Assembly: GCA_035476995.1 (NCBI GenBank)
Contig: DATIKY010000217.1
Location: 1-32,000 of the forward strand
Direction of reading: 5' to 3'
Source of the DNA: Sedimentisphaerales bacterium
Lineage (GTDB): Bacteria; Planctomycetota; Phycisphaerae; Sedimentisphaerales; Anaerobacaceae
DNA: 32,000 nucleotides
The notes under the pieces were generated by a model. The model searched no databases. It was not told the origin of the DNA and saw nothing but the letters and a program-made list of their open reading frames with translations. Shown in pieces: positions 1 through 32,000 of the stretch. The stretch's first letter is position 1. Every line of letters starts with the position of its first letter. The position numbers and the translations under genes are program-made.

Positions 1-184
1 CTTCCTACACAAACCGCCCGAGGCGGCGTTGCCCCCTCAGGCCGTCTGGATCAATCCGCCCAAGGAGGCCCCAAAAACAACGGATTGATTAGAGCTTAAT
101 TGTGAAAAGGAACTGTCTCATTCAACTTGACAACTTCCGGACACGGACGAAGCCCCTGGGCATCGGGCCACCGCCAAAAACACG

Positions 185-766
185 ATGGCCTGCCTCAGGG
201 CCGTATGCAACTACGCTCTGCTGAACCACCCGCTGCTTAAGAAGGAAGGGCTGGAGAACCCGGTCAACAAGGGCTTCAAGATTCGCAAGCCCAAAGACCG
301 GGCCGACCGGGCTATGGCCGCGTCCGAGCTACGCGACTGGTACAAGCAGTTGCAGGAGGTCAAGAGCGAAATCCGGTGGCATATCCCGTGCCCCAAGGGC
401 GGAACCGAGCGTGCGTTCGATATCCCGCTCAGCAGGCGCCTGTGTTGGTTGCTCGCCAAGGTCCGCCGCGTGGGCCGCGTCCTTTACGACGGGTCGCCCT
501 ATGTGTTCGCTGGGCCATCGGACCATATCGTCCACAGCCAGGAAAAGAAACACCCGAAGCTGGCCGTGGGCCACGCTCTCAGGCACACGTACTACAGCAT
601 AGCCGTAAACGACGTGGGGATCGACCAGCGCGTTCTGAACGCGCTCGTGAACCACAAGAACGGTGGGCTCGTGGACACGTACTTCAAGGCGGACTGGGCC
701 CAGCTACTCAAGGCCCAGGAGCAGGTGTCTGCGTTCCTGTGGAAGGCGATGACGGCGGAGGCTTGA
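185..766 (+). pseudogene. Tyrosine recombinase (phage-integrase family) remnant; essentially the C-terminal catalytic half only
   Basis: The 193-aa ORF carries HALRHT (HxxR box II) and a terminal NHKNGGLVDTYF Tyr-nucleophile motif. The same frame upstream (2-184) is broken by two stops. Only the last helix of the N-terminal SAM-like domain is left (TMACLRAVCNYALLNHP). The box-I Arg segment looks collapsed (VKSEIRW/HIPCPKGG). Confidence 0.55.
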
Positions 767-872
767 GCCTTGCAGGAGGAGACGGATAGGACTATCATGG
801 GTGTTGCGTATGAGCACCCTCCAAGCCATAGCGGTCATCGTCGGCGTCTTGACCGACGAACTGGTAGTTAGG

Positions 873-1091
873 TCAGTCTGAATTCTCGCCGGTCGATTCG
901 GGCTGTGGTGAATGGTCGCGCGGGCGATACACGTAATCCGGTTTTGGTTCATCCGCCACGGGTGCAAGAGCTTCCCATGAACCGAATCCTTCAGGACTGG
1001 TAACAACGTGCCCCGACAAGAGCGTTACGGAGTATACCGTCCTTGCCTGGAATGGGATGATTGGCCCATGTACAATTGTTGGCTCATTCAT
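873..1091 (-). CDS. Small hypothetical protein (72 aa) translationally coupled to the proteasome-like gene
   Basis: Its ATG overlaps the TGA of the upstream ORF (ATGA at 1088-1091). I recognise no motif, so it could be spurious. Confidence 0.3.
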   Translation of the reverse strand: MNEPTIVHGPIIPFQARTVYSVTLLSGHVVTSPEGFGSWEALAPVADEPKPDYVYRPRDHSPQPESTGENSD

Positions 1092-1834
1092 GTTGTTGCC
1101 CTCCCTTCATAGAAGTTATTACGCAGCGCGGTAGTTTTTGTTGCGTTTCGCTTCACGATTTCATCGACTTCCGAAACAGACAACTCCTTAGAGCCTGTCG
1201 GGCTCACGATTACAACACGGATTGGTCCTCCAACTTTTCCGTCCTGGCTCGCTGTCTCAGAAATAGCATAAACTGCCAGAGGAGCCAGTTCCTCCTGTGC
1301 CTTTCGGTCCGCTTGATAGAGGCGATTCAGAAGATAGAGAGCATATGTGGCAACGCCAGCAACGGCAAAACCATAATCGTGGATCATGGGGGCAAAATTC
1401 AGCGCGCTGTTGAGTTGGTATATGACCGGCCTACTGAAATTGCCGCTTTGATCTCTCTCGTACCCACCGATGATGAAGATAAGGTCCGGTCGGCCGATTA
1501 CACCGCCAGTCTGCGGACTTGGCATCGCCGTCTGAGGGAGGCTGGGGAACCAAGTGTCGTAGAGTTTGCGCGCTGTTTGATGGAGTATGGGCACAATGGT
1601 CTCAATTCCATCCATTCCAGGCTGCGCCGCTATGGCGTTCTGAGTCTGCTTGAGAACTGTTGCACCTAACTCGGAACTACCGGCTTCAATAGCGGCAACG
1701 TGGCTTGCGAGGATGAAGGTCTTGCACATTGAATCATTCTGTGCAGTCACACCTCTCGGATCGCCAAATGTACCCCGACTATCCGCCGCCAGAACCATCC
1801 CGTTTTCGCCTTTGAGCGCGAGAAGCAAGGTCAT
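1088..1834 (-). CDS. Proteasome beta-type / Ntn-hydrolase family protein (Anbu/BPH/HslV-like bacterial proteasome homologue)
   Basis: The sequence MTLLLALKGENGMVLAADSRGT places Thr at position 2, with Asp17 and Arg19 at canonical spacing and a Lys in MCKTFIL near the K33 position. A strong SD (AAGGAG, 1844-1849) lies 9 nt upstream of the ATG at 1834, inside the longer GTG-initiated ORF (1858). I therefore prefer 1834 as the start. The gene is visibly lower in GC (about 50%) than its flanks. Confidence 0.65.
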   Translation of the reverse strand: MTLLLALKGENGMVLAADSRGTFGDPRGVTAQNDSMCKTFILASHVAAIEAGSSELGATVLKQTQNAIAAQPGMDGIETIVPILHQTARKLYDTWFPSLPQTAMPSPQTGGVIGRPDLIFIIGGYERDQSGNFSRPVIYQLNSALNFAPMIHDYGFAVAGVATYALYLLNRLYQADRKAQEELAPLAVYAISETASQDGKVGGPIRVVIVSPTGSKELSVSEVDEIVKRNATKTTALRNNFYEGRATT

Positions 1835-2004
1835 TGGCTGCGTCTCCTTCACAGACACTCACTGACCGATCACGAAATCCTAATGGGCGCAATTTTGCCC
1901 AATCTATCAGCATCATACCACAAGTATCGGCAGCAGACAACTACCGGGACCAATAATTTCTTCGAACTCAGTTCAAACTGACCCACTACCGCTGGATCGT
2001 CCCG

Positions 2005-2694
2005 GTGGCGGTCCTGGGCCTTGCGGTCTTTGTCGCCGTATGGTTGCTCCTGATCTGGCTGAGCAGCCACGGTCGATTCCTCTTTCTTCACTGCGTCGCC
2101 AGGAACAAAGCGGAAGTGAGCCATCCCTGGCTTCAGTTCGACCGCCACGCAAACAGCCTGTTCGCGTTCAGGGCCATCCTCGGATTGATCTCGCTCGCCG
2201 CGGTCATCGCAGTGCTGGCGCTGGGCATCGTCGTCGCCTCAGTCTCCACAGCAGCCTTCGGCTTCAATCCCCTGACGGTCATTGGCCTGACCTCGGGCAT
2301 TCTGTTCTTCGTCGCGATCCTGATCGTCTCGGCGGTCATCGCCAAATTCACGAAGGACTTCATCGTGCCTATCATGTACTTGCACACCAACAGCGCCGTG
2401 GCCGCGTGGCAGATCCTCCTGCCCCTGCTGTCCGTCAACCGGGCGCGGTTCGTTTTGTACCTTTTGGTCCAGATCGCGATCGGGATCGCGTTGGGCGCGA
2501 TGATCATGATGGGCGTCTGCTGCACGTGCCTCTGCGCCGCGTGCCTGTTCGCTCTCCCCTATGTCGGGACAGTGATCCTGCTGCCGGTGCACGTCTTCAC
2601 GCGTTCGTACAGCCTCTATTACCTGGCCCAATACGGACGCGAACTCGACGTGTTTGAGCTGGCCGACAATGAGCCCCCGGCCGCAACGATCTAG
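2005..2694 (+). CDS. Polytopic integral membrane protein, unknown function
   Basis: The 229-aa ORF has a GTG start and at least 5 long hydrophobic segments (e.g. AVLGLAVFVAVWLLLIWL, ILGLISLAAVIAVLALGIVVASV, IGLTSGILFFVAILIVSAVI, FVLYLLVQIAIGIALGAMIMMGV). The start is uncertain: the frame is open from 1957. Confidence 0.6.
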   Translation: MAVLGLAVFVAVWLLLIWLSSHGRFLFLHCVARNKAEVSHPWLQFDRHANSLFAFRAILGLISLAAVIAVLALGIVVASVSTAAFGFNPLTVIGLTSGILFFVAILIVSAVIAKFTKDFIVPIMYLHTNSAVAAWQILLPLLSVNRARFVLYLLVQIAIGIALGAMIMMGVCCTCLCAACLFALPYVGTVILLPVHVFTRSYSLYYLAQYGRELDVFELADNEPPAATI

Positions 2695-2707
2695 CGACCA
2701 GGGGTGT

Positions 2708-4078
2708 TTACGGCGTCAACGTCTGCTTGGACGCACCGGGCCAATCCTCGGCTCGCGTGCCCTGATAGGTTGTCAGAGTGTACTGGAACGTCCGTTCCGA
2801 TCGCGGCTGCAGAAGGGCCGTGAACTCGACGGTATCCGCATCTATCTTCTCGAACTCGTCGATCTGGCCGCTACGCGCGAGCGTCCAATACGTTGTCTCG
2901 AAGTTCCGGCGGATCTCGACTTCGACCGGGACGTCCCGCGTGTTCTTGACCTTGACCTCGAACATCTGGATCTCGTCCCAGCCCGCGACATCCCTGTTTC
3001 GGTCGAAGCGATAGTTTTCGGTCCGGTATTCCATCAGCGTGGGCTCGACCACGACGTTCTCGACCGCTCCGAGATCGAGTTCTACATCCTGATCGACCGG
3101 GATGTACAGGAACGAGGACTCGCCCTCATAGGACAGATGCCCCTGGGCGTCGGCCTTGCGAAAGACACGCATCGTGCCGTCCGGGATGGGCGTGGCACCG
3201 AGCTTGTGTTCCTGGTCGTTCTTGAAGTTCAGGAACCGCTCGACCTGCGGGCCGTATCGGTCTTCTTCGAACTTGTACAGGTTGAGGACCGGCACCTCGG
3301 CCACGTCGAAGCTCTTGAGCCGCTTCGACCAGCCGGTAGGGATCGTCTCGGTCCCCTCGATCGTGTACAGGAAGTACTCGCTGAGTCCTTCCTTGACGAT
3401 CTCTTTCGGTCCATCGAAACCTGTCGCCATCGGCGCCATGGCATCGGCCATATCGAACCTCTCCATCTCGGCCTTGAACATCAGGGCGTGCGCCGGGCTT
3501 CGGGGCTGGACTCCCTCCGGCCGGCCATAGGGGTACTCACGTTGGGCCAGTTCCACGATCTGGTCGAGGATGTGGACCTGGCCCACGATGAGGCGGACCT
3601 GGGCGTTCTCGTAGTCTTCGCCGCTGTTGTTGGTGACGCGGACGTAGCCCTCCAGGCGCATGGTCTTCTCGTCGGGAGAGAGCGTGCCCATGTAGAACGC
3701 CCGCCAGGACAGGCCGCTGGTCAGATAGCTGATCTCCACGGAAACCTTGCCGCTGATCCGACTGCGGACGTTCCAGACGCCGACGTTCTTCACGCGAGCG
3801 GGGTACGTCAATTGGGCGATCTCGACCTCGCCGGGCCTGGCTTTGGGGAGCATATCGAGACTCGTGGGGTCGATCAGCGTCTCGGCCCACGAGAATTGCA
3901 GGGCGTTCTCGCCCTCTTTGAGCGTCAGCGAGCGTCCATCCCGCACGAGCGTCATGTCCGCGGAATTGTAGATCGTCAGTTGCACCGTGTCCCGCGCCGG
4001 CAGCGTCACCAGATCGACCTTGGCCTGCGACACCGCGGCAAAGAACCCAATCGTAAGAAGAACAAGAAGATATCTCAT
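2708..4078 (-). CDS. Secreted DUF4140/DUF4139-like protein, paralogue P1
   Basis: Signal peptide MRYLLVLLTIGFFAAVSQA. The motifs TVQLTIYNSADMTLVRD...IDPTSL and SYLTSGLSWRAFY...VRVTNNSGEDYENAQVRLIVG fit my recollection of DUF4140 plus DUF4139 (TIGR02231 'MuiA'-type). A GGAG sits 10 nt upstream of the ATG at 4078. The longer ORF to 4243 reads through a REP element. About 75% aa identity to P2 by eye. Confidence 0.75.
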   Translation of the reverse strand: MRYLLVLLTIGFFAAVSQAKVDLVTLPARDTVQLTIYNSADMTLVRDGRSLTLKEGENALQFSWAETLIDPTSLDMLPKARPGEVEIAQLTYPARVKNVGVWNVRSRISGKVSVEISYLTSGLSWRAFYMGTLSPDEKTMRLEGYVRVTNNSGEDYENAQVRLIVGQVHILDQIVELAQREYPYGRPEGVQPRSPAHALMFKAEMERFDMADAMAPMATGFDGPKEIVKEGLSEYFLYTIEGTETIPTGWSKRLKSFDVAEVPVLNLYKFEEDRYGPQVERFLNFKNDQEHKLGATPIPDGTMRVFRKADAQGHLSYEGESSFLYIPVDQDVELDLGAVENVVVEPTLMEYRTENYRFDRNRDVAGWDEIQMFEVKVKNTRDVPVEVEIRRNFETTYWTLARSGQIDEFEKIDADTVEFTALLQPRSERTFQYTLTTYQGTRAEDWPGASKQTLTP

Positions 4079-4131
4079 ACAGGACACTCCAAAGAGTTCC
4101 AAATTGCCGAATAGTCGTGGCGAGCGGCAGC

Positions 4132-4225
4132 CTGTTTGTAGTGTGCCCGTAAGGGCATATCTTGAATCGGCAGCGTCCCCTCGCAAGCACGGAAGATAAC
4201 GCCTTACGGCGTCACTACGAACAAG
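4132..4225. repeat. REP-like hairpin doublet (GTAGTG-stem-GTAA-stem units in inverted orientation, about 35-nt spacer)
   Basis: Unit A is GTAGTGTGCCCGTAAGGGCATAT (4138-4160). Unit B is inverted, ATAACGCCTTACGGCGTCACTAC (4196-4218). The same two units recur at 8326-8374 on the other strand. Confidence 0.8.
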
Positions 4226-4258
4226 TCCGTCAGCCGGTCTCATACAGATTCACCCCAT

Positions 4259-5623
4259 TCACTGAGGCCTGCCGGACCGCCTGACGGCGTCCTCCGCCCG
4301 GGTGCCCTGGTAGGTCGTCAGCGTGTATTCGAACGTTTTCTTCGACTGCGACGCCATCGCCACCGTGAACTTCACCGTGTCGAGATCGACCTTCTCGAAG
4401 CCGGTCTCGTCGCCGGCTCGCTTGAGGTCCCAGTTCGGCGTGCCGAAGTTGCGGACGATTTCGATCTTCGCCGGAACGTCGCGCGTGTTGCGGACCTCGA
4501 CCGCGAACGTCTGCACTTCGTCCCAGCCGCTGACATTGCCTCGGTTGTTGAAGCGGTAGTTCTCCGTCTTGTAGTCCATGAGCCTGGGCTCGACGACCAC
4601 GTCCGCAACGGTCCCGAGGTTCAGTTCCACCTCGTCGTTGACGGGGATGTACTTGAAGGCGGACCGGCCTTCGTACGACAGGTGCTTCTGGTCGTCCACG
4701 GATCGATAGACCTTCAGATTGCCGTCGGGGATCGGGGTCTGGCCAAGCTTGTGCTCCTGGTCGTTCTTGAAGCTCAGGAACCGCACGACCTGCGGGCCGT
4801 ATCGCTCCTGCTCGTACTTGTACAGGTTCACGACGGGCACGCCCTCGACGTCGAAACTCGCCAGCCGCTTCGACCAGCCGGTCGGGATGGTCTCGGCGCC
4901 TTCGATCGTGTAGAGGAAGTACTCGCTCAGGCCCTCTTTCACGATCGCCTTCGGCTTGGCAACCGACATCGCCATGATTTCACCCCTCGCACGTTCCCCC
5001 AAAGCCCTTCCCGCCATAGCCGGCATCGGCATGGCCGCCGGCGGAACGGCCTGCCCCGGCCGGCCGTAAGGGTACTCCCGCCGGGCCAGTTCAGCGATCT
5101 GGTCGAGGATGTGGACTTTGCCCACAATGAGCCGCACCTGGGCGTTCTCATAGTCCTCGCCGCTCTTGTTCGTCACGCGGACGTAGCCCTGGAGCCGCAT
5201 TGTCTTCTCGTCCTGGGCCAGCGTGCCCATGTAGAACGCCCGCCAGGTCAGGCCGCTGGTCAGATACGTGATCTCGACAGGGACCGGGCCGCTGATCTCG
5301 CTCTGGACGTTCCACAAACCGAGATTCTTCACCCGCGGCGGATACACCAGCTCGGCGATGTCGATCTTGTCCACCTGGGCCTTAGCCAGCATTTCCAGAC
5401 TCGTCGGATCGATCAGCGTATTCTCCCAGGAGAACTGCAGGGCGTTCTTGCCCTCTTTCAGGGTCAGCGCCCGACTCTCGCGGACGAGCGTCATGTCCGC
5501 GGAGTTGTAGATCGTCAGTTGCACGGTGTCGCGCGAGGGCAGCGTGGTCAGGTCCACCTTGGCCGATGCCGTCGCTTCGGCGAACATCACAAGCATTGTC
5601 AGGAATAGTACGGAAGGTTTCAT
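4259..5623 (-). CDS. Secreted DUF4140/DUF4139-like protein, paralogue P2
   Basis: Signal peptide MKPSVLFLTMLVMFAEATASA, and collinear with P1 throughout. A GGAG sits 9 nt upstream of the ATG at 5623, in the same TGGAGTG context as P1. The longer ORF to 5758 reads through a REP element (translated as ...SFPRKREST...). Confidence 0.75.
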   Translation of the reverse strand: MKPSVLFLTMLVMFAEATASAKVDLTTLPSRDTVQLTIYNSADMTLVRESRALTLKEGKNALQFSWENTLIDPTSLEMLAKAQVDKIDIAELVYPPRVKNLGLWNVQSEISGPVPVEITYLTSGLTWRAFYMGTLAQDEKTMRLQGYVRVTNKSGEDYENAQVRLIVGKVHILDQIAELARREYPYGRPGQAVPPAAMPMPAMAGRALGERARGEIMAMSVAKPKAIVKEGLSEYFLYTIEGAETIPTGWSKRLASFDVEGVPVVNLYKYEQERYGPQVVRFLSFKNDQEHKLGQTPIPDGNLKVYRSVDDQKHLSYEGRSAFKYIPVNDEVELNLGTVADVVVEPRLMDYKTENYRFNNRGNVSGWDEVQTFAVEVRNTRDVPAKIEIVRNFGTPNWDLKRAGDETGFEKVDLDTVKFTVAMASQSKKTFEYTLTTYQGTRAEDAVRRSGRPQ

Positions 5624-5662
5624 AGGATCACTCCAGTATTCTTCAGGACCGGGCCAGCCCGT

Positions 5663-5732
5663 CTTGTCACCCTCGCGAAAGCGGGGGTCCATTCCGCAGG
5701 TCGTGGATTCCCGCTTGCGCGGGAATGACAAG
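5663..5732. repeat. REP-like hairpin doublet of a second sequence family (CTTGTCA-stem-GNRA-stem-TCCA units, inverted)
   Basis: CTTGTCACCCTCGCGAAAGCGGGGGTCCA (5663-5691) and its inverted partner TGGATTCCCGCTTGCGCGGGAATGACAAG (5704-5732). Each unit is a 7-8 bp stem capped by a GAAA or GCAA loop. Confidence 0.8.
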
Positions 5733-5761
5733 AGAGCGGCGTTCGGCCGTCCTTGCATTCA

Positions 5762-6916
5762 TCACTGACCCGGCCGCACGTTGCGACGGTGATAACGCAT
5801 CGTCAGCTCTTTGACGCCGGGGCCTTTTTCGGTCCGAGCCGGCAGCTCGATCTCGAACTTGAGCGTCGAGGCATCCTTCTTCACGTACTTGAGATTGCAC
5901 TCCGCCATGTCCCACTGGCCGGGGATGTGCTGGACCATCGTCAGGACCGCAGGGCTGTCCTTGAAGTTCTCGATCTTGGCCTTGATGATCTCGTCGGTAT
6001 CGAGCAGGACGACGACGCCGTCGTTGTTCTTGCGGAGGTTGATCTGGGCGTCCTGCATCTTTCGCTGGGTGACGACGATGTCCCGGCTGTCGCCGATGTA
6101 GAGTTCCATCTTCTCCCCGACCGGCACGAGCGAGGCGTTGTCCTCGCCCAGGAAGATCGTGGAGCCGTGGCCGTCCTGCTGGAAGAGGCGCGCCTTGCCG
6201 CCCCAGAGGGCGAACCTGCCCAGGCCGCTCTTATCGCTGTTGACGACCTCGTAGCTGACCGGAATGCCCACGTTCTGATTGTTGAGCTGCTCGGGGTCCC
6301 AGGGCAGCTTGGCGGCGTCGAAGGTCCAGATCTTGCGGACCGGGACGTTGGGCTCGTTGAGGAACAGCATCTGCTTGGTTTCCTCGTGGTCGATGCCCTG
6401 CTCGAAGGCCTCGCCGTAATCGAGCAGCACGCGGGCCTTCTCGAAATCCTCGCCGGAGAAGTTGCGAAGGACCAGGTAGCTCTTGAGGTCCACGAACGTC
6501 TCAGCCTTGTTCGCGACCGCCTTATATGTGATGAGCCGGTCGATATTGCTCAGCAGGTAGCTGATGCGGACGGTCTCGGCGAAGTCGCCCGCGCTGCTGA
6601 TCTCCCAGACCAACGCCGCCTCGCCCGGCGGATAGCTGATGCTCAGCAGCGTCACGTCGCCCGGATGATCCAGACTCACCAGCCGAATGGAATCCTCATC
6701 GATCTGCACACCCTTCCACGAGAAATCGACCTTGTTGAGGCCCTTCTGGAGCGTCAGCACACGTTCCTCTTCGATCAAAGTCGCATTCGGGTTGTCCAGC
6801 CGAATCACCGTCGCAGCCCGCTCGGGCAGCGCCACCAGCTTGATCCTCGCCTGGGCCCCCGCCGCCAGGCACAGCAGAGCCAGAACACCGGTCACAACGC
6901 TACGTCTTGCGTTCAT
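5762..6916 (-). CDS. Secreted divergent DUF4140/DUF4139-like protein, paralogue P3 (shorter)
   Basis: Signal peptide MNARRSVVTGVLALLCLAAGAQA. It keeps LTLQKGLNKVDFSW...IDEDSI and LVLRNFSGEDFEKARVLL, equivalent to the P1/P2 motifs. It lacks the central YPYG...KEGLSEYFLYTIEG insert. RBS GAGGAG lies upstream of the ATG at 6916. Confidence 0.65.
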   Translation of the reverse strand: MNARRSVVTGVLALLCLAAGAQARIKLVALPERAATVIRLDNPNATLIEEERVLTLQKGLNKVDFSWKGVQIDEDSIRLVSLDHPGDVTLLSISYPPGEAALVWEISSAGDFAETVRISYLLSNIDRLITYKAVANKAETFVDLKSYLVLRNFSGEDFEKARVLLDYGEAFEQGIDHEETKQMLFLNEPNVPVRKIWTFDAAKLPWDPEQLNNQNVGIPVSYEVVNSDKSGLGRFALWGGKARLFQQDGHGSTIFLGEDNASLVPVGEKMELYIGDSRDIVVTQRKMQDAQINLRKNNDGVVVLLDTDEIIKAKIENFKDSPAVLTMVQHIPGQWDMAECNLKYVKKDASTLKFEIELPARTEKGPGVKELTMRYHRRNVRPGQ

Positions 6917-6935
6917 ATCTGTTTCTCCTCAAGAA

Positions 6936-8831
6936 TCAGTTGCCTGTTCTGATGTTGTCGTCAGATGCCGCCTCTTGGCGCACACCATGGTATGTCGTCA
7001 CTTCGTACTCGAAAACTTGCGTCCGTCGGGCTGGAACGGTCAGCTCGAAGCGGGCGTGGCTCGCATCGTGTTTGCGATACGTCGCCCCGCCGCTCATCAG
7101 CTTGAGCGTCCAGTACGGCGTCCCGAATCCCCGCGTCACCTCAACCTGAACCGGCAGCGCGCTCGCATTGGCGATCTCGATCTTCCAGGTCCGCACTTCC
7201 TCCCAGCCGTTGACCTCGCCCTTCGTATCGAAGGTATGATTCGCGGTCCGGTAGTCCATCAGCACGGGTTTGACCTCGACCAGCCGGGCCGGCCCAAGAT
7301 TCAGCTCAACCTCTTCGCCCACGGGGATATACTTCACGCCCATGCCGCCGACGTAGGACAAATGCCCCTGCTCATCCGCCCGGCCGTAAACGCGGACCAT
7401 CCCGTCCGGCAGCGGCGTCTCGCCGAGCTTGTGCTCCGCGTCGTTGGCAAAGCTCAGGAACCGAATTGTCTGGCTCCCCCACCGCTCCTCGTCATATTTG
7501 CACAGACTTGTAACGGGGATGTCGTCGGCGTCAAACGACATCAGCCGCTTGCCCCATTCGTTCGGGATCGTCTCCGTCCCCTCAATCGTGTAGAGGAAGT
7601 ACTCGCTAAGTCCCTCCTTTTGGATTTCCTTGGGTGGCATTGCATAGGCTACCGGACCGTGCAGGTCTTTGCCGCTCAGGTCTGCGACGCTCCTGCCCCC
7701 CGGCAGCTTGAGTCTCCGGAGTCTGTCCAGATAGTTCGGAACGTCGTGACCACCGTAGGGATACGGGCGTTGGGCCAGTTCTCTTATCCGCTCAAGAAGA
7801 TGGACCCGACCGACGAGAAGGCGGGTTTCGGCGTCTTCGTAGTCCTCGCCGCTGTTGTTGCTGACGCGTACATAGGCCTCCAGGCGTATCGTTTTCTCGT
7901 CCTGGGAGAGCGTGCCCATGTAGAAGGCGCGCCACGCGAGACCGCTGGTCATGTAGGTCAACTCGAAGGGTACTTGGCCCGCGACCTCGGAGCGGATCAG
8001 CCAGCGGCCGAGCTCACGCAATCTCGGCGGGAAGACTAACTGCTGGACCTCGACTTCGCCCTTGTGCTCCAGCGGCTCGAGATTGAGCGAGGTGGGGTCG
8101 ATCAGCGTGCCGGCCCACATGAACTGGAGCCAGTTCCAGCCTCGCTTCAAGGTCAAATTCCGCTTCTCCCGCACGAGCGTCAGGTCGGCGGCGTTGTAGA
8201 TCGTCAGTTGCACGTCCTCCCGGCGAGGCAGGACGACCAGTTCGATCGCACTGGCCGGGGCAAACGGCGGCTGATCATCGATTGCGTCAGGTTGCCCCGT
8301 CCCAGGGGCATCAGCAAGCGCGCTTGTAGTGACGCCGTAAGGCGTTTCCGGATATGCCCTTACGGGCACACTACGAACAGGGTCTTCGGCCTTGCCGCCG
8401 GCCGGAGACGGCGCCATCGCGAGCAAGGGCACTTCCTCGGCCAAGCCCGTCGTCGCCGTCTCCGGGGCAGGTTGCGAAGCCGTTGAGAATGTCGGTGCAT
8501 CCTTGCGGCCCCGATCCGGCACCGCCAGCAGCGCAATTCCGACGATCACCGCCGCGGCGACCGCCCCGGCCCAGGGCAGCCTGTGGAGCAGGAGCCTTCT
8601 CCATCGCCCGGCCTGCTGTGCGTTGTGAATCGTCTCGGACAGCAGCGTCCGCGAGGCCTTCACGTCGTCCCGAAGCAGTTCCAGAGCATTGAACTTGCGG
8701 CCCAGCGTGTGCAGCCGTCGGCGGCAGGCTTCGCACTTCTCCAGATGGGTGCGAGCCTCGCCCGCGTCCGCCTCGGAGGTCAGGTCGAACTGGTAATCGA
8801 TAAGCTGCTGATCTGTCAGATGCGTGTTCAT
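6936..8831 (-). CDS. Anti-sigma factor (zinc-finger HxxxCxxC type) fused through one TM helix and a long linker to a DUF4140/DUF4139-like extracytoplasmic domain
   Basis: The N-terminus THLEKCEACRRRL gives H-x3-C-x2-C (nt 8724-8747). The TM helix is LPWAGAVAAAVIVGIALLAV (nt 8520-8579). A P/A/T-rich linker of about 90 aa follows. From aa ~195 the protein is collinear with P1/P2 (DVQLTIYNAADLTLVRE...YMTSGLAWRAFYMGTLSQDEKT...SNNSGEDYEDAETRLLVG...KEGLSEYFLYTIEGTETIP). Its ATG overlaps the sigma gene's TGA (ATGA, 8828-8831). Confidence 0.8.
   Translation of the reverse strand: MNTHLTDQQLIDYQFDLTSEADAGEARTHLEKCEACRRRLHTLGRKFNALELLRDDVKASRTLLSETIHNAQQAGRWRRLLLHRLPWAGAVAAAVIVGIALLAVPDRGRKDAPTFSTASQPAPETATTGLAEEVPLLAMAPSPAGGKAEDPVRSVPVRAYPETPYGVTTSALADAPGTGQPDAIDDQPPFAPASAIELVVLPRREDVQLTIYNAADLTLVREKRNLTLKRGWNWLQFMWAGTLIDPTSLNLEPLEHKGEVEVQQLVFPPRLRELGRWLIRSEVAGQVPFELTYMTSGLAWRAFYMGTLSQDEKTIRLEAYVRVSNNSGEDYEDAETRLLVGRVHLLERIRELAQRPYPYGGHDVPNYLDRLRRLKLPGGRSVADLSGKDLHGPVAYAMPPKEIQKEGLSEYFLYTIEGTETIPNEWGKRLMSFDADDIPVTSLCKYDEERWGSQTIRFLSFANDAEHKLGETPLPDGMVRVYGRADEQGHLSYVGGMGVKYIPVGEEVELNLGPARLVEVKPVLMDYRTANHTFDTKGEVNGWEEVRTWKIEIANASALPVQVEVTRGFGTPYWTLKLMSGGATYRKHDASHARFELTVPARRTQVFEYEVTTYHGVRQEAASDDNIRTGN
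8321..8380. repeat. REP-like hairpin doublet (same A/B units as 4132-4225, opposite orientation, 5-nt spacer) lying inside the anti-sigma coding sequence
   Basis: GTAGTGACGCCGTAAGGCGTT (8326-8346) plus ATATGCCCTTACGGGCACACTAC (8352-8374). It is translated in-frame as PVRSVPVRAYPETPYGVTTS (aa 151-170 of the anti-sigma). Confidence 0.8.
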
Positions 8832-9415
8832 TTCGTTGCACCTATCGAATCCGGCAGTCTCTGGGCCAACGTCGCCAACGCCCGCGACATCTGGGTCTTC
8901 ACCGAGCCGACAGAACAGCCCAGCACCTCGGCGACCTCGCGATAACTGAGCTGCTGATAATAGGCAAGGACCAGCGTGGCTCTCTGGCCCGGCGGGAGCG
9001 ACTCGATCGCCTTGCGGACCTGCTCCTTCTGTTCCCGGCGGACCAGTTCCTCCGGCGGGCTCGCCGCGTTCTCATCGGCGAGGCGCGCAAGCTGCGAATC
9101 CTCCCCCTCGCCGCAGTCGGTCTGCGGATCTTGCGAGATCGTCACCTGCCGCTTGCTGCGCCGGACGCCGTCGATCGTGACCCGCGTGGCGATGGTGAAC
9201 AGCCAGCTCTTGAAGCCGCCGCCTTGGAAGGTATGGGCTTTCTCGTGGACCCGTTTGAAGGTCTCCTGAAAAAGGTCTTCAGCCTGGTCGCGATTGCCTA
9301 TCATGTGACACAAATACCCCAACACGCCGTCGCCATAGCGGCAGACCAGTTCGCGAAACGCCGTCGGATCACCCTTGAGGTGCGCGGCGATCAGATTCTC
9401 ATCCGAATGTGCCAT
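8828..9415 (-). CDS. ECF-type RNA polymerase sigma factor (sigma-70 family, regions 2 and 4)
   Basis: MAHSDENLIAAHLKGDPTAFRELVCRYGDGVLGYL...DLFQETFKRVHE (region 2) and LPPGQRATLVLAYYQQLSYREVAEVLGCSVGSVKTQMSRA (region 4 HTH). I prefer the start at 9415 because an ECF-like promoter lies inside the longer ORF (to 9472). Confidence 0.85.
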   Translation of the reverse strand: MAHSDENLIAAHLKGDPTAFRELVCRYGDGVLGYLCHMIGNRDQAEDLFQETFKRVHEKAHTFQGGGFKSWLFTIATRVTIDGVRRSKRQVTISQDPQTDCGEGEDSQLARLADENAASPPEELVRREQKEQVRKAIESLPPGQRATLVLAYYQQLSYREVAEVLGCSVGSVKTQMSRALATLAQRLPDSIGATK

Positions 9416-9440
9416 CAAGGCCACGACTCCAACTACTCCC

Positions 9441-9471
9441 TTAGACGAGCATCGTAGCGAGGCGGTTGACA
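9441..9471 (-). promoter_or_regulatory. Candidate ECF-type (autoregulatory) promoter
   Basis: The minus strand reads TGTCAAC-N17-CGTCTAA. This has the AAC (-35) and CGT (-10) signature typical of ECF promoters, about 25 nt upstream of the 9415 ATG. Confidence 0.35.
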
Positions 9472-9482
9472 AGACAGAAGAG

Positions 9483-9589
9483 AAATAGGACGAATAAGAC
9501 TTATGGGACCCATAGGACGCAAGCCAATCGCGCGGTCAGGCTCGCGTCCTATGGGTCCTATCCGTCCTATGAGTCCTATAAGTCCTATT
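9483..9589. repeat. Inverted arrays of a 9-bp periodic unit (NNATAGGAC x4 / GTCCTATNN x5) flanking a 23-nt spacer
   Basis: The left arm is 9483-9520 and the right arm 9544-9589. The core 15-bp perfect stem is GGACCCATAGGACGC/GCGTCCTATGGGTCC, extendable with mismatches. The right arm overlaps the stop codon (9585-9587) of the upstream gene. Confidence 0.75.
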
Positions 9590-11159
9590 CGCTCTTGCCC
9601 ATCGCCCAGAAAACCGCATTGATCAGCAGCCTGCGAAACTGCGGGTCTTTGAAATCATCCGGATGACCGAGCGATGTGTAGAAGACCCGCGAATTCCTGT
9701 AGCGATTCGTCCAGGCGACCGGCTCCGGCGGCTGATCCGGGATCGTGCCGAGCAGAAGCAACTGCGTGCCGGCGGCCAGCGGGCTGGGCCTATACAGCGA
9801 ACCATTGCTCAGGAACGGCAATTCGACGCCTTTGAGAATCGGATGATCCGTCGCACCCGCGGCGGCCGCGATTGCCGCCACAGGGCCTGCGGCGTAGTGA
9901 CCCCGATAGTTGCCGCCGAGGACGTCTGCGTCGAATCTGGGCCACTCGTCGCGGCCCTTCGGCGCCGCGCCTCGCGAATCGAACGCGTGACTGGCGGTGC
10001 GGAGCCCGATCAGAGGCCCGCCGCGATCGAGGAACTCCCGCAGGTGCTTCATCTGCTCGGCCGGGAATCCCCTGCGCCTCGCGTAGACCACGACCAGTTG
10101 GGCGTCGCTGAGGATCTCCATGCCGCAGATCTCATGGATGGCGTCGCCCCGCGCCTCGGTGCTGGCCTGGAGGATCTCGCAGTCCAGGCCGTGCTTGAGC
10201 TCGAGTTCACGAGCGAACTGGGGCAGCGTCTCCGCGGCCTTGTACTCGTTCTCTGCAGAGAGGAACACGACCAGGGGTCTCTTGTCCTCCTTGAACCGAA
10301 ACGCCAGCTCGCCTGTGAAGGCGTTCGACGTAGTCGTGGGGCAAACGTACTGCTCGACGTGCTCAACGACCAGATCCGTACCGGTGAAATGGCTCACCTG
10401 GGGCGACTTGCGGGAGTTGTACATGGTGTCCGTCAGGTCCCGCATCAGGACCACGTTCTTGCCGGCACTCGCCAGATTGCGAAGCCCGAACGGTCTGCCG
10501 AGCACGCACATATTCGTGTGCACTCCCATCAGGATCACGTTCTCGATGCCTCGTGCTTCCAACAGGTTCCAGACCTCCACGCCGGAATCGCTGATGGCAT
10601 CCTGATCCTCGATTTCAATGATGCCGATCTGGCTCGTCCAGGGCGAAGCCACCTGGCAAGTGGGCTCACAGTCGCAACCGCCGTCGGAGTGATCGATGGG
10701 GTAGCCGGCGGACCTCTCAGCTTCATCCTTCCACTGACGCCACGAGCGAATGCCAGCGGGCAGATTCGTTGCGTTGGGGGCCTGCATGGCCCTTCGGCGA
10801 GCCGGATGGTCCTTGTAGTGGTCGATGACGCCGCTGGGAGCATGGACGATCAGCACGCCCTTGTCACGTGCGGCACAGACTACTCGATTCATCACCGGGG
10901 CCAGTTCGCCTACCCGCTCGGTCGCCCCTTTGCACCAGTGCTGGTCCCACATGTCGCAGAGGATGATGGCCGTCTCGCAAGGGTCCCACTGCCGGCTCTC
11001 GTAGACGACGCGAAACGGCCCCTGCGCATCGGAGATCGCGACGCGGCTTCGCAGATCCACGGTCAGCGTTCGCGCCGCGAGCGCCGACCCACAGAGCAAG
11101 ACCGCCAGAGCAACGTACACACTTGCTCGAACGACTGTCGATTCCTTGAAGGACATCAT
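9585..11159 (-). CDS. Secreted fusion protein: isochorismatase-like cysteine hydrolase domain plus ThuA-like (trehalose-utilisation/class-I amidotransferase-like) domain
   Basis: Signal peptide MMSFKESTVVRASVYVALAVLLCGSALA. N-terminal half: AIILCDMWDQHW...ENVILMGVHTNMCVLGRPFG (isochorismatase-like). C-terminal half: ...AWTNRYRNSRVFYTSLGHPDDFKDPQFRRLLINAVFWAMG (ThuA signature). RBS AAGGGGG lies upstream of ATGATG at 11159. Confidence 0.7.
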   Translation of the reverse strand: MMSFKESTVVRASVYVALAVLLCGSALAARTLTVDLRSRVAISDAQGPFRVVYESRQWDPCETAIILCDMWDQHWCKGATERVGELAPVMNRVVCAARDKGVLIVHAPSGVIDHYKDHPARRRAMQAPNATNLPAGIRSWRQWKDEAERSAGYPIDHSDGGCDCEPTCQVASPWTSQIGIIEIEDQDAISDSGVEVWNLLEARGIENVILMGVHTNMCVLGRPFGLRNLASAGKNVVLMRDLTDTMYNSRKSPQVSHFTGTDLVVEHVEQYVCPTTTSNAFTGELAFRFKEDKRPLVVFLSAENEYKAAETLPQFARELELKHGLDCEILQASTEARGDAIHEICGMEILSDAQLVVVYARRRGFPAEQMKHLREFLDRGGPLIGLRTASHAFDSRGAAPKGRDEWPRFDADVLGGNYRGHYAAGPVAAIAAAAGATDHPILKGVELPFLSNGSLYRPSPLAAGTQLLLLGTIPDQPPEPVAWTNRYRNSRVFYTSLGHPDDFKDPQFRRLLINAVFWAMGKSE

Positions 11160-11308
11160 GTCTAACCCCCTTTTATGCGTGATCGGCCTGCACCAGAGCA
11201 ACCAACCGGCTCTGCCTGCGGCGTAATATACGCCAGAATCGACACTTGTGGCAAGTCTCAGGCACATGGTTTGCGAGCGGCCAAGGCCGGTCCGGAGCGG
11301 TTTTGTTC

Positions 11309-11337
11309 TTTACAGGGGGTTCCGGCGATGGTAGCAT
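11309..11337 (+). promoter_or_regulatory. Candidate sigma-70 promoter for the oxidoreductase operon
   Basis: TTTACA-N17-TAGCAT, about 90 nt upstream of the 11426 ATG. Confidence 0.3.
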
Positions 11338-11425
11338 GACGCCGATGCTGGAGGAGAGGCGCGGCCCGTCACGTTTGGTCGTCCGGGCGAACTTTATGGT
11401 TGGACAAATGCCAGGGACGTAGGAA

Positions 11426-11704
11426 ATGGCAGGCAAGGTGGTCATCGATGCAGAACGATGCAAGGGCTGCGGTCTTTGCGTGGCGGTCTGCCCGAAACAC
11501 AGCATCGAAATCTCGACGGAATCGAACAAGAACGGGTACTATCCCGCGATTGCCAGGAACGCCGACTGCACCGGGTGCAGCCGATGCGCGATCATTTGCC
11601 CGGAGGGGGTCATCGAAGTCTCCCGCGAAGAAGCCAGCCGCATCCGCGACGTAGCCGCAGCCATCAGGAAGAGCACTGAACATCCCGTCCAGGAGAACAG
11701 GTGA
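11426..11704 (+). CDS. 2-oxoacid:ferredoxin oxidoreductase delta subunit (2x[4Fe-4S] ferredoxin)
   Basis: Two CxxCxxCxxxCP motifs (CKGCGLCVAVCP and CTGCSRCAIICP). It sits at the head of a D-A-B-G operon. Confidence 0.8.
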   Translation: MAGKVVIDAERCKGCGLCVAVCPKHSIEISTESNKNGYYPAIARNADCTGCSRCAIICPEGVIEVSREEASRIRDVAAAIRKSTEHPVQENR

Positions 11705-11708
11705 ACGG

Positions 11709-12029
11709 ATGGACCCGAAGGCGAAACGTTTGGTGGATCGCGTAAAGGCTCATCTGCATGAGACTTACGGCGAGAGCATCAGGCGGGTCATCCTCTACGG
11801 CTCCTACGCCAGGGGCGAGGCGACAAAGGACTCAGATGTTGACGTGCTCGTGCTGACCGATCCGTCTTTGAAACCCTTTGAGGTCCGAAAGAGCCTGAGC
11901 GGCCTCCTGTTCGACATGCTCATGGACGAAAGCGAGCTCGTTTCCGTCATCGTGATTCCCGAGGATTACTTTGACCAGCACAACCTGCCGTTCATGATGA
12001 ATGTCAGAAAAGAGGGCGTCGCAATTTGA
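11709..12029 (+). CDS. Nucleotidyltransferase-domain protein (MNT-type, antitoxin-like partner of HEPN)
   Basis: The YGSYARGEATKDSDVDVLVL motif (GSxxxG...DxD), 106 aa. The gene starts 4 nt after the delta subunit stop. Confidence 0.8.
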   Translation: MDPKAKRLVDRVKAHLHETYGESIRRVILYGSYARGEATKDSDVDVLVLTDPSLKPFEVRKSLSGLLFDMLMDESELVSVIVIPEDYFDQHNLPFMMNVRKEGVAI

Positions 12030-12307
12030 AAGAAATCCAGATCCTAACGACGAGGGCCCAGACGTTCTTGCGTACGGCCGAGCGGACGATGAGCGACGGC
12101 GATTACGATTCTTGCGCATCCAGATGCTACTACGCCATGTTCTCGCTCGCGCAGGCCGTACTCCTAACAAGGAACTTACGCGCCGCCTCCCATAAGGGCG
12201 TGATCAGCCTGTTCGGGGAACATTTTGTTAAGACGGGAATCCTTGAGGGCCATATGGGAAGAGCGATCAACTACGCCTATGACACCAGGATTGTGGGGGA
12301 CTGGTGA
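12026..12307 (+). CDS. HEPN-domain protein, apparently C-terminally short
   Basis: A TTG start overlaps the MNT stop (TTGA). It shows ...CYYAMFSLAQAVLL...ASHKGVISLFGEHFVKTGIL...YDTRIVGDW and ends immediately after the R-x-x-x-D-aromatic motif. It is 93 aa, versus roughly 120-140 aa as I recall for this family. Confidence 0.65.
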   Translation: MKEIQILTTRAQTFLRTAERTMSDGDYDSCASRCYYAMFSLAQAVLLTRNLRAASHKGVISLFGEHFVKTGILEGHMGRAINYAYDTRIVGDW

Positions 12308-12347
12308 AGAGCTACCTCGATCGATGGATGGAGCAAGAGGAAAGAAC

Positions 12348-13421
12348 GTGAACGAACGGATTCTGATGTGCGGGAATGAGGCGATGGCGGAAGCCGCGAT
12401 CATCGCCGGCTGCGACGCCTATTTCGGCTACCCGATCACGCCGCAGAACGAGATCTCCGCCTATATGGCCAAGCGAATGCCCGAGGAGGGCCGGGTGTTC
12501 ATTCAGAGCGAAAGCGAGCTGGCGGCCATCAACATGGTCTTCGGCGCCTCCGCAACCGGAAAGCACGCGATGACCAGTTCCTCCAGTCCCGGCGTCAGCC
12601 TGATGCAGGAGGGCCTCAGTTACATGGCCGGGGCGGAACTGCCGGCGGTCGTGATCAACGTCATGCGCGGCGGGCCCGGACTCGGGAACATCGCCCCCTC
12701 GCAGGCGGACTACTTCCAGGCCACCCGCGGCGGCGGGCACGGCGACTATCGAACCATCGTGCTGGGTCCGGCCAGCGTGCAGGAAATGGCCGACTGTATG
12801 CCTTTGGCGTTCGACCTGGCCGATCAGTACCTCATTACCGTGATGATTCTTGCGGACGGGGTGCTCGGCCAGATGATGGAGCCGGTCCTGCTGGAGCCCA
12901 GGCCCCGACGCAAGCTGCCGGCCAAGGAGTGGGCCCTGACGGGCGCCAAAGACAGGTCCCAGAACATCGTCCGCTCGCTGTGGCTGGCCGACGGGGCGCT
13001 CGAAGCCCACAACAACAAGCTCCAGGCCCGCTACCGGCAGATCCAGACGCAGGAGGTCCTTTACCAAGAGTACCGCATGGACGACGCGGAAATCGTGATG
13101 GTCGCGTACGGAGTCGCGGCCCGAATCGTCAGGTCCGCGGTGGACCGAGCTCGGGAAGAGGGCATTCCCGCCGGCCTGATCCGGCCGATCACCCTCTGGC
13201 CGTTCCCGTCGGAACAGATCAGCCGGGCCGCGGAGCGATTTCCGATCTTCCTGACTGTCGAAATGAGCGCCGGCCAGATGGTCGAGGACGTGAGACTTGC
13301 GGTGGCGGGCAAGGCCCCCGTCCTGCTCCACGGCCGACCGGGCGGCGGCGTCCCGACCGCCGACGAGATCCTGGACAGGATTCGACAACTCGCGGTCAAC
13401 AGCAGACAAGCACAGACCTGA
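12348..13421 (+). CDS. korA: 2-oxoacid:ferredoxin oxidoreductase alpha subunit
   Basis: VNERILMCGNEAMAEAAIIAGCDAYFGYPITPQNEI is the canonical N-terminus. The GTG at 12348 is preceded by GAGGAAAG. Alternative ATGs exist at 12324 and 12366. The 2-oxoglutarate specificity implied by the symbol is not established. Confidence 0.8.
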   Translation: MNERILMCGNEAMAEAAIIAGCDAYFGYPITPQNEISAYMAKRMPEEGRVFIQSESELAAINMVFGASATGKHAMTSSSSPGVSLMQEGLSYMAGAELPAVVINVMRGGPGLGNIAPSQADYFQATRGGGHGDYRTIVLGPASVQEMADCMPLAFDLADQYLITVMILADGVLGQMMEPVLLEPRPRRKLPAKEWALTGAKDRSQNIVRSLWLADGALEAHNNKLQARYRQIQTQEVLYQEYRMDDAEIVMVAYGVAARIVRSAVDRAREEGIPAGLIRPITLWPFPSEQISRAAERFPIFLTVEMSAGQMVEDVRLAVAGKAPVLLHGRPGGGVPTADEILDRIRQLAVNSRQAQT

Positions 13422-13443
13422 CCGCGGCCAACGCAGAACAGGC

Positions 13444-14202
13444 ATGGAAGTGATGGCACAAGGGACTATGAAAACGGTATTCAAGCGGACATCCGTCCTG
13501 AAGGACTGCCCCACGCATTATTGTCCGGGCTGCGGCCACGGCATCGCCCACCGCCTCGTCGCGGAAGTGATCGACGAATTCGGCATCCGCGACCGCACGA
13601 TCGGGATTGCTCCGGTCGGCTGCGCGGTCCTGATGTACAACTACCTCGACGTGGACATGATCGAAGTCGCTCACGGTCGGGCCCCGGCTGTCGCCACCGG
13701 CATGAAGCGAACGAATCCCGACAAGATCGTCTTCTCGTATCAGGGCGACGGCGATCTGGCGGCCATCGGCACCGCGGAGATCATCCACGCCGCTCACCGG
13801 GCCGAACAGCTCACCGTGGTCTTCATCAACAACGCGGTCTTCGGCATGACCGGCGGCCAGATGGCCCCCACCACCATGCTCGGCCAAGTCACCGCGACAA
13901 CGCCCCTGGGCCGTCAATCCGACGGCCAGGGATTCCCCCTGCAGATCTCGGAGATCATGGCCCTGCTTCCGGGGGCGGTGTACGTGGAGCGATGCGCCCT
14001 GAGCAGCGTGCCCCGAATTCAGCAGACCAAGGCCGCGATCAAGCACGCCTTTGAGCTACAGGTCCAGGGGGCTCAAGGACTGTCGCTCGTGGAAGTCCTG
14101 TCCCCCTGCCCGACGTACTGGCGGATGGCCCCCGGCGATGCGATGAAATGGATCGAGGACCACATGAGCAAGGTCTTCCCGATCGGACGGATGAAAGGAT
14201 AA
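13444..14202 (+). CDS. korB: 2-oxoacid:ferredoxin oxidoreductase beta subunit (TPP-binding)
   Basis: HYCPGCGHGI..., ...YQGDGDLAAIG...NNAVFGMTGGQ (TPP motif). I chose the start at 13444, downstream of the alpha subunit stop. Confidence 0.8.
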   Translation: MEVMAQGTMKTVFKRTSVLKDCPTHYCPGCGHGIAHRLVAEVIDEFGIRDRTIGIAPVGCAVLMYNYLDVDMIEVAHGRAPAVATGMKRTNPDKIVFSYQGDGDLAAIGTAEIIHAAHRAEQLTVVFINNAVFGMTGGQMAPTTMLGQVTATTPLGRQSDGQGFPLQISEIMALLPGAVYVERCALSSVPRIQQTKAAIKHAFELQVQGAQGLSLVEVLSPCPTYWRMAPGDAMKWIEDHMSKVFPIGRMKG

Positions 14203-14765
14203 TGGCAACGGACAATCTGTATGAAGAAATGGTCCTGGCCGGTTTCGGCGGCCAGGGGATCGTCCTGGCGGGCAAGCTTCTGGCGCAGACGGCCATGCGG
14301 GCCGGCCTGGAGGTGACGTACATGCCCTCCTATGGGGCCGAGGTCCGCGGGGGAACGGCCAACTGCATGGTGGTCGTCTCCAACCGACCGATCGCCTGCC
14401 CCATCGTCGGAGCGCCGAACTCGCTGGTAATCTGCAACAAAGCGTCGCTCAGCAAGTTCGCGCCGCGCCTCAAGCCCGGCGGACTGCTCATTTTCAACAG
14501 CTCGCTGATCCAGAGCCTGCACTCGGTCCCCGACGGGATCGAAATCGTCGGCGTACCGGCCGAGGAACTCGCCATCGAAGCAGGCTCTCCCAAGAGCGCC
14601 AACATGGTCATGCTCGGCGCGTACCTGGGCAAGCGGGGCTTTCTCAGCCCCCAGCAGGCGGCCGAGGCCCTGCCCGACGTCCTGGCCGAGCGACATCGCA
14701 AGACAATCCCCATGAACGCCGAGGCCCTTCGCCGAGGGGCCCAGCACGTCCTCCAGCAGGCATAG
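14202..14765 (+). CDS. 2-oxoacid:ferredoxin oxidoreductase gamma subunit
   Basis: MATDNLYEEMVLAGFGGQGIVLAGKLLAQ...SYGAEVRGG. The ATG overlaps the beta subunit's TAA (TAATG). Confidence 0.8.
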   Translation: MATDNLYEEMVLAGFGGQGIVLAGKLLAQTAMRAGLEVTYMPSYGAEVRGGTANCMVVVSNRPIACPIVGAPNSLVICNKASLSKFAPRLKPGGLLIFNSSLIQSLHSVPDGIEIVGVPAEELAIEAGSPKSANMVMLGAYLGKRGFLSPQQAAEALPDVLAERHRKTIPMNAEALRRGAQHVLQQA

Positions 14766-14790
14766 CCGCACCCTTGACGATATCCAAAGA

Positions 14791-14840
14791 GGATGCCGAC
14801 GGCAGACGCCACAAGGGCTTGGCCGCCGGCATCCTTTTGT
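14791..14840 (+). terminator. Intrinsic terminator between the convergent oxidoreductase operon and the LamG gene
   Basis: A 13-bp stem with one mismatch, GGATGCCGACGGC (14791-14803) / GCCGCCGGCATCC (14822-14834), followed by TTTTGT. Confidence 0.6.
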
Positions 14841-14879
14841 ATCCGCCGCAGGCAATTTCGCCGCGACGCGATCAAATAC

Positions 14880-17174
14880 CTATGGAAGAAGCTGGATGTC
14901 GTCGATGTACAGGATTCCCTTGGCTCCAGAGCCCTCGACGCCAATCGTCAATGTGCGGACCTGCTTGACGCCGCTGACTTTGGACAGATCGATGCTCCAT
15001 GCGCGCCATTCGGCGCTGGCCAGGTCTGCCGGGGCGCCGTCGTAGGCGACCTTCACCCCGTTGATCTTCGCGTACAATTGCCCGCCGTTGTCTGCGGCGC
15101 CGGCGAACCAGATCGCCAGGGTCTTGACGCCGTGAGCGGTCCAGTCCTGGGCCGAGTCGAAGGTCCGCGTGACCTCCGAGAACGCGAAGGACGTGTTGCT
15201 GTACTGAAGCGGCATCGATTGCCTGCCGCCGTGAACGATTGTCCTCTCGGCGAACGGGGCCTCGCTGTAACCGACCTGCGAACCGCTCTTGCCGTCGGTG
15301 ACGCCGTCGATCCAGGCGTGCCAGATCGTCGCTTCGGCGTCGATGTTGTCGGTGTAGCCTTCGAAGTCGTCAACCACGACAAACGCTTCCGTCGTGAAGC
15401 TCCAGACGTCGCCGGGCGTGGTTCCGGCGGGACCGACTTCATCGACCTTCCAGAAGTACTTCGTCCCGAGGATCAAGCCTGCGGGACTGTAACTGCGATC
15501 ACTGACGCTCTGGCCTGAGACGGCGCCGCCGGCGACCGCGGCACTGTCGGCGCCGACGTACACCACATGGGAGGTCGCGTCCCGGCCGGGCCGCCAGCTC
15601 AGATCGCCCTCGACACTGACGTCCGCAGTTCCATCGGCCGGCTCAGGGCTATAGGCCTGCAACGGCACGTGGAAGAACCGCACCTCGCTGAGGCCCGCCT
15701 GAGCGACCATCCCTCCCCAGTTGCTGTCGATCGACAGCTTGACGAACTTCGCCATGGCTCCGCCGAAATCGATCGTCGTGTTGGCGGTATAGGTCGGCGT
15801 GCCGTCTGCCCTGCCGAACTCCAGCACATCGTCCAACGGCGTCCACGTCTGCCCATCGACGGAGTACTCGATCCGGACGCTCCTGGCGCCCATGCCGATC
15901 ATGCTCTCGACCAACTGGTTGGAGTTCCAGACCCACAGTTCGTGCAGCTTGTAGGTCTTCTCGAACTCGAACTGAATCCAATGCGGCTTGGCGTTGGTGC
16001 TCGTCCACATCTGCGTCGCTTCGGTCGAGTGCTGGTCCAGGTCGTTGAGTCCCGAACCGTTGACGATGTTCTGCACGTTCAGGCCCGGCTGCGTGCTGGA
16101 GGCCTTGGCCGTCACGTTCTTGATCGGGTACGCATAGGGCTCGACCGTGAAACTCCAGGTCAAGCCTTTGAAGATCGTGCTGTCGGGGGCTGCATTGACT
16201 TCGTCCACCCGCCAGTAGTAGGTCTTGCCGTATTCGAGCGTGTCTGCCGGCTGGTACAGGGCGTCCGCCTGATCCTGGCTGACGAGAACGCCTTTCGAGT
16301 CGGACCGGCCGGCTTCGTTGACGTCGTCAAAGACGGTGCCGAAATAGACGTCGTGCGTCGCGGCGAACTGGCCGGCCGTCCAGCTCAAGGCGGTGCTGCG
16401 GAGCACATCCGTCTCTCTGTCCTCAGGACTGGGTTCCTTGGCCAACTCCACGCCGGCGCCGGCAAGGATCCCCTTGAGCTCCTCTGCGGTCAGACAATGG
16501 TTGTAGATCCTGACATCGTCGATCCCGCCGATCCAGTCGCATCCCCAACCATCCGAGCCGATCAGGACCGGGCACGTGCTGCCCGTGATTTGACCCATGG
16601 CGGTCTCGCCGGCCAGTTCGCCGTCGAGGTAGGCTCTCAAGGTCGCTCCATCGTGGGCGCAGGCGATGTGGCACCATTCGTCCCGGTTGAGCTTGCGGCC
16701 GACGTAGGCCCAGGCTCTTGGCGAAGTGTTGAACGTGAACGCCATGTAGGGCTGGGGGCTGCCCCATCCGTACCGTATCTGCCAGCTCCAGCTCGGACTG
16801 GCCGTGCTCAGCGCCTTGGCCATCGGCGCGGTTTCGGTGCCCTTTCCCTCCGGGTCGTCGGCGCCGGGCTTGATCCACAGCGCAATAGAGATCTGGCTCA
16901 GGATGTTCAGGCTGGCATCGCCGCCGCAGTTGATGTAGTCCCCGCCTCCGCCGGCGGCGCCCAGACCGTGAAACTCCAGGGCTGTCCCGAAGACGCCGGG
17001 AATCCAAGTCGGCTTGTTCACGATCGTGCCGTGGTTTCCCTTTCCCGAGGAATCGGCCACCACCGTCCCGCCCCCCTCATTGAAAGTCCAGTGACCGACC
17101 AGTTCCGCCAGGCTTGCACGAGCCATTCCCAGCGACAAGAGACACGCCAGACAACAGAGATACCTCTTACCCAT
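14880..17174 (-). CDS. Large secreted LamG/concanavalin-like plus discoidin (F5/8 type C)-like carbohydrate-binding protein
   Basis: Signal peptide MGKRYLCCLACLLSLGMARA. LVGHWTFNEGGGTVVADSSGKGNHGTIV...ALEFHG is a LamG-type start. ...KPHWIQFEFEKTYKLHELWVWNSNQ is discoidin-like. A strong SD (AAGGAGGA) lies upstream of the ATG at 17174. Confidence 0.7.
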   Translation of the reverse strand: MGKRYLCCLACLLSLGMARASLAELVGHWTFNEGGGTVVADSSGKGNHGTIVNKPTWIPGVFGTALEFHGLGAAGGGGDYINCGGDASLNILSQISIALWIKPGADDPEGKGTETAPMAKALSTASPSWSWQIRYGWGSPQPYMAFTFNTSPRAWAYVGRKLNRDEWCHIACAHDGATLRAYLDGELAGETAMGQITGSTCPVLIGSDGWGCDWIGGIDDVRIYNHCLTAEELKGILAGAGVELAKEPSPEDRETDVLRSTALSWTAGQFAATHDVYFGTVFDDVNEAGRSDSKGVLVSQDQADALYQPADTLEYGKTYYWRVDEVNAAPDSTIFKGLTWSFTVEPYAYPIKNVTAKASSTQPGLNVQNIVNGSGLNDLDQHSTEATQMWTSTNAKPHWIQFEFEKTYKLHELWVWNSNQLVESMIGMGARSVRIEYSVDGQTWTPLDDVLEFGRADGTPTYTANTTIDFGGAMAKFVKLSIDSNWGGMVAQAGLSEVRFFHVPLQAYSPEPADGTADVSVEGDLSWRPGRDATSHVVYVGADSAAVAGGAVSGQSVSDRSYSPAGLILGTKYFWKVDEVGPAGTTPGDVWSFTTEAFVVVDDFEGYTDNIDAEATIWHAWIDGVTDGKSGSQVGYSEAPFAERTIVHGGRQSMPLQYSNTSFAFSEVTRTFDSAQDWTAHGVKTLAIWFAGAADNGGQLYAKINGVKVAYDGAPADLASAEWRAWSIDLSKVSGVKQVRTLTIGVEGSGAKGILYIDDIQLLP

Positions 17175-17560
17175 GGTTTTCCTCCTTCTCTTGCGAACCT
17201 CAAACCGATCCCCTCGACATGCGGGACACACCCCATGCGGAGGGATCGCGCGAAATCGGATTCACCTACCGGCTACCTAAGCATGAAATGTGTGTAGACT
17301 GTACCGCCCCCCTTTCCATTTCGACGCAACAACACCCACAGCGTCCTCATTTCCCGCTCCATTCCATGGCACGGCCTTCCCCCACGTCCGTACTCGGTGC
17401 GTCCGCAGACCTCGCTCCAGAGCCTGCGGAAACAACCCCTGCAACCACTGCGTTTGTTCTACCCGATTTCCCCTCTGCATTCCAGCAAATTCTGCTTGCG
17501 GCCGCCCCAAAGACCTCAAGATTCACAGGAAACCTGCGGCTCTGAGAGTCCTGAAAACCC

Positions 17561-17589
17561 TTGCCTCGCAGGATCGCGTGGACTACAAT
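17561..17589 (+). promoter_or_regulatory. Candidate sigma-70 promoter of clpX
   Basis: TTGCCT-N17-TACAAT, with the -10 element 46 nt upstream of the ATG. Confidence 0.4.
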
Positions 17590-17634
17590 CAGGCAAAATC
17601 GTGTAACAAATAGCGTTCAGAACGAGAGAACAGG

Positions 17635-18906
<1,272 letters not shown>

Positions 18907-18916
18907 CGTGGATGAA

Positions 18917-18985
18917 GGATAACGGATGATTGACGATTGGCGGGAGGTTGGACATCCTCGTCCAATCATCGATCATCCGTTATCC
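18917..18985. repeat. Long imperfect palindrome (24-bp arms with 2 mismatches, 21-nt loop) between convergent clpX and the L,D-transpeptidase gene
   Basis: GGATAACGGATGATTGACGATTGG (18917-18940) / CCAATCATCGATCATCCGTTATCC (18962-18985). There is no U-tract. It may be a bidirectional terminator or a repeat element. Confidence 0.6.
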
Positions 18986-18993
18986 ATGGTCAA

Positions 18994-20121
18994 TCAGTCG
19001 AAGACCTCGACTTGCGAGTAAACCGGGACCAGCAGGTTGTACATCAGCACCACTTCCCCGTTGAACATCCGGATGCAGCCCCGTGAGCCGGCGGTGCCGA
19101 TCTGCTCGGGTTCCTTGGTGCCGTGGATGGCGAAGCCCGTCCTGCCCACCGCCGCCCCTTCTATGCCATCCAGCGCGATCCAGCGCGTGCCCAGAGGGTA
19201 GTCCGGATCGTCCGCTTTGTAGACGCGTCCGCTGTCGGGATCGGTCCATGTCGGTTTGATGAGCTTGCCGCCGTCCTGAACCCGCCACAAGCCCGTCGGC
19301 GTCTCGTAGCCGGGCCGGCCCAGGCCCACTTTGAAGCTGCGGACATACGTGTCCTGCAGGTACAGATCCAGCGTGAAGGTGGAACGGCAGACCTTCGCGT
19401 GAAACGGCCCCTTGACGACCTTCAGAGCCTTGCCCGCCTGCAAGGCCTGCGGACGCGGGATGTTGTTGATCTGCATCAGGATCTCGTGGGGAACCTTGAG
19501 CCGCCGGCCGATGACTTCCAGCACTTCGCCGGAGCGGACCGTGTAGGTGTCGCAGAGTCTGTCGTTCGGGAATGAGGCCGGACCGAAGAGCCACTTGTCG
19601 GCCAGATTGGCCATCTCGGCTTTGACTCTCTCGCGTTGCTGCGGGCTCAACTGCATCTGCAAGACCGCGTTGAGCTTGTTGCGGACCTCGATCACCGCCC
19701 CCGGCTGGCTCTGGATCTGCGACAAGGCCTCTGCGATCGTCGCTTCCGCCTGAGGATTGGCCGGCGCCGCCGGAGCGACGGCAGGCTGGGTGACCGCAGA
19801 CGGAGCAACGACCGCGGGTTCCGGACTCGTCTGCACCGACGCAACAAGCTGCGAAGGCAAAACCGTCGCAGCGGGCGTCGACTCGGGAGTTGTCATGTTT
19901 TGAACGACCGGTCGGGGTGCCGAAGTCGCCGGATTGGACTCCGTAGCCATCGAGGAATCCGGCGCCGGGTTGCCCGCAGTGGCTTCCTGCGGACCGCCGG
20001 ATTGCCCGCGGAACAACAGAAACACCACCGCGGCAAAGAGGATCACCGCCGTGACCAGATATACGCCGCCGCTTTTCCAGCCATGCCGGACTGCGGCCAG
20101 ATTCGAGAACAACCGAGCCAT
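18994..20121 (-). CDS. L,D-transpeptidase (YkuD fold) with LysM domain and membrane anchor
   Basis: TM anchor GGVYLVTAVILFAAVVFLLF. LysM: YTVRSGEVLEVIGRRLKVPHEILMQINNI. Catalytic FAIHGT...GSRGCIRM. SD AAAGGAG lies upstream of the ATG at 20121. Confidence 0.85.
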   Translation of the reverse strand: MARLFSNLAAVRHGWKSGGVYLVTAVILFAAVVFLLFRGQSGGPQEATAGNPAPDSSMATESNPATSAPRPVVQNMTTPESTPAATVLPSQLVASVQTSPEPAVVAPSAVTQPAVAPAAPANPQAEATIAEALSQIQSQPGAVIEVRNKLNAVLQMQLSPQQRERVKAEMANLADKWLFGPASFPNDRLCDTYTVRSGEVLEVIGRRLKVPHEILMQINNIPRPQALQAGKALKVVKGPFHAKVCRSTFTLDLYLQDTYVRSFKVGLGRPGYETPTGLWRVQDGGKLIKPTWTDPDSGRVYKADDPDYPLGTRWIALDGIEGAAVGRTGFAIHGTKEPEQIGTAGSRGCIRMFNGEVVLMYNLLVPVYSQVEVFD

Positions 20122-20122
20122 C

Positions 20123-20704
20123 CTATACTCCTTTCTGCCCGTTACAGTGAACCACTTCCTCATCCGTGACCAGCCACTCAACGGGCTCGTCGCTCTCGGT
20201 CGTGGGAATCGACTCCATCACCTGCTCAGCAAACGCCAACCCGCACCGCGTCGCCGCCAGATCCTTGTTGGCGAAGAACCGGTCGTAGTACGACCCGCCG
20301 CGGCCCAGGCGATTGCCCTTGCGGTCATAGCCCAGCCCCGGCGTCACAACCAGATCGATCTGCCCGAACGGAATGGGCACGCCGGTCGTCGGATTGCGAA
20401 GCCCCCAAGAGCCCGTCGAGAAGCCGGTGTCGAGCGACTGGATCCGCACCGGAATCATGTGCCGTTGCTGCCAGGAGATCTTCGGAACCGCAACCGTCTT
20501 GCCGAGCTGCCAGGCCTGCAGGATCGCGTCGGAGGTGTCCACCTCGTGCGGGAGCGACAGGAACAGCATAATGATGGACGCATTCTGAAAGAGCTCCGTG
20601 GCGACCAGATTGCGGCAGGCCTGGCGGCTCTTTTCCTTACGCTGCTCCGCCGACATGGCGATCAGACAGGCGCGCAACCGGCTGCGCAGCTCAACCTTCT
20701 CCAT
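20123..20704 (-). CDS. 5-formyltetrahydrofolate cyclo-ligase
   Basis: ...IIMLFLSLPHEVDT...DLVVTPGLGYDRKGNRLGRGGSYYDRF, the signature of the family. The start is ambiguous (20704 or 20755). Confidence 0.8.
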   Translation of the reverse strand: MEKVELRSRLRACLIAMSAEQRKEKSRQACRNLVATELFQNASIIMLFLSLPHEVDTSDAILQAWQLGKTVAVPKISWQQRHMIPVRIQSLDTGFSTGSWGLRNPTTGVPIPFGQIDLVVTPGLGYDRKGNRLGRGGSYYDRFFANKDLAATRCGLAFAEQVMESIPTTESDEPVEWLVTDEEVVHCNGQKGV

Positions 20705-22106
20705 GGACGGGTCCCTGGTTATCGTTGTCGTTGGCGTTTTGACACACTCGGCCATTATCTATCAAGGATCGAAGTCTTTGTAAATGCAGCAGGATATTTT
20801 TCTCCCGTCCTGCGTCTTTCGGAACATAGTATGTTTTGGCCGGTCCCGGCAGATACTCCTGCGGCACGAAGCCATCCGGATAATCGTGCGGATACCTGTA
20901 CCCGGCTCCAAACCCGGCCTCCTTGGCCGCCGGATAGTGCGAATCCTTCAAATGCGGGGGCACCGCCTTCACCGGTTCATTCTTCACGTCCGTCGCAGCG
21001 CTCCAGATGGCCGCTGCACAGGCGTTGGATTTCGGGGCGCAGGCAACGTAGATCGCCGCCTGAGCCAGGGCCAACTGCGCCTCCGGCAACCCCACGAATT
21101 CCGAGATCTGCACCGCCGCAGCAGCCAGCACCGTCGCGACCGGATCGGCGTTGCCCACATCCTCGGCGGCACAAACCGCGATCCGTCGGGCGATGAAACG
21201 GGTGTCCTCGCCCCCGGCCAGCATTCGAGCCAGCCAGTAGACGGTCGCATCGGGGTCCGAACCCCTCATGCTCTTCTGGAGGGCGCTGGCCAAATCGTAG
21301 TGCGAGTCCCCCGTTCCGTCGTACAGGACGGCTTTTTGTTGTATCGACTCTTTGGCGGCTTCCAGATGAAAGATTATCCGGCCGCCTCCCGCCTGGCGGA
21401 CCTGGCTGAGCACCCCCACCTCCAGAGCGGTCAGCGCCTTGCGGACGTCGCCCTCGGACATCCTCGCCAGAAAGACCAGCGCGTCTTCCTGAGCCTGAAC
21501 GTCGAGCTTGCCGAGCCCCCGCTCGGGGTCGCTGACCGCCCGCCGGAGCAGATGCAGAATGTCCTCGGCGCCCACCGGCTCGAACCGAAAGACCGTGCTG
21601 CGGGATATCAGAGGACCGTTGATGGAAAAGTAGGGATTCTCGGTGGTCGCGCCGATGAGTGTGACGATCCCGGACTCGACGTCGTTGAGCAGCACGTCCT
21701 GCTGGGCGCGATTGAAACGGTGGATCTCGTCGATGAACAGGATGGTCCGCCCCCCGCGGGTGGCCAGTCGATCCTTCGCCTCCGCGATCACGTCGCGGAT
21801 GTCCTTCACCGTGGCCGCCGGAGCGCTGAGGTAGTGAAACTTCGCCTTGGTCTGGCGGGCGATCACCATGGCCAAAGAGGTCTTGCCCACCCCCGGGGGC
21901 CCGCAGAACAGGACGCTGCTGAGCCGGTCGGCCTGAAGCATCCGCGTCAGCAGTTTCCCCGGTCCGAGGAAATGCCCCTGCCCCGCGAACTCGTCGAGGG
22001 TCCGCGGCCTCATCCGGGAAGCCAGAGGCGCCGCCGCGTCGAGGTTCGCCTTCTCCTGGGCTTCGAACAACATCCTGTCGGTTCGACTGTCGTGCATGGT
22101 CTCCAT
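20691..22106 (-). CDS. rarA: Replication-associated recombination protein A (AAA+ ATPase RarA/MgsA)
   Basis: [21 protein letters not shown], Walker [23 protein letters not shown], and the C-terminal MgsA-type helical domain. Confidence 0.9.
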
Positions 22107-22176
22107 TGTAGGACCTCAACAGCTCTCTGTCGAAACCATTTGCCCTGGCGACGTCAAGACCGTGCCACTTCAGGAT

Positions 22177-22205
22177 ATTCTATACCCTAGCCATCTTCTT
22201 TTCAA
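22177..22205 (-). promoter_or_regulatory. Candidate sigma-70 promoter of rarA
   Basis: The minus strand reads TTGAAA-N17-TAGAAT, with about 65 nt of leader before the ATG at 22106. Confidence 0.45.
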
Positions 22206-22473
22206 TGAAAGCCGCCGCGAGGGCCGCGATGCGGCGAAACGAAGACGGTCTCTGCCGCCGACGCCGTGCACGGTACGCCGGATCGCGGCATCGGCACGGT
22301 GTGACATCGGGCAACCAACGCGCGTTTCGGGCATTCAAGCGAAACTCGATGGCCTTCACATAACCCATGCTCAGACAACCAATTACGCGACGTCGCCCGA
22401 TGCGGTAAAACTAGGCAATCCACATGCCGTCACTTCAGATTCCCCTCCTTACGCACGGAGACGTCCTTGCGCC

Positions 22474-22500
22474 AAAAAAAACGCAAAAAGCGTTTTTTTT
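22474..22500. terminator. A/T-rich perfect hairpin flanked by A- and T-runs (terminator-like, no obvious gene upstream)
   Basis: AAAAAAAACGC-AAAAA-GCGTTTTTTTT: an 11-bp stem of which only 3 pairs are G:C. It sits immediately upstream of a promoter-like TTGATT box. Confidence 0.3.
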
Positions 22501-22502
22501 GT

Positions 22503-22531
22503 TTGATTTCTGGCCCCCACTTTTCTACACT
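22503..22531 (+). promoter_or_regulatory. Candidate sigma-70 promoter giving a ~175-nt leader for the first beta-barrel gene
   Basis: TTGATT-N17-TACACT. Confidence 0.35.
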
Positions 22532-22710
22532 GCTGCGAATGCCAGTAGACAGGGTGTAGGTTCTATCCTTACGCCTCGGAGGTAATCGAGAAGGGCAGAA
22601 TGAAGATCGACCGGCGTATGAGGCAGATTTCGGTTCTTTGGTGTAAAGAGTATAGGTGTGGTTGGCAACCCGTAAGCCAGTGTGAGTGACACATTTGAAA
22701 GGGGAGTATC

Positions 22711-23241
22711 ATGAAACGTGGTTTGGTTGTGCTGTCAATGGTAGGGTTGGTGTTTGCCAGTGTGGCGAGTGCTTCTGTGCAACAGGGTGACACCGAGCTC
22801 GATTTCCTCGGCGGTTTTTTGACCCAGAACGGCGATGACGGAGCGGCGGATCTCGACGCGCTGTTCATCTCGGCTGCACTCGGGTATTTCTTCACCGACA
22901 ACATCCAGGGCTCCGTGGTCGCGTTGGGCGCCTGGACGGAAGTTGGCGGCGTCGACAATGACGTGTACGGCTTCGGCGTTCGGGGCAAGTACCACTTCAT
23001 GCCCACGAATCAGTGGGTGCCTTATGTCGGCGCGCAGCTTCTGTGGGTCGAGGCCGACAGCGACGGTGGTGCAGATGGCGACGGCATGCTGTGGGGTCCG
23101 TTGGCCGGTCTGCGGTATGAGCTGAACGCCAACAACGATTTCTTCGTCGAGTATCAGTACCACCTGTGGGAAGGCGATGCCGGCGACGCGATTGATGACG
23201 GTCACGGCATCTTCGTCGGTCTGATTCATCAGTTCAAATAA
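22711..23241 (+). CDS. Small outer-membrane beta-barrel protein (OmpW/OmpA-barrel-like), paralogue 1
   Basis: Signal peptide MKRGLVVLSMVGLVFASVASA, alternating hydrophobic beta-strand pattern, and C-terminal ...GIFVGLIHQFK with an aromatic residue near the terminus. SD AAAGGGGAG. Confidence 0.65.
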   Translation: MKRGLVVLSMVGLVFASVASASVQQGDTELDFLGGFLTQNGDDGAADLDALFISAALGYFFTDNIQGSVVALGAWTEVGGVDNDVYGFGVRGKYHFMPTNQWVPYVGAQLLWVEADSDGGADGDGMLWGPLAGLRYELNANNDFFVEYQYHLWEGDAGDAIDDGHGIFVGLIHQFK

Positions 23242-23302
23242 GATGTGAGCACGTCTCCATTGATGCCATTGAACCGCATGTAGCTCCTGCGGAGCAGTAA
23301 AC

Positions 23303-23345
23303 AAAAAGCGTTGCGAATTCGAAAGGATTCGCAACGCTTTTTTTG
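23303..23345. terminator. Bidirectional intrinsic terminator
   Basis: Perfect 12-bp stem AGCGTTGCGAAT (23307-23318) / ATTCGCAACGCT (23327-23338), preceded by an A-run and followed by TTTTTTT. Confidence 0.8.
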
Positions 23346-23565
23346 TGCGAAGCCCTCAGTGTCGGTGCTTTGAGGCGTAGGAATCGCATCCCGAGTTATC
23401 GGCCCTTCCCCTTCCGACGTCCTCGCGGGATTTCCAGGTGAAGCCCCCCTGTCGTGTGGCCGATAAGAGAATCGCACGGGCTCAGGCGCGCCCGGATTCC
23501 GTGATCGGCGCGCGATCCCAGTCGGAATGGGGCTTCGTTCAGTGTGTCTTGAAAGGAAAATAGCG

Positions 23566-24249
23566 ATGCGAAAGAATCTGGTGCTGCTTTCGTCGATTTG
23601 CCTGGTCCTCGCGGCCGTGGCGAACGGCTCGGTCAAGAAAGGCGACGTGGAGATCGACTTCTCCGGAGGCTGGCTGATGGCCACGACGGAGGCCGGGGAC
23701 CTTACGGGAACGGCTCCCGCGATCAGCTTCGACGACGTGCTCTCCGGCGCAACCGGAGCGGATCTCGATGGCTGGATGGCCATGATCGGCCTGTCCCGCT
23801 TCGCGACCAACAATTTGCAGCTCGGCATCGCCGGTTTCTACACGCAGATGCAGGGCGACACGGAGACTTTCCCCCTGCCGGACTTCCCCGAGGTGACGGC
23901 CGAATTCGATCTCGACGTGACCGCCTTCGGAGTCGGAGGTCGGGCCAAATGGCATTTCAATCCGACCGCCCAGTGGGTATGGTACGCCGGGACCCAGGCG
24001 TTCTGGATCAGCGCGGACGTCGACGTGGATGGCACCATTGTCGGGTTTGAGGAAATCGCCCCGCCGGGAAGCAACAGCGACAGTCTCACCGGCATCCTCT
24101 GGGGACCCGTCGCGGGCGTACGCGTCGAACTGGGCGTAAACAACGAACTCTTTCTGGAGTATCAGTACCACCTCTTCTTCGGCGACATCAGCGACGTGAT
24201 CGAGAGCGGACACGGCTTCTTCGTCGGGCTTAGCCACCGCATGAAATAG
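23566..24249 (+). CDS. Small outer-membrane beta-barrel protein, paralogue 2
   Basis: Signal peptide MRKNLVLLSSICLVLAAVANG. It shares SV(K/Q)(K/Q)GD.E.DF.GG, ...WGP.AG.R.EL..NN..F.EYQYHL..GD... and G.FVGL.H..K with paralogue 1, but has longer loops. Confidence 0.65.
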   Translation: MRKNLVLLSSICLVLAAVANGSVKKGDVEIDFSGGWLMATTEAGDLTGTAPAISFDDVLSGATGADLDGWMAMIGLSRFATNNLQLGIAGFYTQMQGDTETFPLPDFPEVTAEFDLDVTAFGVGGRAKWHFNPTAQWVWYAGTQAFWISADVDVDGTIVGFEEIAPPGSNSDSLTGILWGPVAGVRVELGVNNELFLEYQYHLFFGDISDVIESGHGFFVGLSHRMK

Positions 24250-24276
24250 GGCCGGTTGGACCGACCCCACAGTTGC

Positions 24277-24305
24277 TTGACAGCCCGTGGAATCCGCTGT
24301 ACAGT
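24277..24305 (+). promoter_or_regulatory. Candidate sigma-70 promoter of the third beta-barrel gene
   Basis: Consensus TTGACA-N17-TACAGT, about 100 nt upstream of the ATG at 24406. Confidence 0.45.
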
Positions 24306-24405
24306 GAAAGCAGTGGAAGACCACAGGAAAGAACGCCGGGGCCAAGACCCGATCCTGTGCATCAGGGTTCAACCGCACATGGTTGCATGAGAAAGGAGTG
24401 GGACA

Positions 24406-25275
24406 ATGCAGAGGACAAGATCAATGCGGATCGCGGCGTTTCTGACGCTGGGTGTCTGTGTCTCGGTGGCCGCCGGCGGCGCCCCGATGGGTCCTCCGAT
24501 CGCAGTCCTGGACGAGGGACAGTGGTCCGTGGGCGGCGAGTTCGCTCACGAACAAATGGATCTGGAGGCTTTCGGGATCTCCGTGGAAACCATCGACGGG
24601 GATTTCAGCACGTTCTACGCGCAGCCGTTCACGCTTGAGGACCTCGCGGTGAACATGGGCTTCGTAACTCTCGGTTACGGCGTCTGCGACAACTGGGACC
24701 TCTTCCTGCGGGCCGGCGCCGCGGACGCGAAGGACGACCTGATCCTTCACCCCGCCACGGCGGACAACGCCGAGGACAAGTTCGGCTTCGACGGCGATTT
24801 CGGTTTCGCCTGGGGCGCGGGCACGCGGGCGACCTTCTGTCGGACCGGCCCCTGGAACTTCGGCGGCCTCATTCAGGTCACTTGGTTCGATCCTGGTTCC
24901 AGCGATTTTCAACTGGGCGAGATCGCGGATCCCCTGGGCTATGTAACCGGCGACGCGGACATCAAGTACTGGCAGACCCAGGTCGCCCTGACGGTCGCCT
25001 ATGAAGCCGATACCTGGAGAGTCTGGGGCGGCCCCTTCCTGCAGTTCATCGAAGGCGATCTGGAACTCGATGGACAGTATATCTTCGATGGGGACGTCGT
25101 CGGCACCGTCGCCAACAATGCGGACGTCGAGGAGTTGTCTCAGTTCGGCGCGCACGTCGGAATCAGCACTCAGTTGGCCGACCAGTGGAACCTGTGGGTC
25201 GAGGGCCAGATCACCGGCGACTCCTGGCTCATCGGCATCGGCGCTGCGTTCACCCCGGAGAGCCTCGGACTGTAA
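24406..25275 (+). CDS. Putative outer-membrane beta-barrel protein, more distant member
   Basis: Signal peptide ...MRIAAFLTLGVCVSVAAG, Asp/Gly-rich loops alternating with amphipathic strands, and SD AAAGGAG. Similarity to the other two is weak. Confidence 0.5.
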   Translation: MQRTRSMRIAAFLTLGVCVSVAAGGAPMGPPIAVLDEGQWSVGGEFAHEQMDLEAFGISVETIDGDFSTFYAQPFTLEDLAVNMGFVTLGYGVCDNWDLFLRAGAADAKDDLILHPATADNAEDKFGFDGDFGFAWGAGTRATFCRTGPWNFGGLIQVTWFDPGSSDFQLGEIADPLGYVTGDADIKYWQTQVALTVAYEADTWRVWGGPFLQFIEGDLELDGQYIFDGDVVGTVANNADVEELSQFGAHVGISTQLADQWNLWVEGQITGDSWLIGIGAAFTPESLGL

Positions 25276-25308
25276 GCGGCCGGGATCGTCGGGCAGTTGA
25301 AACCTCAG

Positions 25309-25344
25309 GGAGGCAAGTGCGATACCTTGCCTCCTTTTTCTTTT
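25309..25344 (+). terminator. Intrinsic terminator
   Basis: GGAGGCAAG (25309-25317) / CTTGCCTCC (25326-25334), followed by TTTTTCTTTT. Confidence 0.75.
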
Positions 25345-25386
25345 GGATCGGATCGGGGAAACCGCAGGAAAGACCGGCCGGGTCCG

Positions 25387-26397
25387 TCACAACGTCCGAT
25401 CGGCCATGAATCGGGCCGTCCGGGCCAGAGCGTCGCGAGCCCCGCTGGCAGGCAGTTCCGCCAGGGCCTCGATCGCCTGGGCCACATAATGTCCGGCCCG
25501 TTCGTGAGCATACTGCAGACTGCCCCTGCGGCGCAGCATCTGGGCCAGTTCCCGCCGCGACTCGCCTCCCGAGTCCAGCATGTCCCGGACGCGGGACCGT
25601 TCCGTCTCCTCCAGGGTGTCGAGCAGATGAATCACCGCCAGCGTGAGCTTGTCCTTGGCGGCGTCTCTGCGTCCGGTCTTTCCCGTGTGGGCTTCGTCGC
25701 CGGTGATGTCGAGAAGGTCGTCGGCGATCTGGAACGCGATGCCGGCATACAGGCCGAAACGGGCCACCGCCTCGATGTGCCGCTCCTGGGCGTGCGAGAG
25801 CATCGCCCCCAGACGACAACAACCGCTGAAGAACGATGCGCTCTTCTCGGTGATAATTTCGATGTACTGGGCTTCGCCCAGCCGCCAGTTGCGACGCTGG
25901 ACGACCTGCCGCAATTCCCCTTCACAGACTCGGACCGCGGTCTGCGCGACGACTTTCGCAACCGACCCGTCGAGATCGGCCGCCATGCCAAAGACGCGAC
26001 TGAGCACGAAATCGCCCAGCAGCACCGCGGACTCATTGCCCCAGAGACGGTTGACCGTGGGAGATCCTCGACGCAGATGGCCGTCGTCGATCACGTCGTC
26101 GTGCAGGAGCGTGGCGTGGTGGATCATCTCGACCATGGCCGCGACGCGGAGGTGATCCGCGGCCAGCGGCCCCACGCACTCCCCGGTGAGCAGAACCAGC
26201 CCCGGACGGAGCAGCTTGCCGGTAGAGGCGCTGATATGGTCAAAGAGGGGCGAGATCTCCCCCGCCACGTCGCGCGCCGCCAGTGCCTGGCGGATCAGAT
26301 CGCTCACCTGCTCAAGCTGCGAATCGATCCTCGCGAACGAAGGGATCTCCCGCCACAGGGCCTTGTCCGAACTGCTCATGATGATCGGTGATTCCAT
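25387..26397 (-). CDS. Long-chain polyprenyl diphosphate synthase (IspB-like)
   Basis: First Asp-rich motif LLHDDVIDDGHLRRG and second IADDLLD. I chose the start at 26397 (or 26379), downstream of the ilvE-like stop. Confidence 0.8.
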   Translation of the reverse strand: MESPIIMSSSDKALWREIPSFARIDSQLEQVSDLIRQALAARDVAGEISPLFDHISASTGKLLRPGLVLLTGECVGPLAADHLRVAAMVEMIHHATLLHDDVIDDGHLRRGSPTVNRLWGNESAVLLGDFVLSRVFGMAADLDGSVAKVVAQTAVRVCEGELRQVVQRRNWRLGEAQYIEIITEKSASFFSGCCRLGAMLSHAQERHIEAVARFGLYAGIAFQIADDLLDITGDEAHTGKTGRRDAAKDKLTLAVIHLLDTLEETERSRVRDMLDSGGESRRELAQMLRRRGSLQYAHERAGHYVAQAIEALAELPASGARDALARTARFMADRTL

Positions 26398-26440
26398 AGA
26401 TCGCGACGGGCGGACACAGGGTGCGGCCGGACGCCATTCG

Positions 26441-27307
26441 CTACTGCCCCTTCCCATGGGCGTACGCGTAGAACTTCTCGCGCAGCATGCGTGTGACAGG
26501 TCCGGGCCTGCCGTCGCCGATGATGCGTCCGTCGATGTCCACAACGCCGATGACCTCCGCGGCGGTTCCCGTCAGGAACATCTCGTCGCAGACGTACAGA
26601 TCGAACCGCGTCAGGTCCTTCTCGACGACTTCCAATCCCTCCCGGCGGGCCAGCCGCATGACCACGGCGCGCGTGATGCCCTCCAGGCTACCGGCCTGGA
26701 CCGGAGGCGAACAGACGACGTGGTTCCGCACGACGAAGACGTTGTCCCCGGTCGCCTCGGCGACATACCCTTCGTGATTGTACATGATCGCCTCGGGCAC
26801 GTTGGAGTCCAGCGCCTCGATCTTCGCCAGGATGTTGTTCAGATAGTTGAGGCTCTTGACCTGCGGAGGAATGGCCAGCGGATGGTTGCGAATCGTCGTG
26901 GCGCTGATCACCTTCATGCCCTTCTCGTACAGTTCTTCCGGATAGAGCTGGATCGTGCTGGCGATGATGACCAGACCACTGCCCTGGCACGTGAAAGGGT
27001 TCAGGCCCAGGCACCCTATGCCGCGGGTGACAATGAGCCGGATGTAACCATCGACGATCCCGTTGGCCTGGACGGTCGCCTCGATGGCGGCCGCCAGATC
27101 TTGGGGGTTCATGGGCATCACAAGACGGATGGCCCGGGCGGACTCGTAGAGCCGTTTGATATGCGCATCGAGCTCGAACACTTTGCCGCTGTAGACGCGA
27201 ATGCCCTCGAAGACGCCGTCCCCGTAGAGCAGACCGTGATCGAAGACCGAGATTCTCGCGTCGGCTTCATCCACCAAGCCCGTGTTGAGCCAAATCTTCA
27301 AACCCAT
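26441..27307 (-). CDS. ilvE: Class-IV aminotransferase (branched-chain amino acid aminotransferase)
   Basis: ISVFDHGLLYGDGVFEGIRVY..., ...VKSLNYLNNILA..., ...GITR..., 288 aa. I cannot exclude D-amino-acid aminotransferase. Confidence 0.75.
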   Translation of the reverse strand: MGLKIWLNTGLVDEADARISVFDHGLLYGDGVFEGIRVYSGKVFELDAHIKRLYESARAIRLVMPMNPQDLAAAIEATVQANGIVDGYIRLIVTRGIGCLGLNPFTCQGSGLVIIASTIQLYPEELYEKGMKVISATTIRNHPLAIPPQVKSLNYLNNILAKIEALDSNVPEAIMYNHEGYVAEATGDNVFVVRNHVVCSPPVQAGSLEGITRAVVMRLARREGLEVVEKDLTRFDLYVCDEMFLTGTAAEVIGVVDIDGRIIGDGRPGPVTRMLREKFYAYAHGKGQ

Positions 27308-27328
27308 CGTCGCACCTCATGCCTCCAA

Positions 27329-28024
27329 CTACCTGGCCCGACCATCCACCAGCGTCACGATCCGCTGGGCCTTGCGGGCGATCCGATCGTCGTGGGTGAC
27401 CATGACGATCGTCTGCCCGGCCTTGTTCAGCGTGTCGAGAACATTCAGGATACCATTTCCTGTCGCGGAGTCAAGATTTCCCGTCGGCTCATCCGCCAGA
27501 AGGAGCTGGGGCTGGTTCATCAGGGCCCTGCCGATGGCGACCCGCTGCCGCTCGCCGCCGGACAACTGATAGGGCTTGTGCCCCACGCGCTCCTGCAGGC
27601 CCATCTGCTCCAGCAGGCTCTCGGCCCGCTGGCGGATCGCGCGGCGGCTCGCCAGCCAGCCCAGGACGCTGCGGGAGATCATGGCCGGCAGCATGACGTT
27701 CTCCAAGACCGTCAACTCGTCCAACAGGTGATAGAACTGAAACACGAAGCCCACCTTCTCGTTGCGGAACCGGTTCAACTCGCGCGCCCCGACGCGGTTC
27801 AGATCGCGTCCATTGAAGTGGATCACGCCCTTATCGGGCCTGTCCAGGCCGCCCAGCACGTGAAGAAACGTGCTTTTGCCGCTGCCGGAGGCCCCGACGA
27901 TGGCGATAAACTCGCCCTCGTTCACGGCCAGCTCGGCCCCCTTGAGGACATTGACCCGGGTCGCCCCCATGCGGTACGACTTGTGGACGTTCTCGGCTTT
28001 CAAGATGACAGACAACTGACTCAT
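27329..28024 (-). CDS. ABC transporter ATP-binding protein (LolD/MacB/FtsE-like)
   Basis: Walker A GASGSGKST, signature LSGGERQRVAIGRAL, Walker B LLLADEPT. Confidence 0.9.
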   Translation of the reverse strand: MSQLSVILKAENVHKSYRMGATRVNVLKGAELAVNEGEFIAIVGASGSGKSTFLHVLGGLDRPDKGVIHFNGRDLNRVGARELNRFRNEKVGFVFQFYHLLDELTVLENVMLPAMISRSVLGWLASRRAIRQRAESLLEQMGLQERVGHKPYQLSGGERQRVAIGRALMNQPQLLLADEPTGNLDSATGNGILNVLDTLNKAGQTIVMVTHDDRIARKAQRIVTLVDGRAR

Positions 28025-28113
28025 GGATCCTCGGATGGCAGATGGCCATCATCAGGTCGAACAACTCTTTTCGAAAGTCCCGTTCTTATCGCATCGTCAA
28101 CCCGGCGTCAAGG

Positions 28114-29466
28114 TCACGTGCGTACGGCGTGCAACGTCTCGACCGGCTGCAACCGAGCCGCCTGGTAACTCGGGACCAGGGCCCCGACCAGACAGGCCAG
28201 GATCGCGCAGGCCATGATGATCATCATGACCTCGGGCTCCACCCGGTTGGGAATGTCTTCGATCGCGTAGATCGTGCGGTCCCACAACTGGAACCCAAAC
28301 CGGGCATACAACCACTGCTCAATCCGATTGATCTGGGCCAGAAACAACCATCCGCCCAGCGTTCCCATGGACGAGCCGATCAGCCCCACGCTGAACGCGA
28401 AGCCGGAGAACAGCGTCAGCACGCCGACGTTCGACGCCCCCACGCTCTTGAGGATGCCGATGTCCTTCCTCTTGTTCGTGATGATCATGTGGAACACGAC
28501 GAAGACGATGAACACGGTGGTGATCCCGACCAGGCCGAACATCAAGCTCAGCAGGACCTGCTCCTTCTCCATCGGCGCGATCACCGCCCGGCGGTACCGC
28601 ATCCAGTCCTGGACGGACACGCCGTCCAGCAGGCCGCTGTTGGGCGCCCCGACCATCTCCTGTTTGAACCGGCTCCACAGTTCCGCCACCCGGCGGGTCC
28701 CTTCCTCGACGCTCACGTCGGGCGAGAAGCGGACGTGAACGGCGCTGACCCGCTTCTCCTGGCCGCTCATGCACAGGTCCTGCGCCTTTTCCAGCGGGAT
28801 GTAGACGAGGGAACCGTCGACCCGTGCGATCCCCGTGTGGGAGTAATCGCTGTACTGGAAGCTCTCCGTCCGCGCGGGATTGCTGCCGACCCCGGCCAGC
28901 GCCCCTCGGGCGGTGAGCGGAAACCCCGTCAGCGTCAGCGACAGTCGCGGGGGACGGGCCCCATAGCTGTACTGGCCCTGGGCGTTCCGCAACAGGATCA
29001 CGTCGACGCCCCACACACAGCCGGCGGCGTTGGGCTCGTGGATCGGCACGAAGGCCTTCTCGGGCTCGGCGGCGCGGAAGTGCAGGGTCTGCGCGAAACT
29101 CGTGGTCTGACTGTGCAGGACGGGATCGAGTCCCAGGATCTCGACGCCCTTCTTGATGTCGTAGTTCGTCAGGCTCAACAACGCGAAATTCTTGACCACC
29201 GGCGAAACGCCTGCGACGAATCCGCTCTCTTTGAGTTGAGCCATGAACTGCTCGTAATACGGGAACCCCACCAGCGACTCGGTCCCGACGACGCAGTCGC
29301 CGACGAATTCATGGTTCTTCTGCTTGAACTGGCCGACCAAACCCGACATCACGGTCATCACCACCACGACGATGAAAACGCACAACGCGACCGCCAGGGT
29401 CGCGAAGTACGTGATGCGCCGCTTGAGCAGATACCGGATGATCAGGGTCAGCTTGTACACGACCAT
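28114..29466 (-). CDS. ABC transporter permease, FtsX/LolC-LolE-like
   Basis: 450 aa with an N-terminal TM helix, a large periplasmic domain and a C-terminal three-TM FtsX-type region (...ILKSVGASN...). Confidence 0.85.
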   Translation of the reverse strand: MVVYKLTLIIRYLLKRRITYFATLAVALCVFIVVVVMTVMSGLVGQFKQKNHEFVGDCVVGTESLVGFPYYEQFMAQLKESGFVAGVSPVVKNFALLSLTNYDIKKGVEILGLDPVLHSQTTSFAQTLHFRAAEPEKAFVPIHEPNAAGCVWGVDVILLRNAQGQYSYGARPPRLSLTLTGFPLTARGALAGVGSNPARTESFQYSDYSHTGIARVDGSLVYIPLEKAQDLCMSGQEKRVSAVHVRFSPDVSVEEGTRRVAELWSRFKQEMVGAPNSGLLDGVSVQDWMRYRRAVIAPMEKEQVLLSLMFGLVGITTVFIVFVVFHMIITNKRKDIGILKSVGASNVGVLTLFSGFAFSVGLIGSSMGTLGGWLFLAQINRIEQWLYARFGFQLWDRTIYAIEDIPNRVEPEVMMIIMACAILACLVGALVPSYQAARLQPVETLHAVRT

Positions 29467-29508
29467 TCCTTCAGTGGAAGTCGGAAAAACAGAAGATGAG
29501 ACCTTCGG

Positions 29509-30861
29509 TCACTCATACCGCAGCACCTCGACCGGCCGGGTTCGCGCGGCCACGAACGCCGGGATCAGGGCCCCCAGTGCCGCCGCCAGGACGGCCAAAC
29601 CCACAATCGGCAGGGAGGACGACCAATCCACTTCGTTGGGGATCCGGCTGAACATGTAGATGCTGCTCTTCCAGAGCTTCAGGCCGAAAACGACGCGAAT
29701 CCAGTTCTCCAGCTCGTTGATGTTCCGTGTGATGACGTATCCGAGGATCGTGCCGACGCCGGAGCCCGCGATGCCCACTGAGACGCCGAAGCCCAGGAAC
29801 AACCCGACGACGGAGGAACTGGCCGCTCCACAGCTTTTGATGACCGCGACGTCCCGCTGCTTGAGCTTGACCATCATGTAGAAGATGCAGAAGACCAGCA
29901 CAACCACGCTGAAACTGACGACGCCGAAGATCACCAGAAGCACCCCCATCTGCTTCTTGATCTCGGCGACGTAGGGCCCCTGCAACTGCATCGCGGTGTA
30001 GATGTCCGTTTCAACAATGTTGAAGACGCTCCAGCCCAACTCCCGCTCGGCGAAATCGCCCCAGATCTCGCGGACGTCATTCACCGCCTTGTAGGGATCG
30101 ACGCCGGGCTTGAGACGGATGCTGATCCGCGTCGCCAGATCGTCCGGCTGGCCCGGATACAATTCCTTTTGCAGCGCCTCGATGGGGAGATAGATAAAGC
30201 CGCTGTCCAGTTCGTGCACGCCCGCGAAAACCAAGTCAACCACCCGGAACGGAATAACCCTTCTCCTGGGGACCTGGGCCTGATTGGGGTCCCCGCCGGC
30301 GTCTGCGGCGCCGGTGGTCACGGTGATCCGCCGGCCGACGAACTCCTTGAGGATCGCTTCCTTGTCGTATTCGTCCGTCTCTTCGTCCGGCTGGGCCACC
30401 ACGCCGATCCCGACGAATCCGCCGATCTCTGCCGGCGCGTCGGGCGCCGCAAAGGAAGGCTCTCCCTCGGTCCGACCCTGAAGGAGCAAGGCGCTCTTGA
30501 GCCCGGTCACCCGTGCCCTGCTTTGGGGCTGGATACCCCAGACGCTGACCGGACGCACGTTGCCCTGGCCCAGGTGCAGAAGTCCCTCGGAAGACAGACT
30601 CGGCGAAGCGGCTTCAATGATGTCCATCCGCTCCAGCCGATCGATGAACGCGGGGTATTTCGCAATCACGAGGCCCTGCGGCGCCGCGAGGGTCACGTCG
30701 CCGATCATCTCGACCGCGCTGCGCTCGAACATGGCGATGAAGCCGGAGAACAGACTGGCCACGACGATCAGCAGAGAGACCGACATCGCCACGGCTGCGA
30801 TGCTCAGAAGAATGATCCGCCGACTACGAAGATACTTGAGCCAAAGGAATAGCTTCAACAT
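29509..30861 (-). CDS. ABC transporter permease, FtsX/LolC-LolE-like (second copy)
   Basis: Same architecture as the adjacent permease (...VIKSCGAS...), 450 aa. Confidence 0.85.
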   Translation of the reverse strand: MLKLFLWLKYLRSRRIILLSIAAVAMSVSLLIVVASLFSGFIAMFERSAVEMIGDVTLAAPQGLVIAKYPAFIDRLERMDIIEAASPSLSSEGLLHLGQGNVRPVSVWGIQPQSRARVTGLKSALLLQGRTEGEPSFAAPDAPAEIGGFVGIGVVAQPDEETDEYDKEAILKEFVGRRITVTTGAADAGGDPNQAQVPRRRVIPFRVVDLVFAGVHELDSGFIYLPIEALQKELYPGQPDDLATRISIRLKPGVDPYKAVNDVREIWGDFAERELGWSVFNIVETDIYTAMQLQGPYVAEIKKQMGVLLVIFGVVSFSVVVLVFCIFYMMVKLKQRDVAVIKSCGAASSSVVGLFLGFGVSVGIAGSGVGTILGYVITRNINELENWIRVVFGLKLWKSSIYMFSRIPNEVDWSSSLPIVGLAVLAAALGALIPAFVAARTRPVEVLRYE

Positions 30862-30911
30862 CCGCTTTCACAATCGCCTCGGGAACCGCCAGGCACAGGC
30901 GACAATCGGCC

Positions 30912-32000
<1,089 letters not shown>

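Follow-up and report, generated by a model that had tools for sequence, protein, structure and literature searches.

A putatively autoregulated ECF sigma factor operon of uncultured Planctomycetota whose anti-sigma factor carries a paralogue of the secreted proteins encoded downstream

The window analysed comprises 32,000 nucleotides of a metagenome-assembled genome (MAG) of Sedimentisphaerales (GenBank assembly GCA_035476995.1, contig DATIKY010000217.1, positions 1 to 32,000 of the forward strand). ORF calls gave five genes in one orientation on the minus strand, encoding a sigma factor, an anti-sigma factor, and the proteins P3, P2, and P1, and bore out the coordinates assigned to all five in a first-pass annotation. 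The features are, in order of transcription:

9443..9471 (-), putative ECF-type promoter with TGTCAACC (-35), a 16-nt spacer containing CTACGAT, and CGTCT (-10), from phylogenetic footprinting
9416..9442 (-), short conserved leader with a GGAG ribosome-binding site ~11 nt before the ATG, read directly
8828..9415 (-), ECF (group 4) sigma-70 family sigma factor, 195 aa
6936..8831 (-), anti-sigma factor, 631 aa, with the following five parts
8580..8831 (-), cytoplasmic zinc-type anti-sigma domain, aa 1-84, with H4/H29/C33/C36
8520..8579 (-), single transmembrane helix, aa 85-104, LPWAGAVAAAVIVGIALLAV, a hydrophobic stretch
8277..8519 (-), Pro/Ala/Thr-rich periplasmic linker, aa 105-185, pLDDT <50
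8220..8276 (-), invariant junction motif ..PPFAPASAIELVVLPRR, aa 186-204, start of the ectodomain
6936..8219 (-), periplasmic DUF4139-type ectodomain, aa 205-631 plus stop codon
5762..6916 (-), P3, secreted divergent paralogue, 384 aa
4259..5623 (-), P2, secreted DUF4139-type paralogue, 454 aa
2708..4078 (-), P1, secreted DUF4139-type paralogue, 456 aa

As described earlier, the sigma stop and the anti-sigma start overlap (ATGA), and the anti-sigma and P3 genes are separated by 19 nt. The gaps between P3 and P2 (138 nt) and between P2 and P1 (180 nt) leave enough room for promoters of another type; no terminator-like sites were found on the coding strand within the intergenic gaps of the operon. 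A promoter of the form TGTCAAC-N17-CGTC had been proposed upstream of the sigma gene, and phylogenetic footprinting confirmed the motif: among 72 distinct loci, 71 have TGTCAACC-N16-CGTCT ~28 nt before the start of the sigma gene (consensus TGTCAACCgntgnGcTAcgATnnnCGTCT), and the exact string GTCAAC-N17-CGTC has a single match in the window, before sigma. The leader sequence GTAGTTGGAGTCGTAGCCTCG is likewise kept across related loci. As the promoter falls inside a longer ORF beginning at TTG 9472, the ATG at 9415 is the likely true start of the sigma gene. Scanning of 1.2 Mb of related loci with a position weight matrix placed every high-scoring match upstream of sigma, and no second promoter-motif site was found in these loci or in the window. 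Because the motif is conserved before sigma without a second site in the 1.2 Mb, the five genes most likely constitute one autoregulated operon, and we infer that they are co-transcribed. In metagenomes, the motif ended ~28-29 nt before the start of a sigma orthologue in 66 of 75 evaluable matches. Four motif matches preceded monocistronic, stand-alone P2-like genes (L115, L144, L153, L161), which may lie in genomes without the sigma factor, and one (L113) preceded a gene for a secreted AhpC/TSA-redoxin protein.

The first-pass proposal of an ECF sigma factor paired with a zinc-type anti-sigma factor was supported by domain, motif, and PDB matches. The sigma factor matched Sigma70_r2 (55.5 bits) and Sigma70_r4_2 (66.1 bits) in Pfam as well as TIGR02937 (sigma70-ECF; 107 bits, cut-off 42.9). 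Its nearest solved structure is Bacillus subtilis SigW in the SigW-RsiW complex (5wuq, E 7e-22), and it also matched 2q1z_A of the RpoE/ChrR complex (E 1.4e-14). For the anti-sigma N-terminus, the expected H-x3-C-x2-C motif is present, whereas the zf-HC2 profile scored 16.7 bits, below its cut-off of 22.2; this profile matched 25 of 54 anti-sigma homologues at E<=0.01. In the alignment of these 54 homologues, H29-x3-C33-x2-C36 and the fourth ligand H4 are all invariant, and H-x24-H-x3-C-x2-C occurs in 120/120 anti-sigma homologues among the matches listed; in the divergent fusion P0271, the motif has been lost and the architecture retained. Weak PDB sequence matches to RsiW (among the best), RslA, and ChrR fall in register on the anti-sigma N-terminus.

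Within the transmembrane segment (mean column conservation 0.80), a helix was predicted at residues 88-102 in a low-confidence model. The P/A/T linker noted previously was recovered as a stretch of about 80-90 aa with poor conservation (mean 0.40) and a length of 68-191 aa among the 54 homologues; the DNA encoding it contains a palindromic repeat at 8326-8391. It is followed by the junction motif with FAPASAIELVVLPRR, the 15-mer of highest conservation in the anti-sigma protein (0.998). In P1-P3, the positions aligned with this motif are the first strand and the region where the signal peptide would be cleaved; that the motif itself serves for cleavage or gating is speculative.

Pairwise alignments substantiated the earlier view that the ectodomain is a true paralogue of the three downstream-encoded secreted proteins. 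With P1 it shares 53% identity across 434 aa (E 1e-158), P2 and P1 are 67% identical, and P3, which is without a central insert of ~55-70 aa, aligns with P1 in both halves (33% over 161 aa, E 1e-21; 25% over 143 aa, E 5e-10). All four proteins have a common first strand (IELVVLP / KVDLVTLP / RIKLVALP), and P1-P3 carry putative signal peptides, judged by eye, with n/h/c regions ending in SQA|K, ASA|K, and AQA|R. Regarding the family, which had been given as DUF4140 plus DUF4139, the DUF4139 part was retained: the anti-sigma factor (37.7 bits), P2 (46.8 bits), and P1 (49.0 bits) exceed the Pfam gathering cut-off of 31.8 bits. DUF4140 was marginal only, and P3 had no Pfam match over any cut-off, its sole match being DUF4140 at 13.9 bits (cut-off 27). 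Membership in TIGR02231 (MuiA) was not upheld, with scores of 21-34 bits far under the cut-off of 112.6. Among the profiles searched, none of a well-characterised family with a known biochemical role was matched, in agreement with the first-pass annotation. Relatives of the module are fused to Laminin_G_3 lectin-like and fn3_5 domains.

The AlphaFold model of P1 (pLDDT 89.4, pTM 0.80) has two beta-rich domains. The top six Foldseek matches of this model in the PDB, at E 2e-7 to 4e-5, were oligosaccharyltransferase-complex chains (6ezn_A, the best with E 2.4e-7, 8agb_E, 8b6l_O, 6s7t_E, 7oci_A, and 6c26_1), all of which, going by chain length, we take to be Ost1/ribophorin I. TM-scores to these chains were low (0.14-0.20), the match being local and domain-wise, and no sequence-level signal of Ribophorin_I was seen. 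Ost1 is a binder of glycosylated peptides, and its luminal part contains two beta-rich domains that resemble each other (PMC7226087). The P1 model and Ost1 have in common two beta-rich domains in tandem; unlike P1, Ost1 is anchored in the membrane at its C-terminus and belongs to a fixed enzyme complex.

The fusion of an anti-sigma factor to DUF4139 was found in at least 120 full-length protein clusters and in 208 GTDB species genomes; all genomes carrying the system are MAGs of Planctomycetota/Phycisphaerae type. Gene order was surveyed in 80 species-level loci out of the 208 matching genomes, and most show the order sigma, anti-sigma::DUF4139, P3, P2-like, as the first-pass annotation had anticipated. 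The arrangement is real and conserved across more than 200 uncultured Planctomycetota species. Where a locus has enough sequence, P3 is almost always succeeded by a P2-like gene; the number of P2-like copies ranges from 0 to 4 per locus, and a clear order of P2 then P1 was seen in 14 loci only; P2 appears to be the ancestral, near-universal copy and P1 a more recent duplicate of it. Among the loci examined for insertions, six (L010, L043, L045, L056, L068, L078) have a gene for a secreted AhpC/TSA protein inserted in the operon. Free secreted copies nearer to the ectodomain than to P2 directly follow the anti-sigma gene in L034, L046, L048, L068, L071, and L081. The core order persists despite differing flanks or inserted genes; in many loci, a ThuA/isochorismatase-like gene and 2-oxoacid:ferredoxin oxidoreductase genes are syntenic flanks. 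P3 is the most conserved gene of the operon (median identity to orthologues 79%, compared with 64-65% for sigma and the ectodomain), its best 120 relatives listed being 82-100% identical. The ectodomain shares ~65% identity between species versus ~53% with P1/P2 of the same genome; its orthologues form a separate old lineage, a pattern compatible with any conserved sensor function.

Taken together, we lean, with little more than even confidence, towards a positively autoregulated ECF signalling operon of Sedimentisphaerales-type Phycisphaerae with a shared-ligand sensor and outputs. At rest, the 195-aa sigma factor would be held at the inner membrane by the zinc-type N-terminal domain of the single-pass anti-sigma factor, whose membrane part would be joined by the long flexible linker to the ~430-aa periplasmic module of two beta-rich, DUF4139-type, Ost1/ribophorin-I-like domains. 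An envelope or extracellular signal would act on this ectodomain, and the anti-sigma factor would then lose its activity, regulated proteolysis of the SigW/RsiW or RpoE/RseA kind being the likeliest route; both sigma binding and proteolytic release are inferred by us. The freed sigma factor would use the single promoter TGTCAACC-N16-CGTCT to express its own gene, anti-sigma, P3, P2, and P1 as one unit, and in other genomes would also drive the stand-alone P2-like genes and the secreted redoxin. Sensor and outputs would be paralogous because, most economically, both bind one kind of ligand (a glycan, (glyco)peptide, or envelope polymer). If so, one and the same module would serve the cell both to detect a substrate and to act against it. 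P3 may have a role that the shared-ligand idea leaves unexplained.

A possible but doubtful explanation is product feedback or self-recognition, as put forward in the first-pass annotation. The ectodomain would pair directly with secreted P3/P2/P1 by like-with-like beta-sandwich contacts, so that the sensor would monitor how much of the protein layer built by the operon is present, how it is assembled, or whether it is lost; the soluble copies would be inhibitors or co-receptors, much as CpxP is titrated in the Cpx system. Sensor and outputs are true paralogues that are always encoded together and share the first strand, the free ectodomain-like copies of six loci could compete with the sensor, and P3 is unusually constrained, as it should be if it has several obligatory partners. 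However, the ectodomain shows no concerted evolution with P1/P2 of its own genome, and 0 to 4 P2-like copies per locus are awkward for an assembly of fixed stoichiometry; we regard shared-ligand sensing as at least as likely. For its part, the zinc-thiol motif might just as well reflect redox sensing in the cytoplasm, of oxidative or thiol stress, in the manner of RsrA or ChrR; that the signal is cytoplasmic and the ectodomain a membrane-tethered effector isoform and no sensor appears improbable to us. The four invariant ligands with ChrR-like spacing fit such a scheme, as does the linkage of two unrelated secreted thioredoxin-fold (AhpC/TSA) proteins (operon insertions in six loci; promoter in L113). 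Against it, many zinc-type anti-sigma factors, e.g., RsiW, are not known to be redox sensors, P0271 keeps the architecture without the motif, and the ectodomain (mean column conservation 0.82-0.90) and junction (0.97) are conserved above the cytoplasmic domain (0.69), which points to a central function of the outside part. Lastly, clade-wide collinearity of ordinary secreted proteins unrelated to the sigma factor would fit the syntenic flanks, but is disfavoured as very improbable, given that the promoter motif precedes stand-alone P2-like genes in unrelated contexts (L161, L153), the core order survives differing flanks and insertions, sigma and anti-sigma are translationally coupled, and only 19 nt separate anti-sigma from P3.

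Among known systems, Rhodobacter sphaeroides RpoE/ChrR has the four-ligand zinc motif with identical spacing: anti-sigma residues 3-44 align with ChrR 5-46 (2q1z_B), and H4/H29/C33/C36 fall on what we take to be the ChrR ligands H6/H31/C35/C38. ChrR, in contrast, is soluble, with a cupin C-domain and neither membrane span nor DUF4139. SigW/RsiW shares the HxxxCxxC motif, one transmembrane helix, adjacent genes, and an autoregulated AAC...CGT-type promoter, and RsiW, which is single-pass and zinc-type, is degraded through regulated intramembrane proteolysis (proteases PrsW and RasP). However, the extracytoplasmic part of RsiW is small and without a DUF4139 module, and the SigW regulon is not built of paralogues of it. 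In the sigma-I/RsgI systems, a single-pass anti-sigma factor senses an external substrate and signals by proteolysis, and the type of module that it exposes outside also occurs in the secreted proteins under its control. By this precedent, a simpler reading would be that sensor and outputs share a fold because the same ligand is bound. Clostridial RsgI anti-sigma-I factors are polysaccharide sensors regulating cellulosome genes (PMC6852018, PMC10328401). Sigma-I, in contrast, is not an ECF factor, the RsgI N-domain is not zinc-type, and the RsgI sensors are CBM, PA14, or GH modules without sequence relationship to DUF4139. The closest precedent is the Pseudomonas aeruginosa ECF factor SbrI with its anti-sigma factor SbrR, for whose control of muiA McGuffie et al. 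2016 is reportedly the primary paper. The first-pass statement that no such ECF link is described needs qualification, as SbrI/SbrR is reported to drive muiA, after which the DUF4140/DUF4139 family is named, and is linked to cell-envelope stress (PMC10418997). The common ground is an ECF sigma/anti-sigma pair, with MuiA as the product of the key target reported in P. aeruginosa. In the window, however, the DUF4139 module is fused to the anti-sigma factor too, a feature that SbrR may or may not share, the putative targets are in the same operon, the phyla differ, and the proteins score far below the cut-off for MuiA. The putative outward sensor of the present system is thus a copy of a secreted module encoded in the same, putatively self-activated operon.

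Open reading frame listing of the window agreed with the first-pass annotation in placing five genes on the minus strand, encoding an ECF sigma factor, a zinc-type anti-sigma factor, and three secreted proteins (P3, P2, and P1). These genes and their upstream neighbours are:

9415–8828, minus strand: sigma factor gene
8831–6936, minus strand: anti-sigma factor gene, ATGA overlap with the sigma gene
6916–5762, minus strand: P3 gene, 19-nt gap after the anti-sigma gene
5623–4259, minus strand: P2 gene
4078–2708, minus strand: P1 gene
9585–11267, minus strand: gene for a 560-aa secreted isochorismatase/ThuA-like protein, directly upstream of the operon
11426 onward, plus strand: ferredoxin and 2-oxoacid:ferredoxin oxidoreductase cluster

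An alternative, longer ORF for the sigma factor starts at TTG-9472; since the conserved promoter (see below) falls within it, ATG 9415 was taken as the likely start. In many related genomes, both the ThuA-like gene and the oxidoreductase cluster keep synteny with the operon; the ThuA-like gene lies outside the predicted sigma-dependent promoter.

The sigma factor (195 aa, within the ECF length of ~170–220 aa) contained only Sigma70_r2 and Sigma70_r4_2 in Pfam and scored 107 bits against TIGR02937 (NCBIfam, ECF; cut-off 42.9), with no NCBIfam equivalog cut-off attained. Its sigma-2/sigma-4 domains and length place it among the ECF (group 4) sigma-70 factors, and, judged by sequence, it has the adjoining anti-sigma gene and the autoregulatory-type motif (AAC at −35, CGT at −10) of that group. 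Its nearest solved relative is SigW in the SigW–RsiW complex. Neither the promoter motif nor the Pseudomonas aeruginosa ECF factor SbrI appears in the main text of the ECF classification paper (Staron / Casas-Pastor).

In the anti-sigma factor, the residues H4, H29, C33, and C36 were invariant across 54 aligned homologues, and H-x24-H-x3-C-x2-C recurred with constant spacing in 120/120 homologues listed; among more distant representatives, P0271 was the sole full-length fusion without the zinc motif. The window protein thus carries the H-x3-C-x2-C motif plus the upstream fourth ligand of class I zinc-binding anti-sigma (ZAS) domains. The H-x3-C-x2-C motif seen in the first-pass annotation was upheld. 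Pfam zf-HC2 (PF13490) reached 16.7 bits in the window protein, under the gathering score of 22.2; 25 of the 54 homologues had zf-HC2 matches at E ≤ 0.01, the best of them at 4.1e-5. The score is borderline, yet the zinc-type motif and context are clear, and motif, position, and translational coupling together give the anti-sigma assignment good support. A PDB search with the anti-sigma family profile returned non-significant matches only (E ≥ 0.1). With the N-terminus alone, a collagen-IV match was rejected as spurious, and ChrR matched weakly; ChrR (2q1z_B, 5–46) aligns with window residues 3–44 with the zinc-ligand spacing in register, and PDB sequence matches were used for register alone. 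The linker (aa 105–185) is the least conserved part of the protein (conservation 0.40; 68 to 191 residues among homologues). Between it and the ectodomain, i.e., the ~430-aa outward-facing part of this single-pass protein, lies a junction (aa 186–204) containing FAPASAIELVVLPRR, the top-conserved 15-mer of the whole anti-sigma factor (0.998), which in the alignment falls on the region of signal-peptide cleavage and the first strand in P1–P3. That this junction serves in processing or gating is speculative.

DUF4139 (PF13598) was found as proposed in the anti-sigma factor (37.7 bits), P2 (46.8 bits), and P1 (49.0 bits), all above the gathering score of 31.8; P3 had no Pfam DUF4139 match, its homology to P1 being recovered by BLASTP instead. 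Among 85 diverse relatives, 80 matched DUF4139 at E ≤ 5 and 75 at E ≤ 0.001. Two further family assignments of the first-pass annotation fell short. DUF4140 (PF13600) was matched by P3 alone, at 13.9 bits against a gathering score of 27, and weakly in 22 of the 85 relatives (best E 0.0015). Scores against TIGR02231 (“mucoidy inhibitor MuiA family”) were 21.6 (anti-sigma factor), 30.5 (P2), and 34.4 bits (P1), with none for P3 and a cut-off of 112.6; by these scores, the window modules are distant relatives of that family, not members. The paralogy of the ectodomain with P1–P3 was upheld by pairwise comparison: the ectodomain and P1 share 53% identity over 434 residues, P1 and P2 share 67%, and P3 aligns with P1 in two halves (33% and 25% identity) and lacks the central insert, so that by sequence comparison it is a genuine but divergent paralogue. 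A profile built from all four paralogous modules in the window retrieved 5,562 cluster representatives at E ≤ 0.001. Fusions were seen among the relatives: Laminin_G_3 (ConA-like lectin) is C-terminal to the DUF4139-type module in P0244 and sits between both matched halves of the module in P0258, and P0263 carries an fn3_5 domain. A redox role via cysteines of the secreted proteins was rejected, as mature P1 has none and P3 and the ectodomain each have at most one.

The anti-sigma factor has an identical counterpart among the proteins of a Sedimentisphaerales MAG. At least 120 protein clusters matched it at 74–100% query coverage (more than 110 of them at 98% or above) and 54–77% identity. A relative was present in 208 GTDB species genomes, the best 80 of which were all Phycisphaerae/Sedimentisphaerales-type Planctomycetota MAGs. 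ORFs were called in 84 loci and sorted against the window proteins; the prevailing order was sigma factor, anti-sigma factor, P3, and one to three P2-like genes, in line with the sigma/anti-sigma(DUF4139)/DUF4139-type synteny expected earlier. P2 is the near-universal copy; P1, clear in 14 loci, is a younger duplicate, and in some loci a free secreted copy is closer to the ectodomain than to P2. Median identities to the window proteins across 59 complete loci were 79% (P3), 71% (P2), 66% (P1), 65% (ectodomain), 64% (sigma factor), and 43% (cytoplasmic anti-sigma domain), so that P3, for which Pfam gives no annotation, comes out as the most constrained component. In some loci, additional genes separate P3 from the anti-sigma gene (L010:10938-12542, L040:10920-12365, L001:11966-13267, L043:9167-10129, L068:13927-15177); listed products were a 534-aa protein that resembles AhpC/TSA-thioredoxin at one end, a protein bearing three CarboxypepD_reg domains, a 433-aa protein lacking any Pfam match, a DUF2330 protein, and a serpin. 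The 534-aa and 433-aa proteins were rejected as hidden paralogues (hhalign probability <1%). More than 200 species of uncultured Phycisphaerae from sediments and digesters keep the circuit, which is likely a core envelope-response pathway of this clade.

Alignment of the 140 nt preceding the sigma start in 72 distinct loci yielded the consensus TGTCAACCgntgnGcTAcgATnnnCGTCT with nearly invariant −35 and −10 elements; TGTCAACC-N16-CGTCT was kept upstream of the sigma gene in 71 of the 72. The TGTCAAC-N17-CGTC promoter guessed from the window alone was thus borne out by phylogenetic footprinting. The window holds one exact site (9444–9470), and a position weight matrix (PWM) scan of 1.2 Mb of loci on both strands gave high-scoring sites upstream of sigma only. 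No motif precedes P3, P2, or P1, neither intergenically in the window at ≤1 mismatch nor by PWM in the 84 loci. As the sole motif precedes the sigma gene, and the intergenic gaps contain neither a motif nor a coding-strand terminator-like site, the five genes most likely form one transcript. The scan for terminators and housekeeping promoters showed no enrichment over shuffles, and an Rfam search of the region gave sub-threshold chance matches only.

Metagenome contigs were then scanned with TGTCAACC-N6-CTA-N2-AT-N3-CGTCT, which returned 80 loci. In 66 of these, the motif lay 27–32 nt (mostly 28–29) before a sigma orthologue, in five the contig was too short for judgement, and two matches (L106, L141) were probably due to chance. 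Four loci (L115, L144, L153, L161) had the motif directly before a stand-alone P2-like gene, and one (L113) before a gene for a 632-aa secreted AhpC/TSA-redoxin protein. The contexts of the stand-alone P2-like genes are unrelated, the L161 copy lying between radical-SAM and sulfatase genes. Their motif sites are not chance matches, because the flanks too resemble sigma promoters (the AT-rich upstream stretch in L115 and L161, the leader in L144 and L153). These sites are the best available evidence, from sequence, in support of P2-like proteins as probable direct targets of the sigma factor. In the remaining two loci (L120, L159), from different metagenome samples and identical in sequence around the motif, the motif is fused to an anti-sigma fragment: coding sequence of the HxxxCxxC region follows with no sigma gene between, pointing to a deletion variant or else to an artefact of assembly.

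Several repeats accompany the operon. An AT-rich direct repeat, TTTTAC-N-TTTAC, lies ~10–45 nt upstream of the −35 element (e.g., in L029, L038, L060, and L161); it was seen ahead of the promoter in 30 of 69 loci, is missing from the window, and is co-duplicated with the promoter before stand-alone P2-like genes. Possible roles are those of an UP element or of a site for a second regulator. Between the ThuA-like gene stop and the sigma promoter lies a 41-nt inverted repeat (9485–9579; 83% complementary, 13-nt loop) with tandem 9-nt ATAGGACnn units, which may terminate or insulate the upstream gene; of 69 related loci, 15 have TAGGAC-type repeats upstream of the promoter. An imperfect palindromic repeat of ~60 nt with units GTAGTG-ACGCC-GTAA-GGCGT ... 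GCCC-TTAC-GGGC-A-CACTAC, forming hairpins with GNRA-type loops, occurs in two places, 4131–4235 (P2–P1 intergenic) and 8326–8391 (anti-sigma linker-coding), the copies being 90% alike over 39 nt and identical over 21 nt. Five related loci also carry its core CCCTTACGGGCACACTAC within the anti-sigma linker, and the core recurs at two further sites; the repeat looks like a REP/MITE-like element tolerated within the coding linker. The P3–P2 intergenic region contains a hairpin (5700–5745, minus strand; ATTCCCGC-GCAA-GCGGGAAT, 8-bp stem, GNRA loop) with no T-run after it and no score in the terminator scan.

P1 was modelled with AlphaFold using a diverse alignment of 85 sequences (23–68% identity to P1), giving a pLDDT of 89.4 and a pTM of 0.80. 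The model consists of an N-terminal beta domain (residues ~31–165), a low-confidence insert (~170–235) that is missing from P3, and a C-terminal beta region (~236–440). A model of the full anti-sigma factor (54 close homologues) reached a pLDDT of 52.8 and was left out of the fold search. The six top Foldseek PDB matches of the P1 model were all oligosaccharyltransferase-complex chains (E 2.4e-7 to 3.7e-5, probabilities 0.84–1.0) with low TM-scores (0.14–0.20), which we read as a predicted domain-level similarity with a different domain arrangement. By their entries and chain lengths, we take these chains to be Ost1/ribophorin I. The next matches were M1 aminopeptidase N-terminal beta domains (E ~3e-3). 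The likeness to Ribophorin I/Ost1 is a structural resemblance in Foldseek alone: no Ribophorin_I match (Pfam) occurred among the 85 relatives, and whereas Ost1-family proteins have a C-terminal membrane anchor and belong to the OST complex, P1–P3 show no C-terminal hydrophobic segment. The luminal part of Ost1 comprises two beta-rich domains that resemble each other, and the protein binds glycosylated peptides (PMC7226087). The Ost1-like predicted fold, together with the Laminin_G_3 and fn3_5 fusions, suggests that the DUF4139-type module may be a binding module rather than an enzyme, and the fold hints at binding of extended (glyco)peptides or glycans.

In the mechanism we propose, the anti-sigma domain would sequester the sigma factor until a periplasmic event at the DUF4139-type ectodomain caused the anti-sigma factor to be removed, regulated proteolysis of the RsiW and RseA kind being the probable means, and the freed sigma factor would then transcribe the whole operon and the stand-alone targets elsewhere. 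Our best guess, of modest confidence, is that sensor and secreted paralogues share a ligand, which the former detects and the latter act on. It is doubtful that the secreted paralogues bind the sensor itself, the self-recognition put forward by the first-pass annotation; if the ectodomain does bind them, the circuit would gauge the state of the protein layer made and would be a product-sensing ECF system. The joint proposal that the ectodomain binds its own secreted paralogues, that DUF4139/MuiA-type proteins are general partners of ECF anti-sigma factors, and that they share ancestry with Ost1 is unlikely as a whole; if true, these proteins would be a so far unrecognised class of periplasmic partner, as hinted by SbrIR–MuiA, with kinship to the (glyco)peptide-binding subunit of the eukaryotic oligosaccharyltransferase. 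Cytoplasmic redox input through the anti-sigma zinc motif, in favour of which two thioredoxin-fold proteins are tied to the system, is a weaker, quite improbable alternative.

DUF4139 is widespread, and to our knowledge no biochemistry exists for it; four papers in the literature searched name it, none on its function. Here the domain sits in a defined regulatory circuit, with promoter and sensor predicted and outputs defined, which makes the function of DUF4139 testable. The system shows strong conservation and lends itself to experiments in reconstituted form. The mechanism class, an ECF sigma/anti-sigma system, is familiar; of a DUF4139-type sensor domain and of paralogy between sensor and output, no description was found in the literature searched. 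According to a review (PMC10418997), the P. aeruginosa ECF factor SbrI, under the anti-sigma factor SbrR, promotes muiA transcription, and SbrI and MuiA respond to envelope stress. SbrIR–muiA is the closest known link of ECF signalling to the DUF4139/MuiA-type family, and, taken together with the window system, points to a possible tie of ECF signalling to DUF4139-type proteins in general. A sensor with a module type common to its regulon has a precedent in RsgI, the outside modules of which match modules of the enzymes under their control. In cellulolytic clostridia, RsgI anti-sigma-I factors sense polysaccharides, control cellulosome genes, and signal by proteolysis (PMC6852018, PMC10328401).
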